Assembly (NCBI GenBank): GCA_977020255.1
Contig: CDROCS010000506.1
Span: 3,596,001-3,660,000 of the forward strand
Length of the DNA: 64,000 nucleotides
Origin: Obrimoposthia wandeli
Lineage: Eukaryota
Direction of reading: 5' to 3'
Under the pieces are notes generated by a model. The model did not search any database, had not been told where the DNA came from, and saw only the letters and a program-made list of their open reading frames with translations. The translations under genes were made by a program, and so were the position numbers. Shown piece after piece: positions 1 through 64,000 of this stretch (positions within the stretch are counted from its first letter, which is position 1; every line of letters starts with the position of its first letter).

Positions 1-428
1 GCTGCTGCAAGATTGTGGGCACTGCTAACGGCATGAATATCGCCTGTTAAGTGTAAATTCATCTCTTGCATCGGCACCACTTGCGCGTAACCACCGCCAG
101 CTGCACCGCCCTTGACTCCAAATACTGGTCCCATACTCGGTTGGCGAATACAAGCACATGATTTTTTGCCTATGTGCGCAAGCCCTTGCGTTAAGCCAAT
201 CGTCGTTACTGTTTTTCCTTCGCCATGGGGCGTCGGGGTAACGGCTGTGACGATGATTAACTTACCTTGTTGTTTTGCTGTTAAGCGTTCGAGTAAAGCA
301 GGGTCGACTTTGGCTTTCGCATCACCGAATGATGTTAGCTCATGAGAAAGGATACCGAGTTTATTCGCTATATCAGAGATAGGCAGAGGGCTGGCTTGAT
401 TTGAAATTTCAATATCTGAGAGCATCAT
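1..428 (-). CDS. fhs: Formate--tetrahydrofolate ligase, N-terminal part (runs off the window edge)
   Basis: Not in the ORF track; manual minus-strand translation gives [12 protein letters not shown]...[23 protein letters not shown]...[27 protein letters not shown]...HLTGDIHA, the canonical Fhs motifs; AGGA RBS upstream. Confidence 0.96.
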
Positions 429-704
429 ATATTCCTAACAGGTTTATTTAAAGGCTTTAACTTAAGCGGCATATGTTTAAGAGACATACTGTATTAGGCG
501 CATTGTTTAGTGGGCATAGTAAGGGAAAGTGTTGCAGATAAGAAGATGTTCGTATTGTGTTATTGCCATTTTCGAACCTAGGTCAATAAAATCAACAATC
601 ACCTTGTCATTACAGCCAATGCTAAACCAAACATGCTTTGTTTAAATAAGCTTTATACCAATGAAACTTACTTAAAATTATGTTGCAGTTAATGGATTAA
701 TATC

Positions 705-1556
705 ATGATAAATAAAGTAGAAATTGAAACCGCGGATGGTTATCAACTTGTCGCGAGTGAATTTAAACCAGTATGCAGTAATGGGCGCATTGTCATTATA
801 AATGGTGCGACGGGGGTATTACGTAAGTATTACCAACCCTATGCCGCATTTTTATGTCTGCAGGGGTTTACCATCATCACTTATGACTATCGTGGTATTG
901 GCGACAGTAAACAAGCGAGTGTGAATGCAAAACCTGCCAGCATGATACATTGGGGACAGCTAGATATGGATGCGGTGCTGACCTGGACTGAAAATCATTA
1001 TCCCGAGCTGAAAATTGCTGGTGTAGGCCACTCTATTGGCGGGCAGTTACTGGGCATTACACCGAATAACAATCGTTATGAGTCCTTTCTTAATATTGCC
1101 GCGCAGCAAATTCATTGGAAAAATTGGGGTCGTAAAGATCAGCCATTATCGGTATTGTTCTTTTATTGTGTACTGCCGTTATTTTACAGTGTTAATAAGG
1201 GCTTACCAAAGTGGGTGCTCGGGGCGGAATATTTACCCAAGCAAGTGATTCGTGATTGGAGTCGCTTTGGCCGTAAACCTTTCTATACTGATGAGCAAGG
1301 TAACGAGTTACATGACGGCTATCACCGCTATACTGGTAATATGCGTTTTTATGCGATGGCCGATGATAACCGGTTTGCACCACCTAGCTGCGTTAAAGCA
1401 TTGCAGCTACATTTTAAGAATGCACCATCTGATATGGTCGTTGTCGATCCCAAACAAGTGGGAATGAGATCGATAGATCATTTTGGTTTCTTTAAACGCT
1501 CAATGTCGGAATCCGTGTGGCAAGATACGTCAAATTGGTTAGCCTCATCTTCGTAA
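705..1556 (+). CDS. Alpha/beta-fold hydrolase (predicted esterase)
   Basis: GHSIGG nucleophile elbow, YDYRGIG motif, C-terminal IDHFGFF. Confidence 0.85.
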   Translation: MINKVEIETADGYQLVASEFKPVCSNGRIVIINGATGVLRKYYQPYAAFLCLQGFTIITYDYRGIGDSKQASVNAKPASMIHWGQLDMDAVLTWTENHYPELKIAGVGHSIGGQLLGITPNNNRYESFLNIAAQQIHWKNWGRKDQPLSVLFFYCVLPLFYSVNKGLPKWVLGAEYLPKQVIRDWSRFGRKPFYTDEQGNELHDGYHRYTGNMRFYAMADDNRFAPPSCVKALQLHFKNAPSDMVVVDPKQVGMRSIDHFGFFKRSMSESVWQDTSNWLASSS

Positions 1557-1719
1557 CTGTATTTTAAATTAGTACTATGGCTTAAATTATTTTTGATCAA
1601 ACAAAAACTAATTTTAACGATAAAACGTTTACACTCTTTAAGTACCGAGTGAAATTATGTTGTTTGCGTGCTAACCTTGCCGAAAAATACCATTCATAAT
1701 TACAAAGTAAGGCCTTGGC

Positions 1720-2616
1720 TTGGCACAATCAAACATAAAATTTCACCTTCTAGTGATACTTGCGACTACCTTAGTGGCGGGTTCATTTTTGGCATCTGCG
1801 AATCTAGCAGGGTTAGTAAACCCATTTTCTTTAACCTTATTGCGCTTTACTGGTGCGGTAAGTGTGTTGTTACCGTTTATATTATTTACCAAAAGATGGC
1901 GTAACAAGGTATTAAGAACCTTGCCGCGATCTATGGTCATTAGTCTATTTTATTCGATGTTTTTTATCTGTCAGTTTGAAGCATTGAAAATAACCACGAC
2001 GTTAAATACCGGTACCTTATATACCTTGGTTCCCTTCATTACTGCTGTTTTATGCGTATTGGTATTTAAAGATAGAATCAAAGCAAAACAGTTGATGATA
2101 TATCTGCTTGGTGCGTTAGGTACTTGTTGGGTTATTTTTGGTGGTGACTTATCCCAATTATTAAATTTTTCACTTAATAATGGTGATTTATTGTTTATCG
2201 CAGGCTGTTTGTCTATGTGCTGCTATTCAATTTCGATGAAGCGTCTATATCGTGGTGATGAACTGATCGTCATGGTATTTAGTACCTTACTCGGTGGCTG
2301 CATCTGGATGGGTGCTGCGCTATTGATATCTGGTTTACCGCTAGAGTGGCACTTGATCCAAGGTGAATCGATATTCTATATGGCGTATTTAGTGATTGGT
2401 GCGACGTTAATGACGGTGTACCTATACCAAAAAACGACGGTTGCGTTAGGACCAACTCGGGTGATGGCGTACATTTATATGAACCCTGCTGTTGTAGCTC
2501 TGTTATCACTGCTCGTCAACGGTCAAAGTATTAATATGCAAGTTGTTCCAGGCATTTTATTGTCAGCTTCAGCAACCTTTTTATTGCAACGACAAGCAAA
2601 CGCGACGAAAACCTAG
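1720..2616 (+). CDS. DMT/EamA family transporter
   Basis: 298 aa, about 10 hydrophobic segments in two repeats, LTLLRF and MNP motifs. Confidence 0.88.
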   Translation: MAQSNIKFHLLVILATTLVAGSFLASANLAGLVNPFSLTLLRFTGAVSVLLPFILFTKRWRNKVLRTLPRSMVISLFYSMFFICQFEALKITTTLNTGTLYTLVPFITAVLCVLVFKDRIKAKQLMIYLLGALGTCWVIFGGDLSQLLNFSLNNGDLLFIAGCLSMCCYSISMKRLYRGDELIVMVFSTLLGGCIWMGAALLISGLPLEWHLIQGESIFYMAYLVIGATLMTVYLYQKTTVALGPTRVMAYIYMNPAVVALLSLLVNGQSINMQVVPGILLSASATFLLQRQANATKT

Positions 2617-2695
2617 ATTGCGCATTCAAGTATTTAGCGTTACAACAGAGTTATGATTTTAATTCGTTACTAACGCTAAATACATAAGGTGCTAT

Positions 2696-3934
2696 ATGTT
2701 TAACACCCGCAGAAAATCAAAAAGTTTAGAAATTAAACTGTCTCATACCGATCGTGCAAATGATATTCGTGGTGTTAATCAGCTCGCAGTAGATGCTGTG
2801 ACAGGATTGACGGATATTGTTGAAGCAGTGCATTACACTATTTTGAGCCTTGGTCTTAATGATAAAGAGACGCCGACAAAGACACGTGGCGTGACTGGTT
2901 TTGTTTATCGCAATATTCGTAGTATTACTGCATTCGTCGGCGATAAAGTTGATCTTTCGTTATTACAATTTGGCTCGGCTTTAGGCCAACATGAATCATC
3001 ACTTAAACGTGAAGTCGCCATTTCAATGCTTAATGGTGTACTTGGTGATTACTTACTAGAACGTCAGAACCCACTTGCGGTGATTATGCAATTACGCCGA
3101 GACGGTATCGCATTAACGGATGTAGCTTTACGTAACCTGATCGAAAAGTCCGATGGCAAAATATTGTTAATGGTACACGGGTTATGCATGAATGATCTGC
3201 AGTGGCAAGTTGATGAACACGATCATGGTATTGAATTGGCACGTGACCTTGGTTATGAACCGATTTACTTACACTATAATACCGGTCGTCATATTTCTGA
3301 AAATGGCCGCGATTTAGCCGCGCTCCTTGAATATTTAGTGACAATATCACCGCAACCTTTAACGCTTTCTATTTTGGCTCACAGTATGGGCGGATTAGTC
3401 TCTCGCAGTGCCTTTCATTATGGTGAAAAAGCCGGGCATACTTGGTTGGCGCAAGTACATAAAATGGTGTTTTTAGGTACGCCACATCATGGCGCTGCGC
3501 TGGAGAAGGGCGGTAATATGATTGATATATTGTTGGGCTCAAACCCTTTTAGTTTACCGTTTACTAAGTTAGGCCAAATCCGCAGTGCTGGTATTACTGA
3601 TTTACGCTATGGTTCGATCATTGATGAAGATTGGCAAGGTAAAGATCGCTTTAGTTATACCGCTGATGATCGTGGATCACTGGCGTTACCCAATGGCGTG
3701 CATTGTTACACCGTTGCGGCAGTGAAAAGTAAGCAATCAACTGTCGTCGGTGATGGTTTAATTGGCGATGGCTTAGTGAATGTAGATAGTGCACTTGGTC
3801 GTCATAACGATGATCTATTGCATCTAACCTTCCCTGAACAACATCAGTGGGTTGGTCGCGACATGAATCACATGGATCTACTTTATCATCCTGATGTATA
3901 TACTAAAATAAGACATTGGCTGTTAGATAGTTAA
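2696..3934 (+). CDS. PGAP1-like / lipase-family alpha/beta hydrolase
   Basis: VHGLCM oxyanion segment, AHSMGG elbow, LGTPHHGA, GDGLV and terminal NHMDLL. Confidence 0.8.
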   Translation: MFNTRRKSKSLEIKLSHTDRANDIRGVNQLAVDAVTGLTDIVEAVHYTILSLGLNDKETPTKTRGVTGFVYRNIRSITAFVGDKVDLSLLQFGSALGQHESSLKREVAISMLNGVLGDYLLERQNPLAVIMQLRRDGIALTDVALRNLIEKSDGKILLMVHGLCMNDLQWQVDEHDHGIELARDLGYEPIYLHYNTGRHISENGRDLAALLEYLVTISPQPLTLSILAHSMGGLVSRSAFHYGEKAGHTWLAQVHKMVFLGTPHHGAALEKGGNMIDILLGSNPFSLPFTKLGQIRSAGITDLRYGSIIDEDWQGKDRFSYTADDRGSLALPNGVHCYTVAAVKSKQSTVVGDGLIGDGLVNVDSALGRHNDDLLHLTFPEQHQWVGRDMNHMDLLYHPDVYTKIRHWLLDS

Positions 3935-4056
3935 ATTATCAGTCAGGATATAGCGTAACTAGCCTGTTACCCGCTATCGGTTATCTGCTATACTGTGCGC
4001 CATAACTTAAATTGTGAGTCATAACGACATCACGCTAGCCTTATTAGGACTAATTA

Positions 4057-4530
4057 ATGACCAATAATGATATTATACGCCGTATTCGCTACACTTTTAA
4101 TTTCAGCGACGACAAGATGATTACCTTGTTTAAACAAGCTGAAGCAGATGTTACACGTGGCGAAATCAGCGATTGGTTAAAAAAAGATGAAGATCCTGAA
4201 TGTGTACGTCTTAATGATACCAAGATGGCTACTTTTTTAAATGGTCTAATTAACGCAAACCGCGGTAAAAAAGAAGGTCCACAACCTGAACCTGAGCATG
4301 CAATCAATAACAATATTATTTTACGTAAGTTAAAAATTGCGTTAGATCTTAAGAATGAAGACGTTCTTGAATTATTAGAAATTGCTGGATTCCGTTTAGG
4401 TAAGCATGAACTAAGTGCATTTTTCCGTAAACCTGATCACAAACATTTCCGTGAATGTAAAGATCAAGTATTACGTAACTTCCTTGCTGGCCTGCAAATA
4501 AAACACCGACCTGAAACTGAAGATAAGTAG
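4057..4530 (+). CDS. DUF1456 (YehS-like) family protein
   Basis: MTNNDIIRRIRY start and two internal repeats (NNNIILRKLKIAL, SAFFRKPDHKHFRECKDQVLRNFL). Confidence 0.85.
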   Translation: MTNNDIIRRIRYTFNFSDDKMITLFKQAEADVTRGEISDWLKKDEDPECVRLNDTKMATFLNGLINANRGKKEGPQPEPEHAINNNIILRKLKIALDLKNEDVLELLEIAGFRLGKHELSAFFRKPDHKHFRECKDQVLRNFLAGLQIKHRPETEDK

Positions 4531-4544
4531 TAAGATTTAATATA

Positions 4545-4760
4545 ATGAACAGAAAGAAAAAAGTTGTTTCGACATTAAAGAAAAGAGCTAAAAAAGCGAA
4601 TGCTAAATTAGCGCCAAGCTCTAATAAGCCACGCTATATCTCAAAAGCTGAGCGTGAAAAAATGGCACTAGAGGCGGAAACGTCTCTGGAAGATACTATT
4701 CAGCAAGAAAGCGTTCAGGAAGAACCAAGTGCTGAAAAAGATCAAGCTACAGCAGAATAG
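4545..4760 (+). CDS. DUF2986-like small basic protein
   Basis: MNRKKK...KKANAKL...KPRYISKAER pattern. Confidence 0.75.
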   Translation: MNRKKKVVSTLKKRAKKANAKLAPSSNKPRYISKAEREKMALEAETSLEDTIQQESVQEEPSAEKDQATAE

Positions 4761-4787
4761 TTAGCTAAAATATAAAGTAACAAATAT

Positions 4788-4828
4788 AAAAAAGGTATAG
4801 CTAAGATTATTTCTAGCTATACCTTTTT
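4788..4828. terminator. Bidirectional intrinsic terminator between convergent genes
   Basis: AAAAAGGTATAGCTA ... TAGCTATACCTTTTT inverted repeat with A and T tails. Confidence 0.85.
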
Positions 4829-4892
4829 CGTTTTAGCAGACTGCCATCAGCTGCTTTAATCACATACCTTAGACAGTCCTTTAGAGAACAGC

Positions 4893-5843
4893 CTAAAAAA
4901 TAGTGTACTGATTACGACCATTTTCTTTACTCTTATACAATGCACTATCCGCATTCTTCGTCCACTGATCAACAGACTCTATATTCGCTGTAAACTCAGC
5001 CATACCCGTCGATATCGTTACTTGAATGACATTACCATCGTCCAATACTAAAGCGCTCTCAATTGCCTTACGAAGTCGTTCAGCTAATATAACCGCATTG
5101 GCAGCAGTTGTATTCGTTAAACAAATGGCAAACTCTTCACCACCGTACCGGGCTGAAAAATCAGTTTCTCTGACACTTTCTCGGATCACTCTCGATACTT
5201 CCGCTATAACCTTATCACCAGCAACGTGGCCATACGTATCATTGACCTTTTTGAAGTGATCAATATCAAGCATCATTAATGTTGATATCTGCTCGTAACG
5301 TTTAACACGCTTAAACTCATTATCAATAAGCGTATTCCAGTGATGACGGTTATCAAGCTGTGTTAGTGCATCTGTTTGGCTTAAATGCGCTAACTTTTGA
5401 TTGGCCTTATCAAGTTGTAAACGGTTAATAGCAATATCGGTAACATCATAAATAATCAAACTGACGTGAGTCACTTCACCAGTGAGTGATGCTAAGGGGA
5501 TGATTGTCATGTTCTGAAACATAAATTCAGAAATACCAGTCACAGGTCGGTAGTTATTAAAACGGAAGATATAAGGGCGCTGTTCCCAACTGGTAAAAGC
5601 GTTATTTTTGAGTAAAAAAACCGATTCAATCTTACTGCGTAACCAGGCTTCAGGTAACTCTGGGAAGTGTGAGAATAGTGGGGTGTCTTGCATATCTCTT
5701 GCACTTGTCCCACTGTGATTACTCATAAAGTCGTTCCAAAGCTGAACTTTTAAGTCTTTATCTAATACCACCAGACCAGCGTCAATGGTTTGCACCATAT
5801 TCATGATCCAATGAAACTCACTCAATGAACTTTGATTATCCAT
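4893..5843 (-). CDS. PAS + GGDEF diguanylate cyclase
   Basis: N-terminal PAS-like region, DALTQLDNR, RETD inhibitory site, RYGGEEF active site. Confidence 0.9.
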   Translation of the reverse strand: MDNQSSLSEFHWIMNMVQTIDAGLVVLDKDLKVQLWNDFMSNHSGTSARDMQDTPLFSHFPELPEAWLRSKIESVFLLKNNAFTSWEQRPYIFRFNNYRPVTGISEFMFQNMTIIPLASLTGEVTHVSLIIYDVTDIAINRLQLDKANQKLAHLSQTDALTQLDNRHHWNTLIDNEFKRVKRYEQISTLMMLDIDHFKKVNDTYGHVAGDKVIAEVSRVIRESVRETDFSARYGGEEFAICLTNTTAANAVILAERLRKAIESALVLDDGNVIQVTISTGMAEFTANIESVDQWTKNADSALYKSKENGRNQYTIF

Positions 5844-5916
5844 GTAAACAATTCCTTGCAGCGGTCTGCTTGTTTGATCGCTTTGTATGTAAATAAGTTA
5901 TCACTGATAAACTCAG

Positions 5917-6996
5917 TTAATCGATGAGGTAAGAAAGACTATTGAGTAAACTCGGCAGTGATTTTTCAGTAAACAGCAATAACAGGTCACATTGCACATC
6001 GTGATGTTCAATCTGGTAGTTTATTTCAATCGCTACGGTCTTTTGTTTACGGAAATTATTCGCATTAATCATTTCTTGCACTGTGCTGTGCTGGCCAAGA
6101 ACAGAAGGGTGGCCTTGACTAAAGCTCACATTCAACTGTTGGCTGAAGCCTTGTAGAAATGCACCAATGAGAATATTCGCTGTATCCATGAGAATTTCTT
6201 TCTCTTGGAAATTTGAATTCTGATTTTCAATGCCCATCAACTTAGCCATGTCACTAAAGCTTGAGTCATGGAATAACAATAATGCTTCACCAGAAATACC
6301 AGAACAAATAAAGCCTTGGCATACTGTTGATATCGACGCCTGTTCTGATGCCGCGGACAATGCCATGGTTAATTCACTGGCTTCCAACACATTTACATTG
6401 GGTACTGGCAATAGCACAAATACATTGAGTAAGCGTGCTAATAATTCTGCAGCTTGCCCCATTGCGACATTGGCAACTTCTTGCAGTGCATCTCGAAATT
6501 CGGGCGCGAGTTCTAGTTCATCACCAAGTGCGGGTAGTGTATCTGGAATTGATTTTATTAAATCCTGTTGTCTTTCTTCTGCCTTTTTTTGAGCTATCAA
6601 CAGTGCTTCAGCTTGGGAAAACTCGTCTTTTTCAACTATGCCGTAGTTGAGTAGAATCGTTTCGATCTGCTGACTTGTTACTGGCTTCTTGATAAATGCC
6701 AATGCACCCAATGCTGTAACGCGTTGATGTGCTTCAGCTTGAATGTCACCAGAAACAACAATAACGAGTGCATTTAATTGCTCTTTTTGAATGATTTCTA
6801 AAACTTGGTAACCATCCATTACAGGCATGTTGAGGTCGAGAAAGACGATGCTACCTTTGCCTGCTCTGATTAAATCAATACCTTCGGCTCCGTTAGATGC
6901 AAGACTAACGTCTACATCCCAATAAGGAGGAAGTGTTCTAGCCAATTGTTTACGAGCTAGGTTTGAATCATCACAGATTAATACAGAAACTGACAT
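5917..6996 (-). CDS. Response regulator (REC) fused to CheC-like phosphatase domain
   Basis: ICDD, FLDLNMP and FIKKP receiver motifs; LQEVANVAMG and DTANILIG CheC-type motifs. Confidence 0.85.
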   Translation of the reverse strand: MSVSVLICDDSNLARKQLARTLPPYWDVDVSLASNGAEGIDLIRAGKGSIVFLDLNMPVMDGYQVLEIIQKEQLNALVIVVSGDIQAEAHQRVTALGALAFIKKPVTSQQIETILLNYGIVEKDEFSQAEALLIAQKKAEERQQDLIKSIPDTLPALGDELELAPEFRDALQEVANVAMGQAAELLARLLNVFVLLPVPNVNVLEASELTMALSAASEQASISTVCQGFICSGISGEALLLFHDSSFSDMAKLMGIENQNSNFQEKEILMDTANILIGAFLQGFSQQLNVSFSQGHPSVLGQHSTVQEMINANNFRKQKTVAIEINYQIEHHDVQCDLLLLFTEKSLPSLLNSLSYLID

Positions 6997-7160
6997 GAAT
7001 ATCCTTTTTCAATTTCAGTGAATAGCACAGAATTAGGGCGTAATAATAACTAAAAAACGGGGGAAGTAAAAGAAATAGCGGGGGTAAAGCGGAAATAATA
7101 ACAGTTAAACATAGTGTTATTAAAAATATGAGCAGTAGATAACACTGCTCATAAATATGT

Positions 7161-7595
7161 TTATTGTGGTTTAACAACCATAACGTTCATTGATGCTGCA
7201 CTGACTACTTTGGCAGCGATAGATCCGATCACTGCAAGCTCTAATTTAGCGCGTTTATGGCTTGGCATAACGATTAAATCAGCATGGTATTTATTTGCCG
7301 CTTTAATGATTTCTTTTGATGGTCGGCCTTCAGCCATGTGAATGTGCGTTGTAATGCTGTCATCAATGTGTTTTTTAGCAAAATCTTGTAATGCTACATG
7401 AGCAGACTTGCGGATTTCTTGCAAAACGGATGCAGGGAAATGCGCAGAAACCATTGGTAGTTGAGAAGTAGGTAAGACGTTTAACAAATGGATGTCTGCA
7501 CCCGCTATTTTAGCTAATGCGCAAGCATGTTCAGCTGCGACATGACTAAAGCCTTCTTCGTTAAGATCAACCGGTAATAAAATCGTTTTATACAT
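7161..7595 (-). CDS. Universal stress protein associated with TRAP transporter
   Basis: MYKTILLPVD, ADLIVMPSH, IGSIAAKVV; 144 aa. Confidence 0.9.
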   Translation of the reverse strand: MYKTILLPVDLNEEGFSHVAAEHACALAKIAGADIHLLNVLPTSQLPMVSAHFPASVLQEIRKSAHVALQDFAKKHIDDSITTHIHMAEGRPSKEIIKAANKYHADLIVMPSHKRAKLELAVIGSIAAKVVSAASMNVMVVKPQ

Positions 7596-7654
7596 AATAA
7601 GTTACTTATTTAAAATGAGTGATGTGGTGAGTGCTAATCAGCTGTTCATCATCA

Positions 7655-7690
7655 ATGAAATGCAGTGTGATAAAATCCACTGCATTTCAT
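7655..7690 (-). terminator. Stem-loop between TRAP permease and usp
   Basis: ATGAAATGCAGTG-N10-CACTGCATTTCAT, 13-bp perfect arms. Confidence 0.6.
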
Positions 7691-7704
7691 ATTCAGGATG
7701 ATAC

Positions 7705-10287
7705 TTACTTATTAGCTGCTATACGGCGACGCTGACCAAATGCAATACCTGCAAGTAGCAATAAAGCAGGAATGAATAAGAATTCTTTTGCAGGACGGTC
7801 TAATGGTCGTTCAACCATGAGAATCCCCCAATCAAAATCAATACCTGATTTTTCAGCTGGAGAGTCAAAACCAACCATATCAACAATCGTTTTGTCACCT
7901 TCAGTACGTAATTCTAAACCAGTACTTAATAATCGTTCTGCACCAGTGATCGCATCTTCAGCAAAAGGTAGCTGTACAATCTTAGTTTGGAATGCACCAT
8001 CAAGCGTTTCACCTTCAACACGCAAGCGTATATCTGTGCCAATAGGTAAGTCTGCAAGCACTTGTTCAATATGCTGCGGGCTAACTTCTTCAACTGGTGG
8101 ATATACCATATCCCACCAAAAGCCTGGACGGAACAATGTAAAGGTGATCAATAACAATCCGATGGTTTCATACCATTTCGATTTTGTTAACCAGTACCCT
8201 TGGGTCGCTGCCGAGAATACCAACATCGCGGTGGTCGCCGAGAAAATGGTTAAGAGCAGGTGACCAATCGAGTCCACACCAATTAATAATAATTGGGTAT
8301 TAAAGATGAACATGAAAGGTAAGATCGCGGTACGGATGTCGTACATGAAACCTTGAATACCGGTCTTAATTGGATCTGCTTTAGCAATGGCGGCGGCTGC
8401 GAAGGCTGCAAGGCCAACTGGCGGCGTATCATCGGCTAAGATACCAAAGTAGAATACAAATAAATGCACAGCGATTAGCGGTACGATCAAGCCATTTTGC
8501 GCACCTAGCTCAACAATAACAGGTGCCATCAATGTTGATACCACAATGTAGTTTGCCGTTGTTGGTAAACCCATGCCTAAGATCAAACTAATCAGCGCGG
8601 TAAAGCCCAGCATTAGCATGATGTTACCACCAGAGATGTACTCAACAAACTCAGTCATTACCAGACCGATACCTGTCAGCGTCACTGTACCCACAACAAT
8701 ACCTGCTGCAGCTGTCGCTACACCGATACCGATCATGTTACGCGAGCCTGTTACCATGCCATCAAATAATTCCATGAAACCGGCTTTGATTGCACTTGGT
8801 ATTGGTTGGCTTTGTTTGAAGTAAGCTTGTAATGGACGCTGTGTAACCACGATAAAGATCATGAATACCGTTGCCCAGAATGCAGATAGACCTGGAGAGA
8901 AACGTTCAACCGTTAAGCACCATACTAATACTACAATCGGTAGTAGGAAGTATAAGCCTGCTTTTGCTGTTGGTCCTGGTTCTGGTAACTCAAGTAATTC
9001 ACTGTCTGGATCGTCAATTTTAAGTTCAGGGAATTTGGTTGAGTATTTAACCAGTGCGACATAAATCGCGATAGTGGCGATACCAACAATCCAAGTTGCG
9101 CCAGCACCAAATACATCTTTCGTCCAGCCAATACCGTAATAAACCGCAAAACTAAGCACGAGGATCAATACAACAACAGACATAAACGAGAATAAGCTCT
9201 GCGCAAGTGTCGGCTTGTGGCGACGTGGTAGACCTACCATGCCAGCTTTACATGCTTCTAAATGTACGATGTAGATTAATGCAATGTAAGAAATCAGCGC
9301 GGGTAAAATTGCCGCTTTGATTACTTCGATATAAGGAATACCAACGTATTCCACCATCAAGAATGCCGCAGCACCCATAATTGGTGGTGTTAATTGTCCA
9401 TTGGTCGATGCAGCAACTTCGACTGCACCCGCTTTAGTTGCTGGGAAGCCAACACGTTTCATCAACGGAATGGTAAAGGTACCAGTTGTTACCACGTTGG
9501 CAATTGAAGAGCCTGATACTAAACCACTTAAACCTGATGCCACAACGGCAGCTTTTGCAGGACCGCCACGCATGTGACCAAGTAGTGAGAATGCAACTTT
9601 AATGAAGTAGTTACCAGCGCCTGCTTTATCAAGCAGTGAACCGAAGAGTACAAACAAGAATACAAATGACGTAGATACACCAACCGCAACACCAAATACA
9701 CCTTCGGTAGTTAACCACTGGTGAGACATTGTTTTATTTAAACTTGCACCTTTATGGGCAATGATGTCGGGCATGTATGGACCAGCAAAGGTATAAGTTA
9801 AAAATACCGCTGCCACGATCATTAGTGGTGGCCCTAAAGAACGGCGAGTTGCTTCAAGCAGTAATAACATACCCGTTGTTGCAATCGCAGTATCGTAGAA
9901 AGTCGGTGCACCAGCACGATCAGCTAATTCATTATAAAATAAGAAAAGATAGGCAGCACAGAACGCGCCTACGAATGCAAAAATCCAATCTGTCAGCGGT
10001 ACATGGTCGCGCGGTGACGATTTCATTGCAGGATAAGCTGTAAACGCTAAAAATATAGCAAATGCTAAGTGAATAGAGCGGGCTTCAGTATCGTTAATTA
10101 TACCAAAATTTAAAATGAACGGCAGAGGAGAGGCATACCATAATTGAAATAACGCCCAAATAAATGGCACTATTAGCAATATCTTTTTAGCAATACCTTT
10201 AGGATCGCGCGCACCAGTATCTGATTGTGCAAGCATTTCCTGCAGTTCAGCATCCATGCTAGTGGTTTGATTTTCTGTTTTAGACAT
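7705..10287 (-). CDS. TAXI-type TRAP transporter, fused DctQM (4TM/12TM) permease
   Basis: 860 aa polytopic protein; GGPAKAAVV, SGSSIANVVTTG, PPIMGAAAF, GMGLPTTANY, ADDTPPVG. Confidence 0.93.
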   Translation of the reverse strand: MSKTENQTTSMDAELQEMLAQSDTGARDPKGIAKKILLIVPFIWALFQLWYASPLPFILNFGIINDTEARSIHLAFAIFLAFTAYPAMKSSPRDHVPLTDWIFAFVGAFCAAYLFLFYNELADRAGAPTFYDTAIATTGMLLLLEATRRSLGPPLMIVAAVFLTYTFAGPYMPDIIAHKGASLNKTMSHQWLTTEGVFGVAVGVSTSFVFLFVLFGSLLDKAGAGNYFIKVAFSLLGHMRGGPAKAAVVASGLSGLVSGSSIANVVTTGTFTIPLMKRVGFPATKAGAVEVAASTNGQLTPPIMGAAAFLMVEYVGIPYIEVIKAAILPALISYIALIYIVHLEACKAGMVGLPRRHKPTLAQSLFSFMSVVVLILVLSFAVYYGIGWTKDVFGAGATWIVGIATIAIYVALVKYSTKFPELKIDDPDSELLELPEPGPTAKAGLYFLLPIVVLVWCLTVERFSPGLSAFWATVFMIFIVVTQRPLQAYFKQSQPIPSAIKAGFMELFDGMVTGSRNMIGIGVATAAAGIVVGTVTLTGIGLVMTEFVEYISGGNIMLMLGFTALISLILGMGLPTTANYIVVSTLMAPVIVELGAQNGLIVPLIAVHLFVFYFGILADDTPPVGLAAFAAAAIAKADPIKTGIQGFMYDIRTAILPFMFIFNTQLLLIGVDSIGHLLLTIFSATTAMLVFSAATQGYWLTKSKWYETIGLLLITFTLFRPGFWWDMVYPPVEEVSPQHIEQVLADLPIGTDIRLRVEGETLDGAFQTKIVQLPFAEDAITGAERLLSTGLELRTEGDKTIVDMVGFDSPAEKSGIDFDWGILMVERPLDRPAKEFLFIPALLLLAGIAFGQRRRIAANK

Positions 10288-10538
10288 CAGTCCTCCATCA
10301 TTCTTCGATATGTGGTCGCAAGAAGTGGCTCGGTTATTCGTTAGTGAACAATTAATAATTACAGGGCCCTTAACTCTTAATATAAGAATAATACTTAATC
10401 TAAGAAAGTAATATTTAATATAAGAAAGGCTGTACTGCTTATCAGCTTAACTAATCCGTAGTGTAAGAATAGTCAGTAACAGGAGTAAGAGTCGTAAAAA
10501 TTGAATTATGATTATAAAGTTGGATAAATAATTTGATT

Positions 10539-10573
10539 ATAATATTAAGGGGACAATGTCCCCTTAATATTAT
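10539..10573. terminator. Perfect 17-bp-arm inverted repeat after the TAXI gene
   Basis: ATAATATTAAGGGGACA-A-TGTCCCCTTAATATTAT. Confidence 0.6.
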
Positions 10574-10589
10574 TCAAATAAAAGTGAGC

Positions 10590-11573
10590 TTATTTTAAGC
10601 CAACTTCTTTGTAGTATTTAGCTGCGCCAGGGTGAACTGGTGCGCTAAGTGCTGCTGTCGCCATGTCTTCTTTAGTTAGCGATGCAAATGATGGGTGTAA
10701 ACGTTTAAATGTATTGAAGTTCTCGAATACAGCTTTAGTTACTTCATACACGATTTCGTCAGACATTGATTTTGGTGTAACGATTGTTGCGCGAGCACCA
10801 AATGTTACTGTGTCTTTCGGTGTACCAGTGTAAGTGCCACCAGGGATAACTACTTGGCTGTAGTAAGGGTTTTCATCAATTAGTTTTTCAACTGTTGCAT
10901 CGTTAACCGTTACAAGTACCGCGTCACACGTCGTTGTTGCTTCTTTGATTGAACCATTTGGGAAACCAGCGAAGAATACGAATGCGTCGATTTTGTTATC
11001 ACAAAGAGCTTGAGATTGTTCGTTTGCTTTAAGCTCTGATGTTAGTGAGAACGCGCTGTTATCCCAGTTGTAAGCTTTCATTACAACATCCATTGTGCTG
11101 CGTTGGCCTGAACCTGGGTTACCTACGTTTACACGTTTACCTTTAAGATCTTTAAAGTCTTTGATACCTGAATCTTTACGAGCAACAATTGTTAGTGCTT
11201 CAGCGTGAAGTGAGAATACTGCACGTAGGTCAGTGTAAGCACCTTGATTCTTGTATTGGTTTAAACCTTTGTAAGCATAAAACTGTTGATCAGATTGTGC
11301 TACACCGAAATCAAGTTCACCAGCACGCATTGTGTTGATGTTGTAAGCTGAACCACCAGTACTTTCTACTGAACAACGGATGTTGTGCTCTTTACGGTTG
11401 CGGTTTACAAATTTACAAATTGCACCACCGGCAGGATAATAAACCCCTGTAACACCACCAGTACCGATTGTAATAAAGTCACTTGTTTTCGCTGTTGCGA
11501 TACTTGGTGCAGCAGCTGCTACTGTCAAACCTGCGATAGCAAGTGATTTTGCAATTGTTTTTGTAATAGACAT
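10590..11573 (-). CDS. TAXI family TRAP solute-binding protein
   Basis: Signal peptide; ITIGTGGVTGVYYPAGGAIC, STGGSAYNI, KRVNVGNPGSG, HPGAAKYY. Confidence 0.93.
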   Translation of the reverse strand: MSITKTIAKSLAIAGLTVAAAAPSIATAKTSDFITIGTGGVTGVYYPAGGAICKFVNRNRKEHNIRCSVESTGGSAYNINTMRAGELDFGVAQSDQQFYAYKGLNQYKNQGAYTDLRAVFSLHAEALTIVARKDSGIKDFKDLKGKRVNVGNPGSGQRSTMDVVMKAYNWDNSAFSLTSELKANEQSQALCDNKIDAFVFFAGFPNGSIKEATTTCDAVLVTVNDATVEKLIDENPYYSQVVIPGGTYTGTPKDTVTFGARATIVTPKSMSDEIVYEVTKAVFENFNTFKRLHPSFASLTKEDMATAALSAPVHPGAAKYYKEVGLK

Positions 11574-11940
11574 GTTGTGTTCCTTTTAATAAGTCATTAG
11601 TCGCTTGTTTACTTCAGGGCATTCTGTGGCCATGAAATTGAATCCGTAAATTCAAGTGGGTGTATTTAATCAGCAAAAATAAATAATGCAATACTTATGA
11701 TACAGCAAAATAACCCATCATTATCTGTTTTGACCATACTTTGTGACACTGAATTAACATATAGTAAACATTATATGTTTTTGAAGAGATTTAAGCTAAA
11801 TTCTAGTACACACTGGGGTCTTAGATAGATTTTTTTGTATATAAATACATATTTGTAAATTTGAAATGGTAATTTTGGGATGGATATTATATTTTGTTAA
11901 ATGTTCATAACATAGGACAAATATTTACACTAATCGTTAA

Positions 11941-11962
11941 ATTCGTGAACTCCATCACTGAA
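11941..11962. promoter_or_regulatory. Candidate CRP site upstream of the TAXI-TRAP operon
   Basis: CGTGA-N6-TCACT, 8/10 match to TGTGA-N6-TCACA. Confidence 0.4.
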
Positions 11963-12025
11963 TAGGTTGGCTGTTTTGTGTTCGTTTCAAAGGATATTAC
12001 AGATATAAAGTATCAAATGTCATGG

Positions 12026-12979
12026 TTAAAAATCGAAAAAACACCTGAAAGCTTGCATTTTATAACGTGAAACAAGCGGATTATCGAGTCTAAATGTAAT
12101 TTCAGCCCCTTGTTGACGCTGTGATAATAGGCTGCAATCTATTGCTGAAATCACTCCTGCTTTCGGATAACCACCTATGGTTTGTCTGTCTTGAAGTAAT
12201 ATTATTGGTTGGCCATTGGCGGGTAGTTGCACGCTACCTAGCGCAATACCTTCTGAAGTTAATGTTGTCGGTAAATCAGTTATCATGTCACCTAGTAATT
12301 GGTAGCCCATCCGGTCTGCTTGTGTACTGACCTGATATTTATTCGATAGCAGTTGATGCTGCTGTTTGGATGTTAACAAGGACCATTGATAGCAAGGTAA
12401 TAAGCCTAAAGTTAGGGGCGTAGAGTAATTGGGAATATAATGTCGGGGAACAGTCACCTCTGATCGTAACTCAGTAGCTTTTTTCAGGTATTTAATGGTT
12501 GTTAATGATGCGGGTAAAAGTTGGCCTTGATATAATGGCGTGCTAGTCGCAAGGCTAAGTTCATCACGGATCACTGTGCTACGACTTTGGTAATCTGTTG
12601 CTGTTTGCAGGCCACCGAAAATGGCGAGATAGCCACATTTCCCTGTTTTTGCGCCGCGGTACTGGATAATATCACCAGATTTAACATGATGGGTTTGCCA
12701 ATTAAATGCCGGCTTATCATTAATCGTTACGCCAAACTCTGCACCACAAATAGCAATTTGCGTATCAACTAAGACTGTTAACGTCATTAATCCATAATGC
12801 ACTTCAATGCTGGCCATATTACTGTGGTTACCAAGTATTTTATTGGCCCAGAGATAGGCGTGAAGATCTGCTGGACCACCTGGCGTAATGCCTAAGTGTT
12901 GATAACCAAATCGGCCAAGATCTTGAATTAAGCTGTGGATCCCTGGTTTGATCACTTCAAATGCAGAAATGTGTTTCAT
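12026..12979 (-). CDS. pxpC: 5-oxoprolinase subunit C
   Basis: IQDLGRFG, ANKILGN, EGIALGSVQLP, DRQTIGGYPK. Confidence 0.92.
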   Translation of the reverse strand: MKHISAFEVIKPGIHSLIQDLGRFGYQHLGITPGGPADLHAYLWANKILGNHSNMASIEVHYGLMTLTVLVDTQIAICGAEFGVTINDKPAFNWQTHHVKSGDIIQYRGAKTGKCGYLAIFGGLQTATDYQSRSTVIRDELSLATSTPLYQGQLLPASLTTIKYLKKATELRSEVTVPRHYIPNYSTPLTLGLLPCYQWSLLTSKQQHQLLSNKYQVSTQADRMGYQLLGDMITDLPTTLTSEGIALGSVQLPANGQPIILLQDRQTIGGYPKAGVISAIDCSLLSQRQQGAEITFRLDNPLVSRYKMQAFRCFFDF

Positions 12980-13686
12980 TAAAAATTAGCCTTTTGTAAG
13001 TGCTTAGCTTGGTCTAGATGCTGGCATTGTTGAAAGTCATCTAGGGATATTGCTTCAAATTTCACTTGGCAACCAACTGTAAGACTGTCTATTGCCGCAG
13101 GGCTTTGTCCTATGATCTGCCAGCCACCGGGACTGCCTTTTGGGTAGATAGCGGTTTGATTATCTGCAATTCCAACACTGCCGGCCGGAACTTGCGCTCT
13201 TGGCGCTGTATGCCGAGGCATTTGAATACGTTCATCAACATTACCTAAGTAGCCAAAATTCGGCATAAAGCCAATAGCATAACAACTATATATAGTAGAA
13301 GAATGGATGTGGATTATGTCAGTAATCGATAATTTACTATGCTGTGATAATAACTCTAAATCTGGCGCCAGGCTTTGATGGTAACAAACCGCTATTGTGA
13401 TCGGTAATGTGGGAAAATCAGCAGCTTTTAAGTGAGCACTTAATACTTGTTTAACGTGAATATGAATTCGATTGATTAGCTGCTCAGGCTCTATTTTCAT
13501 GATATTAAAGCTAACGAGCAAGGTTTGGTATGAAGGGATGACATCTGTAACAGCTGCGTTTAAATCCGTTGCGTTAGTTAGCTTCTGATTTACGTTGTAG
13601 ATTACAGGTAATAGCTGGGCGTTATCTGCGTCTGTAAAACGGATCAGAATTGTATCATAACCAATCATCTCGAGATGGTATTGCAT
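12979..13686 (-). CDS. pxpB: 5-oxoprolinase subunit B
   Basis: IPSYQTLL, GFMPNFGYLG, VPAGSVGIA, YPKGSPGGWQIIG. Confidence 0.92.
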   Translation of the reverse strand: MQYHLEMIGYDTILIRFTDADNAQLLPVIYNVNQKLTNATDLNAAVTDVIPSYQTLLVSFNIMKIEPEQLINRIHIHVKQVLSAHLKAADFPTLPITIAVCYHQSLAPDLELLSQHSKLSITDIIHIHSSTIYSCYAIGFMPNFGYLGNVDERIQMPRHTAPRAQVPAGSVGIADNQTAIYPKGSPGGWQIIGQSPAAIDSLTVGCQVKFEAISLDDFQQCQHLDQAKHLQKANF

Positions 13687-13689
13687 CGC

Positions 13690-14430
13690 TCACCCCTTAG
13701 TGCCAGTAATCGCTGATTTTATTTGCGCGATAGCGGCAATAGATTGGGCATTATCACCATGCACACAAAGCGTATCAGCATTCAACTGGATTAACTTGCC
13801 GGTATTACTTGTTACAAAGCCTTGCTTAGCAATTTGTATAGCTTGATTAACAATTTGACTCTGTTGGGTAAAGACGGCATCAGCTTGGCGTCTATCTTGT
13901 AGTGATCCTGAATCTGTATAGCGACGATCGGCAAAAGCCTCGAACAGTAATGGCACCTCATATTGAGCGGCGAGGGCTTCACTGCGGCTATTATCTGCTT
14001 GTGCCATTAGCATGAGGGGTAAGTTAGGGCTAAATGCAGCTACGCCTTTAAGAATCGCGATTAATATTACTTCATCTTGCATCATATCGTTGTAAAGTGC
14101 GCCATGCGGTTTAACGTAACTGAGAGGAATGTTTTGTTGCTGGCAAAAAGCGGCGAGGGCACCGACTTGATAGAGTATTAAGGCTTGGATCTCATCTGCT
14201 GTACAGTGCATATGGCGACGGCCAAAGCCAACAAGGTCGGGATAACCGGGATGTGCACCAACAGCGACATTGTATTGCTTCGCCAGTGCGACAGTGTTCT
14301 GCATAATAAGCGGGTCAGAGGCATGAAAACCACAGGCTATATTCGCCATATCAATATGTGGCATCACAGCGTCATCCATTCCAAGTTGCCAATGACCAAA
14401 GCTTTCGCCCATATCACAGTTTAATTTCAT
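13690..14430 (-). CDS. pxpA: 5-oxoprolinase subunit A (LamB/YcsF family)
   Basis: LNCDMGESFG, ANIACGFHA, GAHPGYPD, KPHGALYN, DTLCVHGD. Confidence 0.95.
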   Translation of the reverse strand: MKLNCDMGESFGHWQLGMDDAVMPHIDMANIACGFHASDPLIMQNTVALAKQYNVAVGAHPGYPDLVGFGRRHMHCTADEIQALILYQVGALAAFCQQQNIPLSYVKPHGALYNDMMQDEVILIAILKGVAAFSPNLPLMLMAQADNSRSEALAAQYEVPLLFEAFADRRYTDSGSLQDRRQADAVFTQQSQIVNQAIQIAKQGFVTSNTGKLIQLNADTLCVHGDNAQSIAAIAQIKSAITGTKG

Positions 14431-14716
14431 TGGTTAATATCCTTATTAACAAACTCTTTCTATATATAGTGGGCAGTATTTAGTTATTGCAGCAATTAAT
14501 TATGATGGCAAGTATTTTATATGGATGAAGGATCTTATTGAGGAATTAATACAGCAATTAGCATAAACAACGGCAAAGTAGCAAAAATGACAAGAAGTAA
14601 CATAACGGCGGAAGAGGAAATTAGAGCAGAAATAAAAATCCCTAACAATGACGTTATCACGAGTTAGGGATTTAAGTTTTTAATTCATTAGTCAGTTAGT
14701 AAACTATTTTTTCAAA

Positions 14717-15460
14717 CTATCTGTTTGGCTGTGCTTTAAATGTTTTACCTGTTTCAGCAACACTGTCGTTACCCATTAAATACAGGTAAAGCGGCATAAT
14801 CTGTTCAGGGGTAAGCAGTACTTTCTCATCTTCACCAGGGAAGGCTTTAGCACGCATACCGGTACGCGTCGCGCCTGGATTGATACAGTTAGCACGTACA
14901 TTGGTGTTTTCAAATTCGTCAGCCAATGTTTGCATCATGCCTTCAGTGGCAAACTTTGAAATTGCATATTCAGCCCAGTAAGCACGGCCTTTCACGCCAA
15001 CACTCGATGAAGTGAAAATAATAGAGGCTTTGTCTGCTTTTTTAAGCACGGGTAATAGCGCACTGGTCATGAATAACTGAGCTTTAACATTAACCTGCAT
15101 GACTTCGTCGTAGCTCTTTTCATCAATTTGATGGAATGGACCTAATACGCCTAATTGACCTGCATTGTTCAATAAACCGTCTAGTTTACCGAATTGCGTA
15201 TCAATGGTGTCTGCCATGTCTTTATAGTTTTCAACCGTCGCGCCTTTCATATCAAGCGGAATAATCGCAGGTGTTGGCGCGCCGAGTGCTTCGATTTCAT
15301 CATAAACAGCTTCAAGTTTGGCAACTGTTTTACCGAGTAATATCACTGTCGCACCATGTGCTGCATAGGTTAATGCGGCTTGACGGCCAATACCGTCACC
15401 GGCACCAGTTACTAAAATAGTTTTGTTTTCTAATAGATTTTTTTCTGCTTGATAATCCAT
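14717..15460 (-). CDS. yciK: YciK-family short-chain oxidoreductase
   Basis: TGAGDGIG, YAISK, NPGATRTGMRAKAFPGE; divergent from sohB as in enterobacteria. Confidence 0.9.
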   Translation of the reverse strand: MDYQAEKNLLENKTILVTGAGDGIGRQAALTYAAHGATVILLGKTVAKLEAVYDEIEALGAPTPAIIPLDMKGATVENYKDMADTIDTQFGKLDGLLNNAGQLGVLGPFHQIDEKSYDEVMQVNVKAQLFMTSALLPVLKKADKASIIFTSSSVGVKGRAYWAEYAISKFATEGMMQTLADEFENTNVRANCINPGATRTGMRAKAFPGEDEKVLLTPEQIMPLYLYLMGNDSVAETGKTFKAQPNR

Positions 15461-15575
15461 TTTTTGGGTTCCATATCGACATATCTGACAATATTGTAAC
15501 CTGCAAAGCTTGTAGATGCGATGCTGTAAATGCTATAAAGAGCAAAAATAGATATAACCGACCGAGGATTAAGAT

Positions 15576-16655
15576 TTGGAATTTTTAAATGAATACGGTA
15601 TTTTTTTAGCGAAAACGCTAACATTCGTTTTGGCATTATTATTTGTAGTGGTCAGTATTATCAGTCTGACGTCTAAGCAAAAGAAGACTAATGGACGTTT
15701 AGAGATCACTAATTTATCAGAACAATTCAAAGATGTTGAAGATGAACTTCAGCTACACCTTGTATCTGAAGATGAAGCTAAGCTATTAGAAAAAGAACAA
15801 CACAAAGCAGAAAAGAAAAAACATAAAGCTGAGCTGAAAGCACTTAAAAAAGCACATAAAGAAAAAGCCAAAGAGAAAGACGAAACGACAGCAGAAGAGC
15901 TTGAATCTCGCTTATTTGTGCTCGACTTTACGGCTGGTATTGATGCTAAAGAAGTTGCCTCGCTGCGTGAAGAAATTACGGCTATTTTATTCGTCGCCAA
16001 CGAACGTGACGAAGTCTTAGTGCGTTTAGAAAGTGGTGGTGGTGTTGTGCATGGTTATGGCCTTGCAAGCTCACAGCTAGAACGCCTAAAACAAGCTAAT
16101 ATTAAGCTAACTGTCGCGGTTGATAAAGTTGCTGCCAGTGGTGGTTACATGATGGCATGTATTGCTGACCATATCATTGCTGCTCCGTTTGCGATTGTAG
16201 GTTCTATCGGTGTTGTCGCTCAAATTCCCAATTTCAATCGACTATTGAAAAAGAACAATATTGATGTTGAACAGCTTACCGCTGGTGAATTTAAGCGTAC
16301 GCTTACCATGTTTGGCGAGAATGATGAATCTGGACGTGAAAAATTCCAGCAAGAGCTTGAAGAAACGCACGTATTATTTAAAGATTTTGTCAGCGCTCAT
16401 CGTCCTGCAATGGATATTGAAAAAATAGCTACCGGTGAACATTGGTTTGGTACTCACGCACATGAACGTGGTTTAGTTGATACCTTACAAACCAGTGATG
16501 ATTACTTATTAAAAGCTAACAAGTCGCAAACTATTTATATCGTGAAATATGTAGTGCGTAAAAAATTAGCTGAAAAGCTCGCTCAAGCTGCATCAATGGC
16601 GATATCGACAAGCTTAAATAAGTTTTTACAGCAAAGTAAGTACCCACATTTATAA
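15576..16655 (+). CDS. sohB: S49 family protease SohB
   Basis: N-terminal anchor, LESGGGVVHGYGL, VDKVAASGGY, PFAIVGSIGV, ATGEHW. Confidence 0.95.
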   Translation: MEFLNEYGIFLAKTLTFVLALLFVVVSIISLTSKQKKTNGRLEITNLSEQFKDVEDELQLHLVSEDEAKLLEKEQHKAEKKKHKAELKALKKAHKEKAKEKDETTAEELESRLFVLDFTAGIDAKEVASLREEITAILFVANERDEVLVRLESGGGVVHGYGLASSQLERLKQANIKLTVAVDKVAASGGYMMACIADHIIAAPFAIVGSIGVVAQIPNFNRLLKKNNIDVEQLTAGEFKRTLTMFGENDESGREKFQQELEETHVLFKDFVSAHRPAMDIEKIATGEHWFGTHAHERGLVDTLQTSDDYLLKANKSQTIYIVKYVVRKKLAEKLAQAASMAISTSLNKFLQQSKYPHL

Positions 16656-16975
16656 AATTGTAAGTACTTCATTGCAAAAAATAGATTGATGTATAAAACT
16701 AATGTATTGATGACTGGCAGTTTATTTATTGGATTTTTATTTTTTTCTAGTGCTTTAATCTACATTTTAATGACCACCTTAGTGGTATGTTTTTGTATGA
16801 ATTCTAAGCATTAGAAAAATAATTAAAAAAATATTGACTACTATAAGTGTATTCAATGTATATATATAAATAGAACGCAGTTATTCAATATCACTTTTTA
16901 GTTATTATTAAGTGATTTGATATCAATAGCATTCATCAATTTCATATTATTCATAAATTAAAAGAATCCGTCTGT

Positions 16976-19702
16976 ATGGGAAGATCTCTAGTAATTGTGG
17001 AATCGCCAGCAAAAGCGAAGACCATCAATAAATACCTTGGCAAAGACTACATTGTTAAATCAAGTGTTGGTCACGTGCGTGATTTACCTACCAGTGGTGG
17101 CGCAGTCAAAAAAAGAGCGGGTGCACCGACTCTTGCTCAGCAAACTAAAGGCATGACGCCTGAAGCAAAAGCTGCATTTAAACAAAAACGCGACAAAAAA
17201 GCGTTATATTCTCGTATGGGCATAGACCCTGAAAATGACTGGGCAGCAACGTATCAGATCTTGCCTGGTAAAGAGAAAGTCGTCGCAGAGTTACAACAAT
17301 TAGCTGAAAAAGCAGACATTGTTTATCTCGCAACCGATTTAGACCGCGAGGGTGAAGCTATTGCATGGCACCTGCGGGAAATTATTGGTGGTGATGATTC
17401 GCGTTTTCAACGTGTGACGTTTAACGAAATTACTAAGACTGCGATCCAAGAAGCATTTGAAAAACCATCAGAATTGAACATTGATTGTGTTAATGCACAA
17501 CAAGCGCGTCGTTTCTTAGATCGTGTTGTTGGTTACATGGTGTCGCCGTTACTTTGGCAAAAGATTGCCCGTGGTTTATCTGCTGGACGCGTTCAGTCGG
17601 TAGCTGTGCGTTTAATCGTTGACAAAGAACGTGATATTAAAGCGTTTATCCCAGAAGAGTTTTGGGATATTAATACCGACTTAGTGACTTCACTTGGTGA
17701 AGCATTACGTGTTGAAGCGGTTAAATACGCTGGTGAAGCCTTTAAACCTGTTAATGAAGCGCAAGCGACTAAAGCGGTTACTGACTTACAAAATGCGAGT
17801 TATTCGTTATTAAAACGTGATGACAGAGCGACGAGCAGTAAACCAAAAGCTCCTTTTATTACGTCAACGCTACAGCAGGCTGCAAGTACGCGCCATAGCT
17901 ATGGTGTTAAACGTACGATGGGCTTAGCGCAACGTTTATATGAAGGTGGTTACATTACCTACATGCGTACCGACTCTACAAACTTGAGTAAAGATGCTGT
18001 AGAAAGTGCCCGCGGTTTCATTGAAACTAAATATGGTAAAGAGTATTTACCAGAAGAGCCGAATTTATACGGTTCTAAAAAAGGCGCACAAGAAGCCCAT
18101 GAAGCGATCCGACCTTCTGATGTAAATATTATGTCAGGTGATCTGAACGGCATGGATGATGATGCTAAAAAATTATATGAATTAATTTGGCGTCAGTTTG
18201 TTGCTTGCCAAATGGTACCTGCACAATACGATTCAACTAAATTGACCATTGCTGCTGGCGAGTATCAGCTTACCGCGAAGGGACGTACTATGCGTTTCCC
18301 TGGTTGGACTAAAGCATTGCCACCAATGAGCAAGAAGTCTGAAGATGAAAGTAATTTACCTGTACTTGAAGCCGGTGAAAAACTTGAGTTAATTGCGGTA
18401 GATCCACTACAACACTTTACTAAGCCGCCTGCGCGTTTTAATGAAGCGTCGTTGGTTAAAGAATTAGAAAAACGTGGCATTGGTCGTCCATCTACGTATG
18501 CGTCGATTATCACCACAATTCAAGACCGTGGTTATGTTAAATCTGAAAACCGTCGTTTCTTTGCTGAAAAAATGGGTGAGATCGTTACAGAGCGTCTAAC
18601 CGAAAGCTTTGAAGAATTGATGAACTTCGATTTCACAGCAAGTATGGAATCTCAACTTGATGGTGTTGCCGAAGGCAAGCTTAATTGGATTGATGTTCTG
18701 AATGAATTCTTTGGCGACTTCAAGAAACAGCTTGCGACAGCGGGAGCTGAAGTAGCTGAAGGCGGTATGCGTTCTAACGAAATGGTTATCACGGATATTG
18801 AATGTCCGACATGCCAACGTGAGATGGGTATCCGCACAGCGACAACAGGTGTATTCCTAGGTTGTGTTGGTTATAACTTGCCACCAAAAGAACGTTGTAA
18901 GAAAACGATTAACTTGGTGTCTGGTGAAGAAGCGATTGATCTGCTTAATGAGAATGCTGAAACTGAAGCGCTTATGGCAAAACGTCGCTGTCCTAAATGT
19001 AGCACCGCAATGGATAGCTACCTGATCGATGAAACGCGTAAACTGCACGTTTGTGGTAATAACCCTGAATGTACTGGTTACGAAGTCGAGAAAGGTGAAT
19101 TCAAACTAAAAGGCTATGATGGCCCTGTGGTTGAATGTGACCGTTGTATGAATGAGATGCAGCTTAAAAATGGCCGTTTCGGCAAATACATGGGCTGTAC
19201 TAACGAAGAATGTAAGAATACGCGTAAGATCCTGAAAAGTGGTGAAGTTGCGCCACCAAAAGAAGATCCTGTTTTCCTACCTGAATTGGAATGTGAAAAA
19301 TCGGATGCTTACTTTGTGTTACGTGACGGTGCTGCCGGTATTTTCTTAGCTGCGAATACTTTCCCTAAATCGCGTGAGACTCGTGCTCCGCTGATTGAAG
19401 AGCTAGTTCGCTTCAGAGATCGTATTTCAGAGAAGTTTTATTACTTAGCAGATGCGCCAGCGCAAGACCCTGCAGGCAATAAAGCCATCGTACGCTTCAG
19501 CCGTAAGACCAAAGAGCAATATGTAATGACCGAAGTGGAGAAGAAAGCCACTGGTTGGACTGCGCATTACATTGCTGGTAAATGGGTTGAAGAAGAGAAG
19601 AAAAAAGTAGTTAAAAAAGCAGTAGTTAAGAAAGTAGTTGAAAAAGTCGCTAAGAAAGCCGTTAAAAAAGTAGTGAAGAAAAAGCCTGCCACTGAAAAGT
19701 AG
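16976..19702 (+). CDS. topA: Type IA DNA topoisomerase I with Lys-rich C-terminal tail
   Basis: [13 protein letters not shown] toprim, [26 protein letters not shown], Cys zinc ribbons. Confidence 0.98.
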
Positions 19703-19756
19703 TTCGCTTATTTGATCTGCGCTTACGCTATGCCGTCTTAGACGTTATCAGCTTAT

Positions 19757-19787
19757 AAAATACCTCAGCTTGCTGGGGTATTTTTTT
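19757..19787 (+). terminator. Intrinsic terminator of topA
   Basis: AAAATACCTCAGC-TT-GCTGGGGTATTTT plus T-run. Confidence 0.85.
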
Positions 19788-19794
19788 GCCTGAC

Positions 19795-19833
19795 AATTAT
19801 GGGGTGTAATTATGAGAGGTTATTATGGAAGAT
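19795..19833. repeat. Three degenerate 13-bp tandem units
   Basis: AATTATGGGGTGT / AATTATGAGAGGT / TATTATGGAAGAT. Confidence 0.6.
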
Positions 19834-20461
19834 TAGTACCTTATTGTAAGTTTCGTGACCAAGGTCTAAATACTGTTGATATTATGTTACCTATATATAG
19901 TAATAACAAACATTGTTAAAAGTTAATACTATTCTAATCTTAACATTAGCCCCTAACCCTAAATAAATATCTTAAATTCAATTTAAATTGAAACCTATTG
20001 GAACTTTTAGTTGTTTTGCGGTTCTTACTCATTAGAAAAGCAAATATATGTGATCAGCAGAACAAATCGAAATTGGTGTCGCTGTAATGAAACAGTCATA
20101 AATGCTGTTTTTTTAAACATTTAGTTTGCAATAAAACCTTTCAATCAGTGTTTAAACTCTTAATTGTCAAGTATTTTGTTCTTGTCATACCTTTTTATGT
20201 GCCCGCGATCTTACTTTTGACCTCTTCTTGATTTTCCTTATAGTTTTCATGAAATTATTATGACTATAATCTATACCAAGTTTTAAGCGTAGTTGTTAAC
20301 CCTTCATTCATTTGAATTACTTCAGGTGAAATATTAGATTAAACGACTATTTGTTAGAATACATTAACTCTTGGTTTAGCCAATCATTACCAGATAGAAT
20401 AATCTCAGCGAGATATTCAAGTAATGAATGAGTTAACTTATAAATCATAAAGGATTTCAAA

Positions 20462-21454
20462 ATGAAAAAGACTATTCTTGCTACTGCAATTTTACTAGCT
20501 GGCGCTGCAAACGCTGCTGAAGTTTACAGCAACGATGACACAACTATCTCTCTAGGTGGTTCTTTCCGTGGTAACGTTGTTATTGCTGATTCTGATAACG
20601 TTAAATTCCAAGATGCTGGCTCACGTTTCGATATTAAAGCAGTTAAAGATATTGAAGATGGTCTTAAAGCTTTTGGTCATTTAGAAGTTAAATATCGCAG
20701 CGATGGCGATACGCTATATATGCAAAAAGCGATTGTTGGTCTAGAGCATGACGTATACGGTACTGCAACTCTAGGTAAACAAATGGGTCTGAATGATGAC
20801 TTAGTTATGAATGATTTCTCTTATGAGAACGGTGTTTATAACGAAGATAATACTTTATTTGGTTCTGATTCTGAAGACCAACTGAAATATACTAAATCAT
20901 TCGGTGGCGCTACAGTAGTTGTTTCATTAATGGACCAAGATACTTATGCTATCGGTGGTACATATGAAGTTGCAGGCCTAACGCTTGGTGGTTCTTACAA
21001 TATTGCAAATGACCGTACTGTTACAACAACAACAACTTCGCATACGCACCTTACTCCTGGTTCGGCTCCTACAGAAACTAAGACCAAGACTTCAGTAACA
21101 ACTGACAACTCTACTTATATCGTAGGTGCTCAATACTCACTTGACGCATTAACATTAGGTGTTCAATATCAAGCAAGTGAAGTTGGTAGCGAAGATTTCT
21201 CTGCATACGGTCTAGGTGCTCATTACCAATTAGGTCAAGCTGGTCTATACGCTATGTATGATGTACTAGATGGTAAATTTGATGATGCTGTACTTAAAGG
21301 CGACGGTTCTATCATCGTTCTAGGTGCTGACTATGAACTAGTTAAAGACGTTAAAGCATACGTAGAATTCGATTCAAGTGACTTTGATGTAGATGGTTCT
21401 GCTTCATCTGACTCTGATGAAAAAGTTACAATTGGTGCTCGTGTATACTTCTAA
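20462..21454 (+). CDS. General outer-membrane porin (OmpU/OmpC-like superfamily)
   Basis: Signal peptide ending ANA-AEVY, amphipathic strands, GSRF motif, C-terminal IGARVYF; strongly biased codon usage. Confidence 0.9.
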   Translation: MKKTILATAILLAGAANAAEVYSNDDTTISLGGSFRGNVVIADSDNVKFQDAGSRFDIKAVKDIEDGLKAFGHLEVKYRSDGDTLYMQKAIVGLEHDVYGTATLGKQMGLNDDLVMNDFSYENGVYNEDNTLFGSDSEDQLKYTKSFGGATVVVSLMDQDTYAIGGTYEVAGLTLGGSYNIANDRTVTTTTTSHTHLTPGSAPTETKTKTSVTTDNSTYIVGAQYSLDALTLGVQYQASEVGSEDFSAYGLGAHYQLGQAGLYAMYDVLDGKFDDAVLKGDGSIIVLGADYELVKDVKAYVEFDSSDFDVDGSASSDSDEKVTIGARVYF

Positions 21455-21496
21455 TCAACCTTGTTGATTCGTTGCTATAAACAACACTGATTAATG

Positions 21497-21530
21497 AAAC
21501 CGCGCACTGTAAAGTGTGCGGTTTTTTTTT
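21497..21530 (+). terminator. Intrinsic terminator of the porin gene
   Basis: AAACCGCGCACT-GTAA-AGTGTGCGGTTT plus long T-run. Confidence 0.9.
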
Positions 21531-21622
21531 AACTGTTGTTTCTCGTTATATCATTCGTTCGTAAACTTTTGATACTATAGTTATTCTTACCCCACTCTTA
21601 TAAAAAAATAATTGGTATTGCT

Positions 21623-23980
21623 ATGCACAAGATTATTCGTTTAAGTGTTTCCAGCCGTTTTGTTACGGCATTATTTATTAGCATGCTGTTGATGCTAAGT
21701 AATATCTCATTAGTGCATGCGAATGATGCCATTTATTTATCATCAGATTATGTAGCCGAAAATAACTTACCAGTCAGCAATGTAGCAGTGCAGGGCACCG
21801 TTGGAGAACCGCTGCCAACGGTTCAACCTCCACGTAACCGTGGTGGACACGAGAATAAAATAACTGATGAAGACCGTAATTGGCGAGTTTTAGGTCGCGA
21901 AAATAGAGGCTTTGGAACTAGCGATAATAAAGATTATCGTTATAAAAATGATGATATGGCGCGTTTCATTTTCTTAATGGATGCGAGAGACCGTAAGAAT
22001 AAAGTATTAGCTAGCTTGGCTTTGTGGCCAGAACACCAAGAAAAATTGATTAATAACCTAACCGATGGCCAAGGTGCTAGTCGTTTATCATCTTTATTTA
22101 CGATTTTTGTATTAATGTTGGTTTGTGGTTTTATTGTAGAGCGTATAGCTAGTGTCAAAATGGACTCTTTTTCTGATGGCGTGGCTAAAGAAAAAGACAC
22201 CAGTTTTAAAGAAAATTTAGATTACGTATTAATGCGTGGCTTTTTTCAATATGTCGGCATTGCTATTTTTGCTTTAACAGCCGCGCTGATTGCCATTTAC
22301 AATTACGTCGAAACAGACCCATTTAGATTACTTAGCCTACATGCTTTAGGTTTAGTGGTAAAAATACGCTCGTTTCAAGTTGTACTAAGACTAATCTTTG
22401 CACCTTATGCTCGCGGTAATCGACTATTTAAAATTGATTGTAAATCAGCAAGTCGCTTGTATTGGTCAAGTCTTGGCTTTATGGCTGTTTATCTTACGAT
22501 TACAACGTTTTGGCGTATCTTAGTGGTGTTCTCATTAGATCCGATTCTATTTGCTTTGATTATCCCTTCTACTGGTATGATCATGAATATACTATCCATT
22601 GCTTTCATTTGGTTTAATCGCAGAACGATTGAAGCGATGTTTGCAAGCGGTAAGCAAACGAGTTCTGCCTTTACGCGATTCTTACGCCAAACATGGGCTA
22701 GCGTATTCACCATCTGGTTATTTATGGCTTGGGTATTCTGGGCTATGTATGAGTTTCTGGGCTACTACGAACAAGCAGATAACTTTACACCGATTTGGTG
22801 GTTGACGTTTGTTTACCCAATATTAGACCGCTTTATTTTTGTGTCGCTTGGCCAGCTTAAACGTATATCTTGGTTGCAGAGTCACTCGTTTGAACAGCGT
22901 TGTGATAAGTTTATTAATCGCGTGATTATAGCGCTGCGCGTTATCTTTGCGGCGGTTATCTTTTATCATATTGATGCTAGTTTTGATCATAATGCTTGGG
23001 CAAAGTTAGCCAATAGCTTTGGTAGCTTTATCCAAATGTTTGTGGATATCATTATCGTTATTATTGTCGCTTATGCTATCTGGGAAGTGATTCAATCTGC
23101 GATAGAACGCCATTTACCAGCTGATATTGATGATGGCGGCACATCGACACTTGAGGGTGAAGGCGGCGGCGGTGGTGCTTCTCGTTCTGAAACCTTATTG
23201 CCATTGGTGCGTTCATTTTTAATGGTATTCTTATTTTCTAGTGTGCTATTAATGATCTTAAGCATTGTCGGTGTTGAAATTGCGCCACTGTTAGCTGGTG
23301 CTGGTATCGTCGGTATTGCGGTCGGTTTTGGTGCGCAGAAACTGGTTCAAGATGTTATTTCAGGTATTTTCTTTTTACTTGATGATGCATTCCGTCGTGG
23401 TGAGTACATCGAAGCTGCAGGGTTACGTGGTACGGTTGAGCGTATTTCGATTCGTTCAATTACCTTACGTCATCATCTTGGTGCGATACAAACAATTCCT
23501 TTTGGTGAGATGGCTACCGTGCGTAACTTATCTCGAGATTGGATCACCAAAAAATTGGAATTCAGATTAGATTATCGCACCGACGTTGAGAAAGTGCGCA
23601 AGCTGATCAAGAAGGTCGGCCAAAAAATGTTATTGCATCCTGAATATGGACAGCATTTCTTATTACCACTAAAGTCACAAGGTGTGACGAGGGTTGAAGA
23701 GTCTGCGCTTATTTTCCGTATGAAGTTTACCTGTGTACCTGGTGAGCAATGGGTTATTCGCCGCGAAGCATTTAGACTAGTACAAGAATCATTAAAAGAT
23801 AATGGTATTGAGTTCGCGCATCGTTCTGTCCATGTATTAACCCAGCATGATGGTAAAGAAGACATTCAGAACAGTATTGAGCAAAATGCGGAGATGGCTG
23901 AAAAAATTGGCGCTGCAGCAGCATTAAGTGTGTCTGCGGATATTAAAAAGAACGATAGAATAGATTCGGATTATAACTAA
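21623..23980 (+). CDS. Large MscS-family mechanosensitive channel
   Basis: LLAGAGIVGIAVGFGAQKLVQDVISG, DAFRRGEYI, GTVERISIRS, IPFGEM; about 500-aa multi-TM N-terminal extension. Confidence 0.92.
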   Translation: MHKIIRLSVSSRFVTALFISMLLMLSNISLVHANDAIYLSSDYVAENNLPVSNVAVQGTVGEPLPTVQPPRNRGGHENKITDEDRNWRVLGRENRGFGTSDNKDYRYKNDDMARFIFLMDARDRKNKVLASLALWPEHQEKLINNLTDGQGASRLSSLFTIFVLMLVCGFIVERIASVKMDSFSDGVAKEKDTSFKENLDYVLMRGFFQYVGIAIFALTAALIAIYNYVETDPFRLLSLHALGLVVKIRSFQVVLRLIFAPYARGNRLFKIDCKSASRLYWSSLGFMAVYLTITTFWRILVVFSLDPILFALIIPSTGMIMNILSIAFIWFNRRTIEAMFASGKQTSSAFTRFLRQTWASVFTIWLFMAWVFWAMYEFLGYYEQADNFTPIWWLTFVYPILDRFIFVSLGQLKRISWLQSHSFEQRCDKFINRVIIALRVIFAAVIFYHIDASFDHNAWAKLANSFGSFIQMFVDIIIVIIVAYAIWEVIQSAIERHLPADIDDGGTSTLEGEGGGGGASRSETLLPLVRSFLMVFLFSSVLLMILSIVGVEIAPLLAGAGIVGIAVGFGAQKLVQDVISGIFFLLDDAFRRGEYIEAAGLRGTVERISIRSITLRHHLGAIQTIPFGEMATVRNLSRDWITKKLEFRLDYRTDVEKVRKLIKKVGQKMLLHPEYGQHFLLPLKSQGVTRVEESALIFRMKFTCVPGEQWVIRREAFRLVQESLKDNGIEFAHRSVHVLTQHDGKEDIQNSIEQNAEMAEKIGAAAALSVSADIKKNDRIDSDYN

Positions 23981-24097
23981 TTCGCAGTATATTTTTAATA
24001 TTATGAATGGGTTGTTAAGTGAGCAGTACGCTATCTTGGACTGTTTTTTTTTGATAACCTGATCTGTCTTAGTTGTATTTAGTTAAAGAGAGTTCAA

Positions 24098-25279
24098 GTG
24101 CGCAGTAAATTAAATAATAGCCGTCTGCTTATCTACAGTCATGACTCTTTCGGTCTTGGGCATTTGCGTCGCTGTAGAACTATCGCGCATGAGCTTGTTG
24201 ACCGATACAAGGGCTTGTCTGTGCTTATAATTACAGGCTCGCCGATTATTGGCCGTTTTGATTTTAAAGCCCGTGTTGATTTCATTCGTATACCTGGTGT
24301 GATTAAGTTGCATAACGGTGAATACACTTCACTCGGTTTACTTATTGATCTTGCTGATACCCTGGCATTACGTGAAGCTATTATTCTTAATACCTCAAAA
24401 GTATTTAAGCCAGATATTTTTCTTGTAGATAAAGAACCGGGTGGCTTAAAAGATGAAGTCATTAGCACCTTAGAATATTTTAAAGACACAGATACCAAGT
24501 GTATCCTCGGCTTACGTGATGTGATGGATTCACCTGAGTTATTGAAGAAAGAATGGCAGAAAAAAAACGTGATGCCGTTACTCGAGAATCTTTACGATGA
24601 ACTTTGGGTTTATGGCCCCGCTGAAGTATCGAACCCATTAAAAGGCTTGGACATCAAACAAGTTGTTATAGATAAAACTTTGTTTGGTGGTTATTTACCT
24701 CGGCAGTTACCACAAAAAATCGATACTGATTCTATCAATTTCCCCGAACGCCCTTATATTTTGGTTACCCCTGGTGGTGGCGGTGATGGTATCGAGATGA
24801 TTGACTGGGTGCTTCGTGCATATGAAAGTGATCAATCCTTGATGCCAGCGTTGTTTGTACTTGGGCCTTTCATGCCAGCTACTGAACGCAATGAATTTTT
24901 GCGCAGAGCTGAAGTACTTCCTCATGTTGATGCGCTTACATTTAGTAATCACCTTGAGCATTTAATGTTTGAGGCTGAAGCCGTGATCGCAATGGGCGGG
25001 TACAATACATTTTGTGAGATCTTATCGTTTGATAAACCGGCAATGATACTGCCGCGTACACAACCACGTGAAGAACAGCTTATTCGAGCGCGTAATGCGG
25101 CGTCGATAGGGCTATTATCTATGCTTGATTTAGAGTCAGAACGTACAACAGAAGTGATGGTTGACGGTATTTTTAAATTATTACAGCAGGACAAGCCGAG
25201 TAAACATAAACTCGATAAATTACTCAACGGTTTAGACTTTGTCGCTGACCGATTTGGCGAGCTTGTATCAAAAGAGTAG
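24098..25279 (+). CDS. GT-B glycosyltransferase (COG4671-like, MurG/GT28-like C-terminus)
   Basis: SHDSFGLGHLRR, VTPGGGGDG, AMGGYNT, PRTQPREEQLIRA. Confidence 0.85.
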   Translation: MRSKLNNSRLLIYSHDSFGLGHLRRCRTIAHELVDRYKGLSVLIITGSPIIGRFDFKARVDFIRIPGVIKLHNGEYTSLGLLIDLADTLALREAIILNTSKVFKPDIFLVDKEPGGLKDEVISTLEYFKDTDTKCILGLRDVMDSPELLKKEWQKKNVMPLLENLYDELWVYGPAEVSNPLKGLDIKQVVIDKTLFGGYLPRQLPQKIDTDSINFPERPYILVTPGGGGDGIEMIDWVLRAYESDQSLMPALFVLGPFMPATERNEFLRRAEVLPHVDALTFSNHLEHLMFEAEAVIAMGGYNTFCEILSFDKPAMILPRTQPREEQLIRARNAASIGLLSMLDLESERTTEVMVDGIFKLLQQDKPSKHKLDKLLNGLDFVADRFGELVSKE

Positions 25280-25354
25280 TATCAAAGTACGATTATTGAA
25301 GTAATAGTATCGAAGTAATCGTATTAAAGTAATACTATCAAAATAATAGCATCG
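25271..25354. repeat. Six degenerate 14-bp tandem units (consensus AAGTAATAGTATCR)
   Basis: aaagagtagtatca/aagtacgattattg/aagtaatagtatcg/aagtaatcgtatta/aagtaatactatca/aaataatagcatcg. Confidence 0.8.
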
Positions 25355-25387
25355 CATTTTTAAATTTATTTTTCGCAAGGACCAGAT

Positions 25388-26551
25388 ATGTCAGCACCGC
25401 GTATTATGTATTATGTGCAATATTTATTAGGTATTGGTCACGTTCGCAGGTCATCTCTTATTGTGCAAGCGCTCTGTGAGCAAGGCGCTCAGGTTGATGT
25501 TATTTTTGGTGGCATGCCTGTGCCGAGTATGTCTTTTGGTAATGCGACTATGCACCAGTTAATGGCTGTAAAGAGTGCTGATTCCGGTTTTAGTGGCTTA
25601 GCTAAAGCAGATGGTACACCAGTCAGTGATGAGGACAAAAAACAGCGTACGCAGGCTTTATTAGCGCTTTGTGAAAAACTCCAACCAGATTTGATTGTTA
25701 CTGAAACATATCCATTCGGGCGCAGACAAATGCGTTTTGAGTTATTGCCCCTATTGGATTGGGCGAAATCCCAGGATAAGCCACCAGTGCTTGTTTCGTC
25801 TATTCGCGATATTTTACAGCGACGTTCAACGATCAGAGAACAAGAGTACGTGAGCCTCGTTAAAACCTATTACCAACACGTATTGGTACATGGTGATGAA
25901 GATTTTTATCCATTAGAAAGAAGTTTCCCTGTTGCCGATATGATTGCAGATAAAATTAGTTATTCTGGCTATGTGTGCCCGACATTAACTAGTCAATCTC
26001 ACTCGCCTAAAACAAGAGACACGATAGTGGTATCTGTAGGCGGCGGTAGTATCGGTAAAGATATTTTAGTTGCGGTGATGGCGCTGTATAACAGTGGATT
26101 TGCGGCGGATAAAAAGTGGTTGCTGATTACTGGGCCAAACATGGATCGCGCTGATAAAACCTATTTCCAAGCACAACAGCAGTCAAATTTACAGGTTGTC
26201 GATCTTGCTGATGACTTTTTAAGTGAGCTAAGTAATGCTTACGTATCAATTTCAAGAGCCGGTTATAACACTGTGATGGATTTATTGTTAACAGGTGTTC
26301 CGGCTGTCGTGATCCCGTTTGAAGGGGAGGGCGAGACAGAGCAGTTAGCGCGAAGTGAAGTATTAGCTGAAGCGAAAGTACTGCAGTTCGTCAAGAATGA
26401 TGAGTTGAGTGTCGACACATTAAAAGCGGCGATTAACAATGCATTAAATAGCGCGGCTGAAACAGTTAATATAGACAATCAAGGTGCACCTCAAAGCGCT
26501 AAATTGTTGATTGAGTGGGCTGTTAGTAAAGGCGACACGGCGAGACATTAG
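25388..26551 (+). CDS. GT-B glycosyltransferase (COG4671-like, paralog of the upstream gene)
   Basis: QYLLGIGHVRR, ETYPFGRR, VSVGGG, SRAGYNT, ETEQLARS. Confidence 0.85.
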   Translation: MSAPRIMYYVQYLLGIGHVRRSSLIVQALCEQGAQVDVIFGGMPVPSMSFGNATMHQLMAVKSADSGFSGLAKADGTPVSDEDKKQRTQALLALCEKLQPDLIVTETYPFGRRQMRFELLPLLDWAKSQDKPPVLVSSIRDILQRRSTIREQEYVSLVKTYYQHVLVHGDEDFYPLERSFPVADMIADKISYSGYVCPTLTSQSHSPKTRDTIVVSVGGGSIGKDILVAVMALYNSGFAADKKWLLITGPNMDRADKTYFQAQQQSNLQVVDLADDFLSELSNAYVSISRAGYNTVMDLLLTGVPAVVIPFEGEGETEQLARSEVLAEAKVLQFVKNDELSVDTLKAAINNALNSAAETVNIDNQGAPQSAKLLIEWAVSKGDTARH

Positions 26552-26665
26552 TCTGCTTAGTCGCTGGCTAATAAGTGCAAAATAAACGCGCAATGTGTTA
26601 TTCCTTCCGACATTGCAGCGTATCTCTTGTGAATATTTTAATTATAAAGTTTAAGGTAGTCTGTC

Positions 26666-27895
26666 GTGAAGAAAATTGCATTAGTACTTAAAGGCTATCC
26701 ACGCCTATCAGAAACCTTTATTGCGCAAGAAATTCGTGCGCTAGAATTACGCGGTTTCGATATTACCTTAGTTTCGTTACGTCATCCTACTGACACCAGT
26801 ACGCACCCGATCCATCAACAAATTGAAGCTGACGTCCTGTATTTACCGGAGTATTTACATGATGAACCATTACGGGTTTTAAAAGCATTTTGGAAGTTGG
26901 GGACTCAATTCTCACTGGTTAACGTATTTAAGCAATTTTTCCGTGATTTAAAACGTGATACTAGCCGTGGCCGTGTTCGTCGCTTTGGTCAAAGCCTAGT
27001 ATTAGCCGCAGAAATGCCAGAGGGTGTTGAACAAATGTATGCACACTTTCTGCATACACCTGCGTCAGTAACGCGTTATGCGGCACTGGTAAATGGCTTA
27101 CCTTGGTCTTGTTCTGCACACGCCAAAGATATTTGGACAACTGAGCAATGGGACTTATCAGAAAAACTTGCAGAGTTAGAATGGTTATCGACTTGTACAG
27201 CCGCTAATCACGAATACTTACAATCCCTCGCTAAAGACCCAAGCAAGGTACATTTGGTTTATCACGGTTTAGACTTCACTCGCTTTCAACATGTGGACCG
27301 CGTTTCCCGTGCCGATGTGAATGGCAGCTCAGCTGATAATCCGGTAAAAATTATCAGTGTTGGCCGCGCGGTACCGAAGAAAGGCTATGATGACTTATTG
27401 AATGCGTTGGCTAAACTACCAAAAGATTTACATTGGCAATTAACCCATATTGGCGGTGGCGGTATTTTAAAAGCGTTACGCCAGCAGGCTAAAGAACTTG
27501 GTATTGAACAGCACATTGAATGGCAAGGCGCACAACCACAATTAACTGTACTTGAAGCTTATCGTGAAAGTGATTTATTTGTACTAGCAAGTAAGATTGT
27601 TGCCGATGGTGACAGAGATGGTATGCCGAATGTGTTGATGGAAGCGCAGAGCCAGTCGGTATGCTGTTTGGCGACAGATATCTCAGGTATTCCTGAACTT
27701 ATCGACAGTGGCGAAAATGGTGTCTTGGTTGAATCTAATAATGTTGACCAGTTAACGGCCGCATTAGATGATTTATTACGACACGGTGAGAGACGTGAAC
27801 GTCTCGGTGCTGAAGGCCTGAAACAACTGCATCAACGTTTTGATGTCAAGATCGGCATCGATCAGTTAGAAAAGCTGTTTGATGATCGTGGCTAA
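26666..27895 (+). CDS. Family 4 glycosyltransferase
   Basis: LKGYPRLSETFI, SAHAKDIW, VGRAVPKKG, DRDGMPNVLMEA, ISGIPELI. Confidence 0.9.
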   Translation: MKKIALVLKGYPRLSETFIAQEIRALELRGFDITLVSLRHPTDTSTHPIHQQIEADVLYLPEYLHDEPLRVLKAFWKLGTQFSLVNVFKQFFRDLKRDTSRGRVRRFGQSLVLAAEMPEGVEQMYAHFLHTPASVTRYAALVNGLPWSCSAHAKDIWTTEQWDLSEKLAELEWLSTCTAANHEYLQSLAKDPSKVHLVYHGLDFTRFQHVDRVSRADVNGSSADNPVKIISVGRAVPKKGYDDLLNALAKLPKDLHWQLTHIGGGGILKALRQQAKELGIEQHIEWQGAQPQLTVLEAYRESDLFVLASKIVADGDRDGMPNVLMEAQSQSVCCLATDISGIPELIDSGENGVLVESNNVDQLTAALDDLLRHGERRERLGAEGLKQLHQRFDVKIGIDQLEKLFDDRG

Positions 27896-29165
27896 TACAG
27901 CTGCTAGGGCAGGTCTTAATAGAAACGTAAAAACAGGCGTTGCATTTTATGCGCCGCTTAAATCACCCTCACACCCAAATCCATCAGGTGATCGCAAGAT
28001 CGCCCGATTATTTATTCGAGCACTAGAGCAAGCTGGTTATCATGTTGAGCTGGCCAGTCAATTACGTTCTTTTGATAAAGCGGGCGATGTACTGCGTCAG
28101 CAGCGACTCATTGACCTAGCCAAAAAAGAAGCGCGCAGGATCATGCGACGTTGGCAACAGCAAGGCTTTACGCCACAGGCTTGGTTTACCTATCACTTAT
28201 ATTACAAAGCGCCAGATCTCATTGGCCCAATCATCTGTCAAACTCTGAATATACCTTACATAGTTGCTGAAGCATCATGGGCTGAAAAACGCGCTGATGG
28301 TCCTTGGGCTTTGTATCACTTACAAGTGGCTCTGGGGTTAAAACTGGCGAGTAAAGTCGTGTGTATAAATCCAAGGGATAAAATTGCGCTGGCTGACTTC
28401 TACGGCGATAGGTCTCCTTCTCGGCTTGTTACGCTCAAAGCTTTTATTGATGACTTGCCTACTAGTTATAGTGACTCGCTTATCCACCACTGTGGTATTA
28501 ACCACAACAATGCTACAACTAATGTAGTTGCGACGAATAAGATCGTGAATGACGGTTTAACGAGGCAAGATTTAGCTGATGCATACGGGTTAGATATTAA
28601 CTTACCTTGGCTTATCACTATCGCGATGATGCGCTGTGGTGATAAACATAGCTCATATCAGCAACTCAGTTCAGTGGTTGATTTGTTACAACAGCCTTAT
28701 CAACTATTGATTATTGGTGAAGGCGTCATGCAAACTGAAGTGCAGGCTCTTTTCACACAACATAAACAAGTTAAATTTGCAGGATCTGTTGAAAATAGCC
28801 AAATAAGGCTGTTATTACCACATTTTGAATTACTGGTGTGGCCAGCGATAAATGAAGCCCTTGGCATGATCTTTCTAGAAGCTCAGCAAGCGGGCGTAGC
28901 CGTTGTTGCTGGCGATCAGGGGGGCGTGAGTTCAATTGTAAGTAATAATGTCACAGGTATCCTCGTTGATGCATATAACGCGGATGCTTTGTCATTAGCA
29001 GTTGATAATTTACTTACTGATCCAGGAAAGTTAAATGCGATGAAACAAGCCGCGATTGAATATGTTGCTTTACATCATTCTATCGATGCTAGTGCGTTAC
29101 AGCTTAAACTGGTGATTGAGGGAGCTATTGAGAGTGTAGACCTAAAGGATAAAACACAATCATGA
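27879..29165 (+). CDS. Family 4 glycosyltransferase
   Basis: PSGDRKIARL, YHLYYKAPD, NEALGMIFLEAQ (EX7E); overlaps the upstream gene. Confidence 0.88.
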   Translation: MMIVANTAARAGLNRNVKTGVAFYAPLKSPSHPNPSGDRKIARLFIRALEQAGYHVELASQLRSFDKAGDVLRQQRLIDLAKKEARRIMRRWQQQGFTPQAWFTYHLYYKAPDLIGPIICQTLNIPYIVAEASWAEKRADGPWALYHLQVALGLKLASKVVCINPRDKIALADFYGDRSPSRLVTLKAFIDDLPTSYSDSLIHHCGINHNNATTNVVATNKIVNDGLTRQDLADAYGLDINLPWLITIAMMRCGDKHSSYQQLSSVVDLLQQPYQLLIIGEGVMQTEVQALFTQHKQVKFAGSVENSQIRLLLPHFELLVWPAINEALGMIFLEAQQAGVAVVAGDQGGVSSIVSNNVTGILVDAYNADALSLAVDNLLTDPGKLNAMKQAAIEYVALHHSIDASALQLKLVIEGAIESVDLKDKTQS

Positions 29166-29743
29166 TCCACGTTTATTTTATCCGCCATGGTCAAACGCAA
29201 TGGAATGTTGAAAAACGTTTGCAAGGTCGTACTGATATTCCGTTAAATGAAGCTGGTAGATTGCAAATAGCTGCTTACCAATTACCTGAGTCTTTACTGT
29301 CTATAGCTTGGTTCACGAGTCCGTTATTAAGAGCTCAACAAACCGCTGAATTACTTGGCGTTGATGCCGATACTGAAATCGCGTTGATCGAAATGAGTTG
29401 GGGTGATTGGGAAGGAAAAACATTAGCTCAATTAAGACAGCAAGATCCAGTTTATGTTGCTGAGGTGGAATCGTTGGGGTTAGATTTACGGCCTGTCGGG
29501 GGCGAGTCCCCTCGTTTAGTTGCAAAGCGGGTTAGTGATTGGGTTGAAAATTTGGATATGGGCAGTGTAGAGCAGCGAATTGGCTGTGTTAGTCATAAAG
29601 GTATTATCCGTGCTATTTATGCCAGTGCTACGAATTGGGATATGTTAGGTAAACCACCGCATAAACTCGATTTCCATTGTGCCCAGCACTTTTGTTTTGA
29701 TCGCGGATGTTGGTCTATTGGCGAACTTAATATCCAGTTATAA
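29162..29743 (+). CDS. Histidine phosphatase (PGM family)
   Basis: FIRHGQTQWN, LQGRTDIPL, TSPLLRAQQT, EMSWGDWEG, VSHKG; ATGA overlap with the last GT. Confidence 0.93.
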   Translation: MIHVYFIRHGQTQWNVEKRLQGRTDIPLNEAGRLQIAAYQLPESLLSIAWFTSPLLRAQQTAELLGVDADTEIALIEMSWGDWEGKTLAQLRQQDPVYVAEVESLGLDLRPVGGESPRLVAKRVSDWVENLDMGSVEQRIGCVSHKGIIRAIYASATNWDMLGKPPHKLDFHCAQHFCFDRGCWSIGELNIQL

Positions 29744-29755
29744 ATGGATATTTTC

Positions 29756-29789
29756 GAATTAGCGCTTACTTTGCAGTAAGCGCCAATTC
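29756..29789. terminator. Terminator between the GT operon and convergent fadL
   Basis: GAATTAGCGCTTACT-TTGC-AGTAAGCGCCAATTC. Confidence 0.7.
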
Positions 29790-29837
29790 GTTATTATTTT
29801 TATGAGTAGTTCGTTATCTTATAAGCTTAAAGCCGTC

Positions 29838-31283
29838 TTAGAAAACTAAATTCATTTGTGCTGAACCAACAATCGCTTCGGCTTTATTGGTAAACGCATA
29901 TGTTAAACCGGTATTACTGTCTGTTTCAGTAAATGACGTTTCTTCACCAACAATGTAAGCAGCGGCTAGGTCAATCGATAATGTTTTACTGATGTTAAAT
30001 GTTAAACCAGCTGTATACCACTGGCGTTCTGAGTCTGGAATACTGATCGTAGTATCACCAGCACTTTCATCTAACGCGTAACCTGCACGTAAGATAACTT
30101 TGTCACCTAAGTAATATGATAGACCTGCTGAATAGCGAATGTTGTCTTCATAGTTGTAAGCCTTTTCGAATAACACTGAATTGTCTTCACTCGCAACACC
30201 TTTGAGGCCTTCAAAGCTGCTCCATTCTGTCCAGACTACACCGTATTGCAGTGCTATATCCCCAAAACGATGGAAACCGCCGAGTTCAGCTATAGCGGGT
30301 AATGATAAATCTAATGAACCAGTACCTGTATTCATTTTTACCCCGTCATCTGATCTTTTTGAATAATCCCCTTCAAAGGTAAGTTCTACTTCTGAGCGGT
30401 AGCTTACGCCTATTTTATGGTTAGCATTGAGATCAAGTAAAACACCAGCATTCCAACCAAACCCAATGTCATCACCTTCTAATGTAAAAGCGGTTTCGCC
30501 ACGAGCCATGCCTGCTAATGGACCGGCTATCTGAGGGTTAGAAACATAGGCCTCAGCAGTTGTATACGGATCTGGAGATGTACTCGCTGCGGTTAAAACA
30601 GTCGTAAGTGCAGTTCCTGCAGCTGCATCTCCTAAATTTCGTTCTAGCTCTGCGCTACCATATACAATTTGAGCACCAACACCTAGACGTAATTTTGAAC
30701 CCACTTTAAATGCTAAGCTTGGGTTAAAATTAAATGTGGTTAATTTTGTTGAGCCACCAAGTAAGCCTGCTGCATAATCTTCAGGGAATTCAGTGTTGGT
30801 ACCGTAGTTCGTGTAACCAGCTAAACCAATGGCGAGTTTGCTACTGACTGGAATGACAGCATAAATTGATGGAATCGTTGAGGTGTTTGCTGAATTTTCA
30901 ACATTGTAACTAGACTTAGTTGGTACAGCGAAGTCATCTTGGATTAGTGAATTTAAAATGGCATAGTTTCCTGCAAGTGGAGAGTTTTCTCCCGTTGTCT
31001 CAACTGTAGGCTCTACATAAGCCCCACCAAATGAAAAGGCGAATTTGTCAAACGATGCCGCTGCTGCGGGGTTGGTTGCTATTACAGCTGCATTATCAGT
31101 GTTAGCTGCAAAACCTGCATTGGCGTTACCCAGTGCCGATGCAGATTGTACATTTACTTGGAATCCAGCTGCAGATACTTGCGCACTGGCAATCATTGTT
31201 GCCGTTACCATTGCGTTAATTACCGCTTTCGATAGGACACTTTTTTTGAATACATTCTGTTTGAACAAATGGTTTTTTTTCAT
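29838..31283 (-). CDS. fadL: FadL/OmpP1 long-chain fatty acid channel, copy 1 (loop insertions)
   Basis: AGFQV hatch start, NPA motif, NFNPS, IPDSERQW, C-terminal F. Confidence 0.9.
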   Translation of the reverse strand: MKKNHLFKQNVFKKSVLSKAVINAMVTATMIASAQVSAAGFQVNVQSASALGNANAGFAANTDNAAVIATNPAAAASFDKFAFSFGGAYVEPTVETTGENSPLAGNYAILNSLIQDDFAVPTKSSYNVENSANTSTIPSIYAVIPVSSKLAIGLAGYTNYGTNTEFPEDYAAGLLGGSTKLTTFNFNPSLAFKVGSKLRLGVGAQIVYGSAELERNLGDAAAGTALTTVLTAASTSPDPYTTAEAYVSNPQIAGPLAGMARGETAFTLEGDDIGFGWNAGVLLDLNANHKIGVSYRSEVELTFEGDYSKRSDDGVKMNTGTGSLDLSLPAIAELGGFHRFGDIALQYGVVWTEWSSFEGLKGVASEDNSVLFEKAYNYEDNIRYSAGLSYYLGDKVILRAGYALDESAGDTTISIPDSERQWYTAGLTFNISKTLSIDLAAAYIVGEETSFTETDSNTGLTYAFTNKAEAIVGSAQMNLVF

Positions 31284-31618
31284 GACTAATCCCTGTCTTA
31301 TATAAATAATGTAGAAGTAAATACATCCATGTTAATTACTGTGTTAGTCGAACGTGTGAACAGGTCGCTACCTGAGTTCGATTTATTACAGGGGCTATTA
31401 TAGGGATTTAGTGAAATGTTTATGTGAGGACCGGAGGCTTGTAATTAGTAACGCTATTCAAATTTGAATGAACGTTTGAAGTTAGTATTTACTATAGGTC
31501 AGTGGCTTAGCCTTAAGTAGTTTATAAGTACTAATACAATCTAATGTGTTTTAGTGATAATAGTATTAACTGTATTTTAAGCCATAATTGATATGAGTTA
31601 ATGCTCTATTTACCTTGG

Positions 31619-32914
31619 TTAATCAATCAATTGATAGTTTAGCTGGAGTCCAAGCATAGTTGTATCGCCTTTAGTACTTACATCGAAGTCATCGGAACCA
31701 ATAGTATCTTTAATGCGCGTAGTTTCGTATCTCGCATAAGTAAGGCCTATATCAAAGCTTAATGACCGACTTGCGAAATAGGTTAACCCTGCACTGAAGT
31801 TGGTTTTTTTATCAAAAGGTATCGAGAAGGTAGCGCTTTCAGTGGATTTTTCAGTTGAAGCGCCACTGCGTAGCAAGATAACATCGTTTAATTTATAACT
31901 GACTGCAAAAGCAAATTTCCAGCTATCTTCAGCATTTACTGATTCTAATAGACATTGCCCTTGCGGCAAGTTAAATCCAGCGTTAGCAGGGCAGTCAGGG
32001 TGTGAAACTGACACTTCATCTAGATTCTCCCAGCCATACCAAGCGAGTGAATATTGTATTGCTAATCTAGGGTCAAGTTGGTGGAAACCTGATAGAGTTG
32101 TTTCACTGGGTACGGCCATAGAAAGCGTACTAGTATCTTGAAATAACAGGTCATTATTAGTTGCAAGGGTCGTAAAGTCGCCTTCAGTTTCAATATCGGT
32201 TGCTGAGCGATAAGATAATCCGAATTGATGGCGTTTATTTATTTTGTATAACACGCCAACATCATATCTAAACCCTAATCCTGTGCCATGGAAATCTTGG
32301 TATATTTGACTCGGATTAGTAGGGTTTTGTGCACCATAATTTGTTGTTAATTTATAATTACCATGGATAGCGCTAACACCAACGCCGAGATACAGCTTGT
32401 CTGTCAGCTTGACGGCGACATTCGGGTTTATTTCATAAGTGAATAAAGAACGTTGTCCAGTGATGATACCGGCAGGATATCCAGTATCATAATTATTACG
32501 TACGTTATAATTTGAAAATGTAGCAAAGCCAAATGACCACCTTTCATTAATAGGAAAGGCGAAATAGGCGGATGGTACAACGTAATTATCGCTAATGTTT
32601 TGCTGGTCTAACGCTGCAGGGTCATCGCTACTTGAATAATACTCGCCATTAATATCTTGTTCTGATTTAACAAAAATAGCCGCAATTGCGATACTCGGGT
32701 ATTCAAATGCTGCGGTGATTGCGGGGTTAACGGCGATATTGGCGAGGTTGCTGGTATCTGCTGCAGCACCGGCACCTGCGGTACCCAGTTCGATAGCGGA
32801 TGTTGTAGAGGATTGATAGCTTGCTGCGTTGGTTAAAGGGCTATAATAGGTTATTAAACTCAGAATCGCACTTAGATAAACGATTGGCGTATCACGGCTA
32901 CAACTTTTACTCAT
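31619..32914 (-). CDS. FadL/OmpP1 family channel, copy 2 (divergent)
   Basis: AVNPA, YVVPSAY, EINPNV; atypical N-terminus (ASYQ) and C-terminus (YQLID). Confidence 0.85.
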   Translation of the reverse strand: MSKSCSRDTPIVYLSAILSLITYYSPLTNAASYQSSTTSAIELGTAGAGAAADTSNLANIAVNPAITAAFEYPSIAIAAIFVKSEQDINGEYYSSSDDPAALDQQNISDNYVVPSAYFAFPINERWSFGFATFSNYNVRNNYDTGYPAGIITGQRSLFTYEINPNVAVKLTDKLYLGVGVSAIHGNYKLTTNYGAQNPTNPSQIYQDFHGTGLGFRYDVGVLYKINKRHQFGLSYRSATDIETEGDFTTLATNNDLLFQDTSTLSMAVPSETTLSGFHQLDPRLAIQYSLAWYGWENLDEVSVSHPDCPANAGFNLPQGQCLLESVNAEDSWKFAFAVSYKLNDVILLRSGASTEKSTESATFSIPFDKKTNFSAGLTYFASRSLSFDIGLTYARYETTRIKDTIGSDDFDVSTKGDTTMLGLQLNYQLID

Positions 32915-32961
32915 ATTTATTCCCTTAAAATGATGCTTTATTTTAAGGTTAGTAGAAAATA

Positions 32962-32987
32962 AAAATAGCGCCTTAAGGCGCTATTTT
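32962..32987 (-). terminator. Palindromic terminator between fadL copies 3 and 2
   Basis: AAAATAGCGCCTTAAGGCGCTATTTT perfect palindrome. Confidence 0.75.
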
Positions 32988-33028
32988 ATTTACTGTATTT
33001 AGATATTTATTAGACTATCTAAACAGTA

Positions 33029-34300
33029 TTAGAAACGGTAGTTTGCTTGAGCTGAAGCAATGATTGCATCACCAGAAGATTTAAAGCCGTATTCAACACC
33101 TGCTGTAGTAGATTCCGTGAAATCAACTTCTTCAACATAAATATAAGCTAGACCAAAATCTAGGCTTAATGCAGGGCTTACATTGTAAGTTGCACCGGCT
33201 GTATACCAGAAACGATCTGACTCAGGAATACTCAGTGTTGTTTCACCTGCTGATTTGTCATAAGCAAAGCCAGCGCGTAACACGATTTGATCAATTGTGT
33301 ATTCAGCACCAACTGAATAGCGGATATTGTCATCGAAGTCTTCTTCTTTTAAGAAGCACTCACCGTCAGCCGGTAGACAATCTGAACTTGTTGCTTTAAG
33401 TTCTTCGAATTTGCTCCATTGAGTCCAAAGTACACTATATGAAACTGCAAATGATTGTGTTAATGCATGATAACCTGAAAATTCGGCAGTAGCAGGTAAA
33501 GGTAAACTAAGGCCTGCATTCACTGTATCGCCACCACTTGTCAAACCCTTGAAATCACCTTCAAAATCCATATCCACTTGTGAGCGATACGCTAAGCCAA
33601 TACGATTACTTTCACTGAATTCAAATAACACGCCTGCGTTCCAGCCGAAACCCCAAGTATCACCTTCCATTTCGAAGTAAGATGCATCTGCTGGTGTTCC
33701 ACTTGGAGACCCTGGGATTCTGCCTGCCAAATCACCTTGATAGCGCTCAACGGTTGCTGTGCCGTAGGTAGCATTTAAGCCCAAACCTAAGCTAAGTTGT
33801 TCAGTCGCTTTAAATGAAATACTTGGATTGATGTTAAAGGTCATTAAATCAGTTGTACCAGCTGCAGTACCAGCAGCATAGTCTTCTTCAAATTCAGTTG
33901 CTACACCGTAAGTTGAAAACAGACCAAGACCAACAGCAAATTTATCGTTAATCGGTTGAATGAAATAAGCAGCAGGAACAAAAGCGCTATGTACTATATT
34001 ATCAGCATCCAAACGACTTACATCTCTAGGACCCGCTAAAACTGAATCACTAACACCCTCAATATTTACATCTGGTGCGACATAAGAACCGACGATTGAT
34101 AATTCAGCTTGTTTGAAACGTGACATTGCTGCCGGGTTACGTGCAAGTACAGATGCGTTATCGGCAACGGCTGCTTCACCAGCAAAAGCTCGTCCAAGAC
34201 CAGATGCTGAATGTTCGCTTACTTGGAAACCTGCAGCAGAAGATTGTGCAGTTACCAGCAGTAGGGCTGTAGCAAGCGTTGTTTTTTGAAATTTAGACAT
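33029..34300 (-). CDS. fadL: FadL long-chain fatty acid channel, copy 3 (most canonical)
   Basis: AGFQVSEHSASGLGRAFAG, ARNPAAM, NINPS, SIPESDRFW, QANYRF. Confidence 0.95.
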   Translation of the reverse strand: MSKFQKTTLATALLLVTAQSSAAGFQVSEHSASGLGRAFAGEAAVADNASVLARNPAAMSRFKQAELSIVGSYVAPDVNIEGVSDSVLAGPRDVSRLDADNIVHSAFVPAAYFIQPINDKFAVGLGLFSTYGVATEFEEDYAAGTAAGTTDLMTFNINPSISFKATEQLSLGLGLNATYGTATVERYQGDLAGRIPGSPSGTPADASYFEMEGDTWGFGWNAGVLFEFSESNRIGLAYRSQVDMDFEGDFKGLTSGGDTVNAGLSLPLPATAEFSGYHALTQSFAVSYSVLWTQWSKFEELKATSSDCLPADGECFLKEEDFDDNIRYSVGAEYTIDQIVLRAGFAYDKSAGETTLSIPESDRFWYTAGATYNVSPALSLDFGLAYIYVEEVDFTESTTAGVEYGFKSSGDAIIASAQANYRF

Positions 34301-34400
34301 AGTTAATTACTCATTTTTATAAGTTTTATTTTGTGTAACTCGCTACTGGTGCAGATCTCTGAATGGATAAACAAAGTTCCTTTTGTTTATCGCTAAAAAG

Positions 34401-34417
34401 ATCAAGTCAGACCAGTT
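34401..34417 (-). promoter_or_regulatory. FadR operator upstream of fadL copy 3
   Basis: Minus strand AACTGGTCTGACTTGAT versus consensus AACTGGTCnGACCAGTT. Confidence 0.7.
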
Positions 34418-34662
34418 GTCGACAGTATGAGTAAATGGTAACTGCTTGTTCATGCTTTGTAATTAATAATAATTACGATGTGTAATGTTTGATTATTAAG
34501 GCTTGACGTTTAACGTAAAAAATAGTTCCAGTTGTTATTTTAGTAAGCTGTTGATAAATAATGTATATTTGAGCGTACACGTGTTGTTATTAAAATGTTA
34601 TCGAATCAGAATTAATTTAGAGTACTTGTTCTTATCCTGATTTTGTCAAAGTTAATGTTTTA

Positions 34663-34684
34663 ATTTGTGATCCTGATCAAATAA
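34663..34684. promoter_or_regulatory. CRP site upstream of the fadL cluster
   Basis: attTGTGAtcctgaTCAAAtaa, 9/10 core match. Confidence 0.6.
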
Positions 34685-34907
34685 ATGTGTCAATCTTTTT
34701 TGAGACGTTTTTTTTGTAACTGTCACGTCTGTCACGTTTTATTATGTTGTTGTTTATAATACAGGCAAGTCTATATAACAAAAAAGCCACGTCCCCCTCT
34801 CAAAAGAGGCTGACGTGGCTTAGGTATTACTTAATAATGGCTTAAGAAGTGATTAAAAAGAGAGGTATTAAGCTGCTTCTCTTCTATGTATCTTCCTATT
34901 GGTCGTA

Positions 34908-35921
34908 CTATTTATCTTTGTACTCAGCCATAAACTGATGTGCTGTATCCATCATGTCTACAGAACCAGTGAAGAATGGTACACGTTGATGTAATTCTGT
35001 TGGTTTTAGATCTAGGATTGGCGTGTAACCATCTGTCGCTAATGCACCTGCTTGTTCAGCAAGGAAAGCCATTGGGTTGCACTCGTATAATAAGCGTAGT
35101 TTACCCGTTGGTGCTTGTGCTGTTTGTGGGTAAATGTAGATGCCACCTTTAAGCAGGTTACGGTGGAAGTCAGAAACCAAAGAACCGATGTAACGAGACG
35201 TATAAGGACGGTTTGTTGCGTCATCTTCTTCTTGGCAATACTTAATGTATTTTTTAACACCCATTGGGAATTTGCTATAGTTACCTTCATTAATCGAGTA
35301 GATTTTACCTGATTTAGGGAAGGTCATTGCTTCGTGAGATAAGCAGAATACACCGATTGATGGATCGTAAGTGAAACCATGAACGCCATTACCGGTTGTA
35401 AATACCAGCATAGTAGATGAACCATATACAACATAACCAGCTGCAACTTGTTTACGGCCAACTTGTAAGAAGTCATCCATTGATACAGGACCGCCAACTG
35501 GAGAGATACGGCGGTAGATAGAGAAAATTGTACCAACAGAAACATTTACATCGATATTTGATGAACCATCTAGTGGATCCATTAATACAACGTAGTTAGC
35601 GTTACGGCTGTTTTGATTGTCGAAAAATACGTAGTGATCTTCTTCTTCAGAAGCAATACCACAAACTTCACCACGTGCGATCAAAGCATTTTTAAATACT
35701 TCGTTAGCGTACATATCGAGTTTTTGCTGTTCTTCGCCTTGGATGTTTTCAATGCCACTTGCACCAGTAATATCAACTAGACCAGCTTTGTTGATTTCAC
35801 GGTTTACAATTTTAGCAGCAAGTTTGATTGAACTTAATAATGCTGTTAATTCACCTTTAGCATGTGGAAAATCTGTTTGATTCTCAACGATGAACTCACC
35901 AAGTGTTTTATGTATAGACAT
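34908..35921 (-). CDS. fbp: Fructose-1,6-bisphosphatase class 1
   Basis: [53 protein letters not shown]. Confidence 0.97.
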
Positions 35922-36251
35922 TCCAATTCCCTAATAAAGCAATAATTAAATCCGATAACTGAATCTAGTTTGCGCCTTTTTAAGGTGGATATCTAGTGTG
36001 GGCAATAGATAAATGTATGTAATTTGTAGATTCACTTGTTAACTTTCAGTTAATGCGAGTAAGCTTTCAGGTGAAAGGCTGAATTGCTCATATGAATCTT
36101 TCATTTTCATATTCGAGAGGTGTTGTTTAATGTTCGAGCATTTCTGGTTGTGTTATTTATGTTCGATTGCGAACATTTTGGGCGTGTTGTTATTTTCATA
36201 AACGAAGTTGGCGCCATTGTTAGACGCCAACCGATTTTATTATATAAGGCA

Positions 36252-37997
36252 TTATGGATTTAACTGAGTTTTAATACTTGATTGTTGCTTTTTTGTTACT
36301 TCTTGCGTTGAGCTTCTTAACTTGGTTAATTGCGTGAGTAATAGTTCGCCATTCCAGCCTGATGAGTCTGCTGTTTTACTATAATTAAAGCTAAGTAGCG
36401 CTTGGCAAGCTTGTTGGCACTCGACACTGATAGGTAGTGAGGTTAGATCTGAATTTTTTACCTCGGGCCATTGTTGTTTAAACCAAGCATGTAATAGCAA
36501 ACTACTTTGTTGTGCGTCATTGCCTTTCAGAGCTGATTTTAATTGTGGCCAAACATTATCAGGATTAGCTGTATCAATAATCTGTGGTTTAGTAGCCTGT
36601 TGTTGATTACGTTTGCGAGACATAAACCAAGCAGCGCAGGTCAGTAGCCATAATCCAGCAAAGATAAAGGTTAACCAATGCCATACTGATGATTCAGCGC
36701 CTGTCAGTGGTACTTGTACATTTGGCTGGTCACTGTTAGTTGCTGAGCTTGCTTGAGTATCTATACTGTTAGTATTATTGATCATGGCAGCGCTATTTTC
36801 ATTTGCGACGACAGTGACCGTTTTAGCTGGTAGCGTCGCCCATTCTTGTTGTTGGCTTTTGTTATTAAACCAGGGTACAGATACCTCTGGTAATGTCAGT
36901 TCACCCACTTGATTTGGAATGATGGCAAAGCTAAGTACTTGCTGCGCGAAATAATTTCCTTGTTGTGCAAAACTGGTTAATTGCGGTCTATCAGGGTAGA
37001 TCTTGACGGTTTTAGGCCAAGCGATTGCTAAATCGGGCAGGGCAGATTTAGTGACGTTCGCAGCGGTTAAGGTAATAGTCCGAGTTATCGGTTCACCTTG
37101 TTGATAAGTGTCTTGCGCTGGTTGCAGTTCTTCATCTAATTGTACAAAGTCACTCACCAACCATTCACCTTTATACGTAGCGGGTTGTGCTTGTATGTTT
37201 AAATTTAACGTTTCAGCTTGGATAATAACGGGCGTCGAAGGGCCTGAGCGATAACCACGTTTGGCCGTACTAACCTGACCTTCAAATCGACTTGGCGTGA
37301 TAACATTTACGCCAGCAGTATTGATGGTAATGGCAAATTGACGGGTGATGGTTTGATAACGTCGGCCGTTAATTATTTCACTGCCGTTTTCATCTTTGCC
37401 TATTTGTTTAACGTTGCCATCTGTTACTACTGGTTCGGTAATGTTACCGGCTTGCATCTCAGTATTCTGTGCTATGTATAAGGTGGTGGTGTAAATAAAC
37501 TGCTGCCCAACATAGACGGCTTTATCGGCAACATTGGCCTTCAATTCTATATTACGATTATTAAGACCACGTTCATTCGCAGTTGAAGATGAAATGACGT
37601 TGATGTTAATTGGCTTGGTTGTCGCATCATCAATGCTAAATGCAGGAATGGTGTAGCTGCCCACCTTACGTGCCATTAATACCGTGGTGAAGGTTGTTAT
37701 ATGAGATTTCTTACCATTGATATAAGAGGTTTGGCTGCTTGTCGATGTTCTGCCCACGACAAAATTTGCCAGTAGTGCTGAATTATCCCAATCACTGGCG
37801 CTGATACTTTCATTGGCACGGAGCTCTAGGATGAAACTATTGCCTTGCACTATCGGATTCTGATTAACCGATGCAATCAATTTTAATGCCGCATTAGCCT
37901 GAAAGCTAAACGTAAACAGCAAACTGGCGATAATGACCATGCTCGCCATTAGTGAGAATTTAGAATCGCGGCGATGTGTTTGTATTGCCTTTACCAT
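36252..37997 (-). CDS. batD: BatD family protein
   Basis: Signal/TM segment, YQQGEPITRTITL, VPWFN, late TM helix; last gene of the moxR-bat operon. Confidence 0.85.
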   Translation of the reverse strand: MVKAIQTHRRDSKFSLMASMVIIASLLFTFSFQANAALKLIASVNQNPIVQGNSFILELRANESISASDWDNSALLANFVVGRTSTSSQTSYINGKKSHITTFTTVLMARKVGSYTIPAFSIDDATTKPININVISSSTANERGLNNRNIELKANVADKAVYVGQQFIYTTTLYIAQNTEMQAGNITEPVVTDGNVKQIGKDENGSEIINGRRYQTITRQFAITINTAGVNVITPSRFEGQVSTAKRGYRSGPSTPVIIQAETLNLNIQAQPATYKGEWLVSDFVQLDEELQPAQDTYQQGEPITRTITLTAANVTKSALPDLAIAWPKTVKIYPDRPQLTSFAQQGNYFAQQVLSFAIIPNQVGELTLPEVSVPWFNNKSQQQEWATLPAKTVTVVANENSAAMINNTNSIDTQASSATNSDQPNVQVPLTGAESSVWHWLTFIFAGLWLLTCAAWFMSRKRNQQQATKPQIIDTANPDNVWPQLKSALKGNDAQQSSLLLHAWFKQQWPEVKNSDLTSLPISVECQQACQALLSFNYSKTADSSGWNGELLLTQLTKLRSSTQEVTKKQQSSIKTQLNP

Positions 37998-39907
37998 ATT
38001 TGCTCCGAACTGTTTTGCTGATTTGATTCAGCGTTACGTTGCTGACTTTCTATATACATTTTGTTTCTTAATAATAACGACGGATCATCAGGGATATTCC
38101 GCAGCCATTTTTGTAAGCGTTGTTGCTGCTCTTTTTCTAATGGCGTTTGTTGTGCTGCTGATAACCCCTGACTACTAGCTTCCTCTGCATTTTCATTACT
38201 TTCAACTTGTTGACCTGCTAAACCCGTTTTATCTTGATCATCTTGTTGGCTCTGACTGTCTTGTTGGCTCTGACTGTCTTGCTGGTCCTGACTGTCTTGC
38301 TGGTTCTGACTGTCTTGCTGGTTCTGACTGTCTTGCTGGTCCTGACGGTCTTGTTGGTCCTGACTGTCTTGCTGGTTCTGACTGTCTTGCTGGTTCTGAC
38401 TGTCTTGCTGGTTCTGACTGTCTTGCTGGTTCTGACTGTCTTGCTGGTCCTGACTGTCTTGCTGGTTCTGACTGTCTTGCTGGTCCTGACTGTCTTGCTG
38501 GTTCTGATTGTCTTGCTGTTTCTTACCGTCCTTACCTTTGTCACCTTGCTGTGGCTTTTGCTGTTTTTTCATTTGCTTGGCGACTTCAAGATTACCTTTG
38601 GCATCGTTATTTTCAGGATCTAATTTTAACGCTTGCTCATAAGCTTTAGTTGCGTCATCAATATTACCCAACTGCATTAAGGCGTTACCTTGATTATATA
38701 AAGCGTCACTGCTGTTATCATCTGCCCACAGATCGATAGCTTGCTGATATTCTCCAGCCTTATACAGAGCGCTAGCTTGCCAGTTTGGGTCCGAAAAAGT
38801 GTCAGCTGATTGTTGGTATTTTTTGTTTTGATACAATGTTGCACCATTTTCGTTACTGTTTTTCCATATCGATGTGTCAGCTGCATAGCTTGGTTCTGGC
38901 TGTAACAAGAATACCAGGAAGAAACTGAAAAATAGCTGCTTACGAAAGCTAAACGCGGCTAATAATGCAATTAAAGGTAATAACCAGATACCATCATCGT
39001 TACGTTGTTCTGTGGTTAGCTCAGTTTTCTGACTATTTTCAAAACGGGAAGGATGATTGAATAAATCATTGAGCGGCTGGCTGCCATGCGTGATCACTTG
39101 CGCTTGTCCTGAATTCGTTTTTGCTGTGTCTTTTAATAAGCGAGCATCAAGTTGTGGTACGACAATGGTGCCTTGATTGTTTTTAAGCAATTGACCATCA
39201 CGGAGTTTAATCGGCGCGCCTTGCGCTGTGCCTAAACCAAGAATTGATAAGCTGTAATCGGTGTCTGCTAATAGCGTATTGATATTGTCTGCTTGAGCTT
39301 TATTTATACCATCGGTCACCAGTAAGATTTGTCCCTGCTGATAACCTGCGTTGGTGAGTAATTCAATTGCTTGACGAATACCTGCGGTTGGTTTGGAACC
39401 TTTTACCGGCATAATTTCTGGTGACAAGTTTGGCAACAAGTTGAGTAGGGTGCTTGTGTCTGTGGTAAGTGGCGATATAACAAATGCATCACCAGCGTAT
39501 GCCACTAAACCTATTTCACCTTCTTTGACCGCACTCAGGAGATCAGTGCTTTTAAAACGTAATTGTGCCAAACGATTAGGTTTTAGATCGGTAGCGCGCA
39601 TAGATAGCGACATGTCTAAAACCATGATTTTAGCTTGTGAGATACTGGCAACAGGGCGTTCGGTATAGCTAAAACTCGGGCCTGATAATGCAATTGTAGT
39701 CAGTACCCAAATACAAGCTAGCGGTATAAATAAGTTATTCGATTTTGTTGCTGGTTGATGTTGGGCTAATAAGAACTTAGCGATTTCAGGCGAAAGCACT
39801 GTATGCCAGCCTTGCGCTTGATCATTCTTACGGAAATACCAAGCAAGTGCGATGAGTGGCAATAGCGCCAATAACCATAATGGTCGTAATAACATAAAAT
39901 CAGTCAT
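37991..39907 (-). CDS. BatB/BatC-type VWA + TPR protein with Gln/Asp-rich linker
   Basis: VLDMSLSM MIDAS, LVAYAGDAF, LVTDG, TPR (ALYNQGNALMQLG), terminal WLRNIPDDPSLLLRNK. Confidence 0.9.
   Translation of the reverse strand: MTDFMLLRPLWLLALLPLIALAWYFRKNDQAQGWHTVLSPEIAKFLLAQHQPATKSNNLFIPLACIWVLTTIALSGPSFSYTERPVASISQAKIMVLDMSLSMRATDLKPNRLAQLRFKSTDLLSAVKEGEIGLVAYAGDAFVISPLTTDTSTLLNLLPNLSPEIMPVKGSKPTAGIRQAIELLTNAGYQQGQILLVTDGINKAQADNINTLLADTDYSLSILGLGTAQGAPIKLRDGQLLKNNQGTIVVPQLDARLLKDTAKTNSGQAQVITHGSQPLNDLFNHPSRFENSQKTELTTEQRNDDGIWLLPLIALLAAFSFRKQLFFSFFLVFLLQPEPSYAADTSIWKNSNENGATLYQNKKYQQSADTFSDPNWQASALYKAGEYQQAIDLWADDNSSDALYNQGNALMQLGNIDDATKAYEQALKLDPENNDAKGNLEVAKQMKKQQKPQQGDKGKDGKKQQDNQNQQDSQDQQDSQNQQDSQDQQDSQNQQDSQNQQDSQNQQDSQNQQDSQDQQDRQDQQDSQNQQDSQNQQDSQDQQDSQSQQDSQSQQDDQDKTGLAGQQVESNENAEEASSQGLSAAQQTPLEKEQQQRLQKWLRNIPDDPSLLLRNKMYIESQQRNAESNQQNSSEQIW
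38231..38518 (-). repeat. In-frame VNTR, 16 x 18 bp, encoding QQDSQ[N/D/S]
   Basis: Plus-strand unit GTTCTGACTGTCTTGCTG with few substitutions; units counted by hand. Confidence 0.95.
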
Positions 39908-40922
39908 GGTGTTTCCCTGACGTGAATCGTAAACCTTGGCTTAAAGAAAGCCCTTGACGTAGATAGCAGGCGAAAATAGACAACAATAATGCAATTGCTA
40001 ATGGCCAGTGGAATAGATCGGTTTGTGGCCTAAATTGTTGTTGTGCTTGCTCGACAGGTTCGAGTTTATCGAGTTCCGCATAGATAGCCGCTAAGCTCTC
40101 GGCATCACGGGCTCGGAAGTATTGGCCGCCAGTCTGCTGTGCGATGGTTTTTAACGTTGTCTCATCCAAATCTTGTGATGGATTTACTTTCTGATTTCCG
40201 AATATAGTACGTTTGTAATAAGCATCAGCCCCGACACCGATAGTGTAGATTTTAACACCTTGCTCTTGAGCAAATTTAGCTGCTTCAAGTGGTTTCACTT
40301 CACCGGCATTATTTTGTCCATCAGTGAGTAGTATCAATACTTTTTGCTGCTTATTTTTGGCATTTTTAGCTTGGTCAAAGCGTTTTAACGCTAAACCGAT
40401 GCCTTCACCAATCGCGGTTTGTTCACCAACTAATCCGAGTACCGCTTGTTGCATATAACCACTCACTGTTTTTAAGTCAAACGTCAGTGGCGCTTGTAAA
40501 TAAGCATTATCAGCGAAGAAAATAAGCCCTACACGATCGCCTTTACGTTGTTGGATAAAATCAGCTACGACGGCTTTAACCAGAGATAAGCGATCGACCA
40601 TACGGTTATTAATCTGCATATCTTCAACTTGCATTGAACCTGATAGATCCACTGCTAGCATCATTTCACGGCCTTGTTGAGGAATCGATTGTGGTTCGCC
40701 TATCCACATAGGACGTGCAGCTGCGATCACCAAGCATAACCACATTAAGCTTAATGGCCAGATGGTACGCGGCTTTTTACTGACGGTGCTTGTTGCTGTC
40801 TCAATGTAAGGCAGGTTTGGTAATACTAATGGGGTTTGTGCTTGACCAGCCTGACTAAAAAAGCGAATCAGCGCAGGTAAGGGTAATAGGATTAACAGCC
40901 AAGGCCAGTTAAATTCAAACAT
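39900..40922 (-). CDS. batA: BatA-like VWA domain protein
   Basis: AVDLSGSM, GDRVGLIFFADNAYLQAPLT, TAIGEGI, LLTDGQNNAG. Confidence 0.9.
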   Translation of the reverse strand: MFEFNWPWLLILLPLPALIRFFSQAGQAQTPLVLPNLPYIETATSTVSKKPRTIWPLSLMWLCLVIAAARPMWIGEPQSIPQQGREMMLAVDLSGSMQVEDMQINNRMVDRLSLVKAVVADFIQQRKGDRVGLIFFADNAYLQAPLTFDLKTVSGYMQQAVLGLVGEQTAIGEGIGLALKRFDQAKNAKNKQQKVLILLTDGQNNAGEVKPLEAAKFAQEQGVKIYTIGVGADAYYKRTIFGNQKVNPSQDLDETTLKTIAQQTGGQYFRARDAESLAAIYAELDKLEPVEQAQQQFRPQTDLFHWPLAIALLLSIFACYLRQGLSLSQGLRFTSGKHHD

Positions 40923-41436
40923 GACTGTTCTCCGCTTGGTTTTTTATTTTTTTATTCGCATGGCAATCTATAGGCATAAGCGGGGTTTTCTTGATCCAGT
41001 CTTGGCATGTTTTAAAGTGTGATAATTCAGCGAGCATGTTTGGTTTGGCGCTGTATAAGTCTAAGGTCCATATCGCGGCGTTATTTGAGAATGCACTGAA
41101 AATACGTTTATTGGTACTAGCTTGTTGATCGAGGAATTTCAGCCAAGCATCGCCGTGTAATGATGCCGCTGTTTCACGGGGGAAACTCGACAATACAATG
41201 CGTTTAAGCAGGTGATGTAAGTCATTTACCTCGCAATCTCGTTGCTGTAATAGGGCTAATTCAGCTAACGCTAAGCGGGTCAATCTGGTCTTTTTAATGT
41301 ACTGCAAGACAGCATAAATGGCTAAGCCGACTATTAATACGAGTACAATAATAACCAACCACCAATACAGTGATAGCGGCCAAACTGACACTGGCGTGGG
41401 TAAATGAATATCTTTTAATTGTGCTAACGGATCCAT
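40915..41436 (-). CDS. DUF4381 family membrane protein
   Basis: MDPLAQLKDIHLP...WPL..YWW, HGDAWLKFLD; position in the moxR operon. Confidence 0.85.
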   Translation of the reverse strand: MDPLAQLKDIHLPTPVSVWPLSLYWWLVIIVLVLIVGLAIYAVLQYIKKTRLTRLALAELALLQQRDCEVNDLHHLLKRIVLSSFPRETAASLHGDAWLKFLDQQASTNKRIFSAFSNNAAIWTLDLYSAKPNMLAELSHFKTCQDWIKKTPLMPIDCHANKKIKNQAENSHV

Positions 41437-41441
41437 GCGCT

Positions 41442-42383
41442 TTATCTACCCTTACTCTTATCTTGCTTATTTTTGATCTGGCTAAGTAATGACTCACCGC
41501 TACTGATTTTATGATGACGAATACCGTATCGATTCATGACTTGTCTTAAAGCTTGTTGTTTCACATCAGCGTGTTGTTGATATTTTTCACGGCTACTTGC
41601 GTCACCTGGACTAACAAAACCATGTTGTTGACCGTCGGATACAGCAAGACGCACATTGGCAGTAATCTCAGGCAGGGATAATTCTAAAGGATCAAAAATT
41701 TGCCACGCCTCGACTTCATTATGACGTTTTAATAATGCTAATTGCTTTTGCGCTTTGTCATCAAGATTCAGAAAATCACTGATGATCATGATATGGCTAC
41801 CGGTTTTACACAGTATACGTAAACGGGTGAGGGCACCTGTCAGCGATTCTGGCGTTGCGGCGTCATTGCTATTGACTACATTTGTCTGGTGAAGTTGGGC
41901 GTTATGTAGGCTAACTGTCTGACTGAGTAATTGCATAATACCGCGTTGTTGACGCTGGGGTTTTAATTCTTTGTGGCCAAATTCGCCAATGATAATACCG
42001 CCCACACGATCACTTTTGTGCTTTGTTGCCCAAGCCAATAATGCAGTTAGGTGGCAAGCCTGTACCGATTTTAATCGATACTGACTACCAAAATACATGC
42101 TCGATGACAGATCAAGTAATACATATACAGGGCGCTCTTTTTCTTCACTGAATAATTTACAGTAAGTTTTGCCGGTACGGGCGGTAATACGCCAGTCAAT
42201 ACTGCGGATGTCATCACCGGGTTGGTATTGACGACATTCACTAAATTCCATACCGCGACCTTTGATTGGCGACAGGTGACCGCCCGCAAGTTGTGCTCTT
42301 GCTAAGGTCTTATTCGCCAATACACTGTTGGTTTGGTAGCTGTATTGTTGTAGTTCTTTTAGCGTAACTTCGATTGCTGACAT
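41442..42383 (-). CDS. DUF58 family protein
   Basis: GRGMEFSECRQYQPGDDIRSIDWRITAR, EEKER, DLSSSMYFGS, IISDF. Confidence 0.92.
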   Translation of the reverse strand: MSAIEVTLKELQQYSYQTNSVLANKTLARAQLAGGHLSPIKGRGMEFSECRQYQPGDDIRSIDWRITARTGKTYCKLFSEEKERPVYVLLDLSSSMYFGSQYRLKSVQACHLTALLAWATKHKSDRVGGIIIGEFGHKELKPQRQQRGIMQLLSQTVSLHNAQLHQTNVVNSNDAATPESLTGALTRLRILCKTGSHIMIISDFLNLDDKAQKQLALLKRHNEVEAWQIFDPLELSLPEITANVRLAVSDGQQHGFVSPGDASSREKYQQHADVKQQALRQVMNRYGIRHHKISSGESLLSQIKNKQDKSKGR

Positions 42384-42396
42384 AGACTAACTCAGT

Positions 42397-43353
42397 TTAC
42401 GAAAATGCAATTAATGACAGGATGCGGTCAATAACTTGGTTTGCGGTAATACCGTCTGCTTCAGCTTCAAAGCTCAGTAATAAGCGATGGCGTAAAATTG
42501 GATATAGACACGTCTGGATATCTTCCGGTAATACATGGTCACGGCCGTTTAACCAAGCGCGGGCGCGTACACAGCGAGCAAGGGAAATAGTCGCACGTGG
42601 ACTGGCACCAAAGGTGATCCAACTGGCAAGCTGTGCATCTAATGTATCTGGATTACGGGTTGCCATAATCAAATCGACAAGATAATGCTCAAGCGCAGGG
42701 GCTAGGTGGATGTTAAGCACTTCTGTTCGCGCTTGCATGATTGCTTGCTGACTTATTTTCGTTATAGGTGCACTGGTGCTTTGTTGTGCTTCTTGTGTTG
42801 TTAAACGCAAAATTTGTAATTCAGTGTCTTTATCTGGGTAATCAATTTCCAAATGTAGCATGAAACGATCGAGCTGGGCTTCCGGTAATGGATAGGTACC
42901 TTCTTGCTCAATTGGGTTCTGCGTTGCCATTACCATAAACAGCTTTGGTAATAACATGGTTTTGTTGCCAACCGTTATCTGCTGTTCGGCCATAGCTTCT
43001 AATAGCGCAGACTGTACCTTAGCAGGTGCACGATTAATCTCGTCTGCCAGTACGATGTTGTGAAACAGAGGGCCAGGTTGAAAATCAAAGGTTCCAGTTT
43101 CGGCGCGATAGATATCTGTACCGGTTAAATCGGCGGGTAGTAAATCAGGTGTGAACTGAATGCGATGGAAGTTGGCTTCCAAACTCTCGGCAAGTGCTTT
43201 AACTGCACGGGTTTTGGCTAATCCTGGTGGACCTTCTACTAAGATGTGACCATCGGCGAGTAGCGCGATTAATAAATTGTCGACAAGTTTTGCTTGTCCA
43301 AGAATTTGGCTATTAAGGTAGCCGCGTAATTGATTAAAATTTGATTTTGGCAT
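42397..43353 (-). CDS. moxR: MoxR family AAA+ ATPase
   Basis: GPPGLAKT, RIQFTPDLLPAD, LADEINRA, ATQNPIEQEGTYPLPEAQLDRF. Confidence 0.96.
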   Translation of the reverse strand: MPKSNFNQLRGYLNSQILGQAKLVDNLLIALLADGHILVEGPPGLAKTRAVKALAESLEANFHRIQFTPDLLPADLTGTDIYRAETGTFDFQPGPLFHNIVLADEINRAPAKVQSALLEAMAEQQITVGNKTMLLPKLFMVMATQNPIEQEGTYPLPEAQLDRFMLHLEIDYPDKDTELQILRLTTQEAQQSTSAPITKISQQAIMQARTEVLNIHLAPALEHYLVDLIMATRNPDTLDAQLASWITFGASPRATISLARCVRARAWLNGRDHVLPEDIQTCLYPILRHRLLLSFEAEADGITANQVIDRILSLIAFS

Positions 43354-43631
43354 AATTATCTATCGCATAAAGTTAATATAAACACTAGTTTACCGACAAT
43401 TGATTAACTGTAAAAGTTCAAACTTATTTTATAATGCGCTTTTACACATCTTTATAAATAGCGTTTATAAAGGTTTTACAGAACTTTACTGGTAATGACT
43501 ATTTTAGCGTGTAAATGGTGGGTAATATATCTACAGATAAAACTTGTTTAGGTTGTTATGACTACTATTTAGGATTATTTTTTCATACAATATTTTTTTT
43601 AGGTCACAGTTCTAAGATGAAAGACTCAAAT

Positions 43632-43649
43632 TTCAAACTAATGTTTGAA
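43632..43649. promoter_or_regulatory. PsrA-type palindrome upstream of fadI
   Basis: TTCAAAC-TAAT-GTTTGAA perfect inverted repeat; PsrA assignment is from recalled consensus. Confidence 0.55.
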
Positions 43650-43684
43650 TATTGTGACCAAAAGGTTAATATTGACTTAATTTT

Positions 43685-43701
43685 ATGAGGTCTGACCTCT
43701 C
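43685..43701. promoter_or_regulatory. FadR operator upstream of fadI
   Basis: ATGAGGTCTGACCTCTC, 17 bp with GGTCnGACC core. Confidence 0.7.
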
Positions 43702-43726
43702 TTACTTAACGGAATGAGGATAAGTG

Positions 43727-45037
43727 ATGGCTAAACCACAAAGCCTAACCACCCGCAACGGCGATCGTATCGCGGTGGTCACTGGATTACGTACCCCGTT
43801 TGCTAAACAAGCAACAGCGTTTCATGGGGTTCCAGCATTAGATTTAGGCAAAATGGTTGTTAATGAGATGCTTACTCGTAACGACATTGATCCTAAAATT
43901 GTTCAGCAAGTTGTATTTGGACAAGTAGTTCAAATGCCGGAAGCGCCAAACATTGCGCGTGAAATTGTATTAGGCACTGGTATGGACATCGGTACTGATG
44001 CATACAGTGTATCGCGTGCATGTGCGACAAGTTTCCAAGCTATTTCAAACGTGACCGAGTCTATTATGGCTGGTTCGATTGACTGTGGTATTGCTGGTGG
44101 TGCTGATTCATCTTCAGTTGTACCAATTGGCGTATCTAAAAAACTAGCTCATCAGTTAATTAACTTGAGCAAAGCGAAGACAACGAGCGATAAATTAAAG
44201 ATTGCCCGTCAGTTAAGCTTGAAAGATTTATTACCTGTCGCACCGGCTGTTTCAGAATACAGTACTGGTATCACGATGGGACAGACTGCAGAGCAAATGG
44301 CTAAGTCTTATAGCATTACGCGTCAAGCGCAAGACGAATTTGCTCATCGCTCTCACTCTCTTGCAGCTAAAGCATGGGAAGAAGGCAAGTTGAAAGATGA
44401 AGTTATGACGGCTTATCCAGAGCCTATGAAGTCATTTATTTCTGAAGATAACAACATTCGTAAAAACTCGACAGTTGAAGGTTACGCTAAATTGCGTCCT
44501 GCATTTGACCGTAAACACGGTACTGTTACTGCTGCAACAAGTACGCCACTAACAGATGGCGCTGCTGCGGTATTACTAATGAGTGAAGGTCGTGCGAAAG
44601 AACTGGGTCTAGAAGTACTTGGTTATATTCGTAGCTATGCTTACGCTGCTGTACCTGCTGATGTTGATGGTCTAATTGGCCCATCTTATGCGATACCTGA
44701 AGCGTTAGATCGTGCTGGTATTAAATTCGATGATTTAGCATTGTTTGATATGCATGAAGCATTTGCTGCACAGACATTAGCAAACATAAAATGTCTAGAA
44801 TCTGATACGTTTGCCCAAGAAAAATTAGGCCGTTCAGAGCGCGTTGCTACTATTGATGAAAGCAAATTCAATGTACTCGGTGGTTCACTTGCATATGGTC
44901 ACCCATTTGCAGCAACTGGTGCACGTATGATCACGCAAACATTACATGAATTAAAACGTCGTGGTGGTGGTCTAGGATTAACAGCTGCGTGTGCTGCTGG
45001 TGGTCTTGGTGTAGCAATGATTGTGGAGAGTGCGTAA
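43727..45037 (+). CDS. fadI: 3-ketoacyl-CoA thiolase FadI
   Basis: [37 protein letters not shown]; ATG at 43727 preferred by GAGGA spacing. Confidence 0.96.
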
Positions 45038-47169
45038 TGAGTCAGCAAGATAAAACATTTTCACTTGAGATCCGTGAAGATAAAATTGGCGTTCTAACAA
45101 TGGACGTACCCGGCGAAACGATGAACACTTTACGTGCTGAGTTCGCTGATGAAATTTCTGATTTGATGAAAGAGATCAAATCAAACTCAGATCTACAAGG
45201 TCTAGTCCTGATCAGTGGTAAGAAAGACAGCTTTGTTGCTGGCGCTGACGTGACTATGATTGATGCATGTGAAACAGCTGCAGACGCAGAACAGTTATCA
45301 CTTGAAGGTCACCGCGTTATGGGTGAACTGGAAGCATTAAACATTCCTGTTGTTGCTGCTATCCACGGTCCTTGTCTAGGTGGTGGTTTAGAGCTAGCAC
45401 TGGCATGTCATATCCGTGTATGTACAGAAAGCACTAAAACAGTATTAGGTGTACCAGAAGTGATGTTAGGTCTATTACCTGGCAGTGGTGGTACTCAACG
45501 TCTACCGCGTTTAATCGGTGTAGCTAAATCACTTGATTTGATGCTTACTGGTAAACAAGTTCGTGGTAAACAAGCGCTGAAAATGGGCCTTGTTGATGAA
45601 GTTGTACCGGAAACTGTATTGCTTGAAGTTGCGGTTAAACTAGCGAAAAAAGGTAAGTTCAAACGTGAATTGAAACGTGATCTTACGAGTAAGCTTTTAG
45701 AAACAAATAAATTTGGTCGTAACATCATGTTCGATCAAGCTGCAAAGCAAACGTTCTCTAAAACACGTGGTAACTACCCAGCACCTGAAGCCATTCTAGA
45801 AGTGGTTAAAGTAGGTCAAGAAAAAGGTTTTGAAGCAGGTTTAAAACTTGAAGCAAAACGTTTTGCTGAATTAGCAATGACATCTGAATCTGCATGTCTA
45901 CGTGGCATTTTCTTTGCTACCACAGAGATGAAGAAAGAAGACGGCGTTGAAGGTGTTGCACCGAAGAAAGTGAAAAAAGCAATCGTACTTGGTGGTGGTT
46001 TAATGGGTGGCGGTATCGCTAACGTTACAGCTACTAAAGCGAAAGTACCTGTGCGAATTAAAGATATCGCGCCACAAGGTCTGCTTAACGCACAAAAATA
46101 CACGTATGACATTCTAAACAAGAAAGTTAAACGTCGCTTTATGTCTAAAGCTGAAATGCAAAGTCAACTTGCTATGATCACAGGTACTACTGAGTACACT
46201 GGTGTGAAGAGTGCTGACATTGTGATTGAAGCGGTATTTGAAGATCTTAAATTGAAGCACCAAATGGTTGCTGATATTGAAGCTAACTGTAACGAAAATA
46301 CTATTTTCGCATCAAATACGTCTTCTTTACCTATCACGCAAATTGCATCTGAAGCGAAGCGTCCTGAAAACGTAATTGGTTTACATTACTTCAGCCCTGT
46401 GGACAAAATGCCACTTGCTGAAATTATTACGCATGAAGGCACGTCTGACCAAACTATCTCTACAACAGTTGAATTTGCGCGTAAGCAAGGCAAAACGCCA
46501 ATCGTTGTTAAAGATGGTGCTGGTTTCTATGTAAACCGTATTCTTGCGCCTTACATGAACGAAGCTGCACGTATTATTTTAGAACAAGAGCCTATCGAAG
46601 CAGTTGATAAAGCCCTTGTTGATTTTGGTTTCCCTGTTGGTCCTGTAACACTTCTTGATGAAGTTGGTATCGATGTTGGTGCTAAGATCGGTCCAATCTT
46701 AACGAAAGAGCTAGGTAGCCGTTTTGAAGCACCTGCAGCGTTCGATAAGTTATTGGCTGATGATCGTAAAGGTCGTAAGAACGAGAAAGGTTTCTATCTA
46801 TACGGTAAGAAAGCCAAGAAGGGTAAAAAGCAAGTTGATGAATCAATCTACAAGCTATTTAACCTGAAACCTGAAGCAACAATGGATCCTAAAGCACTTG
46901 CAGAACGTGCAGTATTATTAATGCTGAACGAAGCTGCGCGTTGTCTTGATGAAGGTATCCTACGTAGCGCACGTGATGGTGACATCGGTGCAATCTTCGG
47001 TATTGGTTTCCCACCATTCCTAGGTGGTCCATTCCACTATATGGATTCTATCGGTATTGCTGCACTTGTTGACAAGCTAGAACGTCATCAAGATAAATAC
47101 GGCGAGCGTTTTGCGCCGTGTGCATTGCTTCAAGCAATGGCGAAAGAAGGTAAAAAATTCTATAACTAA
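45037..47169 (+). CDS. fadJ: Fatty acid oxidation complex alpha subunit FadJ
   Basis: [47 protein letters not shown]; start corrected to the TAATG overlap with fadI. Confidence 0.96.
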
Positions 47170-47214
47170 TCGCGTCATGCATTAGCTTATACAATTTACT
47201 TGTTTATAAAAAAT

Positions 47215-47252
47215 AAAGCGGCGTTAGATGTAAATCTAACGCCGCTTTTTTT
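47215..47252 (+). terminator. Intrinsic terminator of fadIJ
   Basis: AAAGCGGCGTTAGAT-GTAA-ATCTAACGCCGCTTT plus T-run. Confidence 0.9.
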
Positions 47253-47372
47253 GTAACTTATTTTTGCGTGATTAGGCTATATAGAGTGGAATGCTAGCAT
47301 TCTAGTATCATTTCTATTGAAGTCCCGAACATCGTTATGCTCGGGCTGTATAGTAATGGTTATCTATTATAA

Positions 47373-47951
47373 TTAATTAGAGATCAGCATGTTGATAATT
47401 GAATTATCAATTTCATTAATGTACACCCCTTCACCATAAGTCCAACCCCAAGGTGAAAAATACTGAGAGTAAGATATTTTGAGCTGCTGTTCTCGGTTGG
47501 TATTACCGTAATAAAAATAAGATGAATAGCCAGCATTATGTCTGTATATGGCTTCAGTACGTAATAATTGGTATAGTTTTACGTCATTAACATTAATCTC
47601 ATGTTTGACATTTTTATTGAGTATCGCGACATTATTCATTGATTCTAGAAGAAGATAATCATCGTTAAAAACAAAAACATAATTCTTACTTCTAAAATTG
47701 ATTTGATGAATTTCTTTAATCGACTTTTGCTGTGCTTCAACAAGATTTAGCTTTCCGTCAAGGTAGCCTTGGTAATGACGATTGATCAGAGTCTCGACAA
47801 ATTTAATATTAGGTTCCAACCCATATCGTTGCTGTTCAATGACATTACAACGGACATATAAAAAATAGCGAGTGCTTAACACAATAAATAGTGACGATAA
47901 ACTTACTGCTATTAATAGCAGCTTTTTTTTCAGTGAAATTGTGCTTAACAT
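47373..47951 (-). pseudogene. Single Cache-2 sensor domain with one TM and no output domain (probable truncated chemoreceptor)
   Basis: N-terminal TM, NYVFVF, KISYSQYFSPWGWTYGEGVYINEI, then stop before a second TM. Confidence 0.6.
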
Positions 47952-48263
47952 TTTATTAATCTCATGGACGTTACAGCCTATTGTTCATTCACATTACGTA
48001 GGTATTATGTGGTTGCTGCATTGATATTACTTTTATATTGTATTGATATTATGTTAAGGGCCGTCTATTCATTAATTGTGAATGCAAGGGACTTTGTCGT
48101 ACCATCGTACAAGCCTTCACTCTTCCTGTGAACATAATGGGGATCCCCACTAGTCATTCAATTAGTTACTTTATAGATGTATATTGACTTCGTTTAACTA
48201 AGCTGTTGTAGTTAAATGTCTATCTAACATAACGACATTTATCATAATGAAAAAGGAATTACT

Positions 48264-48635
48264 ATGCTCAGCTATGCAACAATAGGTGTAACGGATTTAG
48301 AAAATTCAGAAGCTTTTTATAATGCATTATTGGCCCCAATAGGCGCTAAAACATTAATGAAAATGGAGCGTATTATATTCATTGGTAAGAGTATGGAAGA
48401 ACCTATGCTTGCCATTTGTATTCCGTACGATAAAGAAGAGCAACACGCAGGTAACGGCAATATGTTAGCTATTGCGCCGGGCTCAAAAGAACAATGTGAA
48501 GAACTGTATCATAAGGCAATTGCTTTGGGTGCAACCTGTGATGGTGAACCTGGACAACGAATTCCTGACGTTTTTTATGGCGCTTACTTCCGTGATTTAG
48601 ATGGTAATAAAATTGCTTTAAATCACTTTGGTTAA
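48264..48635 (+). CDS. VOC/glyoxalase family protein
   Basis: YATIGVTDL, GNGNMLAI, DGEPGQR, FYGAYFRDLDGNKI. Confidence 0.9.
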   Translation: MLSYATIGVTDLENSEAFYNALLAPIGAKTLMKMERIIFIGKSMEEPMLAICIPYDKEEQHAGNGNMLAIAPGSKEQCEELYHKAIALGATCDGEPGQRIPDVFYGAYFRDLDGNKIALNHFG

Positions 48636-48739
48636 CAGATGTATCGCCCCAAACTAATCTAGGGCTGGAACAGTCCCGTCGTTATTTAGCCTCACCGTTT
48701 ATATCAAATAAAACAGGGGCTATTTAACAATAGAAATAA

Positions 48740-49189
48740 CTAACAGCTCACCGATGTGGTCACTGGATCACCATTAATGCCAACCGCAATTTTAATACCT
48801 GAATCGCCAGTGCAATAACGAATGGTATTACCTTTTGCGATAGTGCCATTAGCCCTAAATATGATTGTAGCGGTACCTGGCGCAGTGAAAGAGAGTCGTG
48901 AACTAGTGTCCGTTGACACCGTTGTTTTATTGATAATCTCGGCAGCCGCAGTCATGCTTGTTGCTAAAGTGAGGGTATTATTCGATGTTGTCATATACAA
49001 CATACGATTATGCGCCATAGCAGTACTTTTAGCGTAATTGAGAGCGTTATTTATTAGCGTCGATGCATCGTCAATACGGCTTTGTTGTACGGTTTTTTGG
49101 TAACTGGGTATGCCGATACCAATGAGTATCGCGAAAATAGAAATGGTGATCATTAATTCGATGAGGGTAAAACCGACAGACTTGTTCAT
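48740..49189 (-). CDS. FimT/GspH-like minor type IV pilin
   Basis: MNKSVG/FTLIELMITISIFAIL prepilin site with Glu+5; C-terminal Cys pair; start moved to 49189. Confidence 0.88.
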   Translation of the reverse strand: MNKSVGFTLIELMITISIFAILIGIGIPSYQKTVQQSRIDDASTLINNALNYAKSTAMAHNRMLYMTTSNNTLTLATSMTAAAEIINKTTVSTDTSSRLSFTAPGTATIIFRANGTIAKGNTIRYCTGDSGIKIAVGINGDPVTTSVSC

Positions 49190-49238
49190 TCTTTTACATC
49201 CTTGTAAAGAAACCAATTATCAAATTTTATGTTAGCAC

Positions 49239-51410
49239 TTATGTGTTCATTAGCCTATTACTGACAAACATAATTGTATTGCGTGATTGTGCTTTAGCCT
49301 TGTATAGCTGCTCATCGGCAATCGCTAATAATTGCTCAAAACTGATATTAGTGCCCGCATGCTGCTTGGAATTAAAATGCTGGCCACCGATAGTTAAGGT
49401 TAACCTATCGCTACATTGTGATTCCGGATTAGCTAAGTTACGTTTATAGAGTGCTTCCTGAAGCTTGCGATACTTATTTTCGATAGATTCATGGGTTTGA
49501 TTTACATGTAAAAATAAGAACTCATCGCCGCCGTAACGGAACAAGTGATCATCACTGGTATTGAATTGTTGTTGTGCCAGCTTACTGACTTCGACCAAGG
49601 CTAAGTCACCTTGCTGGTGGCCGTGAAAATCGTTGTAGCTTTTATAATAATCAATATCAATCATCACCACCGACAAGGTCGCAGTGCTATCTACTGTCGC
49701 AGAGTTATCTAATAGTGCGGAGATAAAGTCTGTTTCAGTGTGGTTTAAATGATAACGATTATATAAACCGGTGAGAGCATCAATACGAGTCAATTCATCG
49801 AGCTTGCGGTTCATCTGTTGCAGTGCAAAACGTTGTTTTTGATTTTCGAGTGATACGGCAATAAAACTCGCGAGTTGTTCAATTAGCTTGCAGTGATATT
49901 GATGGTACTGACTTTGCTTATGATGCTGTAGTGATAAAATACCCAAGATCTTATTTTCAATAATAATAGGTGTAATGACGATAGATTGGATCGGTTCACC
50001 TTTATCGACAATCACATATTCATTTTTACCGCTTTCTAAGTGAGATGATCCACCTAATAAGTTATCTAGAATAGTCATATCAATAGTATTTAAATGCACT
50101 GTTTTTTTGTTGGCTATTGCATATCCACCAACACTTTTTGTTTTGGCACAATCAACACTTGCAGAGGGCATTAAGCCGTCTTTATCAACGAAATAATCAT
50201 AATGTAAGATGTTATTTTTATTGTCGTATAAGGCAATACCAAACTCGTCAGCGGAAACAAGGGTATTTATTTTGATGAAGATATCTTCCAAACAAGTGGT
50301 TATATCGGTTGTTGTAGCAATTTGTTGGCCAATTTCAGTAATAATATTTAGGTGTTCTTGCATTTTATCTATGATCAAATGATCTTGTGCTATTTCCAAT
50401 TTCTCACGCTGCTTTAAAATACCGAGACTTTCTTTTTCTCTGAGTACATCTATTTCTTGGTTAGCACAGGTTATTTGTTGTTGCTGTGATTTAATTAAAT
50501 TAGCCTTTTCTTGTTGCTTCGCGAGTAAAGCATGATAAACGTCCCACAAAATAGAGTAGGTGGCGTACATCGGTTTATTGTCGATAATCGCAATGACTTT
50601 TTTACATTGCTTAAGCGCTTCTTTATCTCGGTCTTTATCTGCTAAGTATTTGGCAAAATAGATACAGTTTTCGATATAATTAAATTGATCTGTGATCTTG
50701 GTGAAGATTGTATCGGCGATATTGAAATGATCGTAAATGATGGCATCATCGGCCGTATTTTGCATCGCTAGAACGCGGGCTAAATAACCATGGGTGAGTG
50801 CTGTATTACGCTCACTGCCACAGATGTCGGCATTAATCATGGCGTCTTTTAATATCAATACCGCGTCATCAAATTGGTCTAAATAGGCCATGGCTAAGCC
50901 GCAGTTCAACTGGCATATCATAAGGTTGGAATTATTATGGCTGGTTTGGGAGGCTTGTATGCCTTTTTTAGCTAACAATACAGCGTCACTATATTGTTTT
51001 ATATAAAGGTGTAAATCACTAAAATTGGTATAAGCCAATGACAGTGAATTTTCATCTAAGCGGTGAGAATGCTCGAGCACATGTGAGAAATAACGCATAG
51101 ATGCATGAAAATCATTTTTTTCAACGGATAATGATCCAAGGTTGATGTGCGCATGCAATTGTAATAATAACTCTTCATCTGTACATAACGCGATACATTC
51201 TATAAATGTCGTAATGGCAAGATCGGTTTGACCATGACGCTCACATTTATAAGCAGCCATAAAACGCGATAGGGCGGGTGGCAAAATAAAGTTATGCTCA
51301 CTGCAGATCTGATCGATATCACTGAATACTTGTTGTAATCCTGCTTGAGTTGGATAGCACTGTAAACGGATCAGTTTTGAAATAATACTTGAGTGAGCAA
51401 CATTAACCAT
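49239..51410 (-). CDS. TPR + GAF + GGDEF diguanylate cyclase
   Basis: Helical repeat N-terminus, GAF (SIVITPII...LGILSLQ), DALTGLYNR, RYGGDEF; no RxxD inhibitory site. Confidence 0.88.
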   Translation of the reverse strand: MVNVAHSSIISKLIRLQCYPTQAGLQQVFSDIDQICSEHNFILPPALSRFMAAYKCERHGQTDLAITTFIECIALCTDEELLLQLHAHINLGSLSVEKNDFHASMRYFSHVLEHSHRLDENSLSLAYTNFSDLHLYIKQYSDAVLLAKKGIQASQTSHNNSNLMICQLNCGLAMAYLDQFDDAVLILKDAMINADICGSERNTALTHGYLARVLAMQNTADDAIIYDHFNIADTIFTKITDQFNYIENCIYFAKYLADKDRDKEALKQCKKVIAIIDNKPMYATYSILWDVYHALLAKQQEKANLIKSQQQQITCANQEIDVLREKESLGILKQREKLEIAQDHLIIDKMQEHLNIITEIGQQIATTTDITTCLEDIFIKINTLVSADEFGIALYDNKNNILHYDYFVDKDGLMPSASVDCAKTKSVGGYAIANKKTVHLNTIDMTILDNLLGGSSHLESGKNEYVIVDKGEPIQSIVITPIIIENKILGILSLQHHKQSQYHQYHCKLIEQLASFIAVSLENQKQRFALQQMNRKLDELTRIDALTGLYNRYHLNHTETDFISALLDNSATVDSTATLSVVMIDIDYYKSYNDFHGHQQGDLALVEVSKLAQQQFNTSDDHLFRYGGDEFLFLHVNQTHESIENKYRKLQEALYKRNLANPESQCSDRLTLTIGGQHFNSKQHAGTNISFEQLLAIADEQLYKAKAQSRNTIMFVSNRLMNT

Positions 51411-51508
51411 TAAATCTAACCTGTACCTTATCGGAAACGCTAAGCGGGTGATAAATAGTTAAGATGTTACGGTATGTCTTATATTAGGCAAGGATTTAGA
51501 ATTGGAAT

Positions 51509-51530
51509 TATAGTGATCTATATCTCATAA
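51509..51530. promoter_or_regulatory. Candidate CRP site upstream of the TPR-GAF-GGDEF gene
   Basis: tatAGTGAtctataTCTCAtaa, 8/10 core match. Confidence 0.45.
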
Positions 51531-51604
51531 ATCACGGCTTATAACATTTGTAGTTATGTCATAAAGATAAATATTAACAACTGTATTGACGGTAAAATTA
51601 AAGC

Positions 51605-51632
51605 AAAAAAATGAGCGCTGATGCGCTCATTT
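51605..51632 (-). terminator. Intrinsic terminator of the acyl-CoA reductase gene
   Basis: AAAAAAATGAGCGC-TGAT-GCGCTCATTTT; A-run gives a U-tail on the minus strand. Confidence 0.8.
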
Positions 51633-51656
51633 TATATCAATATTCTGTATTAGTGA

Positions 51657-53654
51657 TTACCAATGCACGCCGCGCATGATAGCTGCAAATGCAACCTGCT
51701 CAGTACTTGCTTGTGTTGGTTCATCTTTATCTTCTAATTTACCCTTCGCAGCGGCTGAATCATTAAACATACGGTAACCCGTGTTCATGATGATTTCGCT
51801 TACTTTAGGGAATAGCGAGTAAAGCACTTCAGACATGATGCCGACTTTAGTTGCGATACGTTTAGGCTTACGGATAATCGCTTGAGCAATTAAATCAGCC
51901 GCTTCTGATGGTGCCAGTGTCGGTACATTGTCATATACTTTTGTTGGACCAATCATTGGCGTACGCACAAGCGGCATATTAATCGTCGTCATGTTGACGT
52001 TACGGTCAGAGAACTCTGATGCAGCACAACGTGTAAATGCATCAAGTGCAGCTTTTGATGCTACATAAGCAGAGAAACGTGGTGCGTTTGTTAATACACC
52101 AATTGAAGAGATGTTGATTACATGCCCTTGTTTTTTCTCTAGCATACTTGGTGAGAAACCCATGATTAAACGGATTGAACCAAAGTAGTTTAACTGCATT
52201 GTTCTTTCGTAATCGTGGAAACGGTCAAACGATAAATCGATTGAACGACGAATTGAACGACCCGCGTTATTGATTAATACATCAACAAAGTTGTGCTCAG
52301 CAAGTACATTTTTCACTAGCTCATCACATGATTCCATATTTGAAATGTCACATGAATAGATGTGTGCTTCGCCGCCAAGTTCTTGGATTTGAGCTTGTGT
52401 TGCTTCGAGTTTCGTTACATCACGTGCTACAAGGATTAGTTTAGCGCCTGTTGGTGCTAATTTTAATGCTGTCGCTTCACCAATACCAGAACTTGCACCT
52501 GTAATAACAATCGTTTTACCAGCGACATTACCTTTCAGCGTCATGTCATTGATTAGATCGTCATTTAGGTTACGTTCCCAATAATCCCATACCGCTGGTG
52601 CGTATGCATCTAAGCGAGGCACTTTGATATTTGAGCCTTCTAATGCACGTGCAGTCTCACGGTCATCAAAGCTTGTTGGGTAGTTAAGGAAGTTTAATAC
52701 ATCTTTTGGAATGCCAAGGTCATTTAATACACCTTCAGTAAGTTGTTTTACTGCTGGTAAATGCGTAATCGCTTGGCGTACTGATGATGGTAAGAAGTTA
52801 GCAATACGCGAATCAATACGGAATGCTGTTTTTGGTGCGTTACCCGCAGTAGCGAAGATATTAAGTACTTCACCAACCTTGAATGGTTTTGGATCAACAA
52901 GGTGGAAGCAGTTACTATGAACGTCTTCTTTATGACTGATGTAATCAATTGCATCTGCAACATAATCAACCGGTACGATATTAAGGCGACGGCCTTCAAC
53001 ACCGATCATAGGCATCCATGTTGGAATTGTTTCACGGATTTTTTTCAATAATTTGAAGAAGTAGTAAGGACCATCAACTTTATCGATTTCACCGGTTTTA
53101 GAATGACCAACAACCATACCTGGGCGGTAGATGCGGAAAGGAATAGAACATTCATCACGTACTACTTTTTCAGAGATATGTTTGGTGCGTAAATATGGGT
53201 TGTCCATATTTTCAGCTTCTTCAAACATGTCTTCGTAAAAAGTACCGTTGAACAAACCTGCAGCTGCAATAGAGCTCACATGGTGGAAACTTTTTGCTTT
53301 AATGTGAACAGATGCTTCAACCGCGTTACGTGTACCAACAACATTGGCTGTTTCTTGTGATTCAGCATCTGCTTTCATATCGTAGATAGCTGCAAGGTGG
53401 TAAACATTATCAATTTGGTCAGTATGTGTCGCTAACCACTGTTCATCAATACCTAAATTAGCTTTAGTGATATCACCTGTAACCATTTTGATACGACTTT
53501 TAACACTCTTATGCACTCGATCCTGTAATGCATTGAATTTGTGTTCTGAGCCTGGGCGAGTTAATACATACACTTGCGCATCTTCTCTTTCTACTAGACG
53601 TTCAATTAAAAAACGACCAATAAATCCTGTACCACCGGTAACTAAGTATTTCAT
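51657..53654 (-). CDS. Bifunctional two-domain SDR fatty acyl-CoA reductase (alcohol-forming type)
   Basis: TGGTGFIG extended SDR plus Acr1-like SDR (TGASSGIG, NNAGRSIRRS, YVASK), ending EQVAFAAIMRGVHW; resembles my recollection of Marinobacter Maqu_2507. Confidence 0.88.
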   Translation of the reverse strand: MKYLVTGGTGFIGRFLIERLVEREDAQVYVLTRPGSEHKFNALQDRVHKSVKSRIKMVTGDITKANLGIDEQWLATHTDQIDNVYHLAAIYDMKADAESQETANVVGTRNAVEASVHIKAKSFHHVSSIAAAGLFNGTFYEDMFEEAENMDNPYLRTKHISEKVVRDECSIPFRIYRPGMVVGHSKTGEIDKVDGPYYFFKLLKKIRETIPTWMPMIGVEGRRLNIVPVDYVADAIDYISHKEDVHSNCFHLVDPKPFKVGEVLNIFATAGNAPKTAFRIDSRIANFLPSSVRQAITHLPAVKQLTEGVLNDLGIPKDVLNFLNYPTSFDDRETARALEGSNIKVPRLDAYAPAVWDYWERNLNDDLINDMTLKGNVAGKTIVITGASSGIGEATALKLAPTGAKLILVARDVTKLEATQAQIQELGGEAHIYSCDISNMESCDELVKNVLAEHNFVDVLINNAGRSIRRSIDLSFDRFHDYERTMQLNYFGSIRLIMGFSPSMLEKKQGHVINISSIGVLTNAPRFSAYVASKAALDAFTRCAASEFSDRNVNMTTINMPLVRTPMIGPTKVYDNVPTLAPSEAADLIAQAIIRKPKRIATKVGIMSEVLYSLFPKVSEIIMNTGYRMFNDSAAAKGKLEDKDEPTQASTEQVAFAAIMRGVHW

Positions 53655-53771
53655 TCCATTATCCTTAACTAAGCTATGTTTGATTTTTGTTAATTAAAAT
53701 GACTGTGTATCACTTTTGTAGTAGTAATATCATCGAATTCAAAATGAATGTCAATGATGTGCCGTTAACGT

Positions 53772-53791
53772 AACTGGTAAAACGACCAGTT
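53772..53791. promoter_or_regulatory. Palindromic operator candidate upstream of the acyl-CoA reductase
   Basis: AACTGGT-AAAACG-ACCAGTT. Confidence 0.55.
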
Positions 53792-54453
53792 TTGTAACAC
53801 CTTGTCAGTGTAATGTGACGAGTTGTTGGTTTAATTTGATTGTTAATCCTGTTAACAAATAATCAACGGCTAGTGTAAATACTTCATTTCAGTAAATCAT
53901 AACGATGTTGATATTTGATAAACTCAAAGTGTACTTATTTACATTTTATTAACAAGTATTGAAGCCCAACGTTCAAAATAATGCTTAATTTGGGTATTTA
54001 ATTCTAAATATCTTTGATCATGGTTTTGGCTGGTGGGATGATTAAGTTTAATTTCGATAGGCAGTGGTTTAATGCATTTACTATCAATCACTTATATTTA
54101 ATTTTATTTGTATAACTGATTTTTAGTGAAGCGATTAACAATAAGTATTAATACTTTAGTGTTAAGTTCTATAAAGTAAAATTATTTCTTGTCGATATTA
54201 TGGATAAATTTGATGTGATTAAAGTCAAAAAAATAAATTTTTCATGACTTATGTAGGAAAGATATTTTAGTGCTTCAACATATGTAATTAAGTGACTAAT
54301 AGTACGTTGTAGGACTTTAATATTAGAATATTTGTTCCATAGTGAATTTGTATCTCTAAAGTATTAAATTCTGAATTTGGCTTTTTTACAATTTATAATT
54401 TTTAAATTCAAATTTTGCCCATGATAGCGGTATCAGAACTCATCTAACGATGC

Positions 54454-54972
54454 TTAATCAGTGCTGATTGGTGATATTACATATTCAAATCCAGCAATAT
54501 ACTCATTTTTTGTAATGGCGATGATACGTTGATTGCTACTGCCTCTAAATTTTAGTGCTGGATCAAATAGCGGCTGTTCAAATTTACCATCTACTAAATA
54601 ATCTATGTATTGCACGACCATTTTTTGTTGTGGTGTTAATTGCTCTATCGTATAACCGCTCCATAACCATATATATTTTCCAACACATTCTTTTTTAACT
54701 CTTTTTACCAGTTTTAATATGGACTCTAGGTTTGCAGGGTAAAGCGGATCGCCGCCGCTTAAGCTTAAGCCTCGACGTCGGATACGGGGATCATTTAAAT
54801 CATTTATTATCTTGTCTTCCATTGCTTGATTAAAGAGTGAACCATTAGATGGAGACCAGGTTGATTGGTTGTAGCAGCCCTTGCATTGATGCTCGCAACC
54901 GCTGAAAAACAAAGTTACGCGTGTACCTGTGCCATTGATCACATCAAGAGGGTAATATTGAGAATAATGCAT
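54454..54972 (-). CDS. nrdG: Anaerobic RNR activating enzyme, second (distal) copy
   Basis: CEHQCKGC radical-SAM motif, LSGGDP, DGKFEQ, RGSSNQ. Confidence 0.93.
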   Translation of the reverse strand: MHYSQYYPLDVINGTGTRVTLFFSGCEHQCKGCYNQSTWSPSNGSLFNQAMEDKIINDLNDPRIRRRGLSLSGGDPLYPANLESILKLVKRVKKECVGKYIWLWSGYTIEQLTPQQKMVVQYIDYLVDGKFEQPLFDPALKFRGSSNQRIIAITKNEYIAGFEYVISPISTD

Positions 54973-55056
54973 AGTTGCTCTTAAACGCTAGCCAATAAGT
55001 CATTGGCTAGCTAGTTAATTAAACTGAGGTCGGACGAGTTACATATTATGAAAATA

Positions 55057-55118
55057 TTATAAATGTTTAACGCGGCGTTTTACTTCTTCTTGTTTACCGT
55101 TGTTACAGAGGCAAGCAT
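55057..55118 (-). pseudogene. nrdD: Remnant of the nrdD 3' end (...NNGKQEEVKRRVKHL*)
   Basis: 55059-55098 is identical to 58150-58189; the next 20 bp match at 13/20. Confidence 0.9.
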
Positions 55119-55254
55119 ACGATTTCAAGCAGAAGTACGGATTTAGCCTATTGAATGCATCGCTAAACTCAAACAGTCTAATAACATTACGTTTTTTATA
55201 AAAATAATCTAAGCTTGATAACATAGAGATATAGTAAACAAGAAGCTTATAACC

Positions 55255-56163
55255 ATGAGAAATAGTGATATTACCAAACTTAGAGAGCTAGATTTTAATT
55301 TACTCAAAACATTGACCGTCTTACTCGAACAGAAGCATATATCTGGAAGCGCTGAGATACTTTTTCTATCCCAACCAGCCGTAAGCAAGCAGCTCACTAA
55401 GCTTCGTAATATGTTTAATGATCCTTTACTTGTAAGATCTGGTAATACTTTACTGCTAACTCCAAAAGCCGAACGAATAAAGCCAAAAGTCCATTCATTA
55501 TGCGAACAAGTTAAACAATTAGTCATTCCTGATGAACTGAATCTTCGTGACGTAAAGGTGACTGTTAGCATCATGTTTTCTGATTACGGTAGTCCACATT
55601 GGATATCTAGATTATTACGTGAACTTCATAAAGAAGCACCTAACGTTACGATAGTGTGTAAAGAGTGGAGTAAAGAAAACATAAATCAACTTATCAAAGG
55701 GGAATTAAATATTGCACTTGGACCTATACCTGGTTCTAACGCTCAATGTGAAACGATTAAGCTAGGAGTTATCACTAGCTCATTTATAGCTAGAAAAAAT
55801 CATCCCTTATTTAGTAATAATATTGATACTGCACCATTCTCAAGCTTTCCACTTATCCGCATATCTGGTTCCACTCAATACCAACATGTTTACAGTACTG
55901 TCCTTCCAGATAACCCTGTCATGCTAGATCAAGCGAGTATGTGGTTAGCACTCGACACTCTTAAATACTCTAATGCTGTATTGGTTGGCCCCACTCCTGT
56001 TATGCGTGATTTAGCTCATGCAGAAGAGTTTCAATATATGCACCTTAAGCAAGTACCGAACATTGATATTTGTATGAGCTGGACGTCTGGCTTAACAAAT
56101 GATCTATTCTATAAGTGGCTTATTGAAACAATGATAAAAATAGGAAGAGACATAATTTCATAA
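55255..56163 (+). CDS. LysR-family regulator (NodD/YidZ/LeuO-like subgroup)
   Basis: LDFNLL...LSQPAVSKQLTKLRNMFNDPLLVRSG helix-turn-helix; 302 aa. Confidence 0.93.
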   Translation: MRNSDITKLRELDFNLLKTLTVLLEQKHISGSAEILFLSQPAVSKQLTKLRNMFNDPLLVRSGNTLLLTPKAERIKPKVHSLCEQVKQLVIPDELNLRDVKVTVSIMFSDYGSPHWISRLLRELHKEAPNVTIVCKEWSKENINQLIKGELNIALGPIPGSNAQCETIKLGVITSSFIARKNHPLFSNNIDTAPFSSFPLIRISGSTQYQHVYSTVLPDNPVMLDQASMWLALDTLKYSNAVLVGPTPVMRDLAHAEEFQYMHLKQVPNIDICMSWTSGLTNDLFYKWLIETMIKIGRDIIS

Positions 56164-56193
56164 CCAATGTTCACGCTCATAACCCTCGGTTAT
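56160..56193. promoter_or_regulatory. LysR T-N11-A box plus an upstream half site
   Basis: ATAACC-CTC-GGTTAT at 56179-56193; second ATAACC at 56160-56165. Confidence 0.55.
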
Positions 56194-56317
56194 ATGCGCC
56201 ATGAAAACTGACCATTTCTAATACCTCCTCACTTTTGGCATTATCTCCCTCGTCCTGAGAAAGCAGTTGAATACATAAACATCGCTGCTTCTCACTCTTT
56301 AGTTGAGGAGCATTGAT

Positions 56318-56833
56318 GTGAAAAAACGACAACACGCTATCCGATTATTTATCAATTTAGCATTAATAATCGGAGCTCTATTACCTCATGCGGTTTCAGC
56401 TGAAGAGTGGACTCAGCAACACATAGATAGTGTTTCATTTGGGGGCTCGTTTGAAGGTAATTCAAAAGACATATATTTTGCGTTTACTCGTTATAAACAA
56501 GATGGGATTGGTATCGGAGCTGAAGTTTCTGTGTATCGATATGACCAAGATATGAGTATTTATGATTATTCGTCAACTTATACCGAAAGAGATTTATCTC
56601 TAACACTTCCTATTGCGGCAACTGAAAAGGTTTATATCACGCCTTCTGTCGGCGTCCGCCAAATAAAAAATGAGTATGAGAGAAAAGGAACAGAAACTGA
56701 AAGTACACAATATGAACCTCTTTATGGCGTTGATTTTACGTACATGCTCGACAATGTCAGTGTCACTGTTGGTGTTGATAAGTCCAAAAATTCAGATTGG
56801 TCAATTGCTTACGGATTAGGAGTTTCATTTTAA
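56318..56833 (+). CDS. Small outer-membrane beta-barrel protein of unknown function
   Basis: GAGGAG RBS and GTG start; signal peptide ending AVSA; alternating strands; C-terminal YGLGVSF. Confidence 0.75.
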   Translation: MKKRQHAIRLFINLALIIGALLPHAVSAEEWTQQHIDSVSFGGSFEGNSKDIYFAFTRYKQDGIGIGAEVSVYRYDQDMSIYDYSSTYTERDLSLTLPIAATEKVYITPSVGVRQIKNEYERKGTETESTQYEPLYGVDFTYMLDNVSVTVGVDKSKNSDWSIAYGLGVSF

Positions 56834-56894
56834 TAACGGTTTATACCGCTAAATATGAATTAAAAGTTATTTTAAATTTAAATATGAGGTTTAT

Positions 56895-57587
56895 ATGAAA
56901 AATGTTTTAAAAATAAGTGCTATCGCCTTGATGGTTTCACTGGCTGCTGGCTGTAGTTCTTCGAATGGTTCTGGTGGGAGTGGTGAAACGACACCTCCAC
57001 AGTTCGATGGTGATCTAGGCTTTGAAAATGTAGATCCTCATTATGGTGTCGGTGCACCTGAAGAGCAGCCTGAACTTGGTTTTGATTTCAGTTATGTTTA
57101 CATTCCAGAGATAGATACTGAAGTACCAGTACCTTCAAACCCAATTGAAAAAGATATTCAAAACCCGAAAAGTAAAATTTCAGCGGAGTTTGAGCGATCG
57201 GATGGTGAAGAAACTCTTTACTCTATACATTTTGATGGGAGACGTGTTGGTGAAATTATCATTAATGATGATGGCATCATTGTTAAATCACACCTGACTG
57301 ACAAAACTATCTCAGCGACAACAGATAATGGTGGTTCTACGTGGCAGGTTGTTGGTGCCAACGGTAATCTGAAAGGTGATCTGAAACGTTTAGATAATGG
57401 TACTTGGTTAATCCGTGAAGAAATAACCCGAGAGGTATTCGTATCAGTGGTCAAAGATGGCGAGAGAATATTCATTCCAGCAAGTGAAGTGAAGGGGGCG
57501 CTTAAAGACAAAATTAGAGTACACCTTCCTCCAAAAATGAACTTACAAAAAGTTCAGACTTTAAAAGCTCGCCCAAAAATGGGTTAA
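56895..57587 (+). CDS. Lipoprotein of unknown function
   Basis: Lipobox LAAG-C, Ser/Gly tether, acidic Pro-rich segment, beta-rich middle, basic C-terminus; GAGG RBS. Confidence 0.8.
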   Translation: MKNVLKISAIALMVSLAAGCSSSNGSGGSGETTPPQFDGDLGFENVDPHYGVGAPEEQPELGFDFSYVYIPEIDTEVPVPSNPIEKDIQNPKSKISAEFERSDGEETLYSIHFDGRRVGEIIINDDGIIVKSHLTDKTISATTDNGGSTWQVVGANGNLKGDLKRLDNGTWLIREEITREVFVSVVKDGERIFIPASEVKGALKDKIRVHLPPKMNLQKVQTLKARPKMG

Positions 57588-57596
57588 ATAATTGAT

Positions 57597-57630
57597 AAAA
57601 GAGAACCTCTGGGATGAAGTTCTCTGATTT
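57597..57630. terminator. Stem-loop between the convergent lipoprotein and nrdG genes
   Basis: AAAAGAGAAC...GTTCTCT. Confidence 0.5.
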
Positions 57631-57671
57631 ATTCTACTCAGTATATTGATGACACGAGCCAATTTTTATAT

Positions 57672-58151
57672 CTATTCAATAGTACTAAGGTTAAGCGAAT
57701 GTATTATTTGATTAGTGCTTCCGCGCCACTTTAAACTTGGGTCTGCAAGATCTTGTTCAAATTTTCCATCTATAACTACATCAATTAGGTCAATTACCTC
57801 ACGTTGTGCATCGCTCAGTTGTTCTAAGGTGTAGCCTGTCCAGCACCAAATGTCCTTTCCTGGCGCTTCCTTGCGTACTCGCTTAACAAGTGCAAGTACA
57901 CTTTTTACGTTAGCGGGGTGAAGAGGATCACCACCAGAGAGTGAAAGCCCCCTTTTGCTAATCCGTTTATCATTCAAATCAGAAATGATTTTATCTTCTA
58001 GCTCTGAGGTGAATAACTGACCAGAGCTAGTATTCCAAGTCGACTGATTGTAGCAGCCCCGGCAATTGTGCTCGCAGCCAGATACAAACAGTGTGCATCG
58101 GGTACCAGGGCCGTTTACAACATCGATGTCGTAATACTGGGAATAGTTCAT
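57672..58151 (-). CDS. nrdG: Anaerobic RNR activating enzyme, copy coupled to nrdD
   Basis: CEHNCRGC, LSGGDPL, GKDIWCWTGY, WRGSTNQ; ATGA overlap with the nrdD stop. Confidence 0.96.
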   Translation of the reverse strand: MNYSQYYDIDVVNGPGTRCTLFVSGCEHNCRGCYNQSTWNTSSGQLFTSELEDKIISDLNDKRISKRGLSLSGGDPLHPANVKSVLALVKRVRKEAPGKDIWCWTGYTLEQLSDAQREVIDLIDVVIDGKFEQDLADPSLKWRGSTNQIIHSLNLSTIE

Positions 58152-60283
58152 AAATGTTTAACGCGGCGTTTTACTTCTTCTTGTTTACCATCGTTAAAGG
58201 GACGCGCATCGGGACTGCCTAGATAACCACATACTCGACGGGTCACTGACACCTTGGCAATATCGTGATTGTCGCATTTAGGGCAAGTGAAACCTTTACT
58301 GGTACAGCTAAACTCACCGGTATAACCACATTCGTAACATTCATCGATGGGTGTGTTGGTGCCGTAGTAAGGCACGCGTGAATAGCTGTAATCCCACACA
58401 TTTTCCAACGCTTCAATGTTGTGCTGCATATTAGGGTATTCGCCATAACAGATAAAACCGCCGTTACTAACTGCAGGGTAGGGCATTTCAAAATCAATTT
58501 TATCGTATGGGTTAACTTGTTTCTCAACATCCAAATGGAAACTGTTGGTGTAATAGCCTTTATCTGTCACGTCTTTGATATCACCAAACGTGATCTTATC
58601 TAACTTAGCAAAACGGCTACACAGATTTTCACTCGGTGTGGCATATAAGCTGTAGGCATAACCGCTTTCTGCAGTCCATTGTTCAGTGCTGGCTTTCATG
58701 TGGCTAAGCATAGCAATGGCTTTTTGTTGTAATACTTCACTATCGTAAGGATGGGTAGCATTACCAAACAGTGCATTAATCGTTTCGTGCAAACCGATGT
58801 AACCTAAAGAAATAGAGGCGCGACCATGCTTGAAAATATCTAATACGTCATCATCAGCATTGAGTCTAACGCCACAAGCACCTTCCATATAAAGGATTGG
58901 GGCAACACGTGCTTTAACGCCTTTAAGACGAGAAATACGGGTTTCTAGAGCACGTTTACATAGAATTAAACGTTCATCTAATAATTGATAGAAGCGTGAT
59001 TCATCGCCTTTTGCTTGAATGGCAATGCGCGGTAAATTAAGACTCACTACACCTAAGTTATTACGGCCTTCATGAATTAGTTCACCTTGCTCTTCATAGG
59101 TGCCTAAGAAACTACGGCAACCCATAGGCGTTTTAAACGAACCCGTTACTTTAACTACTTGCTCATAGTTTAAAATATCTGGGTACATGCGTTTCGTTGA
59201 GCATTCCAGTGCTAGCTGTTTAATATCGTAGCTTGGATCTTCTGGCTTATGGTTTAGGCCATCTTTGATTGCAAACACCAGTTTTGGAAAAACTGCAGTT
59301 TTATGGTTTCTGCCTAAACCTGCAATACGATTTTTAAGAATTGATTGCTGAATTAAACGCGCTTCCCAGTTTGTGCCTAAACCAAAACCGAAAGTCACAA
59401 ACGGCGTTTGGCCATTTGCTGTGTGTAAGGTATTAACTTCATATTCTAATGATTGGAATGCATCGAAACATTCTTTTTCAGTGCGTGAACGGGCAAATTC
59501 CGCTTTATTTGGTATCGACCATTCTTCGGCTAACTGGGTATTTTTATTAAAGCTTGCTGTTACGTAAGGCGCTAAGATTTCGTCAATGCGGTTGATCGTG
59601 GTGCCACCATAAATATGGCTAGCTACTTGCGCAATGATTTGTGCGGTAACGGCGGTTGCTGTGGTGATTGATTTTGGTGTTTCAATTTCAGCATTACCCA
59701 TTTTAAAGCCACGCGTCAGCATGCCATCAAGATCGATCAGCATACAGTTGAACATCGGGAAAAACGGTGCGTAATCAAGATCGTGATAATGAATGTCACC
59801 AGCTTCATGCGCATGAACAATATCGCGCGGTAAGATATGTTGCTTAGCATAATGCTTGGCAACAATACCTGCGAGTAGATCGCGTTGAGTCGGGATCACT
59901 TTACTGTCTTTATTGGCATTTTCATTCAGCAGTGATTCGTTGCTTTGCTCAATAAGGCCTTTGATTTCGTTAGTCAGAATACTTTGTGTTTCACGAGCAA
60001 TATCACGTTGATGACGGTATTCGATATAAGCGCGGGCAATGAGCTTGTTGCTTTCCTGCATCAATACATCTTCAACGGTATTTTGGATCGTGTGGATCTC
60101 AATGGCGTGTTCGCTAGAGACATCTTGTTGAACCAGTATTTGATGTACTTTATTTGCCATATCGACTGCATAATCACGATTTTCTTGTTGCACTGACTTA
60201 GCTGCAGCGTAAATAGCGTCTTGTATGCATTGAATGTTGAACGGCACACGACAACCATCTCGTTTGATGACAAATAGATCCAC
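58148..60283 (-). CDS. nrdD: Class III anaerobic ribonucleoside-triphosphate reductase
   Basis: ATP cone (VIKRDG), MGCRSF, CYEC/CPKC, TRRVCGYL glycyl-radical motif; start moved to GTG 60283 (AAGGAG RBS), 711 aa. Confidence 0.97.
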   Translation of the reverse strand: MDLFVIKRDGCRVPFNIQCIQDAIYAAAKSVQQENRDYAVDMANKVHQILVQQDVSSEHAIEIHTIQNTVEDVLMQESNKLIARAYIEYRHQRDIARETQSILTNEIKGLIEQSNESLLNENANKDSKVIPTQRDLLAGIVAKHYAKQHILPRDIVHAHEAGDIHYHDLDYAPFFPMFNCMLIDLDGMLTRGFKMGNAEIETPKSITTATAVTAQIIAQVASHIYGGTTINRIDEILAPYVTASFNKNTQLAEEWSIPNKAEFARSRTEKECFDAFQSLEYEVNTLHTANGQTPFVTFGFGLGTNWEARLIQQSILKNRIAGLGRNHKTAVFPKLVFAIKDGLNHKPEDPSYDIKQLALECSTKRMYPDILNYEQVVKVTGSFKTPMGCRSFLGTYEEQGELIHEGRNNLGVVSLNLPRIAIQAKGDESRFYQLLDERLILCKRALETRISRLKGVKARVAPILYMEGACGVRLNADDDVLDIFKHGRASISLGYIGLHETINALFGNATHPYDSEVLQQKAIAMLSHMKASTEQWTAESGYAYSLYATPSENLCSRFAKLDKITFGDIKDVTDKGYYTNSFHLDVEKQVNPYDKIDFEMPYPAVSNGGFICYGEYPNMQHNIEALENVWDYSYSRVPYYGTNTPIDECYECGYTGEFSCTSKGFTCPKCDNHDIAKVSVTRRVCGYLGSPDARPFNDGKQEEVKRRVKHL

Positions 60284-60321
60284 AAAATACTCCTTCAGTT
60301 TTAAATTGACATTATCATGCA

Positions 60322-60368
60322 ATACCATATATAGGTGTTGTTTTAAGCAACGGCACAATATGTAGTGT
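60322..60368. promoter_or_regulatory. Tandem NrdR boxes
   Basis: ataCcAtATaTaGgtg (60322-60337) and gcaCaAtATgTaGtgt (60353-60368), 31 bp apart. Confidence 0.85.
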
Positions 60369-60396
60369 ATTAGGCTTGAAGTTTGTTTTTGGTTCA

Positions 60397-60410
60397 TTGA
60401 TTTTGATCAA
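60397..60410. promoter_or_regulatory. FNR box for nrdDG
   Basis: TTGAT-TTTG-ATCAA, perfect consensus. Confidence 0.85.
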
Positions 60411-60557
60411 TAATTATCACGCCAAAATAAGGGATTGATAAGGGAACTATTCTTGATCAACAAACAGGGATATTCTCGAACAATTATGCTTGTAAGTTTA
60501 TTTTTGAGCGATATTCAAACGCAAACTGACCAGCGTAGAGTTTATGATGAATAAAGC

Positions 60558-60586
60558 TTTACAACTTCAATAGGTTGCTCTAATAT
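60558..60586 (+). promoter_or_regulatory. Candidate sigma70 promoter of tRNA-Ser
   Basis: TTTACA-17 bp-TAATAT followed by a GC-rich discriminator. Confidence 0.5.
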
Positions 60587-60601
60587 TCGCTCCATTGCTG
60601 C

Positions 60602-60692
60602 GGAGGGGTGGCAGAGTGGCCGAATGCACTGGTCTTGAAAACCAGCAGGGGTTAATAGCTCCTCGAGAGTTCAAATCTCTCCTCCTCCGCCA
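60602..60692 (+). tRNA. tRNA-Ser (anticodon TGA)
   Basis: GGAGGGG/CTCCTCC acceptor, CTGGT-CTTGAAA-ACCAG anticodon arm, long variable arm, GTTCAAATC, encoded CCA. Confidence 0.97.
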
Positions 60693-60704
60693 TCCATTCA
60701 AGAG

Positions 60705-60749
60705 AACGCTAATTGATTACTATTTATAGTAACTGGTTGGCGTTTTTTT
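60705..60749 (+). terminator. Intrinsic terminator after tRNA-Ser
   Basis: AACGCTAATTGATTACTA...TAGTAACTGGTTGGCGTT plus T-run. Confidence 0.8.
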
Positions 60750-60848
60750 ATACCTGTTTTTCACATAATCAACATTTTTTTCACTAATCCTCAGTTAACT
60801 TCATTATTATAGCCAGACATCTATTCAGCCTATTTGAGAATTCAGTTT

Positions 60849-61364
60849 ATGAATCAATCTATCTGTCATCGTCTTCGCGACTTTTTTATTTCTACTTCTA
60901 TTATTATCAGTGTTGTTTTTTCAACCGCAGTATTTGCTGAGAATAGTGCCAAACTTGCCCCTGATTTTTCATTACCCGGTGTTAATAATAGCCAAATAAA
61001 TCTTGCTGATTATCGCGGTAAAGTAGTGTTGGTCGATTTTTGGGCTTCATGGTGTACACCGTGTATTCGTTCGTTCCCGTGGATGGATGAAATGGTTGAA
61101 AAATATGGCGAGCAGGGCTTTGAAATTATCGCCATTAATATGGATCAAGAAGCCATTCTTGCGAAGAAGTTCTTAACACGCTACCCGAATAAATTGACTA
61201 TCGCCTTTGATCCACAAGGCGAGGTTGCGGAGCAGTATGAAATCATGGGCTTACCAAATTCGTTTATACTTAATAAACAAGGTGAGATTGTGTATAAGCA
61301 CGTCGGTTTTAGGTTATCAGAATTAGACAAATACGAAGCCGAGATCTTATCGTTATTACCGTAA
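60849..61364 (+). CDS. TlpA-family thiol:disulfide oxidoreductase (exported)
   Basis: Signal peptide, APDFSL, VDFWASWCTPC, GLPNSFIL; ATG 60849 preferred. Confidence 0.92.
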   Translation: MNQSICHRLRDFFISTSIIISVVFSTAVFAENSAKLAPDFSLPGVNNSQINLADYRGKVVLVDFWASWCTPCIRSFPWMDEMVEKYGEQGFEIIAINMDQEAILAKKFLTRYPNKLTIAFDPQGEVAEQYEIMGLPNSFILNKQGEIVYKHVGFRLSELDKYEAEILSLLP

Positions 61365-61494
61365 TGATAAGAATCGTTAAAACATCATTGATAGAAGTAA
61401 ATTGATAGAAGTAAATGAGTAGTCATAACTTATAGAAAGCTCTTATATAAGTAATTTTTTATAAGTAATTGTTTATTTAATGTTTGGAGCGGCT

Positions 61495-61707
61495 ATGAGA
61501 CGGATTTTATTATTAGCCTGTATATTGAGTTTAACGGCCTGTTCGTCACTTGGGGTAAAACCTTGGGAACGTGACTTGCTGGCTAAACCAGAAATGCAGC
61601 TTGCAGAAAACCCAATGGAAATGGGGTTTGACGACCATACCTATTTTAGTAAAGAAGGCTCAAGTGGCGGCGGTAGCTTTGCTGGTGGAGGTTGCGGATG
61701 CAACTAA
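61495..61707 (+). CDS. DUF4266-like small lipoprotein
   Basis: Lipobox LTA-C, VKPWERDLLA, terminal GGGCGCN. Confidence 0.85.
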   Translation: MRRILLLACILSLTACSSLGVKPWERDLLAKPEMQLAENPMEMGFDDHTYFSKEGSSGGGSFAGGGCGCN

Positions 61708-62996
61708 AATGCCAGATTAAGAATAAAAGAAAGAGTCAAAGAAAGAGTAAAACTTTTGCTAACATTTCGCTGACCCTTGCTGCTGCGACATGTGTACTTA
61801 CGGCTCCTGCTATGGCTGAAACGCCTGAATTAGATAGCTGGGATGTCGACCTGGGGCTACTCATCTATGCTGAAAGTGATGACCAAGTGCAAGCTTATGA
61901 AGGTGCTCTTTCTGTTACTAAGCAAATTGATGACGAGCGCAGCATTAATGTCAAAGGTGTGATCGATGTGCTGACAGGGGCGTCACCCAATGGTGCGGTT
62001 GCTCAGAATAGAGCGCAAACCTTCACCCGGCCTTCTGGTAATGGAACCTATACAACGGCTGCGGGTGATACGCCGCTTGATGATACTTTTAAAGATACCC
62101 GCGTTGCCCTTAGTACCCAATATCAACAACAATTAAATCGCCTATGGTTATACTCTGGTGGTGCAAACGTGTCTAAAGAATACGATTACCTTGCGTTATC
62201 TATTAACAGTGCGCTAGCACGTGATTTTAATAATCGTAATACTACAGCGTCGTTCGGTGTTGCTTATGCCTACGATACTATTGAGCCTGAAGGCGGTATT
62301 CCTAATCCAGGCGTGCCTGTCGATGATTCTGATAATCGCTTAGAAGACAGTGAGACAAAGCAAACCCTAGATCTACTTTTGGGGTTAACGCAAGTGATTA
62401 ACCGCCAGACACTAATGCAATTAAACTATTCGATTAGTGATGTCAGTGGTTATCAAACTGACCCGTTTAAAATATTGTCTGTGGTTGATAGCGACGGTTG
62501 GGCAAATGATTATGTGTATGAAAGCCGCCCTGACCAGCGAACCAAACAAAGCCTATTTTGGCGCACCAAATATAACCTGCAACCATCTGGGCAAGTATTC
62601 GATGTCAGCTATCGCTATTTTTGGGATGATTGGGGTATGGCTTCACACACCATCGACAGTAAATGGCGGATGCCGCTGGCGAACAGCCACTTTATAGAAC
62701 CGCATATCCGTTATTATAATCAACAAGCAGCAGACTTCTATCAGGTTTATCTTGATGAAGGCCAGCCAATACCAGAATACATGACTGCTGACTATCGCTT
62801 AGGCGAATTACAAACCTATACCGTAGGGCTGAAATATGGCTTTCCGATTGCCGGTAATGAATTCAGCGTGCGACTTGAATATTACCTGACTCAAGTATCG
62901 GGTGATGAATCATTAGCTAAAGGGGCGGGGATGACGGGCGTTGATCTGTATCCAGACAAAAGCGCGGTTATGTTGCAGAGTTTCTATCGCTTCTAA
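61698..62996 (+). CDS. DUF3570-like outer-membrane beta-barrel with flavinylation motif
   Basis: MQL start overlapping the upstream stop, signal peptide, DVLTGASPNG, DDTFKDTR, YRYFWDDWG, terminal FYRF. Confidence 0.85.
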   Translation: MQLKCQIKNKRKSQRKSKTFANISLTLAAATCVLTAPAMAETPELDSWDVDLGLLIYAESDDQVQAYEGALSVTKQIDDERSINVKGVIDVLTGASPNGAVAQNRAQTFTRPSGNGTYTTAAGDTPLDDTFKDTRVALSTQYQQQLNRLWLYSGGANVSKEYDYLALSINSALARDFNNRNTTASFGVAYAYDTIEPEGGIPNPGVPVDDSDNRLEDSETKQTLDLLLGLTQVINRQTLMQLNYSISDVSGYQTDPFKILSVVDSDGWANDYVYESRPDQRTKQSLFWRTKYNLQPSGQVFDVSYRYFWDDWGMASHTIDSKWRMPLANSHFIEPHIRYYNQQAADFYQVYLDEGQPIPEYMTADYRLGELQTYTVGLKYGFPIAGNEFSVRLEYYLTQVSGDESLAKGAGMTGVDLYPDKSAVMLQSFYRF

Positions 62997-63024
62997 TATA
63001 GTAAGAATGTAAGAGGGATGTAGT

Positions 63025-63924
63025 TTGGGTAAAGCTTATAACTTAACGCGACAAGCTGATTACTGGCTCGGTGAATTCGCTGTCATGGCGAGTACCTGTC
63101 AGATATTGTTAGATGATGTGAGTGCCGCGCAAGCGGATCATCTTGTTGCGCTAGCCTATGCAGAAGCAAAACGTATTGAAGTTAAATACAGTCGCTTTCG
63201 TGATGATAATGTTATTGCTCGCCTCAATCATGCTAATGGTAGAACTGTACAGCTTGATGACGAAACGGTGCAGTTGATTAATTTAGCTGATTTATGTTTT
63301 AAACTCAGTGATGGTTTATTTGATATCAGCTCTGGAGTATTAGGCAAGATCTGGCATTTTAAGCAACAAACACAGCTACCGAGTGATGCCGATATTAGCG
63401 CTTTATTACCGAGTATCGGTTGGCAACAAGCGCAATGGCAAGCACCTTTATTAACCTTACCAGCAGGCATGAGAATTGACCTTGGCGGTATTGGCAAAGA
63501 GTACGCCGTCGATAAAGTCGCGCAGCTATTACAAAATGAAATGCAATCACAGCAAATCAATAGTGCATTTTTAGTTAACTTTGGTGGTGACATTTACGCC
63601 AATAAATTACGTCGTGATGGCGCTGCTTGGCAAGTCGCTATTGAAGACCCACAACATCTTGGCGCAAGTAAACTCATAGTGAATTTAACCCAAGGTGGAT
63701 TAGCGAGTAGCGGTGACAGCCAGCGTTTCATTGATGTTGGTGGTCAGCGTTATAGCCACATCTTAAACCCTCAAACAGGTTATCCCGTTGTTGGTGGCCC
63801 ACCTCAAGTTACTGTGTATGCCCAAAACTGTGTACAAGCGGGGATGCTGGCAACCATCGCGTTATTACAAGGTGAATTCGCTGAAGACTTCTTGAAAGCG
63901 CAAGATTGCCGTTATTGGTTATGA
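63025..63924 (+). CDS. apbE: ApbE-family FAD:protein FMN transferase
   Basis: YSRFR, FDIS, DLGGIGK, NFGGD, ASSGD, YSHILNPQTGYP. Confidence 0.92.
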   Translation: MGKAYNLTRQADYWLGEFAVMASTCQILLDDVSAAQADHLVALAYAEAKRIEVKYSRFRDDNVIARLNHANGRTVQLDDETVQLINLADLCFKLSDGLFDISSGVLGKIWHFKQQTQLPSDADISALLPSIGWQQAQWQAPLLTLPAGMRIDLGGIGKEYAVDKVAQLLQNEMQSQQINSAFLVNFGGDIYANKLRRDGAAWQVAIEDPQHLGASKLIVNLTQGGLASSGDSQRFIDVGGQRYSHILNPQTGYPVVGGPPQVTVYAQNCVQAGMLATIALLQGEFAEDFLKAQDCRYWL

Positions 63925-64000
63925 CTCAATACTAATGAGGTTATTTATAACGAGACTCTTTATAACGACCAAATCAAACTTGGTTTTGTGGTGTACCCGC

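What the first reader, a model, noticed from the sequence alone, without database searches (positions are those of the whole stretch)
21623..29743. MscS channel + four glycosyltransferases + histidine phosphatase: operon with no known product
Seen: six co-oriented genes, the last three overlapping: a 785-aa MscS with a large N-terminal membrane extension, two paralogous COG4671-like GT-B enzymes, two GT4 enzymes and an RHG phosphatase. There are no nucleotide-sugar, Wzx/Wzy, ABC-export or priming-GT genes, and the GTs show no signal peptides. Known: GT + phosphatase pairs make compatible solutes through phosphorylated intermediates (trehalose, sucrose, glucosylglycerate, mannosylfructose), and MscS channels release solutes on osmotic downshock. 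Inference: a pathway for a multi-sugar cytoplasmic osmolyte/piezolyte or glycolipid head group with a dedicated release channel. I recall similar GT-phosphatase-MscS blocks next to ABC transporters in Alphaproteobacteria with no assigned product; this copy would be a minimal version.
Basis: partly seen in the sequence, partly recalled or inferred. Interest (0 to 1): 0.72.

Follow-up and report, generated by a model that had tools for sequence, protein, structure and literature searches.

The report
Sugar-building gene cluster with own release channel
A Moritella bacterium carries a conserved set of four sugar-joining enzymes and a phosphatase next to a dedicated pressure-valve channel. Related bacteria carry the same enzymes with a signal-controlled pump instead, which suggests an unidentified soluble sugar compound that is made inside the cell and released on demand.

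Summary
Six co-oriented genes sit at the stated coordinates in a Moritella chromosome: a 785-aa YbiO-like MscS, two GT28-C/GT1-like paralogs, two GT4 enzymes and a histidine phosphatase. The enzymes have no membrane or signal segments, and no polysaccharide export genes lie within 12 kb.

The glycosyltransferase module is widespread: at least 594 genome hits in Alpha- and Gammaproteobacteria. This MscS subfamily is specifically co-located with it, next to the module in 12 of the 13 contexts examined, down to 33% MscS identity and in three gene arrangements.

Among 86 surveyed loci, 58 carry a roughly 900-aa ABC exporter, most with a small cNMP-binding protein and many with a cyclase. Seven carry the MscS. 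None carries both. Most loci also carry a Yej/Gsi-like ABC importer and a CE4 deacetylase. Moritella lacks both and is a minimal version.

Best reading: a soluble, probably amino-sugar-containing glycoside is built in the cytoplasm and released through a gated conduit. The product and its role (osmotic, periplasmic or signalling) are not known. I found no paper on it, and the S. meliloti msbA2 operon is not homologous. Other first-stage readers noted the same cluster on other DNA of this assembly (s1-229547, s1-200917, s1-220576).

The parts
21496..21525 (+). Strong intrinsic terminator after the porin gene. It marks the upstream boundary of the unit.
   Evidence: 13-bp stem followed by a T-run; sequence read.
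21623..23980 (+). YbiO-like MscS-family channel, 785 aa: signal peptide, periplasmic stretch of about 120 aa, about 9 TM segments, channel core at residues 533-740.
   Evidence: Pfam and NCBIfam matches. Hydropathy profile. Orthologs at 33-94% identity lie next to the same GT module.
24021..24052 (+). Weak hairpin followed by a U9 tract in the 117-nt spacer between the MscS and GTa. Possibly a partial terminator.
   Evidence: RNA fold of 23981-24062: -18.9 kcal/mol, z -2.7. Sequence.
24098..25279 (+). GTa: cytoplasmic GT-B glycosyltransferase with a GT28-C domain and an N-terminal G-L-G-H-L-R-R loop. Homolog of R. etli 'redA'.
   Evidence: PF04101 match. 49-91% identical orthologs in 80 or more loci. 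The redA name appears in CP001075.
25265..25353 (+). Tandem repeat, 14 nt x 6.4 copies, spanning the GTa stop and the GTa-GTb spacer. Possibly a regulator binding array or a strain-specific insertion.
   Evidence: Tandem Repeats Finder score 80. In Moritella PE36 the same spacer is only 24 nt.
25388..26551 (+). GTb: paralog of GTa. Cytoplasmic GT-B enzyme of GT1/GT28-like fold.
   Evidence: PF04101 at 5e-17. AF2 model pLDDT 88; the closest folds are GT1 natural-product GTs and MurG. 5810 homologs with E <= 0.001.
26666..27895 (+). GT4c: retaining GT4 glycosyltransferase, the best-conserved gene of the module. Homolog of R. etli 'redB'.
   Evidence: Glycos_transf_1 at 3e-34. Best NCBIfam match EpsE, 135 bits against a cut-off of 400. 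51-90% identity across loci.
27879..29165 (+). GT4d: second GT4 glycosyltransferase. Its start overlaps the GT4c stop (TTG at 27879 or ATG at 27882).
   Evidence: Glycos_transf_1 at 5e-25. Weak matches to BshA, MshA and sucrose-phosphate synthase. Overlap shown.
29162..29743 (+). Histidine phosphatase (branch 1, RHG motif). Its start overlaps the GT4d stop (ATGA).
   Evidence: His_Phos_1 at 4e-43. Best NCBIfam match CobC-type, 106 bits against a cut-off of 163. PDB relatives are PhoE and alpha-ribazole phosphatase.
29755..29790 (.). Long hairpin between HP and the convergent FadL gene. Likely a bidirectional terminator and the downstream boundary of the unit.
   Evidence: RNA fold: -21.5 kcal/mol, z -4.5, followed by a U-rich tail.

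Best explanation
This is the minimal Moritella form of a widespread, uncharacterised system that makes a soluble glycoside in the cytoplasm and lets it out through a dedicated gated conduit.

Shown:
- Four cytoplasmic GT-B enzymes and a histidine phosphatase form a conserved module. Two enzymes (GTa, GTb) are GT1/GT28-like and keep the His loop typical of inverting enzymes. Two (GT4c, GT4d) belong to GT4, a retaining family.
- A distinct YbiO-like MscS subfamily is found essentially only beside this module.
- In other lineages the same module lies beside a roughly 900-aa ABC exporter, usually with a small cNMP-binding protein and often a class III cyclase.
- In the surveyed loci the two devices never occur together.
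- Most loci also encode a periplasmic-binding-protein importer of the Yej/Gsi type and a cytoplasmic CE4 deacetylase.

Inferred:
- The GTs assemble a short oligosaccharide or heteroside from common nucleotide sugars, probably on a phosphorylated acceptor that HP later dephosphorylates.
- In relatives the product likely contains N-acetyl-hexosamine or its uronic acid, which the CE4 enzyme partly deacetylates. Moritella would leave it acetylated.
- The MscS-type channel releases the product to the periplasm when membrane tension rises, for example on osmotic downshift. This is the job the ABC exporter does on a cNMP signal in other lineages.
- Where present, the importer takes the product back.

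The physiological role is open. An osmotic buffer or periplasmic solute is the leading guess. A secreted signal or a shared good is the alternative.
For: - Gene content and cytoplasmic location of the enzymes.
- Conservation of the module: 594 confirmed genome hits. In the 80 fetched loci, GTa, GT4c and GTb are almost always together and GT4d-HP are together in about 25.
- MscS linkage: window, L001, L012, L096, L097, L098, L100, L101 (MscS after GT4d), L102, L103, L105 and L106 (divergent, alpha-type gene order, 33% identity). Only L107 (32%) is unlinked.
- Exclusivity: 58 loci with the ABC exporter, 7 with the MscS, 0 with both. On the GT4c tree the MscS label needs at least 2-3 changes, and Marinobacterium species differ in device.
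- A genome with the ABC type (G003) has no MscS ortholog. G001 and G002 have one only at the cluster.
- Moritella PE36 has a separate canonical 283-aa MscS and an MscK-like protein, so the cluster channel is an extra paralog.
- Importer, cyclase and cNMP parts identified.
- CE4 deacetylase: conserved motifs, an AF2 model at pLDDT 95, and CE4 structures as top matches.
- A TviB-like UDP-GlcNAc 6-dehydrogenase (583-586 bits against a cut-off of 592) and a GalE/TviC-like epimerase recur beside clusters.
- No polysaccharide export or priming genes appear among the frequent neighbour families in the 80 fetched loci or within 12 kb in the window.
- From established knowledge: MscS-family channels can act as metabolite exporters (MscCG and glutamate in Corynebacterium glutamicum). 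Synthesis plus leak-recapture importers are known for ectoine (TeaABC) and glucosylglycerol (Ggt).
Against: - No product, expression or transport data exist.
- Four glycosyltransferases are more than any known compatible-solute pathway uses. An oligosaccharide of three or four sugars may be too large for an MscS-type pore.
- HP and GT4d are missing from many Rhizobiaceae loci, so a phosphorylated intermediate is not a universal feature.
- Moritella-like genomes carry an unlinked 1030-aa cNMP-binding ABC exporter paralog, 30-32% identical to the cluster-linked exporters. It could serve the pathway, which would weaken a simple 'channel replaces pump' reading.
- A weak hairpin plus U9 tract after the MscS gene, and gaps of 97-396 nt before GTa in relatives, mean the channel may be transcribed separately.
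- The best full-length family match of GT4c is an EPS-type enzyme (EpsE/WcaL-like), though far below the cut-off.
Confidence: 0.5

Rival explanations
1. The module makes a strictly cytoplasmic compatible solute. The MscS is only its emergency valve on hypo-osmotic shock, the ABC exporter in other lineages is an unrelated neighbour, and the importer scavenges the solute from the environment.
For: - GT4 plus phosphatase pairs are the standard logic for sucrose, mannosylfructose and glucosylglycerate (established knowledge).
- GT4d has weak matches to sucrose-phosphate synthase, MshA and BshA.
- HP belongs to the same superfamily as the mycobacterial glucosyl-3-phosphoglycerate phosphatase (my own knowledge).
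- The organisms are marine, psychrophilic or piezophilic.
Against: - It needs four GTs.
- A CE4 deacetylase and a UDP-GlcNAc dehydrogenase in relatives point to an amino-sugar or uronic product, which is unusual for a compatible solute.
- The ABC exporter is present in 58 of 86 loci and is strictly exclusive with the MscS. That is hard to explain if it were unrelated.
- Moritella already has canonical MscS and MscK valves.
Confidence: 0.2
2. The module builds a membrane-bound or envelope glycoconjugate: a glycolipid head group, a lipid-linked oligosaccharide or a small capsule-like polymer such as a Vi-like HexNAcA chain. The ABC exporter flips or exports it. The MscS is linked because the product alters envelope mechanics, not because it passes through the channel.
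For: - GTa and GTb carry the MurG/PseG-like G-x-G-H loop and a GT28-C domain. GT28 includes lipid-acceptor enzymes.
- The nearest family of GT4c is EpsE/WcaL-like, and both GT4s give faint TviE matches.
- The ABC exporter resembles MsbA, HepA, PglK and ChvA.
- A TviB-like dehydrogenase lies beside some clusters.
- R. etli annotators called GTa a 'membrane-anchored protein'.
Against: - No TM or amphipathic anchor was detected in any GT.
- There is no priming transferase, flippase, polymerase, Wza or KpsMT in 86 neighbourhoods.
- A binding-protein-dependent importer is conserved with the module, which implies a soluble periplasmic ligand.
- A lipid flippase and an MscS channel are not plausible alternatives for one task.
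Confidence: 0.17
3. The enzymes modify an imported small molecule by glycosylating a peptide, toxin or host compound that the Yej-like importer brings in. The modified compound is then expelled, as a detoxification or signal-editing cycle.
For: - The closest folds to GTb are GT1 enzymes that glycosylate macrolides and other natural products, including the self-resistance enzymes OleI and OleD.
- The importer is nearest to the microcin C (Yej) and glutathione (Gsi) importers.
- Importer and exporter flank the GTs.
Against: - Moritella, L096 and L105 lack the importer yet keep all GTs.
- Four GTs plus a deacetylase and a phosphatase fit de novo assembly better.
- Identity to GT1 enzymes is only 14-16%.
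Confidence: 0.08

Closest known systems
Compatible-solute synthase/phosphatase pairs (sucrose-phosphate synthase/phosphatase; mannosylfructose-phosphate MfpsA/MfppA; glucosyl-3-phosphoglycerate GpgS/GpgP)
   Same: A cytoplasmic GT-B (GT4) enzyme is translationally coupled to a dedicated phosphatase. GpgP is also a histidine-phosphatase-superfamily enzyme (my own knowledge). No export machinery of the polysaccharide type is present.
   Different: This cluster has four GTs instead of one. No family cut-off is met (sucrose-phosphate synthase domain 50.6 bits against 576). The phosphatase is absent from many homologous clusters. Relatives add a CE4 deacetylase and dedicated export and import systems.
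MscS-family metabolite exporters and large MscS paralogs (MscCG/NCgl1221 of Corynebacterium glutamicum; YbiO of E. coli)
   Same: The protein has the MscS core (pore helix, beta domain, alpha-beta domain). Its N-terminal multi-TM extension matches YbiO over residues 246-744. MscCG is a precedent for an MscS-family protein serving as the efflux route for one metabolite (my own knowledge).
   Different: It is not a YbiO ortholog (163 bits against a cut-off of 596). It forms its own subfamily, found almost only beside this GT module. No known MscS is genetically tied to a biosynthetic operon in this way.
Cyclic beta-glucan / osmoregulated periplasmic glucan systems (NdvB/Cgs synthase with the NdvA/ChvA ABC exporter)
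   Same: A glycan is synthesised in the cytoplasm and delivered to the periplasm by a type I ABC exporter, with a role in osmoadaptation and host association. The cluster-linked exporter has weak ChvA matches.
   Different: The GT families are different (GT1/GT28-like and GT4, not GT84/GT2). This exporter has an insertion of about 290 aa in its ATPase domain, and some members carry cNMP-binding and GGDEF domains. An MscS alternative and a recapture importer are unknown for OPGs.
Mycothiol and bacillithiol early steps (MshA-MshA2-MshB; BshA-BshB)
   Same: A GT4 enzyme acts on a (phospho)acceptor with UDP-GlcNAc, followed by a phosphatase and a cytoplasmic de-N-acetylase. Both GT4s match the MshA and BshA models and structures weakly.
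   Different: Scores are far below the cut-offs. The deacetylase has the CE4 fold, not the LmbE type. There is no cysteine ligase, and two extra GT1/GT28-like enzymes are present.
S. meliloti msbA2 operon (SMb21188-SMb21191)
   Same: It is a rhizobial chromid cluster of glycosyltransferases with an MsbA-like exporter of an unknown saccharide (PMC3687685, PMC12239276).
   Different: It is not homologous. tblastn with the window's proteins found nothing in pSymB 925-950 kb, where that operon lies. The homolog of the present cluster lies elsewhere on pSymB.

Membership tests
MscS family (small-conductance mechanosensitive channels) | Pore-lining TM3 helix plus beta domain plus C-terminal alpha-beta domain | tested here: met
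   PF21088, PF00924 and PF21082 are all above their gathering scores at residues 535-731.
YbiO (PRK11465) orthologs | Score at or above the NCBIfam equivalog cut-off (596 bits) | tested here: not met
   162.7 bits over residues 246-744. The architecture is similar, but the protein is not an ortholog.
MscS family | Tension-gated conductance | not testable with these tools
   This needs patch clamp or a downshock rescue assay.
GT28 / GT1-like inverting GT-B glycosyltransferases (GTa, GTb) | GT-B two-Rossmann fold with a C-terminal nucleotide-sugar domain and an N-terminal Gly-rich loop carrying His | tested here: met
   PF04101 match. AF2 model at pLDDT 88 with GT1 and MurG structures as top matches, TM about 0.6. 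G-x-G-H-x-R-R is present in both paralogs and invariant in A1.
MurG | NCBIfam TIGR01133 equivalog cut-off (250 bits) | tested here: not met
   54.5 bits, C-terminal half only.
GT4 retaining glycosyltransferases (GT4c, GT4d) | Glycos_transf_1 domain above the gathering score | tested here: met
   118 and 88 bits against a cut-off of 26.4.
Characterised EPS/LPS/capsule GT4 enzymes (EpsE, WcaL, TviE, PglH/J, WaaB-like) | Score at or above each curated equivalog cut-off | tested here: not met
   The best match is EpsE, 135 bits against 400. All others are lower.
Sucrose-phosphate synthase / MshA / BshA | Score at or above the curated cut-off | tested here: not met
   GT4d: 50.6 against 576, 51.8 against 462 and 55.6 against 274. 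GT4c is similar.
Histidine phosphatase superfamily, branch 1 | His_Phos_1 domain with the catalytic RHG motif | tested here: met
   147.7 bits. The N-terminus reads F-I-R-H-G-Q-T.
CobC alpha-ribazole phosphatase | TIGR03162 equivalog cut-off (162.9 bits) | tested here: not met
   106.2 bits.
Compatible-solute pathway | The product accumulates in response to osmolarity, temperature or pressure | not testable with these tools
   No metabolite or expression data were available.
Conserved GTa-GTb-GT4c system (this report's own grouping) | GTa, GTb and GT4c orthologs co-located | tested here: met
   The window and nearly all full-length loci among the 86 surveyed.
Conserved GTa-GTb-GT4c system (this report's own grouping) | CE4 deacetylase and Yej/Gsi-like importer present | tested here: not met
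   There is no match on the window's contig C506; matches fall only on other bacterial contigs of the assembly. This is why the Moritella copy is called the minimal version.

The most novel reading that the evidence does not exclude
Many marine and plant-associated Proteobacteria make a so far unknown small acidic amino-sugar oligosaccharide in the cytoplasm. They release it to the periplasm or the medium through a gated device and take it back with a dedicated ABC importer. The device is a tension-gated MscS paralog in one lineage and a cNMP-controlled ABC exporter in others. This would be a new regulated release-and-recapture cycle for a periplasmic osmoprotectant or an intercellular or host-directed signal. 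It would also be the first case of an MscS-family channel and an ABC pump acting as evolutionary alternatives for the same cargo.
Probability: 0.3. Interest if true: 0.85.

Novelty: new variant of a known kind. Interest (0 to 1): 0.62.

Why it matters
If the reading holds, a gene set present in hundreds of genomes would gain a function, and a new bacterial glycoside would be waiting to be identified. These genomes include Rhizobium, Sinorhizobium, Roseobacter-group bacteria, Rhodospirillales, Marinobacterium, Amphritea, Osedax symbionts and all sampled Moritella.

The strict either/or pattern between an MscS paralog and a cNMP-linked ABC exporter is the main point of interest. It gives a genetically tractable test of whether large MscS paralogs, whose roles are mostly unknown, act as cargo-specific release valves. 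It also links cyclic-nucleotide signalling to metabolite export in rhizobia.

The Moritella copy has five enzymes and one channel, with no importer, deacetylase or regulator. That makes it the simplest version to reconstitute.

Tried and rejected
1. The S. meliloti msbA2 operon (SMb21188-91) as the known homolog. Rejected: there was no tblastn hit in pSymB 925-950 kb.
2. The gene names redA and redB from R. etli CIAT 652. Four full-text searches found no paper that describes them, and a DOI look-up for a RosR-regulon paper I recalled was not held.
3. Searches for 'COG4671', for locus tags, and for combinations of mechanosensitive, glycosyltransferase, histidine phosphatase and cNMP/ABC/Rhizobium terms. 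Nothing relevant was found.
4. The genome search 'relatives' fails because the window's assembly has no relatives in the collection. 'of' needs a G handle.
6. Rfam scan of 20000-31500: no riboswitch or other RNA family.
7. Sequence search of PDB for close solved relatives: only distant GT-B and phosphatase hits.
8. ESM Atlas search with GTa: only unnamed GT28-C clusters.
9. 'Moritella has no homolog of the ABC exporter at all' was rejected. An unlinked cNMP-binding paralog exists in Moritella-like contigs.

Full report
**1. What is in the window**

They are MscS 21623-23980, GTa 24098-25279, GTb 25388-26551, GT4c 26666-27895, GT4d 27879-29165 and HP 29162-29743, all on the + strand.

Pfam and NCBIfam give these assignments:
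- The first protein is an MscS-family channel with all three core domains at residues 535-731. Its best named match is the YbiO type (PRK11465) over residues 246-744. The score is 163 bits against a cut-off of 596, so the architecture is YbiO-like but the protein is not an ortholog.
- GTa and GTb match only the GT28 C-terminal domain.
- GT4c and GT4d match Glycos_transf_1.
- HP is a branch-1 histidine phosphatase with the RHG motif.

No curated equivalog cut-off is met for any characterised enzyme. The best GT4 match is EpsE (135 against 400) and the best phosphatase match is CobC (106 against 163).

GTa and GTb are old paralogs, 21% identical with E 8e-16. Both keep the N-terminal G-x-G-H-x-R-R loop.

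A hydropathy scan shows the channel has a signal peptide, a periplasmic stretch of about 120 residues and about nine hydrophobic segments before the pore helix. The four transferases and the phosphatase have no signal peptide and no membrane segment.

GT4c/GT4d overlap by 14-17 nt and GT4d/HP share ATGA.

The unit has clear boundaries. A strong terminator follows the upstream porin gene at 21496-21525. A long hairpin at 29755-29790 (z -4.5) separates HP from the convergent FadL gene.

A weak hairpin plus U9 tract at 24021-24052 follows the channel gene. Co-transcription of the channel with the transferases is therefore plausible but not assured.

The surrounding 12 kb on each side holds housekeeping genes only. 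No Rfam family matches.

**2. Whose genome**

The closest proteins are from Moritella: GTb is 96% identical to M. marina, and homologs occur in all sampled Moritella species.

The assembly holding the window is 1.35 Gb in 6912 contigs and contains several bacteria. The window lies on a contig of more than 3.6 Mb, C506.

**3. The transferase module is widespread and has conserved partners**

A pattern scan of species-representative genomes found 594 confirmed relatives of GTb, and 80 loci were fetched. tblastn with the window's proteins shows GTa, GT4c and GTb together in almost every full-length locus. The taxa include Rhizobiaceae, Phyllobacteriaceae, Rhodospirillales, Sneathiellaceae, Roseobacter-group bacteria, Oceanospirillaceae and Thiothrix. 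GT4d and HP occur together in about 25 of the loci.

I clustered all neighbouring ORFs and scanned representatives. The recurrent partners are:
- a roughly 900-aa type I ABC exporter whose ATPase domain is split by an insertion of about 290 aa (some versions carry cNMP-binding and GGDEF domains);
- a small cNMP-binding protein;
- a class III nucleotide cyclase;
- a Yej/Gsi-like importer with a fused double ATPase, a 630-aa family-5 binding protein and two permeases;
- a 250-aa protein that directly follows GTb.

An alignment of the 250-aa protein shows invariant RDDD, H-x-x-H, PPWNR, H-x-D-x-x-W and THH motifs. Its AF2 model (pLDDT 95) matches CE4 (NodB-type) deacetylases.

A dehydrogenase that scores 583-586 bits against the TviB model (UDP-GlcNAc 6-dehydrogenase, cut-off 592) lies beside the cluster in three gammaproteobacterial loci. 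A GalE/TviC-like epimerase lies beside it in seven loci of both classes.

No priming transferase, flippase, polymerase or outer-membrane export gene appears among the frequent neighbours.

**4. The channel is tied to the module**

In the first 80 loci the channel was adjacent only in Moritella PE36 and Marinobacterium aestuariivivens. That scan had been capped and missed the nearest relatives.

I then looked up contigs encoding closer GTb homologs and homologs of the channel itself. Together with two other bacterial contigs of the same assembly, this gave 13 contexts for this channel subfamily. In 12 of them the channel lies next to the GT module.
- It lies upstream and co-oriented in the window, L001, L012, L096, L097, L098, L100, L102, L103 and L105.
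- It lies downstream of GT4d in L101 (38% identity).
- It lies divergent from a cluster with the alpha-type gene order in L106 (33% identity).
- Only L107 (32% identity) is elsewhere.

In the large protein search the channel has few close relatives, 46 clusters at E <= 1e-20. They come from the same taxa as the nearest GTb relatives.

**5. Either the channel or the pump**

Across 86 loci, 58 have the ABC exporter, 7 have the channel and none has both. Loci with the channel also lack the cyclase and the cNMP-binding protein.

On a GT4c tree the channel label needs at least two to three changes. Marinobacterium species differ: M. mangrovicola and M. zhoushanense have the pump, while M. aestuariivivens and M. 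rhizophilum have the channel.

The pump-type genome G003 has no ortholog of the channel. G001 and G002 have one only at the cluster.

Moritella PE36 also has a canonical 283-aa MscS and an MscK-like protein, so the cluster channel is an additional, specialised paralog.

One caveat applies. Moritella-like contigs (PE36 C25; C4844 and C1101 of this assembly) carry an unlinked 1030-aa cNMP-binding ABC exporter that is 30-32% identical to the cluster-linked pumps. I cannot exclude that it takes part.

**6. The Moritella version is minimal**

On contig C506 I found no CE4 deacetylase, no ortholog of the importer's binding protein and no close pump. The GTb-GT4c spacer is 114 nt, which leaves no room for the deacetylase gene. 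The locus therefore holds one channel, four transferases and one phosphatase.

**7. Interpretation**

Four facts point to a soluble compound that is made in the cytoplasm, let out by a gated device and, in most lineages, taken back:
- the enzymes are cytoplasmic and soluble;
- polysaccharide machinery is absent;
- a periplasmic-binding-protein importer is conserved with the module;
- a channel and a pump occur as alternatives.

The GTb model is closest to GT1 enzymes that glycosylate small molecules and to MurG. The two GT4 enzymes are closest to enzymes that act on small or phosphorylated acceptors (BshA, MshA, PimB, sucrose-phosphate synthase).

The phosphatase is translationally coupled to GT4d. 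This fits a phosphorylated intermediate, as in known compatible-solute routes.

The deacetylase and the TviB-like dehydrogenase in relatives suggest N-acetyl-hexosamine or its uronic acid in the product.

I therefore favour a short, possibly acidic, amino-sugar-containing glycoside, released on membrane tension in Moritella and on a cyclic-nucleotide signal elsewhere. Its role is inferred, not shown. An osmotic or periplasmic buffer is the leading guess and a secreted signal is an alternative.

Three points weigh against this reading. Four sugars may be too large for an MscS pore. HP is not universal. The nearest family of GT4c is EPS-like.

**8. Comparison with the known, and the literature**

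No family cut-off for a characterised pathway is met.

The S. meliloti msbA2 operon looked similar on paper (PMC3687685, PMC12239276) but is not homologous.

R. etli CIAT 652 annotators named GTa and GT4c redA and redB. I found no paper behind these names, and none on the cluster.

Other first-stage readers flagged the same kind of cluster on other pieces of this assembly, including versions with the deacetylase, an epimerase and the importer. That agrees with what I found independently on contigs C2422, C3093 and C3654.

**9. Verdict**

The system as a whole is uncharacterised. Its parts are of known kinds, and its linkage to alternative gated release devices is new. Interest is moderate to high, limited by the complete lack of product and expression data.

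Noticed in passing
G000 contigs C2422 (about 345-360 kb), C3093 (about 74-97 kb) and C3654 (about 9-24 kb); loci L085-L087 and L102-L104: The 1.35-Gb assembly that holds the window contains other bacteria carrying the fuller form of the same system. C2422 and C3093 show MscS (61% identical), GTa, GTb, CE4 deacetylase and GT4c. All three contigs have an importer binding protein 76% identical to that of L098. The assembly looks like a host plus several associated bacteria.
   Followed up: partly
window 25265-25353: A 14-nt unit (consensus GTATCAAAGTAATA) is repeated 6.4 times across the GTa stop and the GTa-GTb spacer. In Moritella PE36 the spacer is only 24 nt, so this array is specific to this lineage. 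Its function is unknown.
   Followed up: partly
window 29838-34300, minus strand: Three tandem FadL/TodX-family outer-membrane transporter genes (481, 431 and 423 aa) lie directly downstream, convergent with the cluster. The same trio follows the cluster in Moritella PE36 (L001).
   Followed up: no
L109:5282-8374 (G000 C4844), L110 (C1101), L108 (Moritella PE36 C25): A stand-alone 1030-aa ABC exporter with a C-terminal cNMP-binding domain, 30-32% identical to the exporters linked to the GT module in other bacteria. It sits in an unrelated neighbourhood in Moritella-like contigs. Two such contigs, 83% and 79% identical to PE36, suggest more than one Moritella-like organism in the assembly.
   Followed up: partly
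L005:15919-18585, L007:11660-15013: The cluster-linked ABC exporters have their ATPase domain split by an insertion of about 290 aa. Some carry cNMP-binding plus GGDEF domains at the C-terminus, which is an unusual architecture for a type I exporter.
   Followed up: no
L012 (Marinobacterium aestuariivivens): In this locus the MscS is split into two ORFs, GTa is broken and other genes appear fused. This is either a decaying cluster or a poor-quality assembly.
   Followed up: no
L044, L077, L039: Some gammaproteobacterial loci hold only GTa and GTb (L044 also has the CE4 enzyme) with the cNMP-binding protein (L044 and L077 also a cyclase), and no GT4 gene within the stretch fetched. This suggests GTa and GTb are the irreducible core.
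   Followed up: no
window 20462-21454: A Porin_4-family outer-membrane porin lies directly upstream with its own strong terminator. It is not conserved next to the cluster in other genomes.
   Followed up: no

Follow-up and report, generated by a model that had tools for sequence, protein, structure and literature searches.

Positions 55099-58149 of the window, together with one copy of a 40-bp direct repeat (3,091 bp in all), are read here as a strain-specific foreign islet lodged in the last 40 bp of nrdD, founded by a single crossover and afterwards imported into this strain; we give this reading a probability of about 0.6. The window is the whole 64-kb stretch of DNA analysed, part of a Moritella chromosome contig within a 1.35-Gb eukaryote assembly that holds two Moritella strains, contigs C506 and C5394. 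In the reading direction of nrdD, the islet consists of nrdG1, a module of LysR, beta-barrel and lipoprotein genes on the opposite strand, and 20 nt of a decayed foreign nrdD end.

Repeat, arm and empty site

A repeat search combined with direct reading gave an exact 40/40 direct repeat between 55059-55098 (distal copy, minus strand) and 58150-58189 (proximal copy, minus strand), 3,091 bp apart from start to start, as stated in the preliminary description. It is the sole long dispersed repeat in the 64-kb window, and in the whole 1.35-Gb assembly the 40-mer was found only at these two sites and, with one mismatch, in the second Moritella contig. The proximal copy covers the final 13 sense codons of nrdD and reaches one base into the stop codon; the distal copy, like the empty sites, ends in TAA.

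Past the repeat, 55099-55118 (minus strand) and 58190-58209 match at 13/20 positions (12/21 when the former is set against the dasanensis type), and the 20-nt arm encodes YACLCNN where DARPFN- stands at the same place in 80/80 NrdD loci, reproducing the 13/20 alignment and the change from DARPF to YACLC reported earlier. Either 20-mer was slid across the whole window and at least 13 matches occurred at ~2e-4 of positions; because of this empirical p of ~2e-4, the arm is considered a diverged nrdD remnant rather than a chance match, namely the islet's own arm, derived from a foreign nrdD 3' end. Its matches are scattered, as in diverged homologous sequence, and form no 3-10-nt block. Both repeat copies are hybrids: the distal one joins the foreign arm and the core to the resident TAA, intergenic region and nrdG2, and the proximal one joins resident nrdD and the core to the foreign nrdG1. 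Donor arm on one side and resident sequence on the other is the arrangement that a single crossover predicts, and, as in a Campbell-type insertion, directly oriented copies of the homology flank the insert. No terminal inverted repeats or arm-site architecture were found at the islet ends by the repeat search.

The resident order in relatives is nrdD, TAA, hairpin, nrdG2. This empty site, predicted beforehand from the window alone, was present without cargo in every relative examined, namely C5394 and the full set of 13 Moritellaceae species genomes covered by the search, which includes M. dasanensis, PE36 and two MAGs. Alignments of C5394, M. dasanensis, PE36, the two MAGs and G005 stop at 55098 and resume at 58142-58150, with the breakpoints exactly at the repeat. 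Islet DNA was detected in 0/13 Moritellaceae species genomes and is single-copy in the assembly, nrdG1 and the cargo being found neither in C5394 nor elsewhere there. The strain of the window is itself nested among empty-site Moritellaceae.

The nrdDG operon and the cargo genes

The anaerobic (class III) ribonucleotide reductase gene nrdD occupies 58148-60397 (minus strand, listed ORF; Pfam NRDD 9e-186, Gly_radical and ATP-cone). Its true start probably lies ~38 codons inside the listed ORF; the protein aligns with other genera only from residue ~39, and the listed start is overlapped by a perfect FNR-type box, TTGAT-N4-ATCAA, upstream of nrdD (60397-60410, plus strand), the only match in the window. 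FNR activates nrdDG in E. coli. The NrdD protein is 99% identical to that of M. dasanensis and is unchanged by the islet, and the nrdD stop codon TGA overlaps the nrdG1 start codon as ATGA. The expectation that the insertion leaves nrdD intact and displaces the resident nrdG was supported, with nrdG1 now in the translationally coupled position. In consequence, nrdG1 would be co-transcribed and translationally coupled with FNR-controlled nrdD, and nrdG2 would be uncoupled and redundant.

NrdG membership was assigned using the curated cut-off of NCBIfam NF008335 / TIGR02491 (199 bits) and the radical-SAM motif CxxxCxxC. Incoming nrdG1 (57672-58151, minus strand) scored 283 bits and resident nrdG2 (54454-54972, minus strand) 258 bits, C26, C30 and C33 are invariant in the NrdG alignment, and Pfam also places both copies among the NrdG-type radical-SAM activases. 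The two proteins are identical at 100/153 positions (65%); an earlier count by hand (100/150, ~67%) had the number of identities right and the ratio slightly too high. In the NrdG tree, proposed previously as the means of finding the vertical copy, nrdG2 falls inside the Moritella clade with support 100/99, its protein being 82-87% identical to those of the Moritella loci tested (92% to G007 over the alignment columns of the tree). By contrast, nrdG1 groups outside Moritella with unnamed metagenome proteins in a separate clade (support 100/100), is not sister to nrdG2, and is at most 76% identical to the nearest named NrdG proteins. On this tree nrdG2, now 3.1 kb from nrdD, is the copy inherited vertically in Moritella, and nrdG1 is of foreign origin. 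The resident intercistronic hairpin of nrdD-nrdG2 (54987-55011, minus strand; folded, stem of 10-11 bp) has the same position in every Moritella empty site.

The three genes between the nrdG copies lie on the opposite strand, as originally described, and the LysR assignment was supported by Pfam. The LysR-family transcription regulator (55255-56163, plus strand; HTH_1 and LysR_substrate) shares 75% identity with its counterpart in the versions of the module known from Vibrio and a Tara contig. It is followed by the gene of a small outer-membrane beta-barrel protein (56318-56833, plus strand; likely GTG start at 56318, listed ORF from 56303) with a signal peptide and the C-terminal residues ...GVSF; no Pfam match was obtained for this protein, its nearest clusters by Atlas features are of the OMP_b-brl type, and its gene always adjoins the lipoprotein gene in relatives. 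The lipoprotein of unknown function (56895-57587, plus strand; lipobox ...LAAGC) belongs to no family in Pfam, NCBIfam or PADLOC, and its AF2 model is poor (pLDDT 40.6). Its relatives have a patchy distribution, namely in Aliivibrio sifiae (78%), Colwellia psychrerythraea (74%) and Vibrio (40-67%). The three genes form a conserved module, which occurs without nrdDG in Vibrionaceae (elsewhere in Vibrio genomes) and on the Tara contig.

Pfam searches detected no recombinase domain and no transposase domain in the islet, and the 40-bp repeat belongs to the target gene. A transposon or insertion sequence, with its transposase, terminal inverted repeats and short target duplication, does not match these observations. 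On the contig, the islet is at 3.65 Mb and the scored tyrosine recombinases are at 1.14, 2.18 and 2.58 Mb, none of them within ~1 Mb of it; the earlier statement that the segment contains no integrase holds.

Proposed founding crossover and import, and alternatives

The sequence nrdD'-nrdG1-cargo would once have been contiguous outside Moritella. In the founding event, a circular DNA consisting of the foreign nrdD' end, the 40-mer, nrdG1 and the cargo would have crossed once with the chromosome inside the 40-bp identity (Campbell type), an event that would double the 40-mer, leave the old arm of the element at the far end and push nrdG2 3.1 kb downstream. As no recombinase is encoded by the islet, the crossover would have been carried out by host RecA or by a phage single-strand-annealing recombinase. 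The recurrence of this build at sbcC in the same chromosome speaks for the reading. In a second step, ordinary homologous recombination in flanking DNA would have carried the finished islet from one Moritella lineage to another.

Import is suggested by the informative sites. Just before the repeat, ~465 bp at the nrdD end (58190-58654, minus strand) are G005-like, the counts of dasanensis-type/G005-type sites being 65/15 upstream, 7/37 in the tract and 43/2 past the distal repeat (Fisher p = 1.6e-12 and 1.5e-15), with the right-hand end of the imported tract resting on just three informative sites. The remainder of nrdD is dasanensis-like, the tract is Moritella sequence with none foreign to Moritella before the repeat, and the locus is mosaic throughout, turning G007-like downstream. 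A G005-like tract in a dasanensis-like background points to import of the islet by flanking homologous recombination; the tract was likely co-transferred with the islet, which seems, on this site pattern, to have reached the strain ready-made from another Moritella lineage.

The alternative with the best standing, although we consider it unlikely, is site-specific integration with the recombinase provided in trans, the islet being a recombinase-less satellite comparable to a cis-mobilizable element or the microcin H47 island, the 40-mer plus decayed arm acting as attP and the nrdD 40-mer as attB. The H47 island, which has no integrase, moves in recA-deficient cells via host functions (PMC3191183). 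The edge of the islet is sharp, a perfect 40-bp core abutting an arm with 7/20 mismatches, like an att core, and the element holds just ~60 nt of the end of the target gene, as attP regions do. The same build also recurs at sbcC, 18 kb from the islet in the same chromosome, where the empty site is again found in G005. However, with a length of 122 nt and an identity of only 93%, the sbcC repeats look like homology rather than an att core. The nrdD islet itself lacks an integrase, the scored tyrosine recombinases of the contig are >1 Mb off, and its ends show neither inverted-repeat nor arm-site architecture. Furthermore, the motif occurs in 229 of 401 order-level genomes, and neither these nor 80 nrdD loci yielded another remnant of an nrdD-end duplication, the one double match in the order-level survey being a second complete nrdDG operon (G664). 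As the 229 motif-bearing genomes hold no remnant, nrdD is not a general integration hotspot, in line with the preliminary description, whose author knew of none; a search of the literature found no report of the nrdD end as an integration target site.

Considerably less probable is homology-facilitated illegitimate recombination of a linear foreign fragment, anchored at one end in nrdD and joined at the other at a patch of partial similarity before the 40-mer. Such recombination occurs in naturally transformable bacteria and requires neither a recombinase nor circular DNA, and the 13/20 patch could be read as guiding microhomology. Strand replacement by a linear fragment, however, swaps or deletes resident DNA and leaves no direct duplication of the anchor. 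The scattered matches of the arm are not a 3-10-nt block, and nrdD before the repeat contains G005-like Moritella sequence instead of a tract foreign to the genus.

Old tandem duplication or paralogy of nrdDG, with loss in relatives and decay of the second nrdD, is very improbable. Two complete nrdDG operons can occur in one genome (G664), but nrdG1 is not sister to nrdG2, a perfect 40-bp block could not outlast a wholly lost nrdD body, and the empty site is present in 13/13 Moritellaceae species genomes, PE36, the MAGs and C5394, with the strain of the window nested within them; both nrdG copies with the same cargo in all relatives, the pattern named in advance as speaking for an old duplication, was not what the relatives carry. 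Since nrdG2 is vertical and nrdG1 foreign, this explanation is rejected. The preliminary description had preferred single-crossover integration to tandem duplication; its argument against duplication stood, on the NrdG tree and the empty sites, and the single crossover is still what we infer.

The islet was also recovered from independent metagenome runs at 95.5-99.2% identity (Logan contigs). A 3,081-nt contig from a marine metagenome (run X1) equals the islet with 25 differences, a food-metagenome contig (run X3), with 2 differences, reaches from nrdG1 through the core into nrdD, and the joint of the empty site occurs in X3 and X17 too. Neither a circular form nor an excision back-joint was present among the run contigs, which cannot show rare forms. 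An assembly artefact, raised earlier as a concern, might have been produced as a chimera of the two co-assembled Moritella strains (C506 and C5394), and short-read unitigs do break within the 40-mer, but its probability is negligible given the same islet ends in the marine and food metagenomes (X1 and X3) and the absence of nrdG1 and cargo from C5394 and the rest of the assembly.

Relation to known elements

As a genomic-island scar the islet is of an ordinary kind, at a target site for which no report was found, and it reveals no new mechanism. Recombinase-less islands with att-like direct repeats are represented by the CIMEs of streptococci (reviewed in PMC5704250) and by the 13-kb microcin H47 genomic island of E. 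coli (PMC3191183). These resemble the islet in their small cargo, direct repeats at the ends, lack of an integrase of their own, and occurrence of empty and occupied sites in one population. They differ in using the att sites of a known or demonstrated RecA-independent site-specific system, whereas no cognate recombinase or sister element of the islet is known; furthermore, the islet has the coding end of nrdD as its repeat and contains a complete gene belonging to the target operon.

In tRNA and tmRNA islands and in SGI1, which integrates at the 3' end of trmE/thdF (PMC2297512), the displaced original end persists as the far-side direct repeat, as it does here, and in all of them the terminal bases supplied by the element keep the target gene intact. 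Those islands have their own tyrosine integrase and short cores (~18 bp in SGI1), whereas the islet has a 40-bp core and no integrase and, unlike SGI1-type islands, also replaces the downstream operon partner nrdG. The same layout, with directly duplicated homology and hybrid repeats, results from Campbell-type insertion of a suicide plasmid or of a RecA-dependent IS26-type translocatable unit beside an existing copy (compare the megacircle in PMC6350997). Known natural cases involve IS copies or long homologies, whereas the homology of the islet is 40 bp of a housekeeping gene, with no transposase or circular form seen.

Flexible genomic islands are exchanged by homologous recombination in conserved flanking genes in marine Alteromonas, Vibrio and others. 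This exchange matches the second step proposed for the islet, a recombination tract (the G005-like nrdD end) in another background, but it moves existing islands and leaves the founding duplication of the 40-mer unexplained.

The islet offers a clean example from nature of a few accessory genes entering a chromosome without a recombinase of their own: the empty and occupied alleles are known to the base and occur in the same sequencing runs, phylogeny separates incoming from resident DNA, and the recombination tract points to spread within the genus. The operon has been rewired, nrdD being paired with a foreign activase and the native one set aside, which provides a simple test of whether NrdD can work with NrdG partners only 65% identical to each other.

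A broader proposal, which we regard as speculative and rather improbable, is that the islet belongs to a class of recombinase-free, homology-addressed cassettes in Moritella and similar marine bacteria, each carrying a short copy of a housekeeping gene's conserved 3' end (nrdD, sbcC), leaving by recombination between the flanking repeats and re-entering new hosts by a single crossover at short identity, the nrdD case bringing a replacement operon partner. If so, repeated rounds of cycling would have left their record in the decayed 20-nt arm next to the perfect 40-mer.

The islet and its site at the 3' end of nrdD

The window corresponds to positions 3596001-3660000 of contig C506 (CDROCS010000506.1; 3.78 Mb) in the 1.35-Gb, 6,912-contig Obrimoposthia wandeli assembly G000 (GCA_977020255.1). 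Its NrdD protein shares 99% identity with NrdD of Moritella dasanensis ArB 0140 and 91-97% with the proteins of three further Moritella genomes, which identifies C506, by sequence, as the chromosome of a Moritella assembled together with the eukaryote. A second, shorter Moritella contig of the same assembly (C5394, 190 kb) was collinear with the window over at least 10 kb at 83-94% nucleotide identity; its strain lies near M. dasanensis and its nrdD site is empty.

The nrdD gene (58148-60397, minus strand) ends in ...KHL-TGA, and this TGA overlaps the ATG of nrdG1 (57672-58151, minus strand). The 40-bp repeat of the preliminary description was confirmed as two identical copies, at 55059-55098 and 58150-58189, spaced 3,091 bp apart. 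The distal copy (55059-55098) ends in ...KHL-TAA and is followed by a hairpin (54987-55011, an 11-bp stem by folding) and then by nrdG2 (54454-54972). Between the two nrdG genes, on the strand opposite to both, a LysR regulator, a small outer-membrane-barrel-like protein and a lipoprotein are encoded, as described earlier. The 40-mer is the sole long dispersed repeat in the window, and across the whole assembly it occurs only as the two window copies and a one-mismatch copy in C5394. An 18-bp tandem array is also present in the window at 38241-38523 (15.7 copies, 93% match), with a six-codon period if coding.

The 20 nt upstream of the distal 40-mer (55099-55118) matched nrdD at 13/20, with the change from DARPF to YACLC reported before. 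Matches of at least 13/20 were found at about 2e-4 of positions when either 20-mer was slid across the window, so this arm is genuine but decayed nrdD homology; it would translate to YACLCNN, against DARPFN- in 80/80 compared NrdD loci. The 16 nt flanking the 40-mer on the other side matched at 9/16 (chance 0.01-0.02) and were treated as a chance resemblance. NrdG1 and NrdG2 were identical at 100/153 positions, which puts the identity given earlier (about 67%, 100/150) at 65%; both proteins exceeded NCBIfam's equivalog threshold for class III activases and have retained the CxxxCxxC motif. No transposase or recombinase domain was found in the islet by domain search, consistent with the earlier statement that it holds no integrase, no terminal inverted repeats were found at its ends by repeat search, and no RNA element was found in it by comparison with Rfam. 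With a GC content of 36-45%, the islet is not distinct from its flanks in base composition. An inverted 14/15 match to the beginning of the 40-mer region occurs at 55231-55245, a 15-nt stretch immediately ahead of the LysR start. In the Vibrio modules, the sequence preceding the LysR gene shows no conservation of this stretch, which is either a chance match or a scar.

Empty-site alignments were made with C5394, M. dasanensis, PE36, MAG DT_65, MAG ArS5 and the Moritellaceae genome G005. The predicted empty arrangement (nrdD, TAA, hairpin, nrdG2, with nothing between) was found in every relative examined, and the alignments to the window broke at 55098 and restarted at 58142-58150, at the repeat. 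A DNA search with the 3,051 unique islet bases against 13 Moritellaceae species genomes gave no cargo match, which speaks against an old duplication shared by all relatives, and returned only weak cross-matches between nrdG1 and the resident nrdG. The islet was present in one copy across the whole assembly. On these alignments, the islet is an insertion.

Words from the islet were found in runs of 12 studies, and contigs from four of those runs were aligned to 53500-59400. In marine metagenome X1, a single 3,081-nt contig corresponded to 55099-58179, at 25 differences. One contig of X3, a food metagenome, ran across nrdG1, the core and nrdD (57854-58379) at 2 differences, and a third sample (X6) yielded islet pieces at 95.5-98.7% identity. 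These independent contigs dispose of the concern that the repeat is an assembly artefact. The run contigs ended inside the 40-mer, as is expected where a repeat exceeds the assembler word. The empty-site form had a depth of 34 in X3, versus about 4-5 for the islet, and of 4.2 in the probable source run (X17), versus 27 for the islet. Joints skipping about 3.1 kb were rejected as excision products: their intergenic letters match C5394 and other empty-site strains, which makes them co-resident relatives. Because of the metagenome copies and the co-resident empty-site forms, the islet is real, polymorphic in nature and old enough for a few per cent of divergence.

Origin of the two nrdG genes and of the cargo

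A maximum likelihood tree of 52 NrdG proteins placed nrdG2 inside a Moritella clade of 12 (support 100/99) and nrdG1 in a separate clade of 8 (100/100), whose other members are SRA/ENA metagenome-assembly proteins at 78-98% identity. The nearest named relatives of NrdG1, from Vibrio, Enterovibrio and Photobacterium, were at most 76% identical. This placement marks nrdG2 as the resident gene and derives nrdG1 from a lineage without a sequenced genome in the collections searched; by phylogeny, nrdG2 is the vertical copy and nrdG1 is foreign to Moritella. The tree and the empty sites thus agree with the earlier proposal of a foreign nrdG and a displaced resident, and not with a tandem duplication. 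A phage donor is not likely, the only nrdG found on viral contigs being 53% identical. In a separate case, one genome of the order-level sample (G664) carries two complete, diverged nrdDG operons on the same strand, 36 kb apart (loci L130 and L131; G664:C1:3589353 and 3625649), and one of its nrdG copies groups with Psychromonas aquimarina, the other with the Moritellaceae genome G011.

Relatives of the lipoprotein were few and patchy (Aliivibrio sifiae, 78%; Colwellia psychrerythraea, 74%; several Vibrio, 40-67%), and none was found in 15 Aliivibrio species genomes, though A. sifiae provided the nearest named match. The trio of LysR, barrel and lipoprotein genes was found with its order kept on a Tara Oceans contig, in the Vibrionaceae genome G279 and on a Vibrio sp. 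THAF190c replicon; in no particular order, copies of the module from the Vibrio genomes and the Tara contig are at L124:9013-11379, L132:7050-9403 and L098:1-2243. The Tara Oceans trio showed 75/70/64% protein identity and 68% nucleotide identity across 2.2 kb. In the plasmid collection, only the cargo module was found, on a 1.72-Mb replicon deposited as a Vibrio sp. THAF190c plasmid, without nrdDG; in G279 and THAF190c, the 7-9 kb flanking the module on each side contained neither nrdD nor nrdG. Thus, the cargo is an accessory cell-surface module that is free-standing elsewhere, and its junction with nrdG1 and an nrdD remnant was found only in the islet. Flanking repeats around the module in G279 and in a second Vibrionaceae genome (G340) were not convincing, so there is no evidence that it travelled as such an islet there. 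In the module, the LysR start is preceded, at a distance of about 30-55 nt, by a palindrome-like stretch that is conserved. The barrel and the lipoprotein matched no family in PADLOC, NCBIfam or Pfam, and the AlphaFold (AF2) model of the lipoprotein (pLDDT 40.6) was too poor for a fold search.

The window contains a single perfect FNR-type box (TTGAT-N4-ATCAA), at 60397-60410, just upstream of nrdD, where it runs into the opening codons of the nrdD ORF as listed. Because of this overlap, translation probably begins about 38 codons into that ORF, at the point from which other genera align. On the strand opposite to nrdD and about 200 bp ahead of it is a tRNA-Ser gene (anticodon TGA; 60602-60692), away from the islet. 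By analogy with the nrdDG operon of E. coli, nrdD and the overlapping nrdG1 are expected to be produced jointly under anoxia. The nrdG2 gene is still intact and now lies 3.1 kb further on, past oppositely oriented genes. Scans for sigma-70 promoters and terminators were no richer than shuffles and gave no promoter for nrdG2.

Founding event

The distal 40-mer copy is hybrid: 5' of it lies the foreign decayed arm, and 3' of it the resident TAA, intergenic sequence and nrdG2. The proximal copy has the reverse make-up, resident nrdD followed by foreign nrdG1. From this arrangement, we infer that the founding step was a single crossover, in which a circle carrying the nrdD' arm, the 40-mer, nrdG1 and the cargo would have entered the chromosome through one exchange within the 40-mer. 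Mismatches to the 40-mer number 0-4 in Moritella and 2-8 outside that genus, and with such high conservation a foreign copy identical across 40 nt is plausible; this length exceeds the minimum for RecA-dependent exchange in E. coli. A perfect core beside an arm at 35% mismatch cannot be the outcome of a single event followed by neutral decay. This points either to an arm that was old before the circle integrated or to a core kept identical by later exchanges.

The same sharp contrast gives the 40-mer the look of an att core, and leaves a recombinase acting in trans as a less probable alternative. Against it, the islet holds no integrase and, among those scored, none lies within about 1 Mb; terminal inverted repeats are also absent. 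Nor was another occupied nrdD end found: the nrdD C-terminal motif was present in 229 of 401 order-level genomes and twice in G664 alone, where the pair belongs to the two complete operons and is not a remnant, and a second 40-mer copy within 10 kb was found in 0/80 nrdD loci. Linear one-sided (homology-facilitated illegitimate) insertion was rejected, since duplication of the anchor would not result from it, and old paralogy of nrdDG is excluded by the empty sites together with the NrdG tree.

Probable import into the present chromosome, and a second islet

Sites at which M. dasanensis agreed with C5394 but differed from G005 were taken as informative, and the window was scored by type. Most of nrdD (2,200 to 470 nt before the 40-mer) was of the dasanensis type (65 sites, versus 15 of the G005 type), the last 465 bp of nrdD before the 40-mer were of the G005 type (37 versus 7), and the sequence from about 90 nt past the distal copy was again of the dasanensis type (43 versus 2); Fisher tests between adjacent segments gave p = 1.6e-12 and 1.5e-15. 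The 40-mer of G005 equals that of the window exactly, and the dasanensis type differs by one base. In the simplest reading of these sites, the islet would first have been established in a G005-like Moritella and then transferred to a dasanensis-like background through homologous recombination in the flanks. Of the two exchanges, one would lie about 470 bp into nrdD and the other at, or slightly past, the distal 40-mer, a right-hand limit set by three sites. Caution is needed, as the locus is mosaic anyway: 53000-55058 is a patchwork of Moritella lineages, in which the first half of nrdG2 is dasanensis/C5394-like (92-97%) and its 3' half with the next ~850 bp is closest to a further species genome, G007 (86-93%, versus ~80% for dasanensis).

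Integration of islands at a gene's 3' end, with the end rebuilt and its former version kept as a direct repeat, is classic, and exchange of islands through recombination in their flanks is already known. Recombinase-less satellites of such 3'-end systems are known as well (CIMEs, and the H47 island of PMC3191183). The islet is of this known kind; it differs in its target, nrdD, for which no report as an integration site was found in the literature, in replacing an operon partner and not merely a gene end, and in having its empty and occupied alleles fully resolved with the import tract visible.

A second islet of the same build was located on the same chromosome, about 18 kb past the window end (L100:4247-7052; G000:C506:3678247-3681052). 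Here, the repeat consists of the last 78 nt of sbcC plus the terminator (122 nt), in 93% identical copies around a 2.6-kb insert, and this recurrence might reflect a general recombinase-free route. Genes for an OmpA-like barrel and an SgrR-like regulator lie in the insert, and the site is empty in G005. The distal repeat copy is the more G005-like of the two, again the pattern of a single crossover.
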